DNA from: Bythopirellula sp.
Lineage (GTDB): Bacteria > Planctomycetota > Planctomycetia > Pirellulales > Lacipirellulaceae
NCBI GenBank assembly: GCA_965216565.1
Contig: OZ244170.1
Span: 4,480,001-4,544,000, forward strand
Reading direction: 5' to 3'
Length of the DNA stretch: 64,000 nt
Part shown: piece after piece, positions 1 to 64,000 of the stretch
Numbering within the stretch: position 1 is the first letter of the stretch
Layout of the letters: the number at the start of each line of letters is the position of its first letter
Program-made: the position numbers and the translations under genes
Notes under the pieces: generated by a model
Databases searched by the model: none
The model's input: the letters and a program-made list of their open reading frames with translations, nothing else
What the model was told of the DNA's origin: nothing

Positions 1-504
1 GTTGCCAATGCTCAAGCGAAGCTGACCGGCAAGCTTTCGGAGAATCGAGTTGATGGGAGCTTGTGGGTTGCGAGGCTTGATCGCAATGATTGCTGCGTAG
101 GCTTTCAACGGGAAGATTTCAAAGGCAGGCTCTCGACATCCTGCCGGCATTCTGGCTTTCGCATCTTCCACGCGGCCACGAACCAACGACCAAACTGCAT
201 CGACGTCTTGGGCGTCGTCGGTAAGTTCCAATACGATGTTGGAGATTCCCGCTCGGCTGTTGGAACGCACCTCATCGATTTCGGTGATGCCCTGCAGTTG
301 TTCTTCAAGCGGAATGGTGACCAACGATTCAACCCGTCGCGCGTCGGCACCAGGGAAGACTGTGCTAATCACCGCGACCCGTTTACCGAGAATGGGGTCT
401 TCTAGCCGAGGGATTACGAAGAACGACGACAAGCCCGCTACCACAATCACCAGGATTATCAGCAGCAAGATGCGAGGATTTCTGTAAAGAAATTGGGCAA
501 TCAT
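1..504 (-). CDS. RND efflux transporter permease subunit (AcrB/AcrD/AcrF family), N-terminal part; runs off the window start
   Basis: Not in the ORF track. Manual translation from ATG 504: MIAQFLYRNPRILLLIILVIVVAGLSSFFVIPRLEDP...STVFPGADATRVESLVTIPLEEQL...SNSRAGISNIVLEL, a typical AcrB N-terminus. ATGA overlap with the adaptor gene stop. Confidence 0.9.
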   Translation of the reverse strand, partial: MIAQFLYRNPRILLLIILVIVVAGLSSFFVIPRLEDPILGKRVAVISTVFPGADARRVESLVTIPLEEQLQGITEIDEVRSNSRAGISNIVLELTDDAQDVDAVWSLVRGRVEDAKARMPAGCREPAFEIFPLKAYAAIIAIKPRNPQAPINSILRKLAGQLRLSIGN

Positions 505-1616
505 TCACTCAGCCTGGGCCCAGGTTGCTCGAATGAATAGGCCAAGGTGCTGGCAGCCACGCGCTGGCCCGGCACCACGCGATTCGATCCGTTGACGATC
601 ACCAAGTCGCCATTCTCGAGTGATCCTTGGACCAGTGCATGATCGTCGGCAAGTTGCAGGAGTTCTAGGACGCGCCGCCTTACTAGCTGACGATCGTCGT
701 CTTGCTCCACAACCAGGGCCGACCAAAGTCCATCGGCTTCCCGCTGAAGTGCCGAGAGTGGCAGCCAAAAACCCGTGGCATTGGAGTTGGTGCGAAACTG
801 AGCCTCGACCGTGCTGCCAAACACCCAGTCTACATTGGGATCGGTATCGGAAATTTCAAGCGTGATTAACTGGGTGTGCGACGAAGGGGATAGCTCTGGC
901 GATTTGCTGCTCACTGTTGCGGCGATCGCCCGATCTTGGTGTTCGACGCTGAGCAATTCGCCTACTTCAATTTGCTCCGCAACGCGCGAGGCGACTTGGA
1001 GTTCGACAATGGGAGCATCGCCCGCGACAATTTTCAAGATGGGGTTGCCACGGGGAACCTGATTGCCCACGTTGGCTTTCCGCTCAGCAATTATGCCGTC
1101 GTAAGGGGCCAAGATCGTGCGACTGTCGATCTCGCGATCGATTTCTTGCCGCTTCTGGTTGAGGGAATCGACCTCCTGTCGCAAGCGGCTGATCTCGCGC
1201 TGCACGTTGGATGATCGGTTGTTGGGATTGAGCCTTTCGAGTCGTTCCTCAGCCGAAGCGATGGCCTCGTCGAGTTCTGTTTGCTGGTCGAGTAGATCTT
1301 GCTGTTGAAGAATGGCAAGTTTTTCGTTGGCTTCAACTCGGTTTCCAACGTCCTTGAAGATCTCCGCGATCTGGCCGCCCCGTGCGAAGGCGAGATAGCT
1401 CGATCGTTTTGGTTTGACCGTCCCAAAGCAAGTATGAGTATCGAAGACTTCTTCGCTGAGCGCCACTTCAATGACATTCACAGTAAGTGGTGTAGGATTC
1501 GAGTCGACTGCCGTCTCGGAAACTCTCGCCGGATCCTGCGGGCCGATACAGCCTAAGGAGGTTGCAAGAGCGCTGGTTAACAACCCAATTGAAAGAAGTG
1601 TGCGATCGATAGCCAT
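501..1616 (-). CDS. RND efflux periplasmic adaptor (membrane fusion protein), lipoprotein
   Basis: Lipobox-like SLGC; lipoyl half motifs (GQIAEIFKDVGNRV; ILAPYDGIIAER) flanking a coiled coil; C-terminal GL/SLENGDLVIVNG; coupled to the RND permease. Confidence 0.9.
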   Translation of the reverse strand: MAIDRTLLSIGLLTSALATSLGCIGPQDPARVSETAVDSNPTPLTVNVIEVALSEEVFDTHTCFGTVKPKRSSYLAFARGGQIAEIFKDVGNRVEANEKLAILQQQDLLDQQTELDEAIASAEERLERLNPNNRSSNVQREISRLRQEVDSLNQKRQEIDREIDSRTILAPYDGIIAERKANVGNQVPRGNPILKIVAGDAPIVELQVASRVAEQIEVGELLSVEHQDRAIAATVSSKSPELSPSSHTQLITLEISDTDPNVDWVFGSTVEAQFRTNSNATGFWLPLSALQREADGLWSALVVEQDDDRQLVRRRVLELLQLADDHALVQGSLENGDLVIVNGSNRVVPGQRVAASTLAYSFEQPGPRLSE

Positions 1617-1868
1617 AACGGTGTAAGCGCGGAGTCACTGAGCGTCTAGGAATTCCACAGCAGTCCGTGCCGTTGAGATTTTGCTTACACTTAATCTACC
1701 GCTGAATGCTGCCGGATGACAATGGGCCGGATGGCAATGGTTGCCGGCAAGATCGGGCAGCACCAGAACGATTCTGGACACTGCGGAGGAATCTAACCCA
1801 GTAGCAAGAGAGACTACACCGATTGCGTGAACCTTGCGGCTGGGCGAACTGCCACTTGATTCGATCGA

Positions 1869-3374
1869 TCAAGCGATCGTCCTAAGTCGGGTGGCCTTGC
1901 GAACTCCGCCCAAGATGCCAAGGAAGGTGAGAATCAAGGTGCTCGGTTCTGGGACACGTGTGAATACGACCTCGAATATGCGGTCTGACGCACCCGATAG
2001 GGCAAACGGATCTCTGCGGACGTGCGGTGCATTCGCTACGATTCCTCCGTAGACATAACCGAGCACCGTTTGGTCAGCCAGTTCGTCCATCTTGATGACG
2101 CCATTTCCATAAGTTGCAATATTCTCAGCAAGAAAGAACTCCGCATTGGTGCCGAAACGGAGTTCGTTGTCTTCGTCATCATTTAGCTCAGGGAACAATC
2201 CCGCGTAGTGTTGTTGATAAGTTCCATTCGGATCGATCGCGATAGCGGCAAGTTGATTGGTGAAAGGAATTCGCGAATCTTCCGATACGGCGTCTGCCGA
2301 CTCGTCGTAGGACTGAATGGTGAGCCCCCCCAAGAGCAATTGGTGCATCTCCTCAGTGGATTCCGAGAACATGCCAAACTTGGACGAGTGGTATACATTC
2401 ATTCCTTGCTTGAACGTGGTGACTTCGGTTGTGTTGCCCGACCCATCAATTTCCACAGGATGCGTCCAGATACCGAAGCTCTCAGTAAACACGCCAGAGA
2501 GAACTGTGATCCCCTGCTCTGTTCCGCCAAGTCCGTTGGAGGAGACGACTGGGAATACATTCAGATCGCGTCTGCGGTAATTTGGGTTGGTGTTCGGATC
2601 GCCCGACGAATCGTAGTTCTGAATTGAGAGCGAGTTTCCGTCATCGACGATTTCGAAGTTGCGGATTTGATGGGTGTATTCCCCGTCGACTCCCGGAGAG
2701 TAGTTGACGCCATAGTCTTGTCCGAAAGTGAGGAAGCTTCTTCCGTTCATTTCGACCATGGCTCCACCGGTCACGCGCAGACGTTCGTCTTCGAGTTGGC
2801 GAATATGATCGATCGCTTGTCCGGTGTTGTTCTGAGTCCAATCGATGATTCCAGGCAGATCAATTGCAGAGAGCGTGTTAAATGTGCTATTGAGTGGATT
2901 GCCGTTGGGATCGTCGGCGGAGTATCCATAGCCACCGTTCATGTAGAGAACTTCGCCCCGCTGGTAGAACTGGTTGTTGGCAGTCGTGAGCGAATTGAGT
3001 TGGTGAGAATTCAGGCCTCCCGTGGGCCCGGTGAGATTGCGACTCCAGGACATCTTGCTAACGGGGTCGATGACCCACACTTCTTGATTCTGAAATTCCG
3101 GTGGGAAGTTCGCAAAAGGATTGGCATCGAATGCATGCAATCCGTTGGTTCTGCCGGCGAACACTACCCATTTGCCATCGTGCTGACCGGCGGCGAACGA
3201 GTGGAGCGTTGGCAGTTCCTCCACGCCGAAGTCGTACTCCTGAAGTGTGATTTTATAGGGGAGGCCGTCAGCAGCGAGTACAGGAGAAAAATCGGGTGTC
3301 TGGTTCGCGGCATGCGATTGACTGAGGAGGCTAGCCAATGTGATCCAAGTAAGTGAGTAAACCCAGCGGCTCAT
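1869..3374 (-). CDS. Secreted PEP-CTERM protein, probable beta-propeller, function unknown
   Basis: Signal peptide; C-terminal VPEPS + TM + basic tail (RKATRLR). Confidence 0.85.
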   Translation of the reverse strand: MSRWVYSLTWITLASLLSQSHAANQTPDFSPVLAADGLPYKITLQEYDFGVEELPTLHSFAAGQHDGKWVVFAGRTNGLHAFDANPFANFPPEFQNQEVWVIDPVSKMSWSRNLTGPTGGLNSHQLNSLTTANNQFYQRGEVLYMNGGYGYSADDPNGNPLNSTFNTLSAIDLPGIIDWTQNNTGQAIDHIRQLEDERLRVTGGAMVEMNGRSFLTFGQDYGVNYSPGVDGEYTHQIRNFEIVDDGNSLSIQNYDSSGDPNTNPNYRRRDLNVFPVVSSNGLGGTEQGITVLSGVFTESFGIWTHPVEIDGSGNTTEVTTFKQGMNVYHSSKFGMFSESTEEMHQLLLGGLTIQSYDESADAVSEDSRIPFTNQLAAIAIDPNGTYQQHYAGLFPELNDDEDNELRFGTNAEFFLAENIATYGNGVIKMDELADQTVLGYVYGGIVANAPHVRRDPFALSGASDRIFEVVFTRVPEPSTLILTFLGILGGVRKATRLRTIA

Positions 3375-3571
3375 AGTTGTCGTTCTCTTTGTATGGTTTC
3401 TACGTTATTGGGAAATGCGGTAACGCTCAGCGAGAGCGGGATCGTCAATCTATCTCTGGCTATCTATCTCTGGTTGGAAACTAAAGGTCGCTTCGTCAGA
3501 CCAATGAGCGATCGCTATAGCTGAAGACAGAAATTCTTTGAGTGGAATTCAAAGATGGCCGTGGAGAAAAT

Positions 3572-3589
3572 GTGTGATAAGAATCACAC
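3572..3589. promoter_or_regulatory. CRP/FNR-type palindrome TGTGA-N6-TCACA
   Basis: gTGTGAtaagaaTCACAc, a perfect CRP consensus with extended 7-bp arms, about 200 bp upstream of the gene starting at 3374. Confidence 0.45.
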
Positions 3590-3864
3590 GGTACACGGCT
3601 AGAGAATCTGCATTAGGACAGTATTGCAATGTGGTGAAGCGTAAGTCGCGAGGGGGTGCCACGGAGCTCTTATTGTAAGGACATATAAATCCCGGTGCAA
3701 ATAGACTGGGCCTAAATCTTGGAAATTGAAACTCTTCGTCGTCGCCTAGGTACGCAGATTTGCCCGAATAGAGCGTTCCAAAGTGCCAATCAAGCTGCGC
3801 TGCCGTCAGTCATCATCTATATTCAACGGCCCAAGTTGAGAAACGAGTAAAGCATCGAGCGTAG

Positions 3865-4989
3865 TCAATCCTCGAATGTAATCTTGACGAACCGAGGATA
3901 GTAGATCGTTTCGTTGTTCACAACTTCTGCAAGTGATCGCAGGTTGCAGCAATAAGTGGTGGCAAGGCCGTCGGCTATCAATTCTGGATGAGCTTTACCA
4001 GAGTAGAAGAAAATGCCAGGGGGAAGATCACCACGCGTGCGAGGATCGTAAACGTATTGCATTGCTGACCACGGACCCTCCCATCGCGAAGAATATCGTA
4101 CACCAACCTGTGCCGCTAAATAGGGAGAACACTGTACCTGCAATAGAATGTCTCGCGATTGGCAGCGGTGGACTGTGAACTCGGTTTGAGCCCGTGGCAG
4201 TGTCTCCTTCGGCAACGCTTCGAGGGTTTCGTGTGCTACCCATTGTGAGCCGTCATGCCATTCCGGATTAGTTAGGTCTCCTTCCCGTACGTCCGTCAGA
4301 TTCCATCTCATCAAATAGCCATTGTGGCCTTTAGAGACGACAGGAGAAATGGCATGCAAATAGTCTCCCTCGATGGCCATTCCGCCAGTTCCGTAAAGAA
4401 CCTTGAAGCGATATTCAGGTAGCCTCACAGGATCCATCTGCCATTTATCTGGCGAATCTTGCGGGTTCCGGACGAGGTATCCACCATTGCCCACTACTCG
4501 AAATCCCATGCCTTCGTCAGCACGCTCGATTCGCATAAGGAGAATCAAGAGCTTGTCATTCAGTACCACTCCCGAGGCAGGCCAATACCAGGTGCTATCA
4601 GCAGTTTCGAAATAGGCCTCGGGTTGCGCTTGCTTCTCGTTCCAATAGCACTTGAAAGTAGCGGTTGTGGGATTCAAGCCACGCTGGATGCCCAACGAGT
4701 TGTTGACCAACCTGGTATCTCTTCTATGACTAGCGGGTTGATTGCTGACGAAGCTATCGCCGAAGAGCCAAAGCACACGCTCGTTTCCTAAGTCGACCGA
4801 ACTGGCTCCATCTCCACCCCGCCAGCGCGCATCCCGGTGAAACAATTGGTCGGCCTCAGTCCATGGCTTAGCAACAGCCTTGGGCCAGGGTGCAAAAGGC
4901 TCGGACGCGAGACAACTCTGGAAGGCTAGAGAAAGAAAAACTATGGCCACGCCAAAACCGATGCATCGACCTCGCGGCTCGCGATTCAT
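3865..4989 (-). CDS. DUF4185-like secreted beta-propeller protein (putative glycosidase)
   Basis: Signal peptide; GGDGASS...LWLFGDS...EGPWS...YSGKAHPE motifs. Confidence 0.7.
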   Translation of the reverse strand: MNREPRGRCIGFGVAIVFLSLAFQSCLASEPFAPWPKAVAKPWTEADQLFHRDARWRGGDGASSVDLGNERVLWLFGDSFVSNQPASHRRDTRLVNNSLGIQRGLNPTTATFKCYWNEKQAQPEAYFETADSTWYWPASGVVLNDKLLILLMRIERADEGMGFRVVGNGGYLVRNPQDSPDKWQMDPVRLPEYRFKVLYGTGGMAIEGDYLHAISPVVSKGHNGYLMRWNLTDVREGDLTNPEWHDGSQWVAHETLEALPKETLPRAQTEFTVHRCQSRDILLQVQCSPYLAAQVGVRYSSRWEGPWSAMQYVYDPRTRGDLPPGIFFYSGKAHPELIADGLATTYCCNLRSLAEVVNNETIYYPRFVKITFED

Positions 4990-6728
4990 TCCGCGCCTCT
5001 ACTATGCGAAGGATTCTCCGCCGTAGTCGATAACGCTTCTTCCACATAGGAAGCCACTCTTTCTGCCCACATCTGGCCGTGCGCCTTGAGACCTTTGGGA
5101 CTGAGGTGGATCCCCTGCCCATCTAGGTCGCGGTGGTCGCCGGTGAGAACATCCGTGTCTGGTCCCAGCAGAGCAATGCCTTCGTCGCAGAGTTTCTGCT
5201 GGGCTGAGCGTACGCTTTCAAAACGAGGCTGTTCGGCGTTGTGATAAGAGGCAATCGCAACGAACCAGGGAAATTCCCAACCGGCGTTTTGCTTGGAGGC
5301 TGTGATCGTATTTTTGAGTTTTTGGAAATACTCTTCCGCTGGCATATTGACATCCGATTCCCCCTGATGCCAGAGCACCGCCCGAAACCCGCGGGGACCC
5401 AATTGATGAATGCGGGCCATCATCCAACGTTGAAACAGATCGCCGTCGGGCTGCCATTGATTGACGCTGGTGCCTCCATAGCCGGTTGTGGCTACGCCAA
5501 TTGGCACTTTGAACTTTGCATACATGGCATCGCCAAACGCAGGCCAAAAACTTCCCCCTTGCGTCCTATCGGCTACCCCAGGCTGAGGATCATCGGCTAT
5601 CTGCCAGTGGCTGCCACTGAACGAAGATACCATGCCCGAACTCTGTTGGATCTTGAATTGGCCGGAATTGGTCGAGTTCGATTGGCCCGCGCCGACGAAC
5701 ACTTCACCAATGCCGAACTGCTGAACCTTAGCTTCGGCTACGGCCTCCCCTTTGTTTAAAGCCCGGGATTCCAGGCCATGCCAGCCGCCCGCGGGTAGAT
5801 CGATCCAGGTGTGAAAGCTGCGAGTGCTCGAGATCAGCGGTATCGATTGCCATTGTTGGTGTTCTTCGCCAAGCTGCTCACCCACAAAGCGTATCTCTAC
5901 CGTGTCGGCGTCCGTACGTGTGCGACCCGATACTAGCACGCGACCCATGTCTCGGTTGCTTCTTTGAATCACCTGGAGTTCGCGTGGAGAATTTATCATC
6001 AGGGGCTCTGGATCTGGCAGGACAAAAAGTTGTAAGGCTTTGAGTATTTCTTCCTCGGTTGCTTCGCCTGGTTGGAATGTGAGAGTTCGTTCTTCGCCCG
6101 CCTTGAGCGTTGTCTGCACCACTTGGTGCGGTCCTTGCCAGGGGCCCCAGAGTTTGTCGAAACCCTCGATGCTGAGTTTGCTCTTGCCAAGAAAAAACGT
6201 GGCCTGGGTATAGTCGCCAACCAAAGCAGTTTTTTCAATGTCCTGATCTCCCACTCTAGCTGCCCCCACATATCCGTTGAACACAATGAAAAAAACAAGT
6301 TGCTGCTCTGTCTTGTTAGTGAGATGCCAGGAGCATTCCGCCTCATCAAACTGATAAGTAATAGACGCCTTATCGCCGTGTGCTTCGACGGTGTTTCCAT
6401 CGTGGCTGCTCACCTCCGGCAAGGCTAACGGCCCCTCCAAATAGAAGTAAGAACCGCGAGAGATGCCGACGCCTGGCGCAAGAAACTGCAGACCGCCTAC
6501 GGAGAAGTTCGTCAAACAGCCGTCCGGTTCCACACGGGCACTGTAGTGTGGGGTCTCGATCGAAACGGGTTGGGCCTCTGCTTCGACTGTAATTTGTGCG
6601 TGAAGAACCTTAGCCGTCGGCAAAAGAACTAGTGCACATAGAAGAGTATGCCAGAAAGTCCGCAAGACTCCGATGGGGAGATGATAGTTACGATAAGATG
6701 TCGTTAACAACATGAGCTTCTTCCACAC
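4986..6728 (-). CDS. Sialate O-acetylesterase (SASA/SGNH) domain carbohydrate esterase with N-terminal extension; start uncertain
   Basis: [30 protein letters not shown] motifs. Confidence 0.85.
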
Positions 6729-8157
6729 CAGTTAATCGTTGATCGAGGCCTTGATAGGGGAATACGAATCGTTCGTGGTCGATGCCCATGAGATGCAGAA
6801 TTGTTGCGTTTAAATCGCGAATATGCATCGGATCCTTCACGATGTTGTAGCAATAGTCGTCGGTCTCTCCATATTCGAACCCGCGCTTGATACCGCCCCC
6901 CGCCATCCACACGGTGTAACAGCGACCGTGATGATCGCGACCATGGTTGGTTTCGGTGAGGGTCCCTTGGGAGTAGATTGTTCTGCCGAATTCCCCACCC
7001 CAGATAATAAGGGTGTCGTCGAACATGCCGCGCTGCTTCAAGTCGGCAATCAGCGCTGCAGAGGCTTGATCGGTGTCGGCTGCTTGCTGGCGTATTTCCT
7101 CCGGTAGATTGAAATGCTGGTCCCAACCGCGGTGGAATAACTGGATGAACCGCACCCCCCGTTCCGCCATGCGACGGGCAAGAAGGCAATTTGCTGCAAA
7201 CGAACCTGGCCGATGCACGTCGTCGCCATACAAGTCGAGCGTGGCTTTGCTCTCGTCGGCAAAATCAACGACCTCCGGTACAGAAGTCTGCATGCGGTAG
7301 GCCATTTCGTACTGCGAGATGCGGGTGCCTATTTCTGGATCGCGCATCTCTTTCTCGTGGATCCGATTCAAAGCGGCAATGCCATCGAGAAGACTGCGTC
7401 GACGATCCGACGATACGCCGGGGGGATTGTTCAGGAACAGAACCGGATCTTTGCCGGCGCGAAAGCGAACGCCTTGATGAGACGACGGCAAGAATCCACT
7501 TCCCCACAGCCGGGCGAAGAGTGGTTGCATGGCTTGCCTCTTGCCGCGGGAGACTAGGACGATGTAGGCAGGCAAGTCCTCCGTCTCGCACCCCAAGCCA
7601 TAGCTCAGCCAGGCCCCAAGACTTGGCTTGCCCAATTGTTGCGTGCCGGTGTTGATAAAAGTGATTGCCGGGTCGTGATTGATCGCTTCGGTATACAGCG
7701 ATTTGATGATCGTGATGTCGTCCACAATCTTGGCAGTGTGGGGCAGCAATTCGCTTACCCAAGTGCCGTGTTCTCCGAATCGCTGGAAGTCGAACATTGG
7801 TGCCACTACCGGAAACGAGGTTTGGCCACTCGTCATCCCAGTAACACGCTGCCCTTGTCTGACGGAGTCGGGGAGTTCGGTTCCGTGCAACTCGCGAATC
7901 TTGGGGTGGTAGTCGAACAGGTCCATATGCGAGGGCCCACCCGATTGGAATAGATAAATGATTCGCTTCGCCTTAGGGGCAAAGTGAGGCAAAGAATTGA
8001 GCCCAACGGGGGAATTCGACGCCCCGAACGCTTTGCTATTTCCTAATAGCGTTCCCAACGCTGCCGCCCCCAGGCATCCCGCGGTTCGCCCGAGCAGATG
8101 GCGGCGAGTCATCTTGCGAGAGATTTCTTCCAGCAGGTGGCGTTCAGACTGAGACAT
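6688..8157 (-). CDS. DUF1501 family protein (Tat-exported)
   Basis: TRRHLL Tat motif; [40 protein letters not shown] 8157 chosen as start. Confidence 0.92.
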
Positions 8158-8165
8158 AGCAGGAC

Positions 8166-11100
8166 TTATTCCTTCGTGATCGTTTCGTCTAGGTTGAGAA
8201 GCATCGAAGCAACACAAGTCCACGCGGCGTGCTGCGCCGAATCTATATTCTCTTCAATTGGAGACTCTCCCACATTCAGCAACTTCTCCGCCGCTTCCGG
8301 ATCGGCCTGGTACTCTGCTAAGCGTTGCTCGTAGTTTTTCAACAGGATGCTGAGCTCCCGGTCTGTCGGTTCTCGCGATATCGTCAGAAAGAATCCGTGC
8401 TTTGCTTGTTCTTCGGGAGAATTTGGGGCTTCATGAATCATCCGTTGTGCCAATTGCCGCGAGGCTTCGACAAATGTGGGATCGTTTAACAGCACCAGCG
8501 CTTGTAGAGGCGTGTTGGTGGTCTCTCGCCGCACAGTACATGTTTCGCGAGTCGGAGCGTCGAAAGCGACCAGCGTTGGTGGGGGGACAGACCGCTTCCA
8601 GAAAGTGTAGAGACTACGACGGTAAAGAGCATCGCCTGTACTCTGCTCGTAAATCTGTGCGGTAAACTTGCTGTTGTCTTTTTGGTGGGCAAGTTCACGC
8701 CACATACCTGGTGGCTGATAGGTCTTCACGCTGGGGCCGCCAATCGCGGGATTTAGCAGTCCACTAACTTTCAGTGCCACGTCGCGGACAAATTCGGCTT
8801 GGAGCCGGAATCGTGGGCCATGGGAAAGCAGGCGGTTGTACGGATCGCGGTCAAGTTTTTCAGGGGTCGAAGCGGAGGCCTGCTGATAGGTTTTGGACAT
8901 GACCATGAGCCGCAGCATGTGCTTCACGTCCCAGCCACTTTCAATAAATTCCACACCGAGCCAGTCCAGCAGATCAGGATGTGTCGGCCATTCACCCTGA
9001 GTGCCTAAGTCTTCTGTGGTGCTGACGATTCCAGTTCCAAACAGCATTTGCCACAGGCGGTTCACGGCAACACGCGCTGTTAGTGGATGCGACGCATCGG
9101 TGAGCCATTCAGCCAGCACCAGCCGATTCCTGGGGCCTTCTGAGGGTAAGGCGGGGAGCATCGAGGGCGTAGTCGCGGTGACTTCTTCTTGCGGGCTGTT
9201 ATATTGCCCCCGGTCTAGCCGAAAGGTAGATCGAGGTTGACTCATCTCCCGCATAACCATGGTTGTAGGAATCTGCGAGTTCAGCACATCTAGGCGACGT
9301 TTGTCATCGGCAAGCTGGTTTCGTAGTTTGTGATACGCCGAGTCCGTGACGATGTTTTCGCGATAGAAGGCTTGCAGTTTGTCCTTTTGATCGACTTCCC
9401 GATCCGTACGAGGAATCGCGAGAATCTCAGTGATAGATGCAGGAAGCTGTTTTGCTACGCCTCGCATCGCAAAATAGAATTGACATTCCCAGCTAATGTT
9501 CACCACCTTGGCAAAGAAATGGTTCTCGCCCGGTGTTAGTTCCAAAGTAAACTCTTGCTGGCGTGTCGGACGAGGCATAGCCGCATCGCGGTCGACGAGC
9601 TTTCTACCATTGAACCACAGTTTCAAGCCATCGGTGCATCCTACAGAGATCGTAACCGTCTGTGGCTCGTCGACGGATATTGTTCGCGTGAGATAATTGG
9701 CGGAGCGTTCGAAGATGAAGTTGTGCGGATGACCATCGACCATCGACGTCATGGCGACCCACTCGCGTGGCTTGCCGTTGATTTCGAGCTTCTCATCGAT
9801 GTCAATCGAGTGGCCACCCGTTACATGATCTGCTGCTAAGACTTCGGCCACGGTTTCTTCGATGATTGGTGGCAGCCCATACCACAACGAGTCTTTGTAA
9901 CCTGCTGGCTTCTGGGCATGATCCAATTCGCCGGCCTGCAACTCCCATTGTTCTTGTTCAGACTCGAGCCGCTTGTTCCAGTCCGAGAGTTGTTTTTCCA
10001 GGCTGTCAATCGAATTTATCAATTGCTTCTGCTCAGATTCCTGCTGCTTATTAGGAAGCTGAAGTTTCGGCTCTGCATTTCCTCGTTCGCCGTCGAGCCC
10101 TTTTTCGTCGATTGTGTTGAAGAAGGCGAACATCTCAAAGTATTCTTTTTGGCTGATCGCATCGTACTTGTGATCGTGGCACCTCGCACATCCCAGGGTC
10201 ATGCCCAACCACACGGTACCGGTTGTGTTGACGCGATCTACGACGTATTCCACAAGATATTCCTCGGGAATCGCTCCCCCCTCGAAATTGATTCCATGGT
10301 TGCGATTGAATCCGGAGGCAATGAGTTGCTCGGTCGTGGCATCGGGCAACAGGTCGCCGGCGAGTTGCCAGATGGTGAACTCGTCGAAACTCATGTTTTC
10401 GTTGAACGCTTGGATCACCCAATCGCGCCAGGCCCACATGTCTCGGTGGCTATCAATATGATAGCCGTGCGTGTCGGCATACCTGGCAAAGTCGAGCCAC
10501 GAAACCGCCATGCGTTCTCCGAAATGGGGCGACGCAAGCAACCGATCGACGAGCCGCTGGTAAGCATCGGGGCGCTCGTCACTAACAAATGCCCGAACTT
10601 CCGCGGGGCTGGGAGGCAAACCCGTCAAGTCTAGCGACAGCCTGCGAATGAGCGTGTGTCGGTCGGCACGGCGGGCCGGCTTCAAGCCCTCTTGCTCTAG
10701 GCGACTGAGAACGAAGGCATCAATGGGGGAAAGATCGCCCTCCGGTGATTCTACCTGTGGAGGAGCCGTTTTTTGCGGAGGAGTAAGCGACCAATGCTGT
10801 TCGTACGGTGCACCTTGCTCGATCCAGCGGATAAGTAATTCGATCTCTTCCGGCGCGAGCGACTTGTGACTTTCCGGCGGAGGCATGATCGACTCGTCGT
10901 CGCTCGTGATTCTTGCGACGAATTCGCTCTCTTCAGGATTGCCAGGAACGATTGCGATAGTTCCCGAATCTAACTCTGCAACGGCTGCCTCGCGAAGGTC
11001 GAGTCGGAGCCCTGCTTCGCGGCTTTCCTCATCGAGTCCATGGCAGACAAAGCAATTCTTGTTCAGTAGCGGGCGCACATCGCGGTTGTACACCACTGTC

Positions 11101-11174
11101 GATTCGGCAGCTTCGAGGCCAGAAGCTAGGCCAAATACTGACAGACAAACAATGATTGCAATCGTTCGAATCAT
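8166..11174 (-). CDS. Planctomycete cytochrome c / DUF1549 (PSCyt2) / DUF1553 (PSD1) protein
   Basis: CFVCH and CARCH haem-type motifs; [47 protein letters not shown]. Confidence 0.93.
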
Positions 11175-11179
11175 AAAGC

Positions 11180-12361
11180 CTAGTATCCCTGCTGCATGTT
11201 GACGCTTACCAACCGCGATGTGACCCTGGCGAGTTCGGCATCGTCCTTGTCATAGGCAATGGCGCGTACATGGTATCTGCCGGGAATCGCGTCTTCACAA
11301 GGCCAGCTGGCGATGAGTCTCACGAAGTTCCCTTGCTCTTCAATCACTTCGCGTTGATCGGCTTCGTAGCTTCCAGTGACTTGATCGTAGAGATCGACTG
11401 TTTGGAAAACTACTTTGCTCACATCATCAGCGTGTGAGGGAGGGAGCGCTACCATGGCACGCACACGTGGTCGAGTTTCTTGCGACCAGGGGACATCGAC
11501 TCGGACGGGCATCATCACGGGCCCGCACGATTTCCAGTGTTTCTTCTGAAAATCTTCGACTAATTGAACTTGAGCAAGATTAGCCGGCTGCTGCACACTA
11601 AGCGGACTTCCAAATACGAAGCTGCGGGCCGACCTGGGACCGCCGTCGCTGTAGGAAAGTTCTGCATCGATGCCGATGATTTCTCCCGCGCTGGCAGCGA
11701 AATCAGGGAAGTTTGCCCAAGGCAATTTGAATTCGGCTTCGATCCCGTAGTCGGTCTTTCTTGCTTTCACTTCGATGCCGAGCTCCGGAATGGCGTCCTC
11801 GTACCCTGGGCGTAGGCAGAATCGAGGCTCCAGCTTATCAAGATGCATTGGAGTGAAAAAACAATGCACAGATCCCCTGCCCCATTCGCGGTTGAGAAAC
11901 GTCGCGTCGCGGCGGGTGTCGAAATACCACTCGACAGCATCGCCCTCCCAAAGCGGGTGCTCGGGGGAGAAACGTTTTTCGTCTAAAGTGCGGAGGCCAA
12001 CATAGAAGGCTTCATCGTCCCAGAGGAAAAAAAATTGGCCGGCACGGTTTTTCAGGTCTGGGTGGAAGTACTCGACTGGCGCACTGAATGCCGAATCGTA
12101 TTCCCGCAATTCACCGTCGATCTTGATGGGTTGATGGGCACGTGGCACCACCGCTCGAACCGAATCGGAATCGGAGCTCTCTGCGGAGACGCCACCAGCC
12201 AACGAGAGCAGGAGCCAAATCGTTGCGGAGAAGACACATCCAAGCTGGCCTGGGCGCGGTAATAAAACGTTGAATTCGTACACGCGGGCCATGCTCCACA
12301 TAGATATTGCGATCCCAACAGCTTTAACGTGCGGCTTTTGCTTTTTTGCCGTTCGATTCAC
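11180..12361 (-). CDS. CBM9-like sugar-binding domain protein; start uncertain
   Basis: IKIDGEL..WDDEAFYVG..WEGDAVEWYFD..EAEFKLPW pattern of CBM9/DOMON-like domains. Confidence 0.7.
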   Translation of the reverse strand: MNRTAKKQKPHVKAVGIAISMWSMARVYEFNVLLPRPGQLGCVFSATIWLLLSLAGGVSAESSDSDSVRAVVPRAHQPIKIDGELREYDSAFSAPVEYFHPDLKNRAGQFFFLWDDEAFYVGLRTLDEKRFSPEHPLWEGDAVEWYFDTRRDATFLNREWGRGSVHCFFTPMHLDKLEPRFCLRPGYEDAIPELGIEVKARKTDYGIEAEFKLPWANFPDFAASAGEIIGIDAELSYSDGGPRSARSFVFGSPLSVQQPANLAQVQLVEDFQKKHWKSCGPVMMPVRVDVPWSQETRPRVRAMVALPPSHADDVSKVVFQTVDLYDQVTGSYEADQREVIEEQGNFVRLIASWPCEDAIPGRYHVRAIAYDKDDAELARVTSRLVSVNMQQGY

Positions 12362-13529
12362 TAAGCTGCGTCGATTCGCGGATGATTAGATTGCCATCAA
12401 TAATGATTTGTTGTTGCCGCTGTTCGCGTTTTTTCACGCGTCGCACGATCGCCTCGTAGGCTGCTGACGCAAAAGATTCGATGGGCAGGCAAACTGTTGT
12501 CAGAGGAACATCCAAGAGCTCAGAAATCGGATCGTTATCGAAACCAGCGAGCTTAATGTCGGAGCCAACTTTGATGTTCAGTGAGTTAAGGTGCCGTCCC
12601 AGAATCGCAGCGAAGCGGTCGCTCTTGGCGATAATGGCATCTGGCTTCGCCTCCTGTACCAATTTCTTGCAGAATTCCTCGTCGAGTTCTTCCTCGTGAA
12701 CTGAGCAAACCAATTCCGGGGCCATGTTCAGCCCGTGTATTTGATGGGCTTCGAAGTAACCCATCAGTCGATCGGTGACTGCCGTCGATACCTCAGGAAT
12801 ACCAACAAAGGCAATTCTCTTGCATCCGGTTTCGATTAAATGGATCGTTAGCGCCGTACTACTTCTCCGATTGTCGTAGCCGACCCGCATAAACTCGCTA
12901 CGCTCGGGATAGGGGGCTAAGTCTCGATCGATCAGGACGACTTCGACTTTTGCTTCGGTAAGTCGATCGACAACTTCCCGATTTAAATCGACATCGCCCT
13001 CAGGAAGCTCGGCCGGATAATAGAGTACGCCGTCGACTTTGTCGTTGATGACCCTCTGCGCCGCCTGCAGCATGCCCGTCCGCAAGTCGCCAGAGGAAGA
13101 ATTGAAACCATGTAGTGAAAGCAGGTTTCCACCTTCGCTAGCAAGCCGCGATACTCGCTGGTAAATCAGTCCTTCGACATAGGGGAGCCGTTCGTCGGAC
13201 TCAACCCAAGGTACAAAAAACGAGAGTCGAATAACTTGATTCTCTTTCGACCTTTCATTGACATAGGTGCCATAACCCCGACAACGACTAACGAATCCCG
13301 CTTGCTCCAAGTCGCGCATCGCCCGAGAGACGGTCGTCCTTGAGACACCGTAGTGCCTCATCAACGCGGCTTCGGTGGGGACCATTCGCCCAGGCTCAAA
13401 GAACCCTTCGAGAATTTGAAGCCGAAGCGACTCGAAGATTTGACGGTACCTGGGCAACTCAGGGTTTGATTTACCCTGGCCAGATTTGGGGGCATTATGA
13501 CCATTCGAGGAAGATGGCAATTCCGCCAT
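12324..13529 (-). CDS. GntR-HTH / LacI-type sugar-binding transcriptional regulator (AraR-like architecture)
   Basis: PRYRQI...VPTEAALMRHYGVSRTTVSRAM...GYGTYV N-terminal wHTH; C-terminal LAGFDND...PLTTV...LIIRES; ATG 13529 chosen as start. Confidence 0.9.
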   Translation of the reverse strand: MAELPSSSNGHNAPKSGQGKSNPELPRYRQIFESLRLQILEGFFEPGRMVPTEAALMRHYGVSRTTVSRAMRDLEQAGFVSRCRGYGTYVNERSKENQVIRLSFFVPWVESDERLPYVEGLIYQRVSRLASEGGNLLSLHGFNSSSGDLRTGMLQAAQRVINDKVDGVLYYPAELPEGDVDLNREVVDRLTEAKVEVVLIDRDLAPYPERSEFMRVGYDNRRSSTALTIHLIETGCKRIAFVGIPEVSTAVTDRLMGYFEAHQIHGLNMAPELVCSVHEEELDEEFCKKLVQEAKPDAIIAKSDRFAAILGRHLNSLNIKVGSDIKLAGFDNDPISELLDVPLTTVCLPIESFASAAYEAIVRRVKKREQRQQQIIIDGNLIIRESTQLSESNGKKAKAAR

Positions 13530-13664
13530 GGCTAGACACATCGAAAATGGTTGTTTGAAAAGAAAGCAGCAAAATAGCTGGCTCACAGTAGTAGAGATTT
13601 GCATCTCGCCCACTGATTGATTATTAATCCATTTGATAAGCATTAGCAATGCATTTCTGATTTT

Positions 13665-13684
13665 AAATGATATGTCATTTCAAG
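13665..13684. promoter_or_regulatory. Candidate operator palindrome AAATGATATGTCATTT
   Basis: Near-perfect 16-bp inverted repeat in the divergent gap between the regulator and GH92; similar sites at 16150, 32410 and 40767. Confidence 0.4.
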
Positions 13685-13818
13685 CTGTTCTCTGCCTAAG
13701 TCCCGTGGGAAACTCGCATTATGGCTAGCCGGTCGAACTGGCCCTAGCTGTGACAGGTCCAGTGTTTCTCTTCTGAAATCCGCCCTAGTTCCCAAAACCC
13801 TCATCCCTGAGATTCCGC

Positions 13819-16089
13819 ATGCCCGCTCCTCGAACGAAGTTGTTTTGCAGTCTTTGTTGTGCATTTGCCTTTCTCTTTGGAAGCGAATCTCGGGGAGATG
13901 ACCCCGCCGATGTGGACTCTATCGATCCTATGATTGGGACGATTACGGTACGCAGCCCCGATGACTTTTACGGTCTGGGGAAAACTTACCCTGGAGTAGC
14001 GACGCCGTTTGGCATGGTGCAAATTAGCCCAGACACAATCACAGGCGGAGACAATGCCTCGGGCTACAACTACCTCACCGATTCGATTGAAGGATTTAGC
14101 CTCTGCCATTTGAGCGGCACGGGCTGGTACGGCGAGATGGGCAATTTTCAAGTGATGCCAACCCTTGGCCCCATCAACACAGACCGAGATGAAAACAGAT
14201 CGAAATTCGACCACGAGAACGAAGAGGCGGTGGCGGGCTATTACGCAGTGGATCTCGATCGGTCCAAAATTCGAGTCGAACTCACAGCCTCGCGTCATGC
14301 TGGTTTATATCGTTTCACGTTTCCAAAGTCGGATGTTGCCCGGATCCAAGTTGACCTGGCCCGACGAATTGGGATGAAGAAGCGTTGGCTGGAACATAGT
14401 CGCCAACACATCGAAGTTATCGACGCCCAGACGATTCAAGGTTGGATGGACTGCCCGAACACCGATGGAGGTTGGGGCCAAGGGGCGGGCGGCGTCTCTT
14501 ATCGGCTTCACTTTCACGCTCAGATTAGCAAGCCATTTGAAAATTGGGGTGCATGGGACAAGCACGCGATATCGAAAGGGGTTCGGGAATTTGAAGGCAC
14601 CAACTCGGGCTTTTATGGCGAATTTGCTACGGAAAAAGATGAGCAAGTCATGATGAAGGTTGGTATTTCGCTCGTCGACGTCGCCGGAGCGAAAAGGAAT
14701 CTCGAACAAGAGATGCCTGATTGGAACTTTGAAGGGATACGCGATGCGTGTCGCAAATCGTGGTCAGACGTTTTAGGTCTCGTGCAGTTCAAAGGAGGGA
14801 CGGAAACGGACCGCACGATTATGGCGACTGCTTTGTACCATAGCTTTCTCGAACCGCGGAGCATTGTTGATGCCGATGGTCGATATCGATCCCCCAGCGG
14901 GGAGATTCGAACTCAGAAGGACTTCCAGTTTCGCACAGTTTTCAGTGGTTGGGACGCGTTTCGTAGCCACTTCCCTCTGCTGACGATCATTCGTCCCGAT
15001 GTGATCCACGACGAAATCAACTCTTGGATTGAATTGGCTGCTGATACCGGGAAAGACTACTTGCCACGTTGGGAGATGCTTCACTCCTACTCAGGCTGCA
15101 TGCTAGGGAACCCTGCCGTCTCGGTGGTTCTCGATGCTTACCAAAAAGGGATTCGCGGCTACGATGTGGAGCGCGCTTACGAGTTGTGCGTCAACAGCGT
15201 CGAGAAATTCGGCAACGAGCCGCATGGGTACACGCCCAACAGTCTCTCGCACACGGTGGAGTATGCCTACACCGACTGGTGCGTGGGCAGACTGGCTGAG
15301 ATGCTTGGTAAGAGTGAGGATAGTGAGAAGTACTATCGTCGATCCTTGGCTTATAAGAATATTTGGGATCCTGAAGTCCGGTGGATGCGAGCCAAAGATG
15401 AAGACGGCAAATGGATGGAGTGGAGCGAAAAAACTACCTACGGCCAGGGATGCATCGAAAGCAATCCGTTTCAACAGGCGTGGTTTGTGCCTCACGATAT
15501 TCAAGGTCTGATGGAGTTGATGGGGGAAGAGTATTTCGCCACAGAGCTAGAAGTCTTCTTTGACAAAGCGCCCCAGGATTTGCAATGGAATGAATACTAC
15601 AACCATCCCAACGAACCGTGCCATCATGTTGCATATCTGTTCAACTACATTAAGAAGCCCTGGTTAACGCAGAAGTGGAGCCGCGCTGTTTGCGACATTG
15701 CCTACGGTACTGGGCCTTACGGACTAGGCGGGAACGAAGACGTCGGACAGCTTTCGGCTTGGTACATTTTGGCGGCCATGGGATTCCATCCGGTGTGCCC
15801 CGGCGACGGTATCTATTTGCTCGGCAGCCCCAAATTCGATGAGGTAACCATTCAGCTGGACCCGAAGTTCTACTCGGGCAAAACATTCAAGATCATTGCG
15901 CACAACAATTCAAAGGAAAACGTCTACGTCCAATCTGCACAGCTCAATGGCAAGGCATTGAAGCGATCTTGGATAACTCACACGGAAATTGTTTCCGGCG
16001 GCCAACTGGAGTTTGAGTTAGGTCCGGAACCCAATCGTGAATGGGGTGAGCCACCAGCCACGTCGAATTTGCCTGAAGGTATTCGGTAA
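13819..16089 (+). CDS. GH92 alpha-mannosidase
   Basis: TYPGVATPFGMVQISPDT, FSGWDAFRS, IESN, YNHPNEP, GNEDVGQLSAWY; signal peptide. Confidence 0.95.
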   Translation: MPAPRTKLFCSLCCAFAFLFGSESRGDDPADVDSIDPMIGTITVRSPDDFYGLGKTYPGVATPFGMVQISPDTITGGDNASGYNYLTDSIEGFSLCHLSGTGWYGEMGNFQVMPTLGPINTDRDENRSKFDHENEEAVAGYYAVDLDRSKIRVELTASRHAGLYRFTFPKSDVARIQVDLARRIGMKKRWLEHSRQHIEVIDAQTIQGWMDCPNTDGGWGQGAGGVSYRLHFHAQISKPFENWGAWDKHAISKGVREFEGTNSGFYGEFATEKDEQVMMKVGISLVDVAGAKRNLEQEMPDWNFEGIRDACRKSWSDVLGLVQFKGGTETDRTIMATALYHSFLEPRSIVDADGRYRSPSGEIRTQKDFQFRTVFSGWDAFRSHFPLLTIIRPDVIHDEINSWIELAADTGKDYLPRWEMLHSYSGCMLGNPAVSVVLDAYQKGIRGYDVERAYELCVNSVEKFGNEPHGYTPNSLSHTVEYAYTDWCVGRLAEMLGKSEDSEKYYRRSLAYKNIWDPEVRWMRAKDEDGKWMEWSEKTTYGQGCIESNPFQQAWFVPHDIQGLMELMGEEYFATELEVFFDKAPQDLQWNEYYNHPNEPCHHVAYLFNYIKKPWLTQKWSRAVCDIAYGTGPYGLGGNEDVGQLSAWYILAAMGFHPVCPGDGIYLLGSPKFDEVTIQLDPKFYSGKTFKIIAHNNSKENVYVQSAQLNGKALKRSWITHTEIVSGGQLEFELGPEPNREWGEPPATSNLPEGIR

Positions 16090-16276
16090 GTAGCGAATGT
16101 GAGCCGGTGTCTACTTTGCAGTCCGGCAGCCAAGTTGGATTAAATCTCGAAATGCTGTATCAACCCAGCCTATATTCGGGATTGGAAACTTGTTGGCGCG
16201 CCAAAGTCCTATGTGTCACAATTGAAAGAGTAAGCTCTTTCATGTGCCTTTTCTTGATAACTGCTGGTGTTTTGCG

Positions 16277-19200
16277 ATGAAGACCGCTCTGTTTGTTGCC
16301 GCAGCTTCGACGTGGTTGGCTCTCAACGCCAGGGCGGTTGATTATTCGGCATCAGTTCGTCCGATCCTGACGGACCATTGCTTTCAGTGCCATGGACCCG
16401 ATGAGGGAACTCTGGAAGCCGAGCTGCGACTCGATACGGAAGAAGGCATCGAGTATGCATTTGCCGGAGGCATGCTGGACGAGAGCGAGGCTTGGCGAAG
16501 GATTGTATCGGACGATCCAGACGAACAAATGCCTCCGCCAGACTATGATAAGCCCCTTACCCCGGAGCAGATCGATATTCTGAAAGAATGGATGTCGCAG
16601 GGAGCCGCATGGTCGGAGCACTGGGCATTCATAAAACCTGGGAAGGAAGTGCCCCCGGAGGCAATCGAAGAGGATCATCCTATTGATAAGTTTGTGCGCG
16701 CCAGATTGCGCCGGGCAGGCTTGGAGCACTCCCCGTCGGCATCCCGTGAAACTCTGATTCGCAGATTGAAATTCGACCTACTGGGCCTTCCACCGACTAC
16801 TGAGGAAATTGATCACTTTCTCAGCGATACATCTCACGATGCCTACGAGCGCCTTGTCGATCGGTTCCTGGAGTCACCCCACTTTGGCGAGCACATGGCT
16901 GTGCAGTGGCTCGATGGTGCCCGGTATGCGGATACGAATGGCTATCAAAACGATTTCAAACGATCGATGTGGCCTTGGCGGGACTGGGTGATCGATGCCT
17001 TCAACGCAAATATGCCCTACGACCAATTTGTGATTGAGCAAATTGCCGGAGATCTGCTCCCCGATCCTACTTTGCAGCAACGCATCGCGACGGGATTCAA
17101 TCGAAACAATCGGACGGTTACCGAGTTTGGTTCCATCGAGCAAGAGTGGCTCGTAGAGAATGTTGTCGATCGGGTTGAAACCACTTCGGCAGTGTTTCTA
17201 GGCCTGACGCTTGGCTGTGCACGCTGCCACGACCATAAGTACGACCCTGTGAGCCAGCGCGAGTTCTATGAGTTCTTTTCATTTTTCTACAACGTGAAAG
17301 AGAAAGGCGTCTTCCAGGAAGCGCGCGGCAATACCGATCCACTGGTACCAGTCTTGCCGGCAGAAGAACTGTCGCGTCTTGACGATCTAAAAGCCACCGA
17401 GGCTGAGGCGGAAACTTCGTTCAAGGAGCTTCGTAAACAGTTGAACGAACAAGCTACCCAGTGGCGCCCCCCCATGCCCGAGGCGACCCAAGAAGATGCG
17501 CTTCCAGACAGCCCATTCCGTCTCCCGCTCGAGGGGACGACTGATGCCCAGCTTGCCGATGGAAATGTGTTGCTCCCCACCACAGAGACCGGCAACGTAG
17601 TGTGGAATGATGAAATCTTCGGCAAAGCGGCAAAGTTTTCCGGACTCCACACCCTGGAGTATGCGGATGCGGTTGCGCCAGATTTCGACAAGCCTTTTAC
17701 ATTCGTGTTTTGGATCAAGCCGGAAAAGATGGGGGCGGTGCTTGATAAGATCGATCTGAAACAACTATCGAGAGGCTTCGATATCTATTGGAAGCAGCCA
17801 GGTAAGCTTGAGATGCATATCATTAGTAGCTGGCCTGACGATGCTATGAAGGTTTCGACTGAGAAGGAAGGCGTGGTGCCGGCCAATACATGGTCGCATA
17901 TCGCAATTAGCTACGACGGAAGTGGCAAGGCCGCGGGCGTGACGCTCTGGGTGAACGGACTTGAGGTGGCTCTCAAGGTGGAGGTCGACCAACTGAAAAG
18001 TGCATTTGCTGTCGATCAACCCCTGCGACTGGCGGGCACTTCTAGAGGGTTTACTTTCTTCGGCACTGTCAACGACTTGCGGTACTACGAGGCTGTTCTC
18101 GATCGAGCTCAAGTGCAAACGGCAATCGAGCAAGGGCTTGCCAAGATGCCTGACTTAAGCGGCAAGCAGTTGTCGAGCAATCAGCATAAAGAACTGGGAG
18201 AACTATTCGGAAACTTCTCACGAAATGAGTTCGCCAAAAAATATCGAGAGGCCCGAGATTTCGTAGCTGCCACACAGGCGAAAATTACTGAGCTGATTGA
18301 ATCGTATCCAACTGCGATGGTGATGGAGGAACTCGCAGCCCCCCGCCAAGCGTATGTTCTGACGCGTGGTGAGTACGATAAGCCTGATAAGTCGCAGCCT
18401 GTATCTGCCGATGTGCCCGACTTCCTGGGCGAGTTGCCATCTGAAATGGAACCGAGTCGACTCGCGCTGGCAAACTGGATGGTTTCTCCCGAGAATCCAT
18501 TAACCGCGCGGGTGCGAGTCAATCGTATTTGGGAATTGCTCTTTGGGACCGGGATCGTAAAGACCTCAGAAAACTTCGGTGTCCAGGCGGAGCCCCCTTC
18601 TCACCCTGAGCTACTGAATTGGTTAACCAATGAGTTCATCGCATCGGGTTGGGATACGAAGGGGCTTATAAGGTTGATTGTGACTAGCAAGACTTATAGG
18701 CAAAGCTCTGTGATTTCTGATCAGCATTCGCAGCGTGACCCCGCGAATCGGCTCTTGGCGCGAGGGCCTAGGTTCCGACTTTCGGCAGAGATGGTACGAG
18801 ACAATGCTTTGGCCGTCAGCGGATTACTCACGACGCACGTCGGCGGTGAATCGATCAAACCGTACCAGCCTGAGGGCCTGTGGGATGAGTTGGCGGGCGG
18901 AGCTAGCGAGGGTCCCTATGTGCAGAGCCATGGCGAAGATCTCTATCGACGTAGTCTTTATATCTATCGGAAGCGAACAGTTCCGCACCCGGTGACCAAT
19001 ACTTTCGATGCGCCCAGTTTTGAAATTTGCCAGGTCGCGAGAACTCGAACCAATACCCCGCTGCAGGCCTTGGCGTTGCTCAACGACGTCACTTATCTGG
19101 AGGCGGCCCGCAAACTGGGCGAGCGAATGCTCGTCGAAGGGGGGGACAGCGATCGCGAAAAACTAACCTACGGATTCCGGCTTGCCACGGGCAGACGACC

Positions 19201-19402
19201 CAATAGTCGAGAATTGGAAATACTTGCTCAGGGCTGTGAGCGAAAGCGGGTCATGTTTGCTGGCGATGTGGAACGTGCCAAGACGTACGTCAGCCATGGC
19301 GAAGCGGATTCGGATAGCCAAATTCCTGTCACCGAGCTTGCGACATACACTGCGATGGGTAGCGTACTGTTGAATCTTGACGAGACCATCACGAAGGAGT
19401 GA
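16277..19402 (+). CDS. Planctomycete cytochrome c / DUF1549 / DUF1553 protein with inserted LamG (concanavalin A-like) domain
   Basis: CFQCH, CARCH; WSHIAISYDGSGKAAGVTLWVNG LamG insert; ends NLDETITKE. Confidence 0.93.
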   Translation: MKTALFVAAASTWLALNARAVDYSASVRPILTDHCFQCHGPDEGTLEAELRLDTEEGIEYAFAGGMLDESEAWRRIVSDDPDEQMPPPDYDKPLTPEQIDILKEWMSQGAAWSEHWAFIKPGKEVPPEAIEEDHPIDKFVRARLRRAGLEHSPSASRETLIRRLKFDLLGLPPTTEEIDHFLSDTSHDAYERLVDRFLESPHFGEHMAVQWLDGARYADTNGYQNDFKRSMWPWRDWVIDAFNANMPYDQFVIEQIAGDLLPDPTLQQRIATGFNRNNRTVTEFGSIEQEWLVENVVDRVETTSAVFLGLTLGCARCHDHKYDPVSQREFYEFFSFFYNVKEKGVFQEARGNTDPLVPVLPAEELSRLDDLKATEAEAETSFKELRKQLNEQATQWRPPMPEATQEDALPDSPFRLPLEGTTDAQLADGNVLLPTTETGNVVWNDEIFGKAAKFSGLHTLEYADAVAPDFDKPFTFVFWIKPEKMGAVLDKIDLKQLSRGFDIYWKQPGKLEMHIISSWPDDAMKVSTEKEGVVPANTWSHIAISYDGSGKAAGVTLWVNGLEVALKVEVDQLKSAFAVDQPLRLAGTSRGFTFFGTVNDLRYYEAVLDRAQVQTAIEQGLAKMPDLSGKQLSSNQHKELGELFGNFSRNEFAKKYREARDFVAATQAKITELIESYPTAMVMEELAAPRQAYVLTRGEYDKPDKSQPVSADVPDFLGELPSEMEPSRLALANWMVSPENPLTARVRVNRIWELLFGTGIVKTSENFGVQAEPPSHPELLNWLTNEFIASGWDTKGLIRLIVTSKTYRQSSVISDQHSQRDPANRLLARGPRFRLSAEMVRDNALAVSGLLTTHVGGESIKPYQPEGLWDELAGGASEGPYVQSHGEDLYRRSLYIYRKRTVPHPVTNTFDAPSFEICQVARTRTNTPLQALALLNDVTYLEAARKLGERMLVEGGDSDREKLTYGFRLATGRRPNSRELEILAQGCERKRVMFAGDVERAKTYVSHGEADSDSQIPVTELATYTAMGSVLLNLDETITKE

Positions 19403-19408
19403 TTCCCT

Positions 19409-20866
19409 ATGGGCAAGCCAGAGACATTGACCTATGCCCAAGAATTAAACAGGCGGCACTTTCTGTCTCGTGCTGGGACGGCGATTGGGGCCACGGCTCT
19501 CAATTCGCTATTCTTTGGAGATCAACTTCACGCTGTTTCGAACGCTCCCCAGCCGAACTCAGTGGCAGGCTTAGCCGCCAAAGCTAAACGCGTTATCTAC
19601 TTGTTCCAGTCGGGAGCGCCGTCTCAATTCGAGTCATTCGACTATAAGCCGAAGCTCGCGGAGATCAGCGGCCAAGAGCTTCCCGACTCAATCCGTCAAG
19701 GACAACGGCTTACGACCATGACATCTGGTCAAGATTCGTTTCCCATCGCTCATTCGATCTTTAAGTTTGCCCAACATGGAAACAGTGGTGCTTGGATTAG
19801 CGAATTGTTCCCCCACACCGCCGGTGTGGCCGACGACCTTTGCTTTGTGAAGTCGCTCAAGACAGAAGCCATCAATCACGACCCAGCGATCACCTTCTGC
19901 CAAACCGGTTTTCAACTGGCTGGCCGGCCGAGTCTGGGGGCTTGGGTTGCCTATGGCCTGGGGGCTATGAACCAAGAGTTGCCGGCCTACATAGTTATGG
20001 TTTCTCGCGGTACAGGTCGTAAGGCGGGGCAGCCTCTCTACGATCGTCTGTGGGGTTCGGGGTTCTTGCCAGGCAAATACCAGGGAGTGAAGCTCCGCGC
20101 CGGCGACGATCCTGTGCTCTACCTGGTCGATCCAGCCGGTTGCACGACTCGACTGCGGCGTGACATGCTCGATGACCTAAATGCACTGAACCGCGAAAAA
20201 TACGAAAGCGCCAAGGATCAAGAGATTCTTACGCGGGTGTCGCAGTACGAAATGGCATTCCGCATGCAGACCTCCGTTCCGGATCTCACCGATATCTCGC
20301 AGGAGCCGAAGCATGTGTTGGATATGTACGGACCCGATGTTCACAAGCCAGGTACGTATGCGAGAAACTGTTTGCTAGCGCGGCGACTTGCTGAGCGTGA
20401 TGTTCGATTTATCCAGCTCTATCACATGGGCTGGGATCAGCACAACGATCTGCCCGACCATATGAGCAAGCAATGCAAAGATACCGATCAACCGTCCGCC
20501 GCACTGGTAGCCGACCTGAAACAACGGGGACTGCTGGACGATACTTTGATTATTTGGGGAGGTGAATTCGGCAGGACTGTTTACTGCCAAGGCGAACTGA
20601 CAGCTACGAATTACGGTCGTGATCATCATCCGCGTTGCTTCACGATGTGGCTCGCAGGGGGTGGAGTCAAAGGGGGAACCACTTACGGTGCCACGGACGA
20701 CTTCTCGTACAACATCGTCGAGAATCCCGCAGAAATCTACGATCTCAACGCCACGATTCTGCATCTCATGGGAATGAAGCACACCAAGCTAACCTACCGA
20801 TATCAAGGTCGCGACTATCGGCTCACCGACGTGCATGGCAAAGTTCTGAAAGACATCCTGGCTTAG
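19409..20866 (+). CDS. DUF1501 family protein (Tat-exported)
   Basis: NRRHFL Tat motif; [33 protein letters not shown]. Confidence 0.93.
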   Translation: MGKPETLTYAQELNRRHFLSRAGTAIGATALNSLFFGDQLHAVSNAPQPNSVAGLAAKAKRVIYLFQSGAPSQFESFDYKPKLAEISGQELPDSIRQGQRLTTMTSGQDSFPIAHSIFKFAQHGNSGAWISELFPHTAGVADDLCFVKSLKTEAINHDPAITFCQTGFQLAGRPSLGAWVAYGLGAMNQELPAYIVMVSRGTGRKAGQPLYDRLWGSGFLPGKYQGVKLRAGDDPVLYLVDPAGCTTRLRRDMLDDLNALNREKYESAKDQEILTRVSQYEMAFRMQTSVPDLTDISQEPKHVLDMYGPDVHKPGTYARNCLLARRLAERDVRFIQLYHMGWDQHNDLPDHMSKQCKDTDQPSAALVADLKQRGLLDDTLIIWGGEFGRTVYCQGELTATNYGRDHHPRCFTMWLAGGGVKGGTTYGATDDFSYNIVENPAEIYDLNATILHLMGMKHTKLTYRYQGRDYRLTDVHGKVLKDILA

Positions 20867-21555
20867 TTGGCATTGCCCTGCTGAATTTTCTCTAGTCGCA
20901 TTGCTTCGTAACGATGCTTGTAGGCCTCTTCCAACTGGCCCGACTTTTTCAGGGCGACCGCCAGATTGTTGTGGGCCCGCGAATGCTCGGGCCGGAGGGT
21001 GATAACTTTCCGATATTGCACCATGGCGTCTTCGATTCTGTCGTTCGCGAACAGAGCATTCCCCAGATTGAACGAGGCTTCGATGTTCTCGGGATCAAGC
21101 GATAGGGCCCGCTGGAAGTGCTCAATGGCTAAATCGAACTTCTTCTGCATGGCAAATGCTGCGGCGAGATTGTTATGGTACCGAGCGTCAGAATCGTTCT
21201 CAGCGATGGCGGCCTGATAGGCTGCGATTGCATCGTCCAGACGGCCTCGCGATTGTAGACTGAGCCCCAGGTTGTATTGGGCCTGGTCGTTGTGTGGGTC
21301 GCGGGCCACGATATCGCGGAAGGCGTTTTCACTGCTATTGGCCAGACTTGCTGCTTCGTCGAGATCTCCCTCGTCCAGCCAGACTGCCTTGTAAAAAAAT
21401 GCCGTTCCAGCGAGCAGGAGCAAAGAAAGCAAAGCCCAACCTCGCCATCCTTGGGAAACAGTCCGATTCGCTGGTGCCGTTTTTTGATTGGAACGCTTCC
21501 CTCGGCTTGAGGGTTCGTTCGGTTTTTTGGCCTTAGACCGCTTGCGCCGCGACAT
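20863..21555 (-). CDS. Membrane-anchored tetratricopeptide repeat protein
   Basis: Basic N-terminus, one TM segment, about 4 TPRs (AQYNLG, YHNNLA, ASFNLG, AHNNLA). Confidence 0.88.
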   Translation of the reverse strand: MSRRKRSKAKKPNEPSSRGKRSNQKTAPANRTVSQGWRGWALLSLLLLAGTAFFYKAVWLDEGDLDEAASLANSSENAFRDIVARDPHNDQAQYNLGLSLQSRGRLDDAIAAYQAAIAENDSDARYHNNLAAAFAMQKKFDLAIEHFQRALSLDPENIEASFNLGNALFANDRIEDAMVQYRKVITLRPEHSRAHNNLAVALKKSGQLEEAYKHRYEAMRLEKIQQGNAN

Positions 21556-21586
21556 GGAAGGTCGATATTCGAGATGACATTGGGGC

Positions 21587-21624
21587 AAAAAAACAGCACG
21601 ACCAACTCTCGTTGATCGTGCTGT
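21587..21624 (-). terminator. Rho-independent terminator
   Basis: ACAGCACGA-C-CAAC / GTTG-A-TCGTGCTGT stem followed by a T run on the minus strand, about 30 bp after the stop at 21653. Confidence 0.7.
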
Positions 21625-21652
21625 AGAGTCTATCAGAAACAGGATTACCTAG

Positions 21653-22336
21653 TTAGGTGCACCTCTTCATGCTCATTCTGCGGCGTCGACTGACGAACGC
21701 ATAAGTACCCATGGCCAACAGAGCGATACTGGTTGGCTCTGGTACTTGGACTCCCCGGAAGCGGACTTCAGACAATCCAGCAGTTCCGTCATCGACCCCG
21801 CCTTGTACGGAGTTGATAGTGAGCCTGATTCGTCTCACATCATCAGCACCAGCACCAAGCGCGAAAACCTGTGCCGGTTCATTGAATCCACCAACGTTGG
21901 GATCCTGGGCAGGTGCCATGTTGATGGTGCCGATCGATACCAATGGCGATACAAGGTCTGAGGCTACAGAGATCTCGACTTCGTCAAGTTCGCGATCGGG
22001 CTCGGCAATGCCAAAGCCATTCAAACCGTTGTACTGCCAGAGAATGGCTTCACTTAGATCGTACCTAGCCTGGAGATCAAATTCGACCCATTCACCGATC
22101 GAAGTGCCTGTACCCAGGTTGAAACTTTGCCACATGTTGTTTTCATTGTTGTCGTGCAGTTGGTCTTCAACAAGTCCGACTCCCGAGAGTCCTGACCCAT
22201 TGACCAAGTTGTCGGCATCTGCGAACTCACTTGAGTTTGCTACCGGCAATGCAGGCGTCACGACATCCGCCTGTGCCTGTACGGTTGCCAGCGCCACGAT
22301 GAGCGTGCAACCTAAAACTAGTTTAATCCTGTCCAT
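21653..22336 (-). CDS. PEP-CTERM protein with discoidin/galactose-binding-like domain
   Basis: Signal peptide; WVEFDL..YDLSEAILWQYN..RRIRLTI..GLSEVRF; VPEPT + TM + RRRR. Confidence 0.85.
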   Translation of the reverse strand: MDRIKLVLGCTLIVALATVQAQADVVTPALPVANSSEFADADNLVNGSGLSGVGLVEDQLHDNNENNMWQSFNLGTGTSIGEWVEFDLQARYDLSEAILWQYNGLNGFGIAEPDRELDEVEISVASDLVSPLVSIGTINMAPAQDPNVGGFNEPAQVFALGAGADDVRRIRLTINSVQGGVDDGTAGLSEVRFRGVQVPEPTSIALLAMGTYAFVSRRRRMSMKRCT

Positions 22337-22604
22337 TAGCTACCTCCCGATATCAAGAAGAAAAGTAAATGCGAAATCTCTTCGGTCGCGAATTGCCTTG
22401 AAACAACCAGCGACCTGGAAAGCCGACGCGAAGACCCCGACTTGTTAGCCTTCAGAATAGTTGAGGGCCCGGTTTTAGTCAATTTTCTAAGGGTCTTAGG
22501 ACCCTCCGATTGGATCGGTCATTTGGGCTACTCTTGCCCCTTTTAGTAGGGTTTGGCTGGGCGTAACTCGTTTGGCTGCATGATTCAAAAGCAAATGAGC
22601 GGAT

Positions 22605-24521
22605 CTATCTGGACCGGCTTCTGCAGCTTCCAGCCAGCCCAGCCATTGCCAGCATCGACAACGCCAGGGAACTTGGCTCGGGAACTGAAGTGACAGTCGC
22701 AACCAATCCGAAGACCGATTGGTCACTGCCAGATTGTTCTTGCCAGATAAGTAGATCAAGTCCATTGGTCAGGCCATCGTTATTGGCATCGCCTTGCTCG
22801 TCCGTGCCATAGGCAAGTTCCCAAATGGCGAGGTCAAACCGATCTACCAATCCATCCGCATTGAAATCCGCCGCAAAACCATCAGGCGAAAGTTGAGGCA
22901 GAGTTGCCAGGTCCAACCGATACGCAACCTGATTGTATTCGTAGTTGGGCGTCGAGGGTGCCGAGCCGAAAAAGCCCGACGAGTAGGTGCCGTGGAAATG
23001 AACAAACTGGCCGTCGCCTTCATCAAAGAAAGGAAGCTGCGTTGGGTTGTAAAAGGAATAGGAGCCCCCCAAATCGCCGGTCGGGTCTCCGTGCGTCGCG
23101 ATCTTGATCGCATTTTTCCAAGGGCCTTCGGGAGTCGGTGCCTCGGCGTACCATACCTCGCCTAAGAAGCTTCCATTGCCTGCTGATTCGTTGCCAATCA
23201 TGATCCACTTCTGGCGATACTCATTCCAATTGACCGACGAGCGATGCAGTTTGACATCTTGGCCCGTTTCAAAATCGACTAAGCCGACCGGGGCCTCGGA
23301 ACGCGTGAGGTGGCCGTTGGTCACCATTTCCTCAAAGATCTCCGTGCCCAGGGGGTCGGTATTCTTTTTCCAGCCGTATATTGGGTTGCCGAAGCCGTCT
23401 AAGTCGAGTGGTGGGTTAGATGCGTCATAGCGAAAGTTTTCCTTCAAGGGAGTGAAGGCTTCCCACTGGGTGATGTCGTTGACTGCTGCCCAATCGTCAC
23501 GAACTCGGATATTTGGGTAGTTCTCGCCAAAGTAGATGTAGTCTTCCCCGCCGGTACTATGGCGGAAGGAATGGCCCGCCGGCACGATAGGTGGACCGGT
23601 GCCCCACTCTTGCTGTGGTGCTACCCCGTAGTCGTGGACTTTTGTAAAAGTTCCCGCGGAATGGTCGAACTGAGCCAACCCCTGTTCCAGAAGCACGAAC
23701 ACGGGAAAGAGCGACTGAACATTCACGAAGTGCGCCATGAGTTGCTCGGTGCCGTTGGGGTCTTCGACGGTAAAAACACCATCTACCCAAACGGGCTTAC
23801 CCGTCGACTGGTACTGAGGAAAAGCGGGCTTCGTTTGTCCCAGTCCATCTTCGTAGTAGGTGTAGTCGATGCCAGTACTTGGATTGAGCCCGCCACTAGT
23901 GGGCAATTCTGAGGTAGCTGCCGAAGTGAAGTAATTTCCGCCCAGCCCTCCGCCATTCTCGTACAACGAGTCGCCCCAGAACCAATGGATTTTTCCCCGC
24001 GAAACAACTGGCTGTACCGAATCTTGCCCAAGAACGTTGCCATTACTAATCGGTTCGTTGATTGGTACGTCCAGCCCAAGCTCAACGCTATCCTTGTAAA
24101 TATTGGGACCAGTGGCGCGATACAGTCTCTCGGCTCGATTATGACGGACAACAGAAATCTGACTCAGCGAGCCAGTGGTAGTCGATAACGTGTCGGACTT
24201 GCTCGCGTAGCCATAGCTGGCAAAGTCGAACTGCAGGTTCTGGTTGATCACACCTGCGTGATCGATCGCAATCATGCCCTGGCTGTCGGTGAAATAGGTC
24301 TGACCGCCGACCTTGGCTTGGACCATCGGTACGCCACGCCCGGAGACCGAGTCCACGATCTCCACGGTAAAATAGTTGGGATGCTGGGCTACTACAGAGT
24401 TAGCATTACCAACTAAATAGAGCACCCCAACAATTACGAGAGAGGCAGTCAATTGCTGAGGCAATAGCCGATTGGTGTCCACGACAAGATTGTCCCTCAC
24501 GAACCAGAAGACTTTCAACAC
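22605..24521 (-). CDS. PEP-CTERM protein with DUF4185-like propeller and dockerin-like Ca-binding repeats; start uncertain
   Basis: GQDSV..HWFWGDS..EGPW motifs; ADFNADGLVD..GDANNDGLTNGLDLLIWQ; VPEPSS tail. Confidence 0.75.
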   Translation of the reverse strand: MLKVFWFVRDNLVVDTNRLLPQQLTASLVIVGVLYLVGNANSVVAQHPNYFTVEIVDSVSGRGVPMVQAKVGGQTYFTDSQGMIAIDHAGVINQNLQFDFASYGYASKSDTLSTTTGSLSQISVVRHNRAERLYRATGPNIYKDSVELGLDVPINEPISNGNVLGQDSVQPVVSRGKIHWFWGDSLYENGGGLGGNYFTSAATSELPTSGGLNPSTGIDYTYYEDGLGQTKPAFPQYQSTGKPVWVDGVFTVEDPNGTEQLMAHFVNVQSLFPVFVLLEQGLAQFDHSAGTFTKVHDYGVAPQQEWGTGPPIVPAGHSFRHSTGGEDYIYFGENYPNIRVRDDWAAVNDITQWEAFTPLKENFRYDASNPPLDLDGFGNPIYGWKKNTDPLGTEIFEEMVTNGHLTRSEAPVGLVDFETGQDVKLHRSSVNWNEYRQKWIMIGNESAGNGSFLGEVWYAEAPTPEGPWKNAIKIATHGDPTGDLGGSYSFYNPTQLPFFDEGDGQFVHFHGTYSSGFFGSAPSTPNYEYNQVAYRLDLATLPQLSPDGFAADFNADGLVDRFDLAIWELAYGTDEQGDANNDGLTNGLDLLIWQEQSGSDQSVFGLVATVTSVPEPSSLALSMLAMAGLAGSCRSRSR

Positions 24522-24640
24522 AGTGACGGACGCTGTTGGAGAACCGCCAAAGAAATAACGCGGTACTCGCCTAGCAAACTAAACGAATACCGCGTGCCGC
24601 CCCATTGCTTTCTCTAAGCTGTTCTCTAGGCGAATTGAGT

Positions 24641-25729
24641 TTACTGGTCTCCACGGGGAAAATTCATTTTCTTTTCCAATTGGGCAAACCGCGGATCATT
24701 CCGGATACTGTCGAACCAGGGTTCCACTTGCAGGAAGACCAACTCCCAAGAGTGCTGCTCGTAGGCCTTTTCAAGCATTTCGAAGCCTTCGTCGGTTTCG
24801 CCCAATCCAAAATGCACATAGGCAATTTGCACTGGCGGAACGTAGTGCTGCGCTTCCCATTGCTTGAGCTGTCTGAGGATCCCCTGCGCTTTGACTTTTT
24901 CACCGGCTAGTGCGTAAGCATGCCCCAGCCCAGCCACGATTTCTGCTAGTCCGCCGGATAGTGAGACGGCCTTTTCGTAGGTTTCCAAAGCCTTGGGGAA
25001 TTTTTTCTGCTGCACATAGGCCATGCCGAGCCAATCGTAGGCCGGGGCGAAATCGGAATCTTGTTTGATGGCTATGGGGAGCTCTTTAACCATCCGCTCC
25101 CAATCCCGACCAAAGTACAGCACAGCTCCCATGCCGGTAATCATGCCTGGCGAATCGTCTATCTGGATGGCCCGTTGCGAGTGCTGCAAGGCCTCTTCGT
25201 GTCTGCCCCGCGATGCCAAAAAGAGAGCGTACCAATGAAGCGATTCTGCCTTCTTGGGATCAATCTGAACTGCCTCGGCAAAATGCTTTTCTGCGGCTTC
25301 CCATTCCCACTGAATAAGCTTAGCAATGCCCATGGATGTTTGGGCCCCGGCATCTTTTGGATCGAGCTCAATCGCCTGATTAGCTTGCGAGGTGAGCTTA
25401 GAGAGAATCTCGTCGCGGGGAACGAATCCAAAGCACCACAGCATCGAGTAAGCTTCGACTAGCTTAGCCCGATGTTCTGCCGATCTGGGGACGGAAACGG
25501 TCGCATACTCATACCGCTGGACCATTTCCTCGACACCCTCGCGGAAGGATTCCCCGGGATACTCCACGACAGACATCGAAATTTGTGTGCCTGTATCTTC
25601 AGCGCACAGCTTCGCGTTGGGGCAGAGCACAAAAGTGCAGCAAGTGAGACAGATTAGACGAATAGGAAGCGAGAATTGAATGTGCCTGACAAGAACAGCG
25701 TTGGCTGTAGCGGGTAGCAGCATGTTCAA
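24641..25729 (-). CDS. Secreted TPR protein
   Basis: Signal-like N-terminus; TPR repeats; C-terminal ...VEPWFDSIRNDPRF motif. Confidence 0.8.
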   Translation of the reverse strand: MNMLLPATANAVLVRHIQFSLPIRLICLTCCTFVLCPNAKLCAEDTGTQISMSVVEYPGESFREGVEEMVQRYEYATVSVPRSAEHRAKLVEAYSMLWCFGFVPRDEILSKLTSQANQAIELDPKDAGAQTSMGIAKLIQWEWEAAEKHFAEAVQIDPKKAESLHWYALFLASRGRHEEALQHSQRAIQIDDSPGMITGMGAVLYFGRDWERMVKELPIAIKQDSDFAPAYDWLGMAYVQQKKFPKALETYEKAVSLSGGLAEIVAGLGHAYALAGEKVKAQGILRQLKQWEAQHYVPPVQIAYVHFGLGETDEGFEMLEKAYEQHSWELVFLQVEPWFDSIRNDPRFAQLEKKMNFPRGDQ

Positions 25730-25820
25730 CCTGATTTACACTCCCTTCAAAATCTTGCGATCGCACACGATCGATGCGCATTCATCGTCCAACACATGTC
25801 TCGTATTAGTGCGGCAACTG

Positions 25821-26897
25821 CTATCTGTGCCTATGCTTTCGACGCCTACCTAGCAGCAGGCTACCCGCAAATGCACCGATTCCCAGGGCGATGGTACCCG
25901 GTTCGGGCACGCTGGCAATGTTGGCACCGAGCGATGTCTGCCCATATTCGCCTTCCCAGATAGCTAGATCATTGCTTGTGATCACATTGTTGTTGTCGAA
26001 GTCACCCTCACTCTTGGTGGCCGTTAGAGTCGAATTGAAGGTAGTATCAACTTCGCCGAGAGCCTGGATGATGCTTGTGGTAGGAACTTGAACTAGTCGG
26101 CTCACCTGCCAGGCTAGGAAGTCGAGGCCCGTAGTCATCCCGTCCGCATCCGCATCTGCAGCCAAGTCGAGATCGACAAGCGTGCCTTCAAAGCGGACTT
26201 CTGCAAGACCAACATATGGCTCGGGATTGTTCGGATCACTGCCGGGAGCATTCGGATCAAAATGGTTGGAATTGATGATCAGTCGCACGCGACGAATCCC
26301 TTTCACACTATTGGGATCAAACGAAACTACCTGAGCATTATTTAAATCTAGGCCAGTGTCGGCGTTCAGATTGAATGTGGTACCAACCGCGGTAAAGGTA
26401 TTGCCAGTGCGGTCGGGGCTGACCTGAATCTCATATTCATCGAGCCCGCGCGTGTCTGCGGATCCGTCCTCGTTGGCATTCCAGATATGCATGTCGGTGA
26501 GATCGTAGGAGCCATCGAATTCGAACTCTACAATTTGACCGTCTGGAGGATTGACGGCAAAGGGGTCGCTACAATTGCCGTTTGGATCTTCCAGCGAACC
26601 GCCATCAATCCCGCCGTCGAAGCAACCTGTAATCCACCCAGTGGGAGGTGCTCCACTAAATCCACCGTAGACGTCATGATCGTCGTCCAGGATGCCAGGG
26701 CCTCCTGCCGAGATTAGGCCAAAGCTTGTGAGCCCCACAGCGGGCCCTTGGTCGCCGTTCACTAAGTTTTCGAGGTTACTTCCAACGCCAAATTGGCTCG
26801 TGCCTCTCACATCAGAGGGCTTGATGACATCGGCGTGTACTGTGCCGACGGCAAGCAGGGCGACTAGCAGGCTGGCTGTTGTTAGTTTCATGATCAT
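25821..26897 (-). CDS. PEP-CTERM protein with discoidin-like domain and dockerin-like repeats (paralogue of 21653-22336)
   Basis: VEFEFDGSYDLTDMHIWN..RRVRLIINS..GLAEVRF; DADADG..LDFLAWQ; VPEPG + TM + RRRKHRHR. Confidence 0.85.
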   Translation of the reverse strand: MIMKLTTASLLVALLAVGTVHADVIKPSDVRGTSQFGVGSNLENLVNGDQGPAVGLTSFGLISAGGPGILDDDHDVYGGFSGAPPTGWITGCFDGGIDGGSLEDPNGNCSDPFAVNPPDGQIVEFEFDGSYDLTDMHIWNANEDGSADTRGLDEYEIQVSPDRTGNTFTAVGTTFNLNADTGLDLNNAQVVSFDPNSVKGIRRVRLIINSNHFDPNAPGSDPNNPEPYVGLAEVRFEGTLVDLDLAADADADGMTTGLDFLAWQVSRLVQVPTTSIIQALGEVDTTFNSTLTATKSEGDFDNNNVITSNDLAIWEGEYGQTSLGANIASVPEPGTIALGIGAFAGSLLLGRRRKHRHR

Positions 26898-27017
26898 TCC
26901 TCAAAAAGAAAGCTGGAGTCGCGAATTGCCGCTGATGTCAATTTTCAATTGGTAAGTGACTCAACGGAAGCTGTTCCAAGCGGCAGTGAATTAAGCAGAG
27001 TTTTAGTTAGTGAGCTG

Positions 27018-27047
27018 CTCAGTCGGAATCAACTCAGTCGGAATCAA
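27018..27047. repeat. 15-bp perfect tandem duplication (CTCAGTCGGAATCAA x2)
   Basis: Directly visible in the divergent intergenic region 26898-27455. Confidence 0.9.
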
Positions 27048-27455
27048 CGAAATAAGAGAAGAGTAATGCTTATTTGGGGGGCTCTTGGTAGACGCTCGCC
27101 TACCCGAATCCCTGGTCTCAGTATCGCACGTCATTGTGGGAGTTTCAACTAATATGAGCATCGATCGCGTGAAAACGGAGCAGAAATCTAGCCAATTTGC
27201 TATAGCTTTTCTGGCTTAGGCTGCAAACTCAATTTCGAGAGAACTCTGGATCTCTCCAGGCTTAGTTTGGGCTTCTACGCCTAAATAGTGATGGTGAAAG
27301 GACTCAATCGAACATGTTATCATTGAGGGGTCGAAAGGATCACCGAAAGCGAAAGTAACACCGAAAGCAACGACGATTATCATCTACCACGAATCGGCGA
27401 TCAGCCGAAGTCTAAGACATCGTAGTGCTCTCCAATTTGAACTGAACTGGCAGCC

Positions 27456-30400
27456 ATGGCGCGACGAGGAAAAAAGAAGAAGAAGAGAAAAGCTCCTCGG
27501 AACGTGACGCCGGAGGCGGTGACGTCCGAAACCACGCAAGTGCCTTCGGACCCTCCTGCGAATCGCGTCCCCTGGAGTGCGCTAGGATTGATAGCAGTAG
27601 CCTTGGGCATTGGGCTCGCGATCTACTACCGGGCAGAGCCCCAGAATTCTCAAGACGAAAACAGAGCCGAGAATACGCAGAAGCCGTTCGTGGTGGAAGC
27701 AGATTTGAAGCCAGAGGATCTCGACTCCAAGCTCAATAACGCTACGGAGGTAAGCCTGCAACAGCAAGCAGACAGGCACCTCGACCCCAGCCTCGATGGT
27801 TGGGATACCGAAGTGATTGCCGAGCAGGCTAAGGTTCAACTCAAGCACCTCACGAAGAGATTGTCCGGCGCCGATTTGCCACGTTCCACCTGGGACGAAA
27901 TATCACCGCAGGTAGTCAGCGGGGCCCTTCGTCCCCAGTCGTTGAAAGAAGTGTTCCAAAATGGTGACTCCGGGAGCGCTATCAGGGTTAGGCGTCCGAC
28001 AGGGAACGAACCGCAGCCAGAGGTTCAAGGGCACTCAGAACTGCTCCGTGTTCTGGATGAATTGGCCGAGCCCTTTGGCTCCCAGGACGATATTCACACC
28101 AAGATAAAGGTGATACGGGTAACTGCCACGGCTGACACGGCAGAAACGACAGCGTACTACGAAGCTGATTGCCCTGTGGGGAACGGAAAGCTGCAACAGA
28201 GGGCCACTTGGCATTGCCAGTGGAAACAGACGCCGAGCGGATCTCTGCTATTGACCTCTATCAGAGCTGAGGATTTCGAAGAAGTGCTTACTGAAAGTCC
28301 CTGGTTCGTGGATTGCACGACCGCTGCACTCGGTAAGAACAAATCATTCCACGAGCAGCTCGTCTACGGGCTCAATCATTGGCTTCCTCGGCTGGGACGG
28401 GTGAAAGGTATGTTCGTTTACACTCGCAACGGGTTGAGTGTGGGAGACGTCAATGGCGATGGATTAGACGACTTGTACGTCTGTCAGCCAGGCGGACTTC
28501 CCAATCGGCTCTACATCCAGCAGCCCGATGGTACTTTGGTCGATCGCTCCCGTGAGGCGGGAGTCGACTGGCTAGACAAGACGACAAGCAGTTTGCTAAT
28601 CGACCTGGACAACGATGGCGATCAAGATCTTGCGGCGGCGACTATTTCTGGTTTGCTGATCATGGAGAACGATGGATCTGGCAAATTCAAATTGAAGAAC
28701 ACATTGGCTAGTAACGACATCGATACGCAATCAGTCTCCGCGGCCGATTACGATAACGATGGCGATCTCGACCTGTTTCTTTGCATCGAATTTGCCAGGA
28801 AGTCGACTCTAGGCCGTCAGTCGGATGTGAGGTTCGTCTATCACAATGCGAATGACGGAGCGGCGAATATCTTGTATCGCAACGATATTGCGAATAAGTC
28901 TTGGAAGTTCACCAACGTGACGAAGCAGACTGGGTTGGACGAGAACAATCGTCGTCATAGTCTGGCTTGTGCCTGGGAGGACTTCGACAACGACGGCGAC
29001 CAGGACCTCTATGTGGCGAACGACTACGGCCACAATTGCCTTTATCGAAACACCGACGGAAAGTTCGAGGACATTGCCGACGAGGTCAACGCACTCGACA
29101 CGGCCTCGGGAATGTCTGCCAGTTGGGGAGATTTCGACCACGATGGCTGGATGGACTTATACGTTGCCAACATGTTCTCCTCGGCAGGAAATCGGATCAC
29201 TCGGCAGGAGCAATTCAACTCGGGCAAGGATTCGCTGCAGGGAGTCTACTCGCGTTTTGCCAAGGGCAACACGCTGCTTCGCAATGTCAATGCCGAGCAG
29301 TTCAGCGACGTGGGGGCTGCCGCAAATGTTGAGATGGGACGCTGGGCTTGGAGCAGTGTGTTCTCCGATCTGAACAACGATTCCTGGGACGACTTGCTTG
29401 TTGCTAATGGATACATCTCGACCGAAGACTCGGGTGATTTGTGAAGTTTCTTCTGGCGGCAGGTCGTGTCGCAGGGTGGGAGTCCTACTAGCAGTGCTTC
29501 TGGCAACAGCGCTTCTGACGATCACGGTGCGCCGATGGGAGCCACGTTGCACACGTTAGTTCGTCAGGGTCGCGCCTTTAGCGGTAATGAGAAGAATTGT
29601 AGTTTTCTGAATTTGGGAGACGGAAACTTTGCCGACATCTCGGCTGTCTGCGGCTTTGATTTCCCCGACGACGGACGGGCGATCGCCCAGTGCGACTGGG
29701 ATGCTGACGGCGATGTCGATCTTTGGGTGGCAAACCGAAATGGACCTCAGGTGCGTTTCTTGAGAAACGACCTACAGTCTGGCAATCACTTCTTGTCCCT
29801 GCGTTTGGAAGGCAAAGACTGCAATCGCGATGCGATCGGAGCGCGTGTCGAGGTTGTTCTACAAGACGAATCAAACAGTCGGTTGATTAAGACTCTCAGG
29901 GCAGGAGAAGGTTTCTTGGCCCAATCGAGTAAGTGGGTTCATTTTGGGTTGGGATCGTCCGGCACGGAGGTTGATGTCAGTGTGACTTGGCCGGGCGGGG
30001 AGAAGGAGTCTTTCGGCTTGGTGGCGGCAGACGGTCGCTACTTGCTCGTCCAACACGCAGGACAAGCTCAGCCTGTATCGTCCCCAGCGCAAGGACAGGA
30101 TTTAAAACCTGAAACACTAAGAAAGCGCAAGACGGAGTCTGTGGCGCGAATACACTCCGCGGCAAAGATGCCTATGCCCGCTGTCAAATACGAAACGTTT
30201 GAGGGGCAGAAACGTCTTCTTGACTTTCACAACAGTGGGAAGCCAATTTTAATCAATCTCTGGGCGAGTTGGTGTCGAGCGTGTTTGGTCGAGTTGAAAG
30301 AGTTTGCTGAGCACTCGCAAGAGATAGAGGACTCGGGCCTGGAGATGTGGGCGCTATCGGTCGACAGACTTGATCTTGAAAAAGGCGACGAGTCTAACGT

Positions 30401-31193
30401 AGCCCCTGGGCAGTTGCAGGGCCTAGGCTTCGCGGGAAAAGCGGGTTGGGCCACTGAGAATACAACCGAAATTCTGCGTCTCATCAGGGAGCATCTGTTT
30501 GATACTCACCAGCCGATGCCGCTTCCCACAAGCATGTTGATCGATGCAAAAGGCCGCGTTTCCACAATTTATTATGGGCCCGTGCGTGTCGAGCAACTTT
30601 TAGAAGACGTAGCTTTGCTAGAAGAGTCGCTGCGAGCAGAGACGATGCCATTCCCAGGTCGGTGGCGAACTACTCCCCGCGGGATGAGTCCACTCGATCT
30701 TGTGTGGCAGATGGTTGAATCCGGCTATCAAGCACAAGCGATCGACTACGTCCAGCACCATCGGCCCTTAATCGAAAACCAGTACAAGGCTCCTAAGCTG
30801 TTTGTTCTTATCGGCAACAATGAGTTGAGCCGAGGGAATGCGGAGAATGCAGTCCGCTATTACAAAGACGCACTCGCGCTCGACGTGGATTATGACGAGG
30901 CCCTGAATAATCTCGCTTGGGTCTTAGCGACCAATCCAGATGAGAAATTGCGGGACGGCAAAGAAGCCGTGCGACTAGCGAGTGCGGCTGTGAGCCAGAA
31001 ACGGGGAAATACAATTTCTATGTTAGCCACCCTCTCTGTGGCCTATGCCGAGGATGGACAATTCGAGCAGGCGGTGCAAGTCGCGGAAGAGGCACAGGAA
31101 CTTGCTCGGGCCCAAGGCCATCAAGCGTTGGTCAAAGAATTGGAAAAACGTATTCGGGGCTTCAAAGAAGGCAGGCCTCATCGTTCCCCCTAA
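27456..31193 (+). CDS. Candidate selenoprotein: TM anchor + FG-GAP/CRTAC1 propeller + ASPIC/UnbV + TlpA-like redoxin (WCRAC) + TPR, read through TGA at 29442-29444 (1245 aa). Otherwise two ORFs, 27456-29444 and 29466-31193
   Basis: Both ORFs are in the same frame, joined by TGA AGT TTC TTC TGG CGG CAG GTC GTG (DL*SFFWRQVV). FG-GAP repeats (GDVNGDGLDDLY, DFDNDGDQDLYVAND) continue after the stop (DWDADGDVDLWVANR). ASPIC NRDAIGARVEV..VHFGLG; INLWASWCRAC; ALNNLAWVLAT. Domain calls are high confidence; read-through is moderate. Confidence 0.7.
29453..29474 (+). promoter_or_regulatory. Putative bacterial SECIS hairpin
   Basis: CU-(G bulge)-GCGGCA[GGUCG]UGUCGC-AG. The loop starts 17 nt after the UGA and shares GCAGGUC with the E. 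coli fdhF SECIS apex. Confidence 0.6.
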
Positions 31194-31254
31194 TGCACCA
31201 TGAACTTGATGCACCCTGAACTGTTTTGAAACGAAGAAGCCCGAAGGCAACGCA

Positions 31255-32382
31255 ATGTACAGACGCCGATTTCTTAAAAATCTTGCCACCAGCGGGTGCG
31301 GATTGTCACTCATTACATTGTTCGATCAGGATTGTGCCTTAGGAAAAGAGACCGCGGAAGGTTCGCTGTGCCAATCGGTTCGCAACCTGGGACCCCAGTT
31401 TCTCGAGAATCCATTGCGGATCACTGGCCAAGACGGGGCGACCTCTTGTCTCTTGCCTAGCGGAGATAGCCTTTGGCTTTTTGGCGATACCATGGAGGGC
31501 CCGTTCGAGTCGATCCGACATCACGATTTGACCCATGTCTTATCAAGTACTGCAGCGATTGTGTCCGCCCAGGACTACTCGCAGGGGATCAAGAGCTTCG
31601 AGTACCTCAAGGACTCCGATGGAAAGCGTGCACGACAGATTGTGAAGTTCGCCGAGGATGAAGACAAATCGCAACATCGTCTCTGGCCGATCCATAGCAC
31701 TTGCGTCGCGGACAACGTTTATGCGTTCTATCACAAGATCACCATGGACCCGCAGCGGGATGTGTTCGAAACCTTTGAGCTCAACGGAATGGGTATCGCC
31801 CGTGCCAAGATTGGCGAATTTCAGTTCGAGAGACTCGATGCACCAGACGGCTCCAAAGAATTCTGGAAAGGCGACCAGCCAGGATTTGGCGTTTTCACCG
31901 AGCAACTTCCCGATGGCTATCTCTACCTTTGGGGGAGTTATTGGACCGGCATGTTCCTGGCCCGTACGCGGGCGGAACAAATTGAAAAGTTGGAGAGTTA
32001 CGAATACCTGGTCGAAGCCCCAACGCTAGATAGTCCCCAGGCCGAGCCCAAGTGGGATAAGTCCCCGAAGCATGCGTTACCGCTCTTCGATAACGTGCCT
32101 AATGAGATGTCTGCCTCCTACAATCCCTATCTGGGCAAACATGTCGCGATTCATGTTTGGGGCCGAGAGAACAAATTGGTGATCCGCACCGCACCGGAAA
32201 TCTACGGACCCTGGAGCGAGCCAGAGGTGTTCTTCGAGCCACCTCGCCTCGGCGAAGCAGATCTATTTACCGCGGGGAAGGAACATCCCGAGATGCGACA
32301 AGCTAACGGCAAAAAGGTCTATGTGACTTATGTGAATTCAGCGCAATATATCCCAGTATTACTAGAAGTAACCCTGCGTTAG
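31255..32382 (+). CDS. DUF4185 family protein, Tat-exported (putative glycosidase)
   Basis: MYRRRFL Tat motif; GQDGATS..LWLFGDT..EMSASYNPYLGK..YGPWSEP..GKEHPE. Confidence 0.8.
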   Translation: MYRRRFLKNLATSGCGLSLITLFDQDCALGKETAEGSLCQSVRNLGPQFLENPLRITGQDGATSCLLPSGDSLWLFGDTMEGPFESIRHHDLTHVLSSTAAIVSAQDYSQGIKSFEYLKDSDGKRARQIVKFAEDEDKSQHRLWPIHSTCVADNVYAFYHKITMDPQRDVFETFELNGMGIARAKIGEFQFERLDAPDGSKEFWKGDQPGFGVFTEQLPDGYLYLWGSYWTGMFLARTRAEQIEKLESYEYLVEAPTLDSPQAEPKWDKSPKHALPLFDNVPNEMSASYNPYLGKHVAIHVWGRENKLVIRTAPEIYGPWSEPEVFFEPPRLGEADLFTAGKEHPEMRQANGKKVYVTYVNSAQYIPVLLEVTLR

Positions 32383-32642
32383 ATGTCTTGAGTCATAAGC
32401 TGCGAGTTTAAATAGATCGATCATTTCAAGGGTGTTTTTAGAGTCTTTCTAATTCCATTAGAACACGTTAGTTGCTAATTTGTATTCTATAGGCCGGGGC
32501 TCCCGCTGCATCACTTTTCCGTGCAGAGCGACAAGAGTTGGCTAGCGATTACAATGGCCAATCGGCTGAACCCTATATTTTTTATCTTCTTATTTAGTCC
32601 TTTTCCTTATTCGATCGACGTGAGTCCGAGAGGAGATTTGCG

Positions 32643-33758
32643 ATGCGTACACCGCGTTCCGCAACAACTCGTGCGTTCACTCTTGTAGAGTTATTGGTGG
32701 TAATTTCCATCATTGGGGTCTTGGTTTCCTTGTTGCTTCCTGCGGTCCAGGCAGCTCGAGAGGCGGCCCGGCGCGCGCAATGTTTGAACCATTTACGGCA
32801 AATGGGCCTTGGTGCCCTCAATCACGAGTCGGGGCACAAGATTCTCCCAGGAGCTGGCTGGGCCCCATGGTTGGCGGGCGACCCCGATCGAGGCGTTGGG
32901 CGCGACCAACCTGGGAGCTGGATCTACCAATTGCTGCCTTATGTGGAATACCAAAATGTGTACGACCTTCCCTCCGACGGGGATGCGTTGAATTATCGTA
33001 CGACTACCCAACGAGAAGCCACGAAACAGATGTTGGAGACACCGATCTCTATATTCAATTGCCCCTCGCGCAGACCCGCAGCTTTGTATCCTTGGGATGA
33101 TACATTGCCCAGCCTTTTCAACGTGATCAATGCTGATCCTTCGGAGGCCACGGCTCATAGTGACTACGCTGGCAATGCAGGAGATGCGTTTCCCGATGAA
33201 GGTTTAAATGGTGGGCTGCTCGACTTCTTTTTTAGGAGCCAAGAGTGCGGAAACAAAGGCCCTGATGACTTTGCAGAAGTTTTTCCTCCGCGACCATCGG
33301 CCGGCAAGTACACAAGAGTTGATGAACAGTTCTGCTGGCCCTCCGAGGATACACAAACGGGAGTTTGCTTCTTGGGCGCTGAAATGAGGCTTGTGGAAAT
33401 CACCGATGGCACCTCAAATACTTTCTTGTTTGGCGAAAAAGGCATGAATTCCGCGCTGTACGACACAGGCACAGATGGCGGCGACAACCAGTCTATGTAT
33501 TGCGGTTGGGATTGGGATGTGAATCGCTGGGGAGGTGGGCCTCGTTTTGATCTTGGTCTCGAATCGGCATTCATTCCCAAGCCAGATCAAGCGAACAACG
33601 ATCTAGATACTTGGCTTACCTGGGGGAGTTCCCATCCGGGCGGTTATCTGGTTGTATTATGCGATGGTTCCTCAACTTTCATTAGCTATGATCTGGATAC
33701 TAGGGCACTGGCTAATTTTTGTAACCGTTTTGATGGTGACGTCTCCAACGGAAACTGA
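32643..33758 (+). CDS. DUF1559 prepilin-type N-terminal cleavage/methylation domain protein
   Basis: AFTLVELLVVISIIGVLVSLLLPAVQAAREAARR; ITDGTSNT; SHPGG...CDGS (H-X9-DG). Confidence 0.96.
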   Translation: MRTPRSATTRAFTLVELLVVISIIGVLVSLLLPAVQAAREAARRAQCLNHLRQMGLGALNHESGHKILPGAGWAPWLAGDPDRGVGRDQPGSWIYQLLPYVEYQNVYDLPSDGDALNYRTTTQREATKQMLETPISIFNCPSRRPAALYPWDDTLPSLFNVINADPSEATAHSDYAGNAGDAFPDEGLNGGLLDFFFRSQECGNKGPDDFAEVFPPRPSAGKYTRVDEQFCWPSEDTQTGVCFLGAEMRLVEITDGTSNTFLFGEKGMNSALYDTGTDGGDNQSMYCGWDWDVNRWGGGPRFDLGLESAFIPKPDQANNDLDTWLTWGSSHPGGYLVVLCDGSSTFISYDLDTRALANFCNRFDGDVSNGN

Positions 33759-33787
33759 ATGGGTCTTTCATCGGATAGGAATGCAAA

Positions 33788-34456
33788 TTGATGCTTGCAG
33801 ATAAGTTCCAAAGGTTCTCAAAGATAGTTGGTCAGTTTCCTGTGATGCGGCGTAAAGCGACCTTGCTGGCAATGCTCTATGCCATCTGCCTGGGCTGCAG
33901 TAGTGGCCCTCCTGCTTTGCGGCCCCCTGAGCTTGACGCCCAAGAGGCAGCCGATAAGGCCATTGAGCTCTACGATGGGAACGGTGACGGGATTCTTTCT
34001 AAGGATGAGCTGAAGGCAAGCCCGGGGCTTTTAGCGGCAATGGAAACTTATGATACCGATGGTGACAAAAGCATATCGCGTGAGGAAGTGGCCCAGCGTC
34101 TGCAGAAATTTGTTGACCGCGAAGCTGCCTTAACGGGATTGATTGCAACCGTGCGAATGGATGGTAAACCAATCGTTGGTGCCAAAGTTTCTCTCATCCC
34201 CGAGGAATTTCTTGGCGAAGGTATTAAGCCAGCCTCGGGAACCAGCCAGAAACGAGGGGCTTGTAGAGTTGCCATTGCCAACGAGGATTTGCCGGAGGCA
34301 CAGAAGGGCATGCGTGGAATTCACTATGGCACGTATCGTGTCGAAATTACTCATCCAGATCACGACATTCCTGCCAAGTTCAATACCGAAACCACTCTCG
34401 GCTACGATACCAAGCCAGGGAGCTCTAGTGCCACATTCAATGTGAGTTCTCGCTAG
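33788..34456 (+). CDS. DUF1559-associated lipoprotein with EF-hand-like loops and carboxypeptidase-regulatory-like beta domain
   Basis: Lipobox CLGC; DGNGDGILSKDE and DTDGDKSISREE; GTYRVEI..IPAKFN..T.L. Confidence 0.75.
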   Translation: MMLADKFQRFSKIVGQFPVMRRKATLLAMLYAICLGCSSGPPALRPPELDAQEAADKAIELYDGNGDGILSKDELKASPGLLAAMETYDTDGDKSISREEVAQRLQKFVDREAALTGLIATVRMDGKPIVGAKVSLIPEEFLGEGIKPASGTSQKRGACRVAIANEDLPEAQKGMRGIHYGTYRVEITHPDHDIPAKFNTETTLGYDTKPGSSSATFNVSSR

Positions 34457-34610
34457 CCATTCTTCACAGTTCAAAGCTGCGACGGATTTGTTCATTGATT
34501 GCTGTTCCGCTAGGGCTTAGACTCTCCATTGTCTGGGTCACAGTTCGTCTCTACCAAGCGAGTTTAGAGCGGTAGAGGACTCTGGCATTGAGCAAGCTCT
34601 CTAACAATGA

Positions 34611-36211
<1,601 letters not shown>

Positions 36212-36266
36212 GGGCACGACCGTTCGATAGTAGCCTTCTATTTGCCTAGTCACTGCGACACGGCAC

Positions 36267-37667
36267 CTAGGCGTATTCGCGCTCGATCTCTTCCAGAGAA
36301 CGTTGTGCAGTTTCTGGCATCAACTTCCAGACGACCAAGAGCTGGGGAACAAGGATCGCTGCGAATAGGAAGAACGTCTTGGACGGGCCCAAGTTGTCCC
36401 GCAGGAAGGGAAAGAACTGCCCCACCAAGGTGTCCGCTGCCCACATTGAGAGAATGACGACCGACATGGCATGAGAGCGGATATTTGTCGGGAAAATCTC
36501 AGAGGCAAATATAAACTTGATTGGCCCCAGTGAAAAAGCAAAGAAGGCGACAAAGCCACACATCAAAACAATCAGCATGGTACTCGGCGCAGACTCGCCA
36601 AACATACTGCCGATGCCAATCAAGCAGGCAATCGCGCCCAGCGTACCAACTTGCAGCAGAATTCGTCGGCCAAGCTTGTCGACAAACCACATGGCAACCA
36701 GGGTAAATATGAGGTTGAAAAACCCAATGACCGCGGTGCCGCTCAGGGCGCTCTCTTCTTTGAATCCGGACTCAGCAAGAAGCGTGGTTCCATAGTAGAA
36801 AACCACGTTGATACCGCTAAACTGTGCGAATACCGCCAGTGAAATAGCCACGAGCAGACGCGTTCTGTATTTGGGGTCGAGTAAGTCGGCGAAGCTCTTT
36901 TCGGTCTCTTTCTCCTCCGCAATTGTCTTGCGAATCTCTTCAAACTCGCTCTCGGCACCAACGGAGAAGATCCGAGAGAGAACTTTTTTTGCATCGTCGA
37001 AGCGACCCACTTTTGTCAGCCACCTTGGGCTCTCGGGAAGCGTCGCTGCGAGCACGAGAAATAGAATCCCGGGAATTAGTTCCGCGGAGAACATCCCACG
37101 CCAGAGCTCATCGACCAAAATCCAACGAAGAAAACTCTCTTCCGCCAAATCATCCGCCAAGGCTTGCGAAGCACGGTGCATCCCATAGTTGTTGAATAGT
37201 GCGGCCATAATTCCGACTGTGATCGCAAATTGAAATACTGTGACTAAGCGTCCGCGCACCTGGGTTGGTGAAATTTCCGAGATGTACAGCGGGCAGACCA
37301 TCGCGGCGATGCCGACTCCGATTCCCCCTATCCATCTAGCCAGAATGAGCAACTCGATACCTGGCGCAAGTCCGCTGCCCCCTGCCGAGACAAGCATTAA
37401 TGTGGCGGCGAATACTAAGCTAAGGCTTCGTCCCTTGCGATCGCTCAACCAACCCGCCAGAGCCGAACCAATAACCGCTCCGATGAGGCCAGAACTTACG
37501 AAAAGTCCCTCGAGCGTTGAGGACAACTGGAACTGATCTTTTACCGACTGAATGGTCCCAGAGATCACGATCGCATCGAACCCCCAGAGGAAACCACCCA
37601 ATGCCGAGGCGATACAAATGTAAAGCAGGAATGGTAGATGGGCCTTCTGTTCTACTTGATCGTTCAT
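36267..37667 (-). CDS. Sugar porter family MFS transporter
   Basis: GGFLWGFDAIVISG, YISEISP..RGRL, PESPRWL, QFSGINVVFYY, PET..SLEEIE. Confidence 0.95.
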   Translation of the reverse strand: MNDQVEQKAHLPFLLYICIASALGGFLWGFDAIVISGTIQSVKDQFQLSSTLEGLFVSSGLIGAVIGSALAGWLSDRKGRSLSLVFAATLMLVSAGGSGLAPGIELLILARWIGGIGVGIAAMVCPLYISEISPTQVRGRLVTVFQFAITVGIMAALFNNYGMHRASQALADDLAEESFLRWILVDELWRGMFSAELIPGILFLVLAATLPESPRWLTKVGRFDDAKKVLSRIFSVGAESEFEEIRKTIAEEKETEKSFADLLDPKYRTRLLVAISLAVFAQFSGINVVFYYGTTLLAESGFKEESALSGTAVIGFFNLIFTLVAMWFVDKLGRRILLQVGTLGAIACLIGIGSMFGESAPSTMLIVLMCGFVAFFAFSLGPIKFIFASEIFPTNIRSHAMSVVILSMWAADTLVGQFFPFLRDNLGPSKTFFLFAAILVPQLLVVWKLMPETAQRSLEEIEREYA

Positions 37668-37747
37668 AGTCGGGTATCTCGGATATTTGTTGGTTGAATC
37701 GGAGGATTGATGGCTTGCGTGCGGATGTGCTTATTTTGTCAGTATAC

Positions 37748-39550
37748 CTAGGTCCGTACGAAGGCTTTGATCGTAGCACATTCTTCGCCACTTCGTTGTT
37801 CCAAAGGGCGGATTCGGTAGGGGCCGACATGAGCCGGCACAATGAACGTCTCGGCGTAGTTTACAGAAAAAGGCTCGAAAGCGTCGGTAGGGCTTTCGAC
37901 CACAGCCTGAGATCCCTGCACCAAGTTCAGTACGTTAACTCCCCCAGCCGTGTCGTGAGAAACAGCCTCTGTAAACCAGTGCCGTCGAGTTTCGATGAAC
38001 TCAGACTCATGCAGTCCTGTTCGTTCCTCTCGCCAGCCTTCGCCTGTTGCCAATGGTTGCACGCAGTTGACCAATTGCTGCTCTGTCCAGGAAGTTGTCC
38101 GCTCCCAATCGATGTTTGCGATGCCGTGATCTAAATGGATGGGACGCGGTCTGCCGTCGAGTCCAAGTCGGCCCCAATCCCACAGCTTGAAGGTAAAGAT
38201 GTAGGGGGTAGCGCTAATCTCCAACACCATCGAGTTAGCGCCAGAACAGTGAACCGTTCCTGCAGGAATGAGGAAATGGTCGTGCTGCTTGGCAGGCCAT
38301 TGGTTGGAGTAGCGGTCTGCGGGAAACTCGCATTCGCCAAGCTGGGCCCGCTGGAGATCTCGGATCAACGCATCTTGGTCGACCCCCTCTTTCAAGCCAA
38401 GGTAGACAGTCGCATCTGGCTTGGCATCGAGTAGGTAGTAGCTCTCGTCCTGTGTGTAGTTCATCCCAAAATGCCGCTGAGCGTACTCCTGAAGCGGATG
38501 CACCTGAAACGAGAGATTGCCGCCCCCCATCGTGTCGAGGAAATCGAAGCGGATCGGAAATTCAGCCCCGAACCGGGCAAAGACCGCCTCACCGAGCAGC
38601 GCCTGCGGGTGCTGGAAAACCAGATTGATTGCCGGCATTTCTACCGTGATATCGCCAAATTGTAGCAGCAGGCTGTTCTCCTCAGGCACACAATCAAAAC
38701 ACCAGCCATAGTTCTCCACGGATCGATCCAAATCGCACACTTCCTTCATCCACTGTCCACCCCACGGGGCGGGGTCGAAAAAGGGAACAACCCGGAAGGG
38801 CCGCGTTGTTGCGTGTTGCAATCCTTCTCGGACCGCGTCGCCTGTTACTAACTTTGGATCAGCTGCTACGTTTGTGTCGAGGTAATAATCCCAACGATCG
38901 ACTAGAGACTGCTTCCAACGATCGGCCACTCGCCAGTCTACGAAATAGGAACGCTTGTATTGAAGCGAGGGTCGCTCTTCGGCATTGTTGGCTCCCAAGT
39001 TGCTCACGACATTACGGCGAGATCGTTGTTGCCACTCCCAACGAGCCAGGTCGGCATAGACGAGAATGTCACCTTGGTGAACTAGTGTTGCACCACTTCC
39101 GACTACATAGATGGTCCCAGATGTGATCGAATCGATTTGTGAGCGTAGTTCCTGTAAGCGCTGTTCATTGAAAAACTCCGGCAAGTTGAGTTCGGTGATG
39201 AATCCAAAGACCGGATCGTCACCACCTAAGAAGGGCTTAGTCAACTGGTCGATTGCGCTAGAATCGAGCATTGCTTGTTCGGTAGGGAGCAACAGCGCCG
39301 GCGTCTCTCGATCTTGAATTGCCCCCAGGATTTCATCGACATCAACACCGGGGTAGCATTCGAGAGCAACAACCGTTCTGGGAGCTGAGCGACGAGAGAT
39401 CGCCTCATTTACAGTTGCCACAACCGCATCCCAGCCACGAACGCAAGCGCCTTCGGTCCCTGGAATTGAGACCGTTGGCTCTTTGTCGTATTTAGGCGAT
39501 GCGGGACCAGTCACCATCCAAGGTTTCCTGACAAAGATGCTGACATCCAT
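37748..39550 (-). CDS. Class I mannose-6-phosphate isomerase-like protein, long form with N-terminal extension; start 39550 or 39517
   Basis: PWGGQWMK, FPIRFDFLDT..NLSFQVHP, QDESYY, IPAGTVH..VLEIS cupin metal motifs. Confidence 0.88.
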   Translation of the reverse strand: MDVSIFVRKPWMVTGPASPKYDKEPTVSIPGTEGACVRGWDAVVATVNEAISRRSAPRTVVALECYPGVDVDEILGAIQDRETPALLLPTEQAMLDSSAIDQLTKPFLGGDDPVFGFITELNLPEFFNEQRLQELRSQIDSITSGTIYVVGSGATLVHQGDILVYADLARWEWQQRSRRNVVSNLGANNAEERPSLQYKRSYFVDWRVADRWKQSLVDRWDYYLDTNVAADPKLVTGDAVREGLQHATTRPFRVVPFFDPAPWGGQWMKEVCDLDRSVENYGWCFDCVPEENSLLLQFGDITVEMPAINLVFQHPQALLGEAVFARFGAEFPIRFDFLDTMGGGNLSFQVHPLQEYAQRHFGMNYTQDESYYLLDAKPDATVYLGLKEGVDQDALIRDLQRAQLGECEFPADRYSNQWPAKQHDHFLIPAGTVHCSGANSMVLEISATPYIFTFKLWDWGRLGLDGRPRPIHLDHGIANIDWERTTSWTEQQLVNCVQPLATGEGWREERTGLHESEFIETRRHWFTEAVSHDTAGGVNVLNLVQGSQAVVESPTDAFEPFSVNYAETFIVPAHVGPYRIRPLEQRSGEECATIKAFVRT

Positions 39551-40454
39551 ACAATGCCGCTTTGTCTTCCAAAGTTCCAGCCACAACGGCGAGATCGGCA
39601 CAAACATTGGCCACTGGTCGTCGTAATCGGGTTGCAATTGCAGGAACAATCGCATCCTGTCTTTGCAGGACTCCGCCACCGAGAATCAGCATGGCTGGAT
39701 CGTAGGCAAGTACCAAGTTGGTTGCGACAGCCGTCCACACATTCAGGCTCTGCTCGATAAGCCGCTTGCTACAAGCATCGCCTTTGTCGGCAAAATCAAA
39801 GAGAGTTTCAAAATCAACATGCTCAATCTCCGACAGTCGACTTTGGGGAAAGTCGGGCTGAGACTTGGCTCGTTCAGTCAGCGTGGCCGTGGAGGCGAGG
39901 TCCTCGGCACAACCGATATTGCCACAGCGGGTGTCGGTAGCATTTAGATCGACCGTCATGTGTCCAAAGGCTGAGCCCGCCCGATTCTGCGCCCCATGAA
40001 GTAGTTTTCCATCGCAGATGGCGGCACACCCAATGCCTGTGCCCAGGGTGATCATGGCGACATCCGTAAGCTCTTTGCCGACACCATGTTTCCACTCTCC
40101 AAGTAGAGCCATGCGGACGTCGTTCTCAATCACGATTGGTAGACCTAAGGATTGGGAAGACCATTCGGCAAAATTAATCTCATCAGCCCCGGGGAACTTC
40201 CCAAAATCGCCATGCACTCGGCATTCGCGCCTGTCGATCAAGAAGGGTAAGGAGAGGCCCACGCCATCGGCCTCGGAGATCATTAGGCTGCACGACTCGA
40301 GCAGCTCCTGCCATTGTTGGCTGATTGCCTCAAGCCTGGAAAGCATAGGCTGGTCAGACTCTGCAGGAATCGATTTGCTCGCGGCTAGACTCCCTTCAAT
40401 GAACACTCCCAACTTAATCGTTGTGCCGCCTACGTCCGCCGCGAGATAGATCAC
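39492..40454 (-). CDS. ROK family sugar kinase
   Basis: ADVGGT, ENDV..LGE, TLGTGIG, GHM..CGNIGCAE. Confidence 0.92.
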   Translation of the reverse strand: MIYLAADVGGTTIKLGVFIEGSLAASKSIPAESDQPMLSRLEAISQQWQELLESCSLMISEADGVGLSLPFLIDRRECRVHGDFGKFPGADEINFAEWSSQSLGLPIVIENDVRMALLGEWKHGVGKELTDVAMITLGTGIGCAAICDGKLLHGAQNRAGSAFGHMTVDLNATDTRCGNIGCAEDLASTATLTERAKSQPDFPQSRLSEIEHVDFETLFDFADKGDACSKRLIEQSLNVWTAVATNLVLAYDPAMLILGGGVLQRQDAIVPAIATRLRRPVANVCADLAVVAGTLEDKAALYGCQHLCQETLDGDWSRIA

Positions 40455-40968
40455 TGATTTTACCTCTTGCTCTGGGACGAAGGGATGGAATGAAACAATC
40501 GAGGTTTAGCGGGATGAGGCCGCCTACTCAATTCGTTTGTGCACGATATAGAAAGGAGTCTCACAGACAAATCAATCAGGAAGTCAGACAGCCTGTTGTA
40601 AGAATCCAGATAGAAAAGCCATATCTATTTTCCATCGAGTCAAATTGACTGTCAAGGTAACAGCTTGGATTCAATTGGCCTGGATGCGAAGTGTCATTCG
40701 CCACAAGGGCGCCTCGCAGGGGTCTGATGCATTGCGAGTTAGGCTACGACATTTAGCCGACCAGCGAATTGCTGTATCATTTCCAGCTAGAAATCGCTTG
40801 CGAAGTCGCCGCTGGCCATCATAGAAAACTACAATGTGCGGTTGTCCAAAGCTACTCAGTACTAAATCCGATCGCCTTCGATTGAAGTCTTAGCCGGTCA
40901 CGAGGTGCAGAATGTTATTGAGTTACCGTCGCCTTGCCGTTTAGCCAGCCCGTTAGAAGTGAATTGGA

Positions 40969-43725
40969 ATGTGGATAATGACTCCTCTCAGCAGAACGGT
41001 TTCATGGCGATTGATGTTGGCGATTGGGCTCGCATTGTGGATTTCTCGTGACGTTCAGGCAGCGACGAATATTGCTCCATTGGCAACTGTCGATGCGTCC
41101 GGGGAGAACCCCGCTGCCGTGGTCGACGGAATCAAACAGAAGTCGGGTGAGGGGGAATGGATCGGAGATAGCCCTAATCTTTGGTTTGGGTGGATAGAAT
41201 TTCCTGAGCTGAAAATCTCTTGGTACGAACCACAACAGATTAACAAGATTGTTCTATACGATCGTCCCAGCGACGACGAGCATTTGGCAGCGTGCTTGAT
41301 CAAGTTTGATGATGGTTCAGAGGTGAACGTCTGGGCTATCCCCAACGATGGTTCCCCGCGGACGGTTGTCTTTGAACCTCGAACTGTCAATGGCTTTACC
41401 ATCATTCCTGTCGACGGCATCGGCTGGAATATTGGTCTATCGGAGGTCGAGGTCTACCACGAACCGTCGGCCCAGCCTGAGTTCGCCGCAAACAAAGAGT
41501 TTACGGACTATGTTTCTTATGTCGATCCGACAATCGAAACGGGTCGAGGCCGTTGGTTCTTTTGCACCCCGGGCAGCCGCCCCTTCGGCATGGTTAGCGC
41601 CTCGGCTTATACGCGCAACAAGAATCAAGGCGGCGGTGGCTACAACTACAACAGCACCGAGATTCTTGGCTTCGCCCAAATTCATGCCTGGATTATGTCG
41701 GGTGTGAACATCATGCCCACCATGGGAGATGTGAATCCTAATCGTGGCGAGCAGGAATGGAAGTCGTCGTTCTCTCACGAAACGGAAGTCATCGAACCGG
41801 GCTATCACAAGCTATTTCTCGATCGTTACCAGACTCAGGTGGAGTACACATCGACAGATCGTGTTGCGTTTTACCGATTGAGCCATGAAAAGGGCGGAGC
41901 TTCTAAACTCTTGCTTTCGTTGGGGGGATTCCTCGGTTCGATTAGTTGCGTCGATGGCAAAGCGAGGCTAGTCAGCGAGACCCGTATCGAAGGGTCGCAT
42001 GGAATGACCGACCGACTTTGGGGAGGGCCTCAACTTTCGCACGTCTATTTTGTTCTCGACATCGATCGTCCGATTGCGCGCATGGATGGCTGGAAAGGAT
42101 CCGCAAAAAGCCTCGAAGATATTACCAGTTTCGAAAATGAAATCCCTGCGGGAAGGCTACAAGATACGGAAGAGGGCAGGCAAAAATACTTGTTCAAGAA
42201 TTTGCCTGAAGAACAGGCGGGAGTCTCCCTGGCTTACGACGCAAAGGCAGGTGATGTGGTCCAAGTGAAGATTGGCATTTCATTTACTAGTATCGAAAAC
42301 GCCCGCAAAAATCTCGAGGCAGAGTGCAATCATTGGAATTTCGATCAGGTCCGACATGACGCCCGCCAGCAGTGGAATTCTTGGCTAGGACGGATTGATG
42401 TCAAAGGCGGCGAACTGCAGACGCGTGTGAAGTTCTATACCGATCTTTGGCATGTGTTGTTGGGGCGTCACAAGATTGATGACGTCAGCGGTGATTACCC
42501 GAGCTACATGGGCAAGGAGAGAATCAGAACTTTGCCAAAGGATGCGGACGGCAAACCGCGGTTTCATATGTACAACTCCGACAGCCTGTGGCTATCGATG
42601 TGGAACATCAATATTCTTTGGGGATTGGCCTGGCCAGAAATGCTGGACGATTTCTCGGCTTCGCTCTTGGAATACGCTTCGGTGGGGGGCTATTTACCAC
42701 GCGGTCCGTGTGCAGGTGGATACACAGGCATCATGACAGGCTGCCCTGCGACAAGCTTGATTGCGGCCACTTGGCAGAAAGGGCTCCTCACGAAGGCGGA
42801 TGAGATGGACGCTTATGCCGCTATCAAGAAGAGTCATCCCATTCAGATCGAAGGCGATGCAACCGAGCCAGGGATCCTCGTTCAAGGTGCTTTCGAATAC
42901 TGGGCCCTGGCCCAAATGGCTGAAGAACTTGGCAAACACGAAGATGCCGAATCGTACGAAGACTGGATCAACGGCTGGAAACAGTGTTTTCATCCAGAGC
43001 AGAAACTGCTTTTCGCTCGAGACAAGAAAGATCCGAGTCGGTGGGCTACCGACGATCCTTTGAGCGGAAAAGGATGGGTGGAAGCGAACGCTTGGCAGGG
43101 AACTTTCGGGTTATCGCACGACATCCGCGGCTTAGCCAAGATGATGGGGGGACCCAAACCACTTGCTGAGAAGTTGAACTATGCCTTCCAGCAGGCCGCC
43201 CCCTCGCATTTTGTGTACACCTATGGCGGTGGTTTTGTTAGCTACGCCAATCAACCTGGATGCTCAAACGCCCATGTTTTCAATCATGCAGGTTCACCTT
43301 GGCTGAGCCAATACTGGGTTCGCCGTGTTAGTCGGCAAGCTTACGGTGGGACCAATCCCAATGAAGGGTATGGGGGGCACGACGAAGATCAGGGCCAAAT
43401 GGGTGGGGTAAGTGCATTGATGAAGTTGGGGCTATTCAGCTTGCGTGGAAACTGTTCGCAGGACCCTATCTATGAACTGACAGCTCCAGAATTCGAAGAG
43501 ATCACGATCCAATTGGACTCCAAATACTACCCGGGCAAATCGTTTCGTATTAAGTCTCATGATGTCACGGAAGAGAACTGCTATATCCAGCACGCTGAAC
43601 TCAATGGCCAGCCACTAACGAAATGCTGGATCTACCACGACGAGTTCGCCGAAGGGGGGCTTTTAGAATTGTGGTTAGGCGATGAGCCCAATAAATCGTG
43701 GGGGATATCCCCAGCACCGAACTGA
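40969..43725 (+). CDS. GH92 glycoside hydrolase with N-terminal discoidin-like domain
   Basis: YVDPTIET..RPFGMVS, VKFYTDLWH, WVEANAWQ, YANQP, DEDQGQMG; N-terminal ..GLSEVEVY domain. Confidence 0.9.
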   Translation: MWIMTPLSRTVSWRLMLAIGLALWISRDVQAATNIAPLATVDASGENPAAVVDGIKQKSGEGEWIGDSPNLWFGWIEFPELKISWYEPQQINKIVLYDRPSDDEHLAACLIKFDDGSEVNVWAIPNDGSPRTVVFEPRTVNGFTIIPVDGIGWNIGLSEVEVYHEPSAQPEFAANKEFTDYVSYVDPTIETGRGRWFFCTPGSRPFGMVSASAYTRNKNQGGGGYNYNSTEILGFAQIHAWIMSGVNIMPTMGDVNPNRGEQEWKSSFSHETEVIEPGYHKLFLDRYQTQVEYTSTDRVAFYRLSHEKGGASKLLLSLGGFLGSISCVDGKARLVSETRIEGSHGMTDRLWGGPQLSHVYFVLDIDRPIARMDGWKGSAKSLEDITSFENEIPAGRLQDTEEGRQKYLFKNLPEEQAGVSLAYDAKAGDVVQVKIGISFTSIENARKNLEAECNHWNFDQVRHDARQQWNSWLGRIDVKGGELQTRVKFYTDLWHVLLGRHKIDDVSGDYPSYMGKERIRTLPKDADGKPRFHMYNSDSLWLSMWNINILWGLAWPEMLDDFSASLLEYASVGGYLPRGPCAGGYTGIMTGCPATSLIAATWQKGLLTKADEMDAYAAIKKSHPIQIEGDATEPGILVQGAFEYWALAQMAEELGKHEDAESYEDWINGWKQCFHPEQKLLFARDKKDPSRWATDDPLSGKGWVEANAWQGTFGLSHDIRGLAKMMGGPKPLAEKLNYAFQQAAPSHFVYTYGGGFVSYANQPGCSNAHVFNHAGSPWLSQYWVRRVSRQAYGGTNPNEGYGGHDEDQGQMGGVSALMKLGLFSLRGNCSQDPIYELTAPEFEEITIQLDSKYYPGKSFRIKSHDVTEENCYIQHAELNGQPLTKCWIYHDEFAEGGLLELWLGDEPNKSWGISPAPN

Positions 43726-43806
43726 TTCTGGCTACAATGTGTGTGCTGTAACCAGATCCAGCTCGCTCCTACTTGTTGTGATGCCTCACTACGCAAGAGT
43801 CACCAG

Positions 43807-46800
43807 ATGTTCAGAGCCCTTTTGTTGTTGCTATTTGCTCTGACTATTTCTTTGTTCTTTACTACCGCAGCGACTCACGCCGAGTGTAGTGTCGAAGGTT
43901 TACGCTGCGAATACTTGATCGACCCTATGGGTATCGATGAGAATCAGCCGCGGCTTAGCTGGATAATTCGCTCCGACGATCGGGCCCAAATTCAGACTGC
44001 CTATCAAGTCTTGGTAGCCGACTCGGCTCAGGCACTCGCCGAGAATCGGGCAACTTTTTGGGACAGCGGCAAAGTGGCAAGTGGCAATTCCACGGCGGTC
44101 GTCTGCGCCGGCAATCCCCTCGACTCGGGTCAGCGGTGTTTTTGGAAGGTGCGGGTATGGGACAATCACGGCAATCCAAGTGGCTGGAGTTCACCGGCCC
44201 AGTGGAGCATGGGACTCCTGCACCCTGGCGATTGGCAGGCGGAGTGGATCGGTTACGACGCAGAGCGAGACGTAGTCGCGCGAGAGGCACCATTCGCGGG
44301 ATCCAGTTGGATCTGTGATGCCGAAAACGATTTAAAAAAAGTTCCGGCGGGCGATCAGTATTTCGTCAAACGATTCGAAATTCCAGAAGGCGTGGAAATT
44401 GAAAACGCCGATCTTCTGGCAATCGCGGACGATCAGCTCTGGGTTTCGTGTAACGGCCAGTTCGTCATTTCTGCTGAGACGGGTTGGAAAAAAGTGAAGC
44501 CCTTTGATGCGACCGAGGTGTTGCAAACGGGCCAAAACGAAATCCGGGTGAGACTGAACAACGGTTCGGTGGGCCCTGCGGGCATGTTGCTGCGGTTGGA
44601 AATCACTCTGGACGATAGGAAGAAACCCGTAGTAGTGAGTGATGGGTCGTGGATGATCGGCGATTTGGACATCGACTATTGGCCCTATCAGAAGCTTGAC
44701 AATTCGAAGCTAAAGGCATGTCGAGTCATTGGCGACTATGGCTGTCGGCCCTGGGGGAAGTGTGAACTGCAAGAGCTCTTTCTGCCACCCGTTTCTCGTC
44801 TGCGAACGGAGTTTCAAGTCGAAAAACCGATCGCGATGGCGACTCTTTATGTATCAGCACTGGGTAACTGCAATGCTTCTTTGAATGGTGCGCTTGTCTC
44901 GGAAGAGTTTTTCACCCCCGGTTGGACTGACTACACGAAGCGGGTTTACTATCGAAGCTGCGATGTCACGCCAATGCTACGATCGGGCAAGAACGCTCTG
45001 GGAGTTGAACTCGCTGATGGTTGGTTTAGCGGCTATATCGGCTGGGGGCGGAACCGAAATCACTACGGAAAGAATCCCAGAGCCAAAGTTCAGCTCAACA
45101 TCCAGAACGCCGACGGTACCTCGGCAGTCGTAGGCACCGACCCCAACTGGAAAGCCACCGCCGGACCGACGAGGGAGGCGGATTTCTTGATGGGCGAAGC
45201 GTTCGATGCGACTGCCGCCCAGCCAGACTGGTGTACGTCTCAGTATGACGCTCATGCATGGAGTGATGTAGATGTAGGTGCCAAGGTGGAGCCAATTCTG
45301 GAGCCGCACCCAGGGCCTCCCGTGGTTGCCATTGAAGAATTCCAACCCGTGGCCATTACGGAACCCCGTCCCGGAACTTACATATTCGATTTGGGGCAGT
45401 ACATAGCCGGTGTGGCGAGGCTGAAAGTGAAAGGCAAGCAGGGGCAAATAATCAAACTTCGCTTTGGAGAGCGGCTTCAATCGGATGGGACTCTCTACAC
45501 GGCGAATCTTCGCGGCGCCCGCACGCTAGACACCTACATTTGCCGCGGATCAGGCGTCGAGACTTGGTTGCCTCGGTTTACGTTTCATGGATTCCAGTAC
45601 GTAGAAGTGACTGGTCTCGATCGTGAACCTGCCGACGACACGATCACTGGCATCGCCTTAAGCAGTAAGACGCCACGTGCCGGATCATTTGAATGCTCAG
45701 ACGACCAACTAAACCGCCTCTACAAGAACGTGCTGTGGACCCAGTATGCCAACTTTATCGATGTCCCCACCGATTGTCCGCAACGGGACGAGCGCTTGGG
45801 TTGGACCGGGGATGCCCAGGTGTATGTGGCCACCGCTTGCTTGAATACGGATGTTCACGCGTTCTTTCGTAAATGGTTAGTAGATTTGGTCGATGCACAG
45901 CGCGACGACGGACAGTTCCCAATGGTGGCTCCCTTAAAAGTGGCTGGAGACGACGGTGGACCAGCTTGGGCAGATGCTGGCGTCATTTGTCCTTGGACCA
46001 TCTACAAGACCTATGGCGACCAACGACTCTTGGAAAAGCACTATCCCTCGATGCGCCGCTATGTAGATTTCTGTCGCAACCGGAGCCAGGAAAACCTTTT
46101 GCCGCCGGAGAAGTACCATTGCTTTGGCGATTGGCTTAGCATCGGGGCAGATACGCCGAAGGACATCATCTACACGGCCTACTTTGCTCATTGCACCAGG
46201 CTCTTGGCTCAGGCGGCAGAAGTTCTCGGTAAACGGCAAGACGCCAAAGAGTACTATGCACTTTTTCAAGAGATCAAATCTGCATTCAATAATGCCTACG
46301 TCGACGAACAAGGCCGCATTCTTGGAGATACCCAGTGCTGCTATGTGTTGGCCTTAGCCTATGACCTGGTCGATGGGGAACGAAAAAAACAGGCAGCAGA
46401 TTACTTGGTCGAAAAGATTGCGGACCGCGACTATCATTTGTCGACCGGATTTGTGGGTACCAAAGATTTGATGTTAGTGCTTTCTGCAATTGGGCGCAAT
46501 GATATTGCCTACCGGCTAATTCACAACGACACTTTTCCTTCCTGGGGCTTCTCAATCAAACATGGCGCAACAAGCATCTGGGAACGGTGGGACGGTTGGA
46601 CGCCGAAGAAGGGTTTCCAAGATCCGGGCATGAATTCGTTTGCTCACTATTCATTCGGAGCTGTTTACCAATGGATGGTGGAAAACATCGGCGGAATTCG
46701 CAGCCTGGAGCCAGGTTATAAGAGAATCGAGATTGCCCCGCAGCCAGATGGGAAACTTAAGTGGGCAAAAACCGACTACCACTGCATCTACGGCCGAATC

Positions 46801-47028
46801 GCGTCACACTGGCGGATCAAAAACGACAAATTTCACTTGGCTGTGACGATTCCACCGAACACTTCCGCCCGAGTCCGGTTGCCACAGTCACTGCCAAGCC
46901 ATATCAAAGAAGGTGGCTACGCTCTTGCAGAGTCTCCAGGGATCAAGGACGTTCGAAAAGACTCTGCCGATACGGTCATCGAATTGGGATCTGGTTCCTA
47001 TTCCTTTGTGACGAAGCACGGAGACTGA
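43807..47028 (+). CDS. GH78 alpha-L-rhamnosidase
   Basis: LRCEYLIDPMGID..PRLSW, FTFHGFQYVE, PTDCPQRDERLGWTGDAQV, GATSIWERW, MNSFAHY; ATG 43807 with signal peptide. Confidence 0.95.
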   Translation: MFRALLLLLFALTISLFFTTAATHAECSVEGLRCEYLIDPMGIDENQPRLSWIIRSDDRAQIQTAYQVLVADSAQALAENRATFWDSGKVASGNSTAVVCAGNPLDSGQRCFWKVRVWDNHGNPSGWSSPAQWSMGLLHPGDWQAEWIGYDAERDVVAREAPFAGSSWICDAENDLKKVPAGDQYFVKRFEIPEGVEIENADLLAIADDQLWVSCNGQFVISAETGWKKVKPFDATEVLQTGQNEIRVRLNNGSVGPAGMLLRLEITLDDRKKPVVVSDGSWMIGDLDIDYWPYQKLDNSKLKACRVIGDYGCRPWGKCELQELFLPPVSRLRTEFQVEKPIAMATLYVSALGNCNASLNGALVSEEFFTPGWTDYTKRVYYRSCDVTPMLRSGKNALGVELADGWFSGYIGWGRNRNHYGKNPRAKVQLNIQNADGTSAVVGTDPNWKATAGPTREADFLMGEAFDATAAQPDWCTSQYDAHAWSDVDVGAKVEPILEPHPGPPVVAIEEFQPVAITEPRPGTYIFDLGQYIAGVARLKVKGKQGQIIKLRFGERLQSDGTLYTANLRGARTLDTYICRGSGVETWLPRFTFHGFQYVEVTGLDREPADDTITGIALSSKTPRAGSFECSDDQLNRLYKNVLWTQYANFIDVPTDCPQRDERLGWTGDAQVYVATACLNTDVHAFFRKWLVDLVDAQRDDGQFPMVAPLKVAGDDGGPAWADAGVICPWTIYKTYGDQRLLEKHYPSMRRYVDFCRNRSQENLLPPEKYHCFGDWLSIGADTPKDIIYTAYFAHCTRLLAQAAEVLGKRQDAKEYYALFQEIKSAFNNAYVDEQGRILGDTQCCYVLALAYDLVDGERKKQAADYLVEKIADRDYHLSTGFVGTKDLMLVLSAIGRNDIAYRLIHNDTFPSWGFSIKHGATSIWERWDGWTPKKGFQDPGMNSFAHYSFGAVYQWMVENIGGIRSLEPGYKRIEIAPQPDGKLKWAKTDYHCIYGRIASHWRIKNDKFHLAVTIPPNTSARVRLPQSLPSHIKEGGYALAESPGIKDVRKDSADTVIELGSGSYSFVTKHGD

Positions 47029-47251
47029 ACCTAATCTCGTGAGCGGTGCCAGTGGTTTGAGAAAACCAAGCAGCGAGCACTTCGATGGTTCTTGCTAAAT
47101 ACCGTCTGTAAGTAACCGATGAGGAATTCGAGATCGCTGCTGAGCTACCAAGTGAATCGCTGCAGCAAGAATCGGAATTAAAAGAAGTGCACCGGGTGGG
47201 AAGGAATACTTCGAAAACGGTGCTACGTCGCGAGATTCCTGAATGAAAAAG

Positions 47252-47325
47252 TGGGCGATAGAAGACTCGAACTTCTGACCCCTAGCTTGTCGAGCTAGTG
47301 CTCTAACCAACTGAGCTAATCGCCC
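47252..47325 (-). tRNA. tRNA-Val(GAC), CCA not encoded
   Basis: GGGCGAT/ATCGCCC acceptor stem, TAGCTCAGTTGGTTAGAGC D arm, CTAGC-TCGACAA-GCTAG anticodon arm, AGAAG-TTCGAGT-CTTCT T arm. Confidence 0.96.
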
Positions 47326-47854
47326 TTTTGTCACGGACCCTGGCATGTGGTCTGTGAAGGATTACCGAGTTTACCATTCCCCCTGCCCCCGCGGTAGGGC
47401 TACCTGAATCACCTGTGATTATGCCGTGTTTTGCCATTCCCACCGGCTTTTTGAGAGAAAGCCTCTAGTCTGGGGGAAGTGCGGCCATATCCAGGTTGTC
47501 AACTAGCCTCGGATGCGTTCTATTCTACGGTGGTTGCACGAAGCCCTACTGACGGTCTTTGCTGCCAGCCGTGGAACAGAACAAAACAGGAATGGCCAAG
47601 CGACACGGAAGTGGTCGCATTGCCGAAAAGCAATGAATCTCAATCGCCGAGAATCTTTTGCCATGGGAGAGTTGGCACTCTTTGTGTCAGCTTGGATCCT
47701 TGCGCTTCTTGCGACACTCAATGATTATCGTTCGTTCAGTAACGATGTCGCCAGGAATGGTGAGCCAACAGCTACGGAAATTCCTGCAGAGGGTGCCTTA
47801 GACTAACCGGCTGGTCTGCGTCTCCAGGTTGCGGCCGTAGGAAACGACTTCTAC

Positions 47855-49231
47855 CTAGCTATCTTCTTGGGCCACTTCAGGCTCGTCGGCGCCAACTTCG
47901 TCGCGTTGATCATTGGATTGCCTCTTGCGTAGATACAGCTTGATAGGCACTTCTTCAAAGTGCAGCTGGTCGCGCACGGCGCTCAATAGATACCGTTGGT
48001 AAGGACGTCCAAGAGCACGTGGGTCGTTGCAGAACAAGACCAGGGTTGGCGGCTGGATACCCACCTGTGTGCCGTAGAAAATTTTGGGGCGTCGGTTTTG
48101 ATACACCGAGGGCGGGTTGCGTCGGACTGCTTCGCGAAGTAACCGATTGAGCACGCCGGTAGTGATTCGCTGCCGCGATTGTTTGAACAGCATTTGCCCG
48201 TGATTGAGCAACGCTTTCACATTGCGGCCCGTTTCTCCCGTGATGAAGGCAATGGGTGCGAATCGCATGGTCCTGAATGTGTCGTAGAGATAGCGAACCC
48301 ATTTTTCCGTGGGCATCGATTTGGCCATGATGTCCCACTTGTTGACCACGAGCACACAAGGTTTGTACTGCTGACTAATGTAGTCACAAAGTTGTTTGTC
48401 GACTTTGCTGATTCGTTGGCTGGCGTCGAGAAACAAGAAAACCACATCCGCCCGTCGGATGCTTCGTTGGGCGCGATGAGTTCCGTAGAAATCGATCGCA
48501 GCCCCCCGACTTTGCGCGCGGCGAATGCCAGGCGTATCGATGGCGACAAACGCTTTGCCGTCCAATTCAAAGCGGACGTCCACGCTGTCGCGAGTTGTGC
48601 CAGGCACTTCGCTGACGATCATACGCTTGGTTTGAGATAAAGTGTTGACGAATGTGCTCTTGCCCACATTGCGGCGGCCGACAATGGCGACCTTCATCTC
48701 GGGCTCTTCAGAGTCTTCCTCTTCAATCGTTTCCGGGGGCAACCGCTCCAAGAGCATATTTAGGAGCACCGCTCGATTGCGATTCTGTTGTGTGCTTACA
48801 GAAATGATCTTGCCGCGACCGAGTCGATAAAAATCGGCGGCCGAATCATCCAGCTTTTGGTCATCTGCCTTATTAGCAACACAGATAACCGGCACATCGA
48901 CGTGTCGCAACCGATGGGCCACCTCCTCGTCTAGGGGCAGCAACCCAGCGCGAGTATCGACCACAAACAGGATGACCGAAGCAGAGTCGATCGCCATCTG
49001 AATCTGATCTTCAATGTGCTGGGTGAGATTGTCTTCGTCTTGAATGCCGATGCCGCCGGTATCGACCAACTCGAAATAGCGATCCTGATGCGACATGAGA
49101 TAGTCGACCCTATCTCTCGTGACTCCAGGGCGATCTTCGACGATGGCCAGGCGTATGCCAGCCAGCCAATTTAGCAGGCTGCTTTTGCCTACATTGGGCC
49201 GACCTACGATTACCACCTTGGGGACTGCCAT
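47855..49231 (-). CDS. der: Ribosome biogenesis GTPase Der (EngA)
   Basis: Two tandem G domains: GRPNVGKS/GVTRD/DTGG/NKAD and GRRNVGKS/GTTRD/DTPG/NKWD, followed by a KH-like C-terminus. Confidence 0.97.
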   Translation of the reverse strand: MAVPKVVIVGRPNVGKSSLLNWLAGIRLAIVEDRPGVTRDRVDYLMSHQDRYFELVDTGGIGIQDEDNLTQHIEDQIQMAIDSASVILFVVDTRAGLLPLDEEVAHRLRHVDVPVICVANKADDQKLDDSAADFYRLGRGKIISVSTQQNRNRAVLLNMLLERLPPETIEEEDSEEPEMKVAIVGRRNVGKSTFVNTLSQTKRMIVSEVPGTTRDSVDVRFELDGKAFVAIDTPGIRRAQSRGAAIDFYGTHRAQRSIRRADVVFLFLDASQRISKVDKQLCDYISQQYKPCVLVVNKWDIMAKSMPTEKWVRYLYDTFRTMRFAPIAFITGETGRNVKALLNHGQMLFKQSRQRITTGVLNRLLREAVRRNPPSVYQNRRPKIFYGTQVGIQPPTLVLFCNDPRALGRPYQRYLLSAVRDQLHFEEVPIKLYLRKRQSNDQRDEVGADEPEVAQEDS

Positions 49232-49477
49232 GACTGGACTCAACTAGGAGAAAGGTTTCTTGGGGAATAAGACTACATGATAGTTGAGGCGAGACACCGT
49301 GAACAACTGCTTTCTCAATAACAAAAATCGATTGCGAATGTGGCCCCCTTACCTCCAAGACGACATTTCACGTAGACTGAGCCTGGATCAACTGAATAAG
49401 CGATCCACTCTTAGACGGTCTAGGCAGCTAGATTGTTCGTTCCCGACGGGAAAATATTCGACTTACGGTCCGCTAGG

Positions 49478-50263
49478 ATGGGCAGTCCCTTGCAAGATCC
49501 ACAATCTATCGATGTTACTAGACTCGTTCGACAATCGCTGGAAAGCCAAGCTGCTGCTGGGGTTCAGCAATTACCGAAGGCAGTGAAAGCTCCCCAAGAA
49601 CCAATTCAAGAATCGTCCACAACCGGCGTGCCGTCCCCGGACTCACCCCTTCCCGGAGCACAAACTGACATGCTCGATTCAAATGCCGGCGAGATATCTG
49701 CCGCCCCCAACCTCAAAGTTTTGCAAACTGAAGTTGCGGGCTGTACTCTCTGCGACGAGCTAGCCAGCACTCGAAATCAGACGGTCTTTGGAGTTGGAAG
49801 TCCTAAGGCCAAATTGTGCTTTCTGGGTGAGGCACCCGGGGCAGAAGAAGATCGGCTCGGCGAACCGTTTGTCGGCAGGGCGGGAAAGCTCCTCGACAAG
49901 ATCTTGGAAGCTTGTGGGCTGGCTCGCGAAGAGGTTTACATCCTGAATGTCTTGAAGTGTCGGCCTCCAGGCAATCGAAACCCGACCTCAGACGAATCAG
50001 CTAATTGCCGCCGCTATCTGAATCGACAGTTGGAATTGATCGACCCGGAGTATATCTGTTGTTTGGGAGCAGTCGCTGCCCAAAACCTACTGGATACTCA
50101 GACCGCGATTGGACGTCTGCGCGGCAAGACACACGAGTATCGAGGGATCAAGGTTGTATGCACTTACCATCCCGCGTATTTGCTTCGCAATCCTTCGGCA
50201 AAGCAGCATACCTGGGACGATATGAAGCTCTTAATGCGCGAAATGGGTACACCCGTAGATTAA
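49478..50263 (+). CDS. Uracil-DNA glycosylase family 4 (Fe-S)
   Basis: [39 protein letters not shown]. Confidence 0.95.
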
Positions 50264-50289
50264 ACTCGCAAGATGTTGGCAGCCCACGC

Positions 50290-51891
50290 CTACACGCCGG
50301 CACCGGCTGCAATTTTTGGGCCCGCACTCTTTACTGCGTCTGATGCGTCGCTTTCGTACTTCTTGAAATTGTCGCTGAATAGCGAAGCCAGCTTGTGAGC
50401 TGTTGCGTCAAACGCGGCTTTGTCTTTCCACGTTTGTTTCGGGACGAGAATCTCAGCAGGAACACCTGAGCAACTTTTCGGAATTTCGAGACCAAACACA
50501 GAATCGGTTTGCGTTTCTGCTTCCGCCAACGAGCCATCGTGAATGGCGTGGATTATCGCGCGTGTGTGCTTGAGGCTAATGCGAGAACCAACTCCGTATG
50601 CACCGCCACTCCAGCCAGTATTGACCAGCCAGGCATTTGCCTTGTGCTGTCGCATTTGCGAAGCCAGAAGCTCTGCGTACTTAGCAGGATGCCAAGCGAG
50701 AAATGGTCCGCCAAAGCAGGGGCTGAAGGTTGCCTCTGGCTCGGTCACTCCGACTTCGGTGCCGGCAACTTTTGCGGTGTAGCCGCTAATGAAATGGTAC
50801 ATCGCTTGCTCAGGCGACAACCGTCCCACGGGTGGCAGCACACCGAACGCATCGCAGGTGAGAAACACTATGTTCTGCGGATGTCCTCCTTCGCAGGGAA
50901 TCTTGGCATGGTCGATGAACTCGATAGGATAGCTCGCTCGCGTGTTCTCGGTGAGTGAGCTATCGGTATAGTCAACTTCGCGAGTTAGCGGGTCCTGGAC
51001 GGTATTTTCCAGAACGGTTCCAAACCGAATCGCCTGGAAGATCTCTGGTTCCTTTTCCGCAGACAAATTGATGCACTTGGCGTAGCAACCCCCTTCGATG
51101 TTGAAGACACCTTGATCGGTCCAGTAGTGCTCGTCGTCGCCGATGAGTTGGCGCTCAGGATCAGCCGATAGAGTCGTCTTGCCGGTACCCGAGAGACCGA
51201 AAAACAGTGAAACATCTCCCTGCACGCCTTCGTTAGCAGAGCAATGCATGGACAAGTGGCCCATCTTCGGCATCAGGTAATTCATGATGGTGAAGATGCC
51301 TTTCTTCATCTCGCCGGCGTACTGAGTGCCAAGTATGACGAATTCTTTGGTAGCAAAGTTGAGAGCCACACTGGTCTTACTCTCGACACCTTCGATGCTA
51401 GGGTCGGCGTCGGCGCTGCCAGCGTTGAACACCACATAGTCGGGCTCGCCAAATTCAGTCAATTCGTCTGCGGTTGGCCGAATAAGCATGTTATGCATGA
51501 ACAGGGCGTGGTAAGGCCGCGAGCAGATTATGCGGACTTTAATCCGCGTTGCAGGATCCCAACCGGCGAAGCCATCGATTGCATACAGTTCTTGGCAGGT
51601 GTTGAGAAAATCGAGAGCCGTCTGCTTCGTTTTTGCAAAGGAGTCTTCGGAGAATGGAATGTTGACATTTCCCCACCAAATATCGTCCTTGCTGCCGGGC
51701 TCTTCGACTACGCGCTTGTCCTTCGGGCTACGGCCTTTTTTGGCCCCCGAGTCGGCGAAGATGGCACCGCTGGCAACAATCTGGCTGCCATCCTTCAAGA
51801 TGCCATCTTCGTAGAGCTTGGCTGGTGAGGGATTGCGATGGATTTGAGTTACGTGAATTCCGGAAGTTGCTAGATCCATAGATTGGCTCAT
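50290..51891 (-). CDS. pckA: Phosphoenolpyruvate carboxykinase (ATP)
   Basis: GRSPKDK, YAGEMKK, FGLSGTGKTTLS, LIGDDEH, FNIEGGCYAK, TENTR. Confidence 0.98.
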   Translation of the reverse strand: MSQSMDLATSGIHVTQIHRNPSPAKLYEDGILKDGSQIVASGAIFADSGAKKGRSPKDKRVVEEPGSKDDIWWGNVNIPFSEDSFAKTKQTALDFLNTCQELYAIDGFAGWDPATRIKVRIICSRPYHALFMHNMLIRPTADELTEFGEPDYVVFNAGSADADPSIEGVESKTSVALNFATKEFVILGTQYAGEMKKGIFTIMNYLMPKMGHLSMHCSANEGVQGDVSLFFGLSGTGKTTLSADPERQLIGDDEHYWTDQGVFNIEGGCYAKCINLSAEKEPEIFQAIRFGTVLENTVQDPLTREVDYTDSSLTENTRASYPIEFIDHAKIPCEGGHPQNIVFLTCDAFGVLPPVGRLSPEQAMYHFISGYTAKVAGTEVGVTEPEATFSPCFGGPFLAWHPAKYAELLASQMRQHKANAWLVNTGWSGGAYGVGSRISLKHTRAIIHAIHDGSLAEAETQTDSVFGLEIPKSCSGVPAEILVPKQTWKDKAAFDATAHKLASLFSDNFKKYESDASDAVKSAGPKIAAGAGV

Positions 51892-52034
51892 AGTTGCCTA
51901 TAGCTGGATTCGCAAAAATGCAGCTCATAAGTGCTCTAAGGAATTGCTTAGAAAAGCAAAGCTCCATTGCCTGCTTCAAGTGGTTGTATATTCTAGGACC
52001 CGCACTGAAACCTGACCATACAAGAATCGAGAAG

Positions 52035-53336
52035 TCAGGCCCAAGTTCGATGGGGCCGTAGACAAAGCACTGCACAGATTAATGCGAGAGCTACAGAACT
52101 TGGTTCAGGAACCGCTCGCACTTCGCTACCAATACTGGTCGCGTAGCTGGCACTCCAAATAGAGAGATCACTGGAGTCTACGTCTCCATCTCGATCAGCG
52201 TCTCCCTGAGAGAAATGGGCTCCGAGGGTCGTACCAAAACCAGTCTGCCAAGCGAGAAAGTCCAGCCCATCCACGCGATTATCTTCATTAAAGTCTGCAC
52301 TGAGGCTAGCAGACAGTGCAAAGCTAACCACCGTGTTCGAGCTGAATGGATCCCCCCCGTTACTATTGTCGACAACTCCCACCAGTACCCAATCGCCCGA
52401 GGCGAGCCGAGGTCCGAGCGTGAGGCCCTCCAGGTTCTGCCCTGCGGACCCGTCAATGGCACCCGACCACAGTAGTTGCTTGGTCACAGGGATATAGCTT
52501 TTTCCGACAAGTCCAGAGTCGAAGTTCGGGTCACTAACATCTGTAGCTAATGAGAAGTCAATTTCGTAGATTGAATTCAGGTAGGTGGGACTTCCTAATC
52601 CGCTCGCAGAACGCTCCAGCGCTAGCACCGTGCCATCGGGTAGAGCTACCAAATCAGCCAGTCCGCTGCGGTTGGGAATAAGTCCAGGATGAATCGGTTC
52701 GGTGACGTAGGCGTATTGCGATCCTGCGGTGTACGACCCACCATCGGCTTCCAGGTGCAACAGTCGCACCACCGACCCTGCCGACGTGGTCGAGAGAGAG
52801 CCATCGACGGTAAGGGCCTCCTCGTTGGCCGTCCACATCGTCTGGCCAGATGGAGAGAGAGCCAATGACTCGAAGCCCCGATTGCCCGCACGGTTGGCAA
52901 AAACACTGGGGATACTCAGATTTTGTAGCAGACCGCCAGTGGAGAAATCGTATTCTCGCACTCCTGGGTTATTCTCTTCGCTGACGTAAATTGAGTCTTG
53001 ATCAGCCCCGGTGTACGCAATGCCCTCGAAATCGAGCGTCTGGGGCAGTTGGAGTTGATCGGTGGTGGCAGCGGAAACAAGATTTCCAACCAAGTCCAGC
53101 TCCACCTCGAAACGATCTACTTTTCCGCCGTTGTCCTCGACCGCCGCGAACCGATGGGTTCCCAACGTGGAACCGGGGCCCAGATAGGTCACTCCGCTCA
53201 TTTCAGCGATGACGAAACCATTGGGATCTAGCTGAAGGTTATTTTGGAGGGCAACGTTCCATTTGCTGGCCTGGCAGGTGCAGGAAAGGGAGAAAGTCCC
53301 TAACACGAACAAACTAATCAGCAGCGTGCGTAACAT
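52035..53336 (-). CDS. Esterase-like-activity-of-phytase family protein with dockerin-like repeats and PEP-CTERM
   Basis: DFEGIA, NRGFESLA, LALERS, NLEGLTLGP; ADFNEDNRVDGLDFLAWQ; VPEPSS. Confidence 0.85.
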   Translation of the reverse strand: MLRTLLISLFVLGTFSLSCTCQASKWNVALQNNLQLDPNGFVIAEMSGVTYLGPGSTLGTHRFAAVEDNGGKVDRFEVELDLVGNLVSAATTDQLQLPQTLDFEGIAYTGADQDSIYVSEENNPGVREYDFSTGGLLQNLSIPSVFANRAGNRGFESLALSPSGQTMWTANEEALTVDGSLSTTSAGSVVRLLHLEADGGSYTAGSQYAYVTEPIHPGLIPNRSGLADLVALPDGTVLALERSASGLGSPTYLNSIYEIDFSLATDVSDPNFDSGLVGKSYIPVTKQLLWSGAIDGSAGQNLEGLTLGPRLASGDWVLVGVVDNSNGGDPFSSNTVVSFALSASLSADFNEDNRVDGLDFLAWQTGFGTTLGAHFSQGDADRDGDVDSSDLSIWSASYATSIGSEVRAVPEPSSVALALICAVLCLRPHRTWA

Positions 53337-56300
53337 TACTTGCGACCTGCCGCTTTGCTTAGCTCGGCCGCTTTTGGTCCATCATCGACTTCTTCCGCGG
53401 AGGGGGCGCCTGCGTCGATGAGTAGGTAGCCACCCCAAAAGATCGGATGCGCAGCCGTCAATGCGGGGTCGTTCTTGCCCGCTTTCACGCGAGGCTCGTC
53501 TATTGGTTCAATCGGTAGTTCCATGGCCAGTTGGACGGTCCGCTGCCAAGCATCGGCGGCTGTTGTGTGCGGCAACTCCTGTACAAACTCGCGGGTGATT
53601 TCCATGGTCGATTTCCCACCAACACGCCAACGGCTTAATAAGATTGTCTGAGCACCGCTCGACATCAAACCGCAACTTGCCAGAAAGAGTTCAGTGCCTG
53701 GGGCTACCGACGATTTCCGTCTTGAGTTCTTGCCTCCATTCTCTGCGGCTGTTCTCATCGCGGGATAGATCATTCGTTGGGGGCCTTGGCGAGGTAATCC
53801 TAGCCATGCGTCAATGGAACTTCCTGCTGAAGCTCGATTCGTTGGTAATGGCTCCCAGGCTAGCGGCTGCGCCCCTGTTAGTTCCTGTTCCTCAAGCACA
53901 ATCATTGTGTCTAGCATCGAACCGAAAACGTGTGCGGATACTGGTAGAGGATTGGGCAAATCCACGGGTTGATCGAGGGACGAAATCAGTGGCTGGAGGT
54001 TTTCCAGTCGATCGTCCTCTTTGTCGCCGGGGACAATCCCGTTGCCGACAATCGCCGAGTGTTGAATCCGTCGCCAAGGTACAGTTTTGCCCACGGCAAG
54101 CCCCATGGTTGGAGCGACTCGCAGTTTCGATAAAGAAACAAGGGGCACCGTCTCGTTGTCTCCTTCGATTGGCAGCGCACCGAAGGGCACGTACCATAAC
54201 AAACCATCGGGAACGACGATCAGCTCGTCCAACGCCCCAAGATCGAGCGAAGATTTGCCTAGCAGCATGGCATACAGATCTTTGCCACTTTCGAGCCAGT
54301 CTTCGTTAGCTAATTCTTCGGCAGTCAAATCGTGAGTAGCGTCGTAGTTGCCCATGTCTCGTAAGAACTTGGTTAATTGACGTCCCACGCGAGATGAGGG
54401 GCCACAATTCCAATTCGTCGATGCGGAACTTGTCACGAGAAATCCTAAGAGCCCCTCGGGAGAATCGTGAAATACAAGCAGTGCTTGCCCTGGTTTGAGC
54501 TGCGACTTCACAAAATCAACGTTCCGCTGTGGAGGAAAGTGAAATTCAGTTGCCACACGATCCAGTGCTAACGTGGTAAGCATCGCTTCACGCGCAGCGA
54601 GGGTCTTTGACCAGTTACGCCAAACACGCACTAAATCGCTTTGGGCATCGGCTTCCATACCCGGCACCCACTGGCCGCGGATCTGTTCTCGCAGGTCTTG
54701 TCCAGTTTGCTGAGCCTGCTGGTATCCCGGAAGTCGCAAGAGCAGCGTATTGCGGCGCGTGCGATCCTCCTCGCTCAATTCCAAAGGCGACGTTTCCAAC
54801 AAATCAGCAAGAGCCGCTTTTCTTCCGCCAAGCGGGAGCATGGCATGATAATGCCGTCGTTTGGCTCGGTCGGCGACCTCCAGAGCTCGCGTTGGATTCT
54901 TCTGGGCAAAGTGCGCGGCGATCCACCGATCGAAGCCCGCTCCATGGGGAGTCTTGAGCACAGCCATCGTCTTCATGGGGCGAAAAACCCAGTCTGATGG
55001 AGTTGGGTCGCTGAGCAACGAAGCGTACACATTGGTTGCAATTCGAGAGCGAATTTGCCTGGAATCAAACATTTGATTGGCCAATCCAATTTGGAAATTT
55101 CTGGTCGACATGATCGCCTCTCGTTCGAGAGAGCCAATCAATTGCTGTCTGCCTTTGTCATTTCCCGCAGCCAATAAAATGCGCGCCGAAAGATACTGGG
55201 CCTGATTCCCCAGACGTCCCCGCACAGCATCCTGCAAGCGAGACTGAGCCGTTTTTACAGCACCTGCTGCTGCATCCCAATTCTCCAGGCGAATCAACTC
55301 TTCGGCATAAGCAAGATTCAAGCGAGAAAAGATATGATCAAATCGTTTGCGTCGAGCCCAAAGTGCGGCCGGCTCTAGTTTAGGATTGGGCGACTGGATT
55401 CCTGCCGCCAGTCGATTGGTGGTCATCAATCGAAACGCTTCGTCGATAATACCGGGATCTTCATAGTAGAACCCAGAGTAACTGGCTTCGCTCAGCAAGC
55501 GATCGGCCTCGGCGCTTCTGCCTCCCTCCATTGCCAGACGGCCCTGCTCGAGCAGTGCAACACTTGTGAGAGGATGATCGTATTGCCCAGCAATGCGTTC
55601 AGCTCTCGCCAACCGTGGCAGAGCGAGCTTGATTTTGCCTTGACCGACGTAAGCAAGGCCCAGCTGTAGATCGACCCAAGCGCTAGACCAATGGTTTGGC
55701 GGAGCCGCTCCGCGAGACAAGGCCGAAACCATCGCTTTGGTGGTGGCGTCATCGGGAGCTAAGGGCCCAAGTAATTCGTTGCGGCGGCGAATCGCCAGTG
55801 CGGTGCAGCGCACCACCTCCATGACGTTCAACTGCCAGAATTGAGCTTGCTGAACTCTCCCGCCAGCTTGGAGTGCCCTTTGTGCACTGCGGATATCTCC
55901 AACCAGATAACGCATCTGATTGCTGAACTTGCCCAGGGTAAATTGACGATTGCTGCGTCCCCAGGGTATTGCCTTGCGTATTTGGTTTGTGTCGGGTCGG
56001 GGAGGCTCAAAGGTGATCTGCAACATCCAGTTGGGATACTGCAGGTACATGGCGCAGGCGAGGTTGTATTGCTCCAGTGCTTCCGCAGGTTGGCCGTAGT
56101 GGTAGAACGTTTCGCCCAGCATGGCGTGATAACAAATGGCGTCGATCCAGCGCTGGGTGACACCAATCTTTACAGAACCCTTGACCTCGTAAAGAAAGTC
56201 TCGCTGAGCATCGCGATAATCGCCCCGATAGAGTTCTTCAATGGCATTGAAGTAAGTTTGGGTTGGTATGGTGTTGACAAAGGCCTGGCCGCCGCCGACT

Positions 56301-56404
56301 TGTCCCTGGGTGGATACCGGGATCGACATGCCGATTGCGACAACGAGCGTCGCAACGAACTGCAGAATCAGTTTTCGGGATATGTGCCCTGGAGATGCTA
56401 GCAC
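53336..56404 (-). CDS. Secreted TPR/CHAT-domain protein
   Basis: LIVVPDGLLWYVPFGAL, GLMSSGAQTILLSRWRV, HPIFWGGYLLI. Confidence 0.8.
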   Translation of the reverse strand: MLASPGHISRKLILQFVATLVVAIGMSIPVSTQGQVGGGQAFVNTIPTQTYFNAIEELYRGDYRDAQRDFLYEVKGSVKIGVTQRWIDAICYHAMLGETFYHYGQPAEALEQYNLACAMYLQYPNWMLQITFEPPRPDTNQIRKAIPWGRSNRQFTLGKFSNQMRYLVGDIRSAQRALQAGGRVQQAQFWQLNVMEVVRCTALAIRRRNELLGPLAPDDATTKAMVSALSRGAAPPNHWSSAWVDLQLGLAYVGQGKIKLALPRLARAERIAGQYDHPLTSVALLEQGRLAMEGGRSAEADRLLSEASYSGFYYEDPGIIDEAFRLMTTNRLAAGIQSPNPKLEPAALWARRKRFDHIFSRLNLAYAEELIRLENWDAAAGAVKTAQSRLQDAVRGRLGNQAQYLSARILLAAGNDKGRQQLIGSLEREAIMSTRNFQIGLANQMFDSRQIRSRIATNVYASLLSDPTPSDWVFRPMKTMAVLKTPHGAGFDRWIAAHFAQKNPTRALEVADRAKRRHYHAMLPLGGRKAALADLLETSPLELSEEDRTRRNTLLLRLPGYQQAQQTGQDLREQIRGQWVPGMEADAQSDLVRVWRNWSKTLAAREAMLTTLALDRVATEFHFPPQRNVDFVKSQLKPGQALLVFHDSPEGLLGFLVTSSASTNWNCGPSSRVGRQLTKFLRDMGNYDATHDLTAEELANEDWLESGKDLYAMLLGKSSLDLGALDELIVVPDGLLWYVPFGALPIEGDNETVPLVSLSKLRVAPTMGLAVGKTVPWRRIQHSAIVGNGIVPGDKEDDRLENLQPLISSLDQPVDLPNPLPVSAHVFGSMLDTMIVLEEQELTGAQPLAWEPLPTNRASAGSSIDAWLGLPRQGPQRMIYPAMRTAAENGGKNSRRKSSVAPGTELFLASCGLMSSGAQTILLSRWRVGGKSTMEITREFVQELPHTTAADAWQRTVQLAMELPIEPIDEPRVKAGKNDPALTAAHPIFWGGYLLIDAGAPSAEEVDDGPKAAELSKAAGRK

Positions 56405-56690
56405 CGAAGGGCCCCCTCTCTATTTATCAATCTATCGACACCAACTGAGCAATCGTGCCGTGCCACTGTTTCCATCTGGTTATTCTATCACTGATTCGCC
56501 CGGAATACGATTTCAAAGGGTTTTCTTCGAGAAATGGAATCTCAATCGCTGATGCGGAAAGCGGACACTTCATTCGATCCGCCAGTATTGATAGCAATCA
56601 ATCCCGCGTTTTTTTCATGAGATGTGAAAGTTTGCCGGTTCGGTAGACGATAACGATTGTGCTCGCCCAAATATCTCAGAACAGCGAGTC

Positions 56691-56990
56691 ATGAAATATC
56701 CTCCGTCGGGAGTCAAGGCAGTGAGTACTAGTAAAGTCAACGGTCAGATGCCAGTTTGCCCAACTCGTCGTGCAGGACGTTTTACCCAGGCCTTGGGTGG
56801 ATCTTTACTGCTTCTGTTGTCAGCCACAACGGGTTGTCAAATGGACATCGCTGGCCAAACTCTACCCAGCGGCTACTACCTTACGGACGACGTGCAGTAC
56901 TACGCACCGGGACCTGAGTTTAAGTTGGCCCGAGAAGCAGCCGCCTTGGAAGAGAAGAAGGCAGCCCAGATCAGTCAACCACAACGGTAG
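56691..56990 (+). CDS. Small conserved-type planctomycete lipoprotein; start uncertain
   Basis: Hydrophobic stretch + TTGC lipobox; GQTLPSGYYLTDDVQYYAPGPEFKL. Confidence 0.7.
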   Translation: MKYPPSGVKAVSTSKVNGQMPVCPTRRAGRFTQALGGSLLLLLSATTGCQMDIAGQTLPSGYYLTDDVQYYAPGPEFKLAREAAALEEKKAAQISQPQR

Positions 56991-57120
56991 TACCAAAAAG
57001 GTAATACCCAAGGGCAGCGGAGCTACTGCCTCAACTTTGCTGCACCAGCCATCGTACAATTTATGCCGCTCGTCGCCCGTCAAGGTTGCGACGAGGAGAG
57101 GGGGGACGGCACCCCATGTG

Positions 57121-57173
57121 GCAGGCGTCTGAGATGCGTCACGCATCGCGTCGCGTTTCTCAGACGTCGCTGC
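57121..57173. terminator. Hairpin between convergent genes (possible bidirectional terminator)
   Basis: GCAG-GCGTCTGAGA ... TCTCAGACGT-CG-CTGC inverted repeat; no clear U tract. Confidence 0.4.
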
Positions 57174-57204
57174 CCGGGGTTACTCGGGCATCTCTTTCGG
57201 CCAT

Positions 57205-58356
57205 CTAGTTCTCAATGCTATGGCCTTGTCTGGCTTTCGACTGCAGGGCAGAACTCTGGCCCTTCAGCGCCTGCGTGAGCCGTACACCTTGGGCACGCCA
57301 TGCAGACCAAGGGTAATAGGTGAGTCGGTAGCTCGTCTCCAGCGAAGTTCGCACACGCTGTTTGTATCGTGATTCGCCGATGCCCATTTCGATAAGGCGA
57401 TCGCCCCGCTGAAAACTATCCTGAAGCGATTCATTCAACAGATTGCTGCCGGCCGAGAGATGGGCAAGGTTGTTATCGTAGCCCATGCGTAAACCAAAGA
57501 TCGTTCCGTCGTACAGATAATTGTATTGGAAAGCGATCGGCGTTCCGTCGAGTCTAAGCAGTGTCATATCGACCATGCCCAGCCGCGCGGCAGTAGCATG
57601 GCAATCTCTGAGAAAGGGTTGCACGTGTTCGTGGCAAAGAGTGTTGCCAGTACGAGAAGTGGCTTGCCAGCTTTGTTTCGAGACAGCGAGACACGATTCG
57701 TAGAAATCCCAGTTAGGATCGCCCTCCCCTTCCGCGGCACTCAGAGGTCGATAGCGCTCGAAGGTGACCTCTCCTTGATTGGCGAGGGCTCTTTTTTGCC
57801 GCCGTGTTTCGTGGCGCCATTTTTTGGAACGCTTCGCGAAATAGCTTTCCCAGTCCTGGCCTTCGAGTTCGATATTTGAGGTTTGCTGATACTCTCGTTC
57901 CTGCACGCCCCACCCGACCGACTTTAGAGATCTGGAGAGTCCGTTTCGCACGCGTTGTTCGTTGGGGGTCCAGCGTAGATCGAGTAGATCCCAATCCCTG
58001 CGTGTATCACGCAGATGCCTGGCAGCCATGAACATGGTCGCCGATTGGTTGGGGCCAATCGGACCATACCACAAGCCCCAGTCGCTGAGGGGATAGGTAA
58101 GCACACGGACTTTGCCAACGTGATATCGTTCTTTTTGAACGCAGAGAGGAACTATGCCAATAGGCCTGCCTTCGGCTTGGACGATTAGCACTCGCATCTT
58201 TCGAGATGCGCCGTAGTGTTTCCAATAGGTCTCGAACCAATCGAACGTGTGGAAGAACGAAGTCTTTGGAGTTTGGGGCAGCAGACTCTTCCACGCCAGT
58301 CGGTATGACTGGAGCTGCTCCATGTTATTGACTTCAATTACACTTGCCATTGTCAC
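57205..58356 (-). CDS. GNAT family acetyltransferase (CelD/BcsL-like)
   Basis: SFFHTFDWFETYW, WESYFAKRSKKWR, GYD..LSAGS.L, G..RYKQR. Confidence 0.85.
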   Translation of the reverse strand: MTMASVIEVNNMEQLQSYRLAWKSLLPQTPKTSFFHTFDWFETYWKHYGASRKMRVLIVQAEGRPIGIVPLCVQKERYHVGKVRVLTYPLSDWGLWYGPIGPNQSATMFMAARHLRDTRRDWDLLDLRWTPNEQRVRNGLSRSLKSVGWGVQEREYQQTSNIELEGQDWESYFAKRSKKWRHETRRQKRALANQGEVTFERYRPLSAAEGEGDPNWDFYESCLAVSKQSWQATSRTGNTLCHEHVQPFLRDCHATAARLGMVDMTLLRLDGTPIAFQYNYLYDGTIFGLRMGYDNNLAHLSAGSNLLNESLQDSFQRGDRLIEMGIGESRYKQRVRTSLETSYRLTYYPWSAWRAQGVRLTQALKGQSSALQSKARQGHSIEN

Positions 58357-58588
58357 GTCCGTTAGAGACTTTTATTCGCTGAGGGCAGGTATTCGATGAG
58401 GGGCGGGCCCATACCGCGTACTATTGCGGAGCAAGCCGCATGCCGAGTTTTGCTAAACTGTTTCTGCTGCTACGATGGAGAGGTTGCAGCACAATTAAGC
58501 CGATTGTCGGTATGTTTCCTCACACGAATGCGTTGCCCAAAATCAACATGATGCGTTTCGGCAACGCCATCACGATTGAGCCCCACTC

Positions 58589-59743
58589 ATGGAACCGATG
58601 GACTGGTCAGAACGAATCACCGCAATTCATGCTAGTGCTATGCAGATAGTCCTTGCGATGACAGGGGGCGGAGCCACTGCGATTGGCCGTCTACTGGAGG
58701 TGCCGGGAGGATCGCGTACCGTGCTCGAAGCAGTGGTGCCCTACTCGCTGGCTTCTCTGCAACAATGGGTGGGCGCAGATGTCGAACAAGCCTGCAGCGA
58801 AGGGACTGCCCGCGACATGGCCATGGCCGCTTGGATGCGCTCGCGAGAATTGAAGCCCGAGGCAGATCCTGCCAAACTAGTTGGGGTCGGGGTCACGGCA
58901 AGCCTGGCAAGCGATCGTCCCAAACGAGGAGATCATCGTGTGCATGTGGCGATTCAGACGGCAAGCTCCACATCCTGCGACTCGCTCGTCTTGCAGAAAG
59001 ATTCGCGTGTCAGAGGGGCGGAAGAACAGCTGGTAGCAGACTTGGTGCTCTCGCTCTTGGGCCGGACGGTTGCGCACGAGTCGAGTCCAGGCTGGCTAGA
59101 AAGCTTGCCACTGCTGGAAGGTGAAGCGATTGAGTCGAAACACCAGAGAGCCGAGCCGATTTGGACAGAGTTATTGCTTGGCCAGCGGGAACACCTTGGC
59201 ATGACTGAGAAACCGGGCGGCGTGTTTGCCGGTTCGTTCGACCCTCCCCACGCTGGCCACGCTCGGATGATTGAGTTTGCCAGGGATCGTCTTGGCTCGG
59301 CGGTTTACTATGAACTCTCGATGACCAATGTCGACAAAGCCCCACTGGACTTCATCGAGATCGATCACCGAATGAGTGCAATTCGTGGCTTGGATAAGGA
59401 TGCCCAGATTTTGCTGACGAATGCTCCCACATTTCGCAAGAAAGCAGAATTGTTTGCCGGTTCTACCTTCCTAGTGGGAGCCGATACCATGGCCCGTATT
59501 GGAGATCCCAAATACTACGAACGATACAATTCTGAGGGGGTGAGCGGCCTTGAGGCAGCCATTAAGCAAATTGCAGACCACGGTTGTCGCTTCCTGGTGT
59601 TCGGAAGGGAAATCGAAGGTAAGTTCACTACCTTGAGAGATTTGAAGATTCCGGAGTCGTTACAAGAGATTTCCGATGCAGTCCAAGCCACGGATTTCCG
59701 AGAAGATATTTCCTCGACCGAGATTAGGCAACGTCAGACATGA
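58589..59743 (+). CDS. CinA C-terminal-like domain fused to a NadD-like nucleotidyltransferase
   Basis: TGGG..PGGSRTVLEAVVPYS..ARDMA (CinA/PncC-like); FAGSFDPPHAGH (HxGH), FLVGADT, DISSTEIR. Confidence 0.8.
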   Translation: MEPMDWSERITAIHASAMQIVLAMTGGGATAIGRLLEVPGGSRTVLEAVVPYSLASLQQWVGADVEQACSEGTARDMAMAAWMRSRELKPEADPAKLVGVGVTASLASDRPKRGDHRVHVAIQTASSTSCDSLVLQKDSRVRGAEEQLVADLVLSLLGRTVAHESSPGWLESLPLLEGEAIESKHQRAEPIWTELLLGQREHLGMTEKPGGVFAGSFDPPHAGHARMIEFARDRLGSAVYYELSMTNVDKAPLDFIEIDHRMSAIRGLDKDAQILLTNAPTFRKKAELFAGSTFLVGADTMARIGDPKYYERYNSEGVSGLEAAIKQIADHGCRFLVFGREIEGKFTTLRDLKIPESLQEISDAVQATDFREDISSTEIRQRQT

Positions 59744-59826
59744 GCCCGCTTAATTGCACCGTTTAGCATTCGATCCTATACTGGTCCTTCTCTCACTTCG
59801 CTACTCTTCTGAAATAGAACCGACAC

Positions 59827-60858
59827 ATGCCCGATCCTTCCCAGTTCGTTCCATTGTCTGAGGCAAAGCAGCCGCTGTTTGTCGGTATTGACCTGGGTGG
59901 GACCAATATCAAGTTGGGGCTGACCGACGATTCTGGCCATACCTTGGCCTATCGCACGTTGCCAACCGAGGCGGACAAGGGCGCGGAGGAAGCGTGCCAA
60001 AGAATGGCGAGTGAAATCGACAAGCTTCTGGAAGATGCCGGTGCCACGAAGGATCAAGTCGCGCGAGTCGGCTTGGCCACGCCTGGTCCGATAGATATTG
60101 AAGAGGGCGTCCTGCTTACGCCGGGCAATCTGCCGAAGTGGTGGAATTTTCCACTTCGGGATTGCGTGTCGGATTTGTGTGGACTCCCCGTGCGCTACGC
60201 CAACGATGCCAATGCCGCTGCGTTCGGAGAGTTTTGGCGAGGCACCGGTAAAGAGGTCCATAGCATGGTGCTGTTTACGCTGGGCACCGGGGTTGGGGGT
60301 GGAATCGTCATCGGCGATGTGCTTGTGGAAGGAGTCCACAGTTGCGGCAGTGAATGCGGACATATTCTGATCGATCCCAGTCCAGACGCGCGTGTCGACT
60401 CGCTAGGGAACACCGGTTCCCTTGAGGCGTACTGTGGGTCTTACGGAGTGACTGGCCGCGCTCAAGACGCAATCGATGCGGGCCGAACAAGTAGCTTGGC
60501 AGAAGTTAGTAAGACTCGTGAACTCACTCCCCTCGATATTGCCGAGGCAGCCGAGGCAGGTGACGAATTGGCTTATGAAGTGGTGATGGATACGGCCTAC
60601 TATTTGGGGCTTGGCATCGTGACGCTGACTCATGTCGTCGATCCGAATAACATCGTTTTGGGGGGAGCCATGACCTTTGGCGGTTCAGGCCACCCGCTTG
60701 GAGAAGCGTTTCTGGAAAAAGTTGTCGAATCGGCTCGGCCCCGGATCCTGCCGCCTTTGCAAGAGAGCCTACGAATCGAATTCGCTCAACTTGGGGGCGA
60801 CGCTGGCTATATCGGATCGGCAGGATTGGCTCGTTTGGAGCATATTCGTAAAGGCTAG
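59827..60858 (+). CDS. ROK family glucokinase-like protein
   Basis: GIDLGGTNIK, NDANAAAFGE, TLGTGVGGG, ECGH. Confidence 0.92.
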   Translation: MPDPSQFVPLSEAKQPLFVGIDLGGTNIKLGLTDDSGHTLAYRTLPTEADKGAEEACQRMASEIDKLLEDAGATKDQVARVGLATPGPIDIEEGVLLTPGNLPKWWNFPLRDCVSDLCGLPVRYANDANAAAFGEFWRGTGKEVHSMVLFTLGTGVGGGIVIGDVLVEGVHSCGSECGHILIDPSPDARVDSLGNTGSLEAYCGSYGVTGRAQDAIDAGRTSSLAEVSKTRELTPLDIAEAAEAGDELAYEVVMDTAYYLGLGIVTLTHVVDPNNIVLGGAMTFGGSGHPLGEAFLEKVVESARPRILPPLQESLRIEFAQLGGDAGYIGSAGLARLEHIRKG

Positions 60859-60975
60859 TTCTAGCTAAACAGGGCCGCCCCCATCCCCCGCACTTGCCCT
60901 ACATCTTTGGCGATCTTTTCCGCTATAATGATTAGTTTGATTCGCGTGCTCCCCCCGCCCTTGTGATTTCCCTCC

Positions 60976-62841
60976 ATGTCCTCAGCTCCCACGCAACCGA
61001 AAGCTGGCAAGAAGAACTCTGCTGGTATCGCCCCGAAATATATCCGCAATTTCTCGATTGTGGCGCACATCGACCACGGCAAAAGCACGCTGGCCGACCG
61101 GTTGATGGAACGCACTGGTACCGTTACCGAACGCGAGATGAAGCAGCAGTTGTTGGACGATATGGACATCGAACGTCAACGCGGTATCACGATCAAGGCC
61201 CGCGCCGTCACCATGCTTTATGAGCACCAGGGAAACACCTATGAACTGAACTTGATCGATACGCCGGGCCATGTCGATTTTCAGTATGAAGTATCACGCT
61301 CTCTCGCCTGCTGCGAGGGTGCTGTCTTACTTGTCGATGCTTTTCAAGGAGTCGAAGCACAGACGGTCGCCAATGCATATTCTGCGATGGAGCACGATCT
61401 CACGATTGTGCCGGTTCTCAATAAGATCGATCTCAACCACGCTCGCCCTGATGAAGTAAAAGAAGAGATGGAGCACACCTTGGCGCTGGAGCCAGAAGAA
61501 GTGCTCGGCTGCAGCGCCAAGACGGGCGTCGGCTGCGAAGACGTGCTTGCTGCAATCATCGATCGCGTCCCGGCTCCGTCGGGAGACCCCAAGGCCACTT
61601 TGCAAGCGATGGTCTTCGATGCCCACTACGATGAATTTCGTGGTGCGATCACTTACATCCGTGTAATGAATGGACGCGTGAAAAAGGGACAGAAAATTAA
61701 GTTCCTACAGCAGGGGACCACGCACGAAGTAATCGAGCTAGGTCACTTCGTCCCCCAGCGTCAAGCGACGGAGTCGTTGCAAGCCGGACAGGTTGGTTAT
61801 CTGATTTGCAATATCAAGTCGCTAGGCCACGTCCACATTGGTGATACTGTGAGTATTGTCGGGGACGATCCTGCGGATGTGCTCTCTGGCTATCAAGAGC
61901 CAAAGCGGATGGTCTTCTGCGGACTTTATCCGTCTGATGGACAGGACTTTAAACAATTGCGTGACGCGTTGGGCAAGTTATCCATCAACGATCCCAGCTT
62001 CGATTTCCAACCAGAAACGAGCGACGCCCTGGGCTTCGGTTTCCGCTGTGGGTTCCTGGGGCTGTTGCACATGGAGATTGTTCAGCAGCGACTAGAGCAA
62101 GAGGCCGACATCGATCTGGTGCAAACGGCTCCTAACGTCACTTACGAGATTGTCACTAAGAACGGCGAAAACCTAGAGGTCCATACGCCTCAAGATGTTC
62201 CCGACGGAGGCGACATCGAAGAGTTCCGCCAACCGATCGTCCGCGTCAGCTTTGTTTTGCCCACGGAATACATCGGTGGAATCATGAAGTTGTGTGCTGA
62301 CCGTCGCGGCAAGTATGTTCGTACCGAGTATTTGTCACCGACACGGGCGATGCTGGTTTACGATCTGGCGTTAGCCGACGTAATCTACGATATGCACGAC
62401 AAGTTGAAGAGTACGACCCGGGGTTACGGCACGATGGACTACGAATTGCTAGGCTATGAGCCGAGTGATCTGGTGCGTCTAGATGTGCTGGTGAAAAACG
62501 AACGGATCGATGCGTTGTCGATCGTGTGCGATCGCCGCGATGCGGAAGTTCGCGGGCGGGCGGTCATCAAGAAGCTCAAAAAAGAAATTCCGCGTCACAT
62601 GTTCGAAGTCGCCCTGCAGGCGGCCATCGGCACTCGAGTAATCGCCCGCGAGACAATCAGCGCCATGCGAAAGAACGTCACCGCCAAGTGCTATGGTGGC
62701 GATATCAGCCGCAAGCGCAAACTGTGGGAGAAGCAGAAGGAAGGCAAAAAGCGTATGAAGTCGATCGGTTCGGTCGACATCCCGCAAAAAGCCTTCCTCG
62801 CTGTTCTGGAGACGGGGGAAGAAGAAGGTAAGAAAAAATAG
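60976..62841 (+). CDS. lepA: Translation elongation factor 4 (LepA)
   Basis: IRNFSIVAHIDHGKSTLADR, RGITIK, DTPGHVDF, GFRCGFLGLLH, KCYGGDISRKRKL. Confidence 0.98.
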   Translation: MSSAPTQPKAGKKNSAGIAPKYIRNFSIVAHIDHGKSTLADRLMERTGTVTEREMKQQLLDDMDIERQRGITIKARAVTMLYEHQGNTYELNLIDTPGHVDFQYEVSRSLACCEGAVLLVDAFQGVEAQTVANAYSAMEHDLTIVPVLNKIDLNHARPDEVKEEMEHTLALEPEEVLGCSAKTGVGCEDVLAAIIDRVPAPSGDPKATLQAMVFDAHYDEFRGAITYIRVMNGRVKKGQKIKFLQQGTTHEVIELGHFVPQRQATESLQAGQVGYLICNIKSLGHVHIGDTVSIVGDDPADVLSGYQEPKRMVFCGLYPSDGQDFKQLRDALGKLSINDPSFDFQPETSDALGFGFRCGFLGLLHMEIVQQRLEQEADIDLVQTAPNVTYEIVTKNGENLEVHTPQDVPDGGDIEEFRQPIVRVSFVLPTEYIGGIMKLCADRRGKYVRTEYLSPTRAMLVYDLALADVIYDMHDKLKSTTRGYGTMDYELLGYEPSDLVRLDVLVKNERIDALSIVCDRRDAEVRGRAVIKKLKKEIPRHMFEVALQAAIGTRVIARETISAMRKNVTAKCYGGDISRKRKLWEKQKEGKKRMKSIGSVDIPQKAFLAVLETGEEEGKKK

Positions 62842-62945
62842 CCTGCAGGCCACGTGCAACACGAATGGTGGTTGGTCTTTTCAGTACTGTGAGATTTGCC
62901 GACAGAACCACCCTGCCTACCTCGGCCGGTTTTTGGGCGGAAATT

Positions 62946-62975
62946 CCCTCACCCCAACCCTCTCCCGTATCGGGA
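62946..62975 (+). repeat. Degenerate REP-like element CCCTCACCCCAACCCTCTCCC
   Basis: Matches the left arm of the widespread CCCTCACCCxxxCCCTCTCCC...GGGAGAGGG intergenic repeat; the right arm is truncated after GGGA. Confidence 0.45.
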
Positions 62976-63308
62976 TCGACTTGAGTTCCCGCAGGGTGGT
63001 CCACTTCGGGGAGTTTCGATTTGCTCTTAGCTGCTTAGGTAAGATTCATTATTAGCAGATCGAGGCAATATTACCGCGAATTAATTGCGTTCACCTCGCA
63101 GGTCGATTATAAACCAGAGTTGTCCGTTGGAACCGATTGAAAGATCGCAACAGAGACTCCTCCAAAATGCTGCAAGCTTCACTCTTTAACTGTGGTGCGG
63201 GCGTCTGTTCGAGGTAACATGGCTACGGTCGCGAAGTTCTGAACCTGGCCAAAGCTATTCTCATCAACACGTCATATCTGTTTAGTCAACCAAGAGATCA
63301 CAACTGCG

Positions 63309-64000
63309 GTGAATACTTCAAATCTTCCTCGCAAGTGTCGTACCTTTACGAATTTGACCGCCTGCTTCCTAGTTGTACTCCTTGCAAGAACGCTGTCAGC
63401 GCAGGGAATTCCCGGGACGCTGTTAGATGCGGAGGAGATACGTTCTGTTCTGCTGGTTCCGTTTCCATTTTCCTACCCCAACGACTTACCGCGCAATCAC
63501 GCCCCAACGATCAACGCCAAGGGAGAAACGGCGTTCCCCATCGTTACGCAGTTAGGTGTAGGTGGGCCACCGGTAACTAGCGTGTGGTTTGAAGCCAATA
63601 GTGCGACGCAACTTCTTATGGGAGAGGTTTTCGACGCACCAGGCATTCCTGGCGATGTGCAGCCCGTTCTGGGTGCGGCCTTTCCGCCAAGCTATAACGC
63701 CAAGAGACGGATCAGTGTCCGGGGTGGGCTAACTGGCGAGGGAGTCACCACAAGCAACGATCTCACACTTTGGTCTGGTCCTGTTTCAGCCTTGCGGGTT
63801 ATTGCGCGCGAAGGTTTCGCCGCACCCGATGTGGCAGTTGGCATCCATTTCAAAAACTTCGGTTTGCCCTCGTTGAATTCCCATGGAGCAGTTTCATTTA
63901 ACGGCACGCTCACGGGTCCAGGCGTTGACTCCCAAAACGAAAAAGGTATTTGGGTTGATGACGGGACATCTGGGCGACTGCTTGTAAGGGAAGGTGACGC
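63309..64000 (+). CDS. Secreted NxxGxxAF tandem-repeat (choice-of-anchor type) protein; runs off the window end
   Basis: Not in the ORF track. Manual translation from GTG 63309: MNTSNLPRK..LVVLLARTLSAQG..PTINAKGETAF..LRVIAREGFAAP..PSLNSHGAVSF..GIW..LLVREGD. Confidence 0.8.
   Translation, partial: MNTSNLPRKCRTFTNLTACFLVVLLARTLSAQGIPGTLLDAEEIRSVLLVPFPFSYPNDLPRNHAPTINAKGETAFPIVTQLGVGGPPVTSVWFEANSATQLLMGEVFDAPGIPGDVQPVLGAAFPPSYNAKRRISVRGGLTGEGVTTSNDLTLWSGPVSALRVIAREGFAAPDVAVGIHFKNFGLPSLNSHGAVSFNGTLTGPGVDSQNEKGIWVDDGTSGRLLVREGD

Follow-up and report, generated by a model that had tools for sequence, protein, structure and literature searches.

A Candidate Bacterial Selenoprotein Family Combining a CRTAC1-Like Propeller and a TlpA/ResA-Like Domain

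Gene Structure and Domain Organization

The window analysed here, a stretch of 64,000 nucleotides from a Bythopirellula sp. genome, carries on its forward strand two open reading frames, 27456-29444 (662 amino acids) and 29466-31193 (575 amino acids), that share a single frame. Translation of 27456-31193 as a whole yields 1245 residues, with the TGA at 29442-29444 as the sole interruption; this codon corresponds to residue 663 and lies in the context ...NGYISTEDSGDL-U-SFFWRQVVSQ.... The features of the locus are as follows.

27456..31193, + strand: whole read-through gene of 1245 codons with a single in-frame TGA (full-length homologues have one TGA too)
27573..27629, + strand: N-terminal hydrophobic segment, residues 40-58, preceded by a Lys/Arg-rich tail
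28413..29795, + strand: FG-GAP beta-propeller running without a break across the TGA, about residues 320-780 (Pfam FG-GAP_3, 7.4e-37)
29442..29444, + strand: TGA, very probably read as Sec663, which opens a helix in the structure model (residues 374-382 of the model)
29456..29472, + strand: candidate SECIS core hairpin GCGGCA [GGUCG] UGUCGC, +14 to +30 from the U of the UGA
29598..29600, + strand: Cys715 of the ERNC motif, a candidate for the cysteine that resolves Sec663
29832..30041, + strand: ASPIC/UnbV domain, residues 793-862 (Pfam PF07593, 2.2e-14)
30162..30587, + strand: TlpA/ResA-like thioredoxin-fold domain, residues 903-1044 (Pfam AhpC-TSA and Redoxin)
30273-30284, + strand: C940-x-x-C943 of the TlpA/ResA-like domain (WCRAC, residues 939-943)
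30804..31112, + strand: TPR region at the C-terminus, spanning about residues 1117-1219 (matches to Pfam TPR families with E values of 3e-4 to 9e-3)

FG-GAP repeats followed by UnbV_ASPIC in a single chain, the architecture of CRTAC1/ASPIC-UnbV proteins, are found in the read-through product, with Pfam bit scores (FG-GAP_3, 126; FG-GAP, 72; UnbV_ASPIC, 53.5) that all exceed their cut-offs. The repeats flank the TGA on both sides and UnbV_ASPIC lies downstream of it, in agreement with the first-pass annotation, which had described one gene with one in-frame UGA and a propeller left unfinished at the stop. At the C-terminus each Pfam TPR match is under its curated cut-off; many TPR families are present among the homologues. 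Residues 40-58 reach a Kyte-Doolittle 19-residue mean of 2.09, and a hydrophobic segment with a mean of at least 1.8 is present in 41 of the 66 homologues that have a TGA at this position (Sec forms) and a near-complete N-terminus, whereas in several of the other Sec forms the N-terminal segment ends in a lipobox-like ...GC motif. We infer that residues 40-58 act as a signal anchor, with the N-terminus inside and the remainder of the protein outside the cytoplasm, a topology that matches the earlier description of the product as membrane-anchored and probably extracytoplasmic. The neighbouring genes, which encode a TPR protein, an unassigned ORF, a DUF4185 protein, a DUF1559/N-methyl protein, and an EF-hand protein, gave no hint of an operon partner.

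Conservation of the In-Frame TGA

The identical site is a TGA in 70 distinct homologues, which represent three phyla (Planctomycetota, Verrucomicrobiota, and Acidobacteriota), and in 13 more forms from metagenome contigs; TAA or TAG, either of which would have spoken against recoding, was never seen there. The TGA forms extend down to about 31% identity, with frames intact on both sides of the codon. Among the matches listed that share at least 40% identity and span residue 663, drawn from 41 related genomes, all 45 of 45 have the in-frame TGA, and its presence is therefore not a matter of chance. The closest relatives among the matches listed (59%, 58%, and 51% identity) retain the TGA, so that a sense codon in near neighbours, which would have pointed to a private mutation, was not encountered. 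In 36 distinct copies that were checked, the TGA occupies the same position of the motif DL-U-SFFWRQV. Of 79 genome-contig loci, 55 contain a total of 56 motif sites, 34 of which are TGA; the other 24 loci, some of them truncated or more distant, have no site matching the motif expression and are excluded from all counts.

The family is also multiplied within genomes. Three paralogues are present in the gene's own genome, each with one TGA and the hairpin, and for one relative the matches listed include 12 strong and 3 weaker copies. The reading of the TGA as a fresh nonsense mutation, a mark of a pseudogene, or a sequencing error has a negligible probability and is refuted by the recurrence of the same codon in 70 + 13 distinct homologues whose frames are intact on both sides; the paralogues speak against it as well, and two other, independent DNA data sets agree on the TGA, with no listed difference at the site.

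The Candidate SECIS Hairpin

Downstream of the TGA lies a 17-nt hairpin with the consensus GCGRCA[GGUCG]UGUCGC. In an alignment of 36 copies (A1), 99.5% of 216 cells are paired, with 3 compensatory AU to GC double changes; the other pair types C-G, U-A, U-G, and A-U are seen in L081, L126, L085, and L091. Of the 70 TGA forms, 66 retain the complete six-pair stem and 4 have an imperfect one; none of 23 sense-codon forms retains it complete. The Val-Val codons that the hairpin overlaps are GTC in 61/70 and GTG in 59/70 TGA forms, and mixed in the sense forms. Part of this conservation acts at the protein level, given that the stem lies over the codons of the conserved peptide WRQVVS and that three of its six pairs are invariant in A1. 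A 95-nt stretch around the TGA is no more stable than shuffled sequence (z-score +1.26; 184 of 200 shuffles equal or surpass it), so that the evidence for the hairpin comes from its conservation and not from its folding energy. A permissive Rfam search of 29380-29580 returned no SECIS match, giving only a chance snoRNA hit (E 9.1).

The hairpin resembles that of Escherichia coli K-12 fdhF (formate dehydrogenase H), in which an in-frame UGA is likewise followed by a stem-loop inside the open reading frame at +14 to +30. In both, a GGUC loop follows a stem end in ...CA, the string CAGGUC lying at +19 to +24 in fdhF and at +18 to +23 here. The fdhF SECIS has a bulged U; the stem here differs in consisting of six continuous pairs closed by a 5-nt loop, with no bulged U seen. 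The encoded proteins are unrelated, and the Sec of the present protein is not known to bind a cofactor. The SECIS-like hairpin reported at first sight is thus upheld as a conserved, fdhF-type element that follows the TGA codon and has its full stem in none of the 23 sense forms.

The same stretch bears on the idea of a conserved split gene, in which translation would stop at the UGA and restart at the GTG at 29466 to give two polypeptides that assemble. This GTG, 24 nt downstream of the TGA, is the codon conserved in 59 of the 70 TGA forms, and gene callers do annotate two genes (Kim et al. 2016, PMC4807772, Table S9 footnote). However, the GTG sits within the hairpin and is replaced by GCG in 5 forms, CTG in 2, and GTA in 1; the GCG forms carry a matching change, which preserves the stem and not a start codon. 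Such a split would also cut the propeller where a helix begins, and there are uninterrupted homologues with a sense codon at exactly the TGA site. A split gene would in addition leave the link with selA, described below, unexplained, and we regard it as most improbable.

Selenocysteine Machinery

The genome encodes the means to decode UGA as selenocysteine, a point on which the initial proposal depended and one that it shares with the fdhF system: selA (420 bits), a SelB wing domain, selD, and tRNA-Sec (anticodon UCA) all lie within 6 kb at C1:683744-689622, so that selA, selB, selD, and tRNA-Sec co-occur with the gene in its own genome. Among 15 relatives with TGA forms, 14 have a full-length selA, and the one without such a match has a genome that is 72% complete; for the genomes that contributed TGA-form loci the figure is 30 of 33. 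The total is 44 of 48 other genomes carrying TGA forms, with selA not found in 4/48, in a survey that left out five sense-form loci (L100, L115, L117, L128, and L130). The expectation that the TGA should occur only alongside sel genes is thus borne out for selA almost without exception.

The four genomes in which selA was not found would be accommodated by SelB-independent read-through of the UGA, for instance by a near-cognate tRNA aided by the hairpin, with Trp, Cys, or Arg as residue 663. One of these genomes is the 72%-complete assembly and the other three are MAGs; the hairpin has the span and the GGUC loop of the fdhF SECIS, and neither TGG nor CGA occurs among the 23 sense forms. Such read-through is very unlikely.

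Taken on its sequence evidence, the TGA at 29442-29444 very probably codes for selenocysteine, with a probability that we put at roughly 0.9. The single UGA would be decoded by the SelB/tRNA-Sec system, with the in-frame SECIS hairpin 14-30 nt downstream acting as the recoding signal. The product would be one protein of about 137 kDa, held by its N-terminal hydrophobic segment and presenting outside the cytoplasm a CRTAC1-like FG-GAP propeller, ASPIC/UnbV, a TlpA/ResA-like CxxC thioredoxin domain, and TPR repeats.

Residues at the Probable Selenocysteine Site in Uninterrupted Homologues

Cysteine occupies the site in only 8 of 120 uninterrupted homologues; in the other 112 it is taken by S, N, A, G, E, D, H, Q, or Y. 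At the DNA level, TGT and TGC are absent from the 23 sense-codon forms, 22 of which come from genome contigs. One Cys form was identical in three sources. A metagenome scan with the Cys form P0004 recovered relatives only, at no more than 44% identity, and all 13 motif sites among them are TGA. Of the prediction that homologues would show a conserved TGA and/or Cys, the first part holds for the 70 + 13 forms; the classical Sec/Cys pairing is not what the family displays. Non-Cys residues in most sense relatives are unusual for a catalytic Sec.

Structure Model and a Possible Selenol-Thiol Relay

The AF2 model of the protein (pLDDT 92.1, pTM 0.93) places propeller strands on both sides of residue 663. 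Its best match in the PDB is murine CRTAC1 (9etn_A; E 8.9e-26, TM 0.69 on the target, 622 columns); a sequence profile search of the PDB returned mostly TPR proteins, with CRTAC1 9etn at E 8.9e-30. Murine CRTAC1 is thus the top structural match and likewise has an FG-GAP propeller and ASPIC/UnbV in one chain, but identity is 15%, and the signal anchor, TlpA-like domain, and TPRs are extra in the bacterial protein. To our knowledge, CRTAC1 is not on record as a selenoprotein. The position of Sec663 is the first residue of a helix in the model, and not a plain propeller loop as had been supposed. The N-terminus of a helix is the usual place of the redox-active Cys or Sec in thioredoxin-fold enzymes.

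The TlpA-like domain has the thioredoxin fold, with its CxxC at a helix N-terminus (WCRAC 939-943; helix at model residues 652-663), and Foldseek matches it to ResA (2f9s, E 2.9e-10) and TlpA (1jfu) in the range E 1e-9 to 1e-10. The curated NCBIfam cut-offs for the named families are not reached (TlpA, 43.7 bits versus 230; ResA, 39.8 versus 170); to judge by these scores, the domain is a relative of TlpA/ResA and not an orthologue of either.

Two features of the protein vary together with Sec. The cysteine at alignment column 715 has a frequency of 0.80 in the 70 Sec forms, 0.75 in the 8 Cys forms, and 0.07 in the 134 other forms, and for Cys940 the corresponding frequencies are 0.99, 0.67, and 0.14. 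On a tree of the homologues (FastTree, midpoint rooting), 67 of the 70 Sec forms have an intact CxxC, versus 3 of 102 members of the sense-codon clade, although this co-variation of Cys and CxxC with Sec is not independent, because the Sec forms are related to each other. That Cys715 and the CxxC are kept in Sec forms and mostly missing in sense forms suggests an extracytoplasmic selenol-thiol relay. Sec663 would be the redox-active residue of the propeller, forming a selenenylsulfide with Cys715, and the fused CxxC domain would re-reduce it, making the protein a putative extracytoplasmic selenol-thiol oxidoreductase. The model and the co-variation make it plausible, at a little under even odds, that Sec663 at its helix N-terminus is redox-active, cycles with Cys715, and is re-reduced in this way. 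The suggestion that the WCRAC domain could reduce the Sec has accordingly gained the support of co-variation, although that step would still have to be read from the pattern of conservation.

Alternatively, Sec may be inserted without taking part in any thiol relay, binding a metal or metalloid or serving a sacrificial or structural role, while the CxxC serves another client. The non-Cys residues found in 112 of 120 uninterrupted homologues count in favour of this reading, since they mean that the fold needs no redox residue at the site. In addition, 12 of the 70 Sec forms have no Cys at 715/716, the Sec is not flanked by a UxxC or CxxU motif, and the TlpA-type PDB matches act, according to their entry titles, on separate clients such as ScoI and CoxB. 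Against it stand the retention of the CxxC and Cys715 with Sec and their frequent loss with it, together with the placement of Sec at a helix N-terminus in the model. We consider insertion without a relay unlikely, though far from negligible.

A broader extension of the proposed relay is also doubtful: that it represents a class of extracytoplasmic selenoenzyme, built on a beta-propeller and unrelated to the thioredoxin-fold and molybdopterin types, with Sec ancestral in the bacterial CRTAC1-like family and lost many times, the cysteines of the relay going with it and residues other than Cys mostly taking its place. Were both the relay and the ancestral Sec true, the CRTAC1 fold might have had a catalytic origin, and in some marine Planctomycetota no other family would contribute as much to the selenoproteome.

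Relation to Known Selenoproteins

Selenoproteins with a TlpA/ResA-like domain outside the cytoplasm are already catalogued, but in those Sec replaces a Cys of the CxxC, whereas the CxxC here is all-Cys and the Sec lies about 280 residues upstream of it, in the propeller. The NCBIfam model WAxxUGC_long scores 22.6 bits against a cut-off of 300, and no NCBIfam selenoprotein model matches the propeller. The terms FG-GAP, ASPIC, CRTAC, and propeller are absent from a 2026 review (119 families, Table 1) and from the text of BSepDB and one BSepDB supplementary file. The lack of a catalogue entry or an NCBIfam model means that annotation pipelines cut these genes in two.

In the literature on selenoproteins searched for FG-GAP, ASPIC, beta-propeller, and Planctomycetota, nothing on the family was found besides one earlier record: candidates with the same domain description, each annotated as two adjacent genes, are listed in a supplementary table (Kim et al. 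2016, PLoS One, PMC4807772, Table S9). There, bSECISearch identified a SECIS in 3 of 4 candidates, and the closest NCBI match has a non-Cys residue (G) at the site. The available portion of the main text mentions neither ASPIC nor FG-GAP, leaving the candidates as a supplementary-table line (Kim et al. 2016, PMC4807772). By domain description alone, the P1/P2 candidates would appear to belong to the family described here. Table S9 is without the conservation, hairpin covariation, distribution, and Cys co-variation given above. The opinion that no characterised family has this architecture therefore stands as regards the 2026 catalogue and BSepDB, and needs qualifying in view of these listed candidates. 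The recoding mechanism is a textbook one; it is the protein family that is new to the catalogues.

Selenoproteome counts in Planctomycetota, in Verrucomicrobiota, and in some of the Acidobacteriota are consequently too low, with as many as a dozen or more genes missed in a single genome. The large, putatively extracytoplasmic selenoprotein, with its Sec on a beta-propeller and non-Cys residues in most sense relatives, departs from the usual Sec/Cys pattern and offers a handle on the biochemistry of CRTAC1-like proteins. An invariant motif of about 31 nt (TGA, 9 nt, TGGCGRCAGGTCGTGYCGC) provides a practical marker for the family: across 201 genomes it had 18 matches, and the control had 0.

A Single In-Frame TGA in a CRTAC1-Like Gene

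The gene studied (27456–31193, forward strand) consists of two open reading frames, 27456–29444 and 29466–31193, that share the same frame. Read through, it encodes 1,245 residues, the sole interruption being the TGA at 29442–29444, which corresponds to residue 663 in the context ...NGYISTEDSGDL-U-SFFWRQVVSQ.... The first-pass annotation had described two same-frame reading frames split by one TGA, and this is confirmed as written, with Pfam domains falling in a single read-through chain:

FG-GAP repeats (FG-GAP_3), five stretches, 7.4e-37
Residues 793–862, UnbV_ASPIC
Residues 903–1044, AhpC-TSA/Redoxin
About residues 1117–1219, TPR, weak matches

We interpret 27456–31193 as a real selenocysteine (Sec)-encoding gene, specifying a SECIS-dependent selenoprotein with Sec inserted at UGA 29442–29444, and place the probability of this reading at about 0.9. 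The original proposal of a CRTAC1-like selenoprotein is supported by the machinery, the conservation of the TGA, the hairpin, and the link with selA. Two other studies have contigs across the site: X5 record 2 spans 29000–29473 and X6 record 11 spans 29308–29473 with 0 other letters, and neither has a listed difference at 29442–29444. The chance that the TGA merely marks a pseudogene or a sequencing error is negligible.

Three metagenome runs display a depth peak at 29434–29464, a 5- to 15-fold jump over the stretch holding the UGA and hairpin, and metagenome contigs break in the same place, beginning at 29444 or ending at 29473. Both effects at 29434–29473 arise because this short stretch is common to many paralogues, and is hence repeat-like and breaks assemblies. 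The neighboring genes encode a PEP-CTERM protein (22605–24521, reverse strand), a stand-alone TPR protein (24641–25729, reverse strand), and a DUF1559 protein with an N-terminal methylation motif (32643–33758, forward strand).

Conservation of the TGA across Homologues

The codon at this site was tabulated across homologues, as the first-pass annotation had advised, by searching the read-through protein against 41 genomes (its own and 40 relatives). Among the matches listed, beyond which lie 331 weaker ones, all 45 that span residue 663 with at least 40% identity have an in-frame TGA (exactly one TGA in 43, TGA plus TAG in one, two TGAs in one), as do four weaker matches of 31–36% identity. 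Two further paralogues in the same genome (51% and 43% identity) carry one TGA each, and one relative, G033, has, among the matches listed, 12 copies with TGA of at least 42% identity and another 3 that are weaker. In 36 distinct copies, tblastn and a motif scan locate the TGA at one common position, NG-x(8-11)-L-U-S-x-x-W-R/K. The exact motif TGA-N9-TGGCGRCAGGTCGTGYCGC was found in 7 of 201 genomes evenly sampled from the phylum, with 18 matches versus 0 for a reversed control; exactly three lie in the Bythopirellula genome and correspond to its three paralogues.

Scanning a single genome from each GTDB species yielded 79 loci. The motif search located 56 sites in 55 of these loci and found none in the other 24; 34 sites are TGA and 22 are sense codons (AAC 6, AAT 3, TCG 3, TCC 3, TCA 1, GCA 2, GAG 2, GGC 1, CAG 1). 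Record titles assign the TGA forms to Pirellulaceae, Planctomycetaceae, Phycisphaerae, Akkermansiaceae, Roseibacillus, Verrucomicrobiales, Bryobacterales, Pyrinomonadaceae, and others, and the sense forms to Terriglobales, Acidobacteriaceae, Bryobacteraceae, and similar groups. The pooled set comprises 70 distinct TGA forms and 23 sense forms; metagenome contigs supplied 13 additional TGA forms.

Tandem paralogues are frequent, with three in succession in G032:C76:16812–28207, two in G033:C243:12186–18759, and a pair of TGA sites at locus L081. One paralogue (G032:C76:16812–20363) has an additional TAG and another (G011:C3:108266–110383) has two TGAs; in such copies the gene may be in decay, or a second Sec may be present.

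Selenocysteine Machinery and Its Association with TGA Forms

The Bythopirellula genome is a single contig (C1) of 5.21 Mb, with the window at C1:4480001–4544000. A search for selABCD, the check proposed at the outset, found four components, all inside C1:683744–689622:

C1:683744–684844, selA, 420 bits
C1:685152–685286, SelB wing domain, in a 663-codon frame
C1:688407–689324, selD, 275.7 bits
C1:689527–689622, tRNA-Sec, 72.6 bits, anticodon UCA by ARAGORN

The selD carries an N-terminal pyridine nucleotide-disulphide oxidoreductase domain within one 736-codon frame (G000:C1:686907–690824; L004:316–2526), in which Pyr_redox_2 covers residues 9–293 (1.2e-23) and AIRS plus AIRS_C residues 436–727. 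The tRNA-Sec lies about 200 nt downstream of this fusion, and selA and selB are on the opposite strand within 6 kb. A second, partial SelA-like match (G000:C1:2949876–2950457, locus L002; 74 bits, profile positions 168–366, 385-codon frame) was detected, and partial matches also occur in relatives without full selA (G004, G015).

The 40 relatives divide into 15 with TGA forms, of which 14 have full-length selA (all but G030, a genome 72% complete), and 25 without them, of which 8 do. At species level, selA occurs in 30 of 33 genomes of TGA-form loci and 12 of 17 of sense-form loci, five sense-form loci being left out. Because the genomes are mutually related, these are given as plain counts with no statistical test. 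They indicate that TGA forms are nearly confined to genomes able to make Sec, close to what was anticipated from the first reading; the reverse is not true, selA being found also in genomes without TGA forms or with sense forms. Readthrough of the UGA independently of SelB is very unlikely.

A SECIS-Like Hairpin

With the U of UGA numbered 0, nucleotides 14–30 read GCGRCA GGUCG UGUCGC. In an alignment of 36 TGA copies, 99.5% of 216 stem cells pair, compared with 10.6–67.6% in slid registers. Pair 18–28 is G-U in 19 copies, A-U in 16, and G-C in 1, and pair 20–26 shows three A-U to G-C double changes; the wider set adds C-G (L081), U-A (L126), U-G (L085), and A-U at pair 16–30 (L091). Since the stem overlaps the conserved peptide WRQVVS, conservation of the hairpin alone is weak evidence, and sense-codon homologues served as the control. 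Of the 70 TGA forms, 66 keep all six stem pairs (3 keep five and 1 keeps four); none of the 23 sense forms does (3 keep five, 8 keep four, 4 keep three, and 8 keep two). The two valine codons are GTC in 61 and GTG in 59 of the 70 TGA forms and are mixed in sense forms; the codon that follows is TCG in 59 of 70 TGA forms, where sense forms have GCN or GGN.

A conserved split gene, with translation restarting at GTG 29466, is an even less probable account: five forms have GCG at that codon, and a matching change keeps the stem but not the start codon. Under Sec insertion, SelB·GTP·Sec-tRNA-Sec would bind the hairpin at 29456–29472 when the ribosome arrives at the UGA. By sequence comparison, the E. 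coli K-12 fdhF SECIS stem-loop occupies the same span (+14 to +30), with CAGGUC at +19 to +24 there versus +18 to +23 in the Bythopirellula gene. Two results count against the hairpin: the 95-nt region folds no more stably than shuffled sequence (z +1.26), and an Rfam search gave no match for the hairpin region.

Relation to Known Selenoproteins

The first-pass annotation knew of no characterised selenoprotein family with this architecture. A 2026 review of prokaryotic selenoproteins counts 119 families, and FG-GAP, ASPIC, CRTAC, and propeller do not appear in its family section, Table 1 included; nor do they appear in the text, or one supplementary file, of BSepDB, a homology-based collection of 111 families. 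No selenoprotein model in NCBIfam matches the propeller. A full-text literature search on this FG-GAP/ASPIC selenoprotein family returned nothing besides Kim et al. 2016 (PMC4807772), whose supplementary candidates, likened to ours by domain description, are each annotated as two genes; their closest match has G at the site, a SECIS is given for three of four, and they are not discussed in the main text. The family is thus absent from the catalogues, and its only record is as supplementary-table candidates.

Predicted Structure and Location

Residues 290–1075 were modelled with AlphaFold2 on a 60-row alignment (mean pLDDT 92.1, pTM 0.93). Sec663 (model 374) opens helix 374–382 directly after strand 369–372, residues 387–403 are disordered, Cys715 (model 426) starts strand 426–430, and the CxxC (model 651, 654) is at the N-terminus of helix 652–663. 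The best Foldseek match is murine CRTAC1 (9etn_A; E 8.9e-26, target TM 0.69); next come ResA and TlpA, which match the C-terminal domain.

At the N-terminus lie a Lys/Arg-rich tail and a hydrophobic segment (residues 40–58). Of the 66 Sec forms whose N-terminus is nearly complete, 41 contain a 19-residue window with hydropathy of at least 1.8. These segments, with the TlpA-type domain, point to a probable extracytoplasmic location. Many Sec forms (for example L042, L043, L044, L048, L052) have a lipobox-like signal ending ...GCG/...GCS, versus the signal anchor of the window copy.

Co-varying Cysteines and a Possible Relay

Beyond the recoding signals, machinery, conservation, and fold documented here, we tentatively propose a selenol-thiol relay, for which the odds are close to even but fall somewhat short: Sec663 of the exported propeller would be the nucleophile, Cys715 would resolve it, and the fused CxxC domain would recycle. 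On this functional question, a different role for an inserted Sec is rather unlikely. Cysteine frequencies were compared in 213 aligned sequences.

Cysteine frequency in Sec (70), Cys (8), and other (134) forms
Residue 715: Sec 0.80, Cys 0.75, other 0.07
Residue 940: Sec 0.99, Cys 0.67, other 0.14
Residue 943: Sec 0.99, Cys 0.29, other 0.50
Residue 378: Sec 0.03, Cys 0, other 0.76
Residue 505: Sec 0.07, Cys 0, other 0.77

Cys343 and Cys443 are frequent in all three alike. In the 120 best near-length uninterrupted database homologues (mostly acidobacterial, named TPR, FG-GAP, or redoxin proteins), a set that under-represents TGA forms, which gene callers split, the site residue is S 33, N 28, A 27, C 8, G 7, E 5, D 5, H 4, Q 2, and Y 1. 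Cys forms thus exist at the protein level as a minority; one, P0004, is identical in three sources.

A FastTree phylogeny (210 sequences, site column removed, midpoint root) splits off 102 sense forms (N, S, A) as one clade, of which 95 have Cys378 and Cys505, 3 an intact CxxC, and 2 Cys715/716. The remaining 108 comprise 70 Sec, 8 Cys, and 30 other forms; here the CxxC is intact in 67/70, 2/8 (5 without the region), and 11/30, respectively, and Cys715/716 is present in 58/70, 6/8, and 11/30. Sec forms lie at the base of many subclades and adjoin the sense clade (L093, L076). We infer from these sequences, with weak rooting, an early presence of Sec in the family followed by repeated losses, usually together with the relay cysteines.

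Columns 378 and 505 (28587–28589 and 28968–28970) hold the Cys pair of the acidobacterial N/S/A sense clade, and the Bythopirellula protein itself has Cys505. In that clade, Cys378 and Cys505 may form a structural disulfide, either as a substitute for Sec chemistry or to its exclusion.

Follow-up and report, generated by a model that had tools for sequence, protein, structure and literature searches.

In the 64,000-nucleotide stretch of DNA analysed here (the window), two open reading frames in the same frame are joined through a UGA into a read-through gene whose product would carry selenocysteine (Sec). The gene, its predicted domains and the elements around the UGA are located as follows, with hairpin positions counted from the U of the UGA as 1.

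27456..31193, + strand: read-through gene, two same-frame ORFs joined via the UGA, 1,245 residues with putative Sec at 663
27567..27623, + strand: hydrophobic segment, residues 38-56; its mean hydropathy of 2.09 is the highest of any 19-residue window of the protein
28266..30080, + strand: CRTAC1-like module, FG-GAP beta-propeller plus ASPIC/UnbV (Pfam PF13517, PF01839, PF07593)
29442..29444, + strand: in-frame UGA, putative Sec663, in D-L-U-S-F-F-W-R-Q-V-V; TGA at 111 of 130 distinct homologous sites
29445..29455, + strand: 11-nt spacer between the UGA and the stem, without gaps in 99 aligned UGA copies
29456..29472, + strand: putative SECIS hairpin, positions 15-31, a six-pair stem with a 5-nt loop
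29463..29464, + strand: apical GU, positions 22-23, putative SelB contact; G22 in 111/111 and U23 in 109/111 UGA copies
29598..29600, + strand: Cys715, perhaps a second thiol near the Sec insertion; 81 of 111 UGA copies have Cys here
30174..30560, + strand: TlpA-like thioredoxin domain (PF00578, PF08534)
30273-30284, + strand: WCRAC, the CxxC of the thioredoxin domain (Cys940/Cys943)
30804..31112, + strand: C-terminal TPR repeats (Pfam TPR models, most below their cut-offs)

Downstream of the UGA the frame remains open for 582 codons. Public gene calls split the gene into products of 662 and 552 residues, both found by exact look-up, and full-length sense-codon homologues share the architecture of the UGA-joined ORFs. 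A lysine/arginine-rich start precedes the hydrophobic segment 38-56, which is predicted to be a membrane anchor, with the remainder of the protein probably facing the periplasm. The CRTAC1-like module, in which an FG-GAP propeller is followed by an UnbV_ASPIC domain as in the CRTAC1 / ASPIC-UnbV family, spans the UGA as one predicted fold (AlphaFold2 pLDDT 91.7, pTM 0.93). Its best Foldseek match is murine CRTAC1 (9etn; E 5e-26, TM 0.65/0.71), with the runner-up at E 1.5e-8. In this model residue 663 opens a predicted helix (model helix 393-401) inserted in the propeller, and it sits within a strongly conserved motif. Promoter and terminator scans gave results at chance level (4 versus 4.0 and 7 versus 6.1, respectively); the hairpin lacks a T tail and was not among the terminators called.

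The earlier note had described a hairpin after the UGA at 29442-29476, with a GGUCG loop. The letters are as described, and RNAfold returns a 6-bp stem including one G-U pair (29456-29461/29467-29472) closed by this loop (29462-29466), which begins 17 nt past the UGA. The folding energy is -7.3 kcal/mol for positions 15-31 alone and -8.7 for positions 12-33, and the family median is -9.3 in UGA copies versus -4.4 in sense copies. An extension of the stem by CU/AG past a bulged G, also proposed in that note, fared less well: forcing it costs 1 kcal/mol (-7.7 versus -8.7 over positions 12-33), pair 12:33 is not kept, and 13:32, pairable in 83/111 UGA copies, is also pairable in 19/19 sense copies. 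The extension does appear when a longer piece is folded and its first 11 bases are kept from pairing. A seventh pair, 21:24, is supported by covariation (standard in 90/99 rows, with two-sided change in 12) and would leave GU as the mini-loop, with G25 bulged. The apical GU is found in sense copies as well (G22 18/19, U23 19/19), because it supplies the first two bases of a Val codon. The CU/AG extension, a conserved lower stem, and a pairing between positions 31-33 and the codon preceding the UGA were all tested across copies and rejected; some rows could form a small hairpin across the UGA (-4 to 6), with pairs that are either fixed by the protein or broken.

Without comparative evidence the hairpin does not exceed chance. 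Shuffled versions of the 81-nt region fold better than the region itself (z +1.49), and an Rfam scan of 29200-29800 returned no SECIS family and two chance snoRNA matches (E 5.9 and 8.8). The heptamer GCAGGTC is indeed common to this element and to E. coli fdhF (NC_000913.3), starting at position 19 there and 18 here and placing GU at 23-24 versus 22-23; at about the same distance it also follows 45 of the 156,224 TGA triplets of the genome. It is stem conservation, codon choice and covariation among homologues that raise the hairpin above chance.

These comparisons used 130 distinct homologous sites, obtained after removal of 2 duplicates and 6 chance loci, of which 111 carry TGA; none of those 111 stops is TAA or TAG. 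The five core pairs are intact in 106/111 UGA copies versus 2/19 sense-codon copies, so that the hairpin is kept with the UGA and mostly lost with a sense codon, a comparison that the earlier note had named as a test. The third-codon positions show the same division between UGA and sense copies (G27, 111/111 versus 6/19; G30, 109/111 versus 6/19), and random synonymous codons yield the stem in 2.8% of draws. The concern that the match might be driven by the protein is not borne out, since rows with the identical WRQVV peptide carry the stem codons GTC GTG in 80/81 UGA copies versus 0/13 sense copies. Among the UGA copies, 96.4% of 693 cells are paired and 28 are changed on both sides, a result reached by 0/500 shuffles and set against at most 10 two-sided cells in slid controls; the pairs with changes on both sides are 18:28, 20:26 and 21:24. 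In sense copies 48.1% of cells are paired, and a trace of covariation is retained (score 0.114, 1/500 shuffles). The synonymous-site and covariation checks (2.8% expected; 28 two-sided cells) thus both favour a SECIS. The suggestion that the hairpin mimics that of fdhF holds for its position and apical GU and fails for the element as a whole: the exact heptamer occurs in 40/111 UGA copies (83/111 if the first base may be A or G), and the bulged U17 has no counterpart, position 17 being G in 110/111 with positions 15-20 all paired. A pattern search for homologues with a Cys codon among metagenome contigs gave 6 matches, none of them family members.

The genome contains selA, selB and selD over cut-offs and tRNA-Sec(UCA) within 7 kb; selA, selB, selC and selD, the set expected of a bacterium with selenoprotein genes, are all present. 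The gene and its two paralogues in the genome all have the UGA and are identical over 19 bases at the hairpin. UGA sites span Planctomycetota, Acidobacteriota, Verrucomicrobiota, Gemmatimonadota and Kiritimatiellota. In a sample of 251 Planctomycetota genomes, the family occurs in 31, at as many as six copies per genome, and in none of the 68 genomes without selB; selB is present in 29/29 UGA-carrying genomes against a background of 183/251, an association that counts kin and not independent cases. A further search covered 50 of 65 UGA loci, 15 being dropped as their assembly was already included. Among these 50 genomes selB was found in 39 and selA in 9 others, and two (G002 and G013; 3.4 and 3.1 Mb, of unstated completeness) had no selB, selA or tRNA-Sec. 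selB is also present in 10/14 sense-codon genomes. The genome under study further encodes a Prx-like U-x-x-C selenoprotein with a similar hairpin, and no Sec-containing formate dehydrogenase was found in it. Five Sec candidates were found in the genome, four of which are FG-GAP propellers from two uncatalogued families.

At the protein level, Cys occupies the aligned site in 8/120 full-length sense homologues. The remaining 112 lack both Cys and Sec (Ser in 42, Ala in 30, Asn in 15, Gly in 8, other residues in the rest), Trp is absent from all 120, and at least ten non-Sec residues are tolerated. Such scarcity of Cys and Sec is unusual for a catalytic Sec. Most sense homologues form one Acidobacteriota-type clade that also lacks the CxxC and may have changed function. 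On the tree the UGA and sense states interchange at least 11 times, and Cys forms sit on several branches. The CxxC is kept in 99/104 scorable UGA copies versus 14/117 non-Cys sense copies, a count that omits rows ending before the thioredoxin domain (7 UGA, 2 sense), and in 2/6 Cys homologues. Cys715 is found in 81/111 UGA copies versus 7/119 non-Cys sense copies. The motif pattern behind the Cys715 count missed 14/120 proteins, leaving 6 Cys rows instead of 8. Retention of the CxxC alongside the UGA suggests a redox relay; among independent pairs, 5 were well supported, of which about 3.9 point in the same direction (median p 0.125, not significant), and for the link between Cys715/716 and the UGA independent pairs gave nothing (median p 1). 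A predicted packing of the thioredoxin domain against the propeller scored 0.88 in one Cys homologue (P0004), compared with 0.00 for the best of 3 controls; the mark for this score is reached by 116/157 solved complexes and 2/215 mismatched pairs. The runs agree in at least 85% of predicted contacts, with partner pLDDT of at least 85. This pass is partly expected because both domains belong to one chain, and the residues listed for the confident interface include neither Cys660, the Sec equivalent, nor Cys934/937.

Taken together, the open frame, the hairpin, the UGA-dependent selection at synonymous sites, the covariation, the Sec machinery and the tie between UGA and selB are established observations. 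On this basis the hairpin at 29456-29472 is very probably a bacterial SECIS, with the UGA at 29442 read as Sec in a likely membrane-anchored, exported CRTAC1-like protein. SelB carrying Sec-tRNA would bind to the hairpin, and the ribosome would then decode the UGA as selenocysteine to give a single protein of 1,245 residues. Actual insertion of Sec at 663, judged from sequence, is very likely. At low selenium, translation would end at the UGA and leave an incomplete propeller. The chances are roughly even that Sec663 is redox-active and is reset by the protein's own thioredoxin CxxC, perhaps via Cys715. Our best guess for the substrate would be thiol/peroxide chemistry on cell-envelope proteins held by the propeller and TPR parts.

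Could the hairpin, and with it the resemblance to fdhF, be a by-product of the WRQVVS codons? The GU at 22-23 is fixed by the protein and present in sense copies, the heptamer follows 45 genome TGA triplets, and shuffling does not weaken the fold of the region, all of which agree with this idea. Codon use for the same peptide (80/81 versus 0/13) and a stem kept in 106/111 copies against 2.8% of synonymous draws, with two-sided changes, refute it at the sequence level, and its probability is now minute. We regard as very unlikely a true stop between two cistrons, with the hairpin serving re-initiation or message stability. Public gene calls do list two products, an in-frame GTG lies 8 codons after the UGA, and a first ATG follows 30-39 codons on in 50/111 copies. 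However, the GTG is inside the stem and has no Shine-Dalgarno-like word ahead of it in 111/111 copies, the remaining 61 have their first ATG at scattered positions, and the peptide from the UGA to any start is conserved, in frame and gapless; moreover, the stop is always TGA (111/111) and the UGA form co-occurs with selB. Genome-wide reading of UGA as Trp or Gly could appeal to Gly at the site in 8/120 homologues, but the sole UCA-anticodon tRNA at the normal threshold is tRNA-Sec, paralogue 3 terminates with TGA, and no Trp occurs among the 120 homologues. A sequencing error or pseudogene lesion is contradicted by the same TGA at 111 sites in five phyla and by contigs from other runs, which show no alternative letter. 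The tRNA, paralogue, homologue and contig evidence excludes recoding, error and lesion, to which we give a vanishingly small probability.

A different kind of alternative accepts the UGA and the SECIS as real and sees them mainly as a selenium-dependent switch, whereby the full-length protein is made only with selenium and the chemistry of the residue is minor. It draws on the acceptance of at least ten other residues at the site, with Cys in only 8/120, on the 11 or more changes between UGA and sense states, and on the unfinished propeller that results from stopping at the UGA. Against it stand the CxxC in 99/104 UGA copies versus 14/117 non-Cys sense copies, the several branches with Cys forms, and the residue's place as the opening of a helix within a strongly conserved motif; in addition, the sense homologues are mostly one CxxC-less Acidobacteriota-type clade whose function may have changed. 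We consider the switch improbable.

Sec decoding at this UGA, by a mechanism that is itself textbook, very likely defines a widespread bacterial selenoprotein family absent from the selenoprotein catalogues examined. The family extends over five phyla, gene callers split its members in two, and we found no earlier report of Sec on a CRTAC1-like propeller fold. FG-GAP, ASPIC, CRTAC or VCBS proteins have no entry in the 2026 catalogue, deep-Sep or BSepDB, and no NCBIfam selenoprotein model scores over its cut-off on the Sec-bearing module. deep-Sep states a need for Cys homologues among the top hits; screens based on Cys pairs can miss families of this kind because Cys is present in only 8/120 sense homologues. 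More tentatively, and with somewhat less than an even chance, exported FG-GAP beta-propellers may constitute an overlooked selenoprotein class with a chemistry of its own, in which the propeller Sec is serviced by a fused thioredoxin domain. If so, FG-GAP selenoproteins may be a main reason why many Planctomycetota retain the Sec machinery, and the family would for the first time open the CRTAC1-like proteins of bacteria to biochemistry. With a reactive residue marked, direct tests of what bacterial CRTAC1/ASPIC proteins do become possible, and the 111 aligned elements define a SECIS variant (GU at 22-23, 3'-side bulge) that can be tested on non-enteric SelB.

In the E. coli fdhF SECIS, 11 nt separate the UGA from the stem, the bulged U17 is essential in E. 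coli, and G23/U24 are apical (PMC8659212). The element described here similarly lies within the ORF, with an 11-nt spacer, a hairpin at positions 15-31, the heptamer and an apical GU with a G-C closing pair, and 10/17 hairpin positions are identical at a shift of one. It differs in having GU at 22-23 instead of 23-24, a bulged G25 on the 3' side in place of the 5' bulged U17, and no conserved lower stem, and in belonging to a protein unrelated to formate dehydrogenase. The bSECIS consensus comprises a loop of 3-9 nt, a stem of 4-16 bp, a G in the first two loop positions, a distance of 16-37 nt from the UGA and an energy limit of -7.5 kcal/mol (PMC13188914). Loop size, stem length, loop G and UGA distance all fall within it here, and the energy is borderline (-7.3 bare, -8.7 with flanks). 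Murine CRTAC1 (9etn) has the same fold and the same domain pair (PF13517, PF07593) at 15% identity, whereas the present protein has in addition a membrane anchor, an N-terminal domain, a thioredoxin domain and TPRs, as well as a Sec codon, of which none is reported for the CRTAC1 family in the literature searched. With the thioredoxin-fold selenoproteins (Prx-like U-x-x-C, TlpA-like; PMC13188914) it shares a TlpA-like domain. No C-x-x-U, U-x-x-C or CU motif occurs around Sec663, and the Sec, unlike that of these proteins, is placed in the propeller, 277 residues upstream of a plain CxxC at 940-943.

The TGA at 29442-29444 closes an open reading frame of 662 codons (27456-29444), and 582 open codons then follow in the same frame, to 31193. 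Selenocysteine (Sec) is very probably inserted at this codon, as residue 663 of a read-through product of 1,245 residues, and we are almost as confident of the overall reading as the best explanation of the locus. Public gene calls of the same DNA give two cut pieces of 662 and 552 residues. The read-through product is composed as follows:

Residues 38-56, plus strand: hydrophobic segment, after a basic start
Domain order, read through: FG-GAP repeats, ASPIC/UnbV, a TlpA-like thioredoxin domain with WCRAC, TPRs

This architecture recurs in full-length homologues whose codon at the site is a sense codon. Using a 97-row alignment, AlphaFold2 generated a single confident fold for residues 271-875 that spans the UGA (pLDDT 91.7, pTM 0.93) and in which residue 663 starts a helix inserted between propeller strands. 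Its top structural match is murine CRTAC1 (9etn, E 5e-26), the runner-up reaching E 1.5e-8. According to this model, termination at the UGA would omit the last FG-GAP strands. Upstream, on the minus strand (21653-26897), lie genes for a TPR protein and for exported proteins of the PEP-CTERM type; downstream (31255-34456) are a DUF4185 gene and a DUF1559 prepilin-type gene.

Two paralogues in the genome, 66% and 53% identical around the site, share the TGA as well as 19 identical bases spanning the hairpin that follows it, and UGA serves elsewhere as an ordinary stop, at which paralogue 3 terminates. Contigs from other sequencing runs have no other letter at the TGA. They stack up and are interrupted at 29433-29473, where the stretch compared is most conserved, and those of runs X5 and X6 start or stop at 29444 and 29473, with a depth peak there; the UGA and its hairpin act as an assembly repeat because they are so exactly alike among paralogues.

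We compared 130 distinct sites, drawn from 79 loci of named genomes, a 251-genome sample of the phylum and the genome's own three copies. The codon is TGA at 111 sites and a sense codon at 19 (Gly 6, Ser 6, Glu 3, Ala 2, Asp 2), with neither TAA nor TAG at any of the 130. Counting from the U of the UGA, the candidate SECIS hairpin occupies positions 15-31, and its presence is tied to the TGA: all five core pairs are preserved in 106 of 111 UGA rows versus 2 of 19 sense rows, and arise in 2.8% of draws of random synonymous codons. Third-position G27 is found in 111/111 UGA and 6/19 sense rows, and G30 in 109/111 and 6/19. The earlier note had cautioned that the codons for WRQVV might partly drive the match; among rows with exactly this peptide, Val-Val is written GTC GTG in 80 of 81 UGA rows and in none of 13 sense rows, which speaks against that caveat. 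For upstream Val, Gly and Leu residues that are equally conserved, codon choice varies freely.

Covariation, which the same note proposed as a check, also favours the hairpin. In 99 distinct 36-base UGA rows, 96.4% of the cells of a seven-pair structure are paired, and two-sided changes occupy 28 cells at pairs 18:28, 20:26 and 21:24, a level reached in 0 of 500 shuffles that ignore kinship, so that these figures are not probabilities. Slid controls give at most 68.7% paired and at most 10 two-sided cells, and the 19 sense rows are 48.1% paired, with a trace of covariation remaining. One sense copy with an Asp codon (L118) still forms the stem. In another, with a Glu codon (L120, G270:C104), both the stem and the thioredoxin CxxC are still present and the genome has five UGA copies; its hairpin and CxxC are as expected of a recent UGA loss. 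At L057:4706-4741 (minus strand), a second, diverged copy on a very long branch faces the first, its TGA kept and its hairpin and motif decayed. Before the UGA (29439-29441), Leu is encoded by TTG in 82 of the 111 UGA copies and in none of the 19 sense copies, TTG making up 23% of Leu codons in the genome under study. We found no pairing that would explain this preference, which may reflect a tuning of termination against read-through.

The genome encodes selA, selB and selD, all above cut-offs, with tRNA-Sec(UCA) adjoining them (C1:683.7-689.6 kb). No internal stop occurs in either of its two molybdopterin enzymes, and the genome thus has no Sec-formate dehydrogenase. Heuristic scans for an in-frame TGA with hairpin and coding signal, which may miss other Sec genes, gave five candidates judged real, namely the three propeller-gene copies and the last two entries below:

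G000:C1:683744-689624 (L152): Sec cluster, selB-selA on the minus strand, divergent from a fused selD, tRNA-Sec after selD
G000:C1:1637274 (L149:469-1104), plus strand: Prx-like/AhpC-TSA lipoprotein with W-U-P-F-C, seven-pair hairpin, hairpin G at 25
G000:C1:3110400 (L148:540-2060), minus strand: second FG-GAP protein, lipoprotein-like, U-C dipeptide, in-frame TGA in V-P-G-V-W-U-C-T-S-S-T-P-Q

The selD product has Cys rather than Sec and is fused behind a domain that reads, from its sequence, as pyridine-nucleotide oxidoreductase-like. The second FG-GAP protein retains TGA in 34 of 35 matches, from 30 of the 251 genomes, all 30 with selB; the dipeptide is C-C in one homologue, the TGA is followed by a hairpin of five pairs with G at 24, and no NCBIfam model scores above cut-off. 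It is probably a second uncatalogued selenoprotein family.

In the phylum sample, filtered at 90% completeness, the propeller family occurs in 31 of 251 genomes, 29 with at least one TGA copy and 2 with sense copies only. All 31 have selB, versus 183 of 251 overall, and the family is found in none of the 68 genomes without selB (Fisher p 8e-5, overstated since kin are not independent). Of the 50 genomes from which the named UGA loci come, selB is found in 39; among the other 11, nine have selA, six of these also tRNA-Sec, and in two small assemblies none of selB, selA and tRNA-Sec was found. The UGA can thus be lost while the machinery stays, as selB is also found in 10 of 14 sense-codon genomes. 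In family f4, the well-assembled genomes of the same class, selB is found in only 1 of 17 genomes, compared with the overall rate in the sample; uncultured lineages of the phylum may use Sec far more often than isolates suggest.

The 120 best full-length sense homologues have Ser (42), Ala (30), Asn (15), Cys (8), Gly (8), Glu (6), Asp (5), Gln (2), Tyr (2), His (1) or Leu (1) at the Sec site. Such variety is unusual for a catalytic Sec, and it is the chief argument for a rival explanation in which the codon acts as a selenium-dependent switch. Against such a switch, 99 of 104 scorable UGA rows have the thioredoxin CxxC, compared with 14 of 117 non-Cys sense rows and 2 of 6 Cys rows. Likewise, Cys715 occurs in 81 of 111 UGA rows versus 7 of 119 non-Cys sense rows. 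In a FastTree phylogeny of 236 rows that left out the trait columns, the UGA state changes at least 11 times; CxxC follows UGA in about 3.9 of 5 well-supported independent pairs (median p 0.125), and Cys715/716 shows no association in independent pairs.

The reading we prefer to the switch is a redox-active Sec that would be reset by the protein's internal CxxC, to which we give about an even chance. In P0004, a homologue with Cys660 at the Sec-equivalent site, the prediction places the thioredoxin domain against the propeller with a score of 0.88, the best of three controls scoring 0.00; runs share at least 85% of contacts, the partner pLDDT is at least 85, and 116 of 157 solved complexes attain the packing mark, against 2 of 215 mismatched pairs. 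Residues 696 and 698 of the Sec-bearing insertion are among the contacts listed, Cys660 and the CxxC are not, and residues not named are uncertain. As these are two domains of one chain, the prediction mainly suggests that the segments on either side of the UGA form a single body.

The decoding mechanism is already known; the protein family appears undescribed in the literature searched. No FG-GAP, ASPIC, CRTAC or VCBS entry was found in the whole text of a 2026 review including its Table 1 (stated 119 families; PMC13188914), in four supplements of deep-Sep (PMC12013277), in one supplement of BSepDB (PMC13326102) or in the searched portion of SelCysML (PMC13745706). Full-text searches combining selenoprotein or selenocysteine with the domain names returned no such report among the listings and abstract openings covered. 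No NCBIfam 20.0 model falls on the Sec-bearing module, and the CRTAC1-family gene beside hydrazine-synthase homologues, as excerpted from PMC12758564, is a different protein.

On its own, the hairpin does not stand out: the 81 nt around it fold worse than their shuffles (z +1.49), and the heptamer GCAGGTC lies at about this distance after 45 of the genome's 156,224 TGA triplets. The sequence quoted in the earlier note for 29442-29476 matches exactly, and RNAfold returns the six-pair stem (29456-29461/29467-29472) with a 5-nt loop. The heptamer is the longest word shared with E. coli fdhF (NC_000913.3), starting at position 18 here and 19 in fdhF, and the apical GU is at 22-23 versus 23-24, as had been claimed. 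The proposed CU/AG extension fails, being 1 kcal/mol worse if forced and not conserved. The hairpin interpretation is supported, and its exact likeness to fdhF is to be trimmed. The fdhF hairpin comprises nucleotides 15-31, 11 nt from the UGA, with key sites U17, G23 and U24 (excerpt of PMC8659212). Our hairpin resembles it in the GU mini-loop geometry that arises from pair 21:24, which alternates between G-C (74) and C-G (10) in the 99 distinct UGA rows, but has its bulge on the 3' side, unlike that of fdhF at U17. The Prx-like W-U-P-F-C gene, a catalogued selenoprotein type, offers an in-genome comparison, and the propeller hairpin conforms to the consensus bacterial SECIS model as outlined in PMC13188914, with borderline energy.
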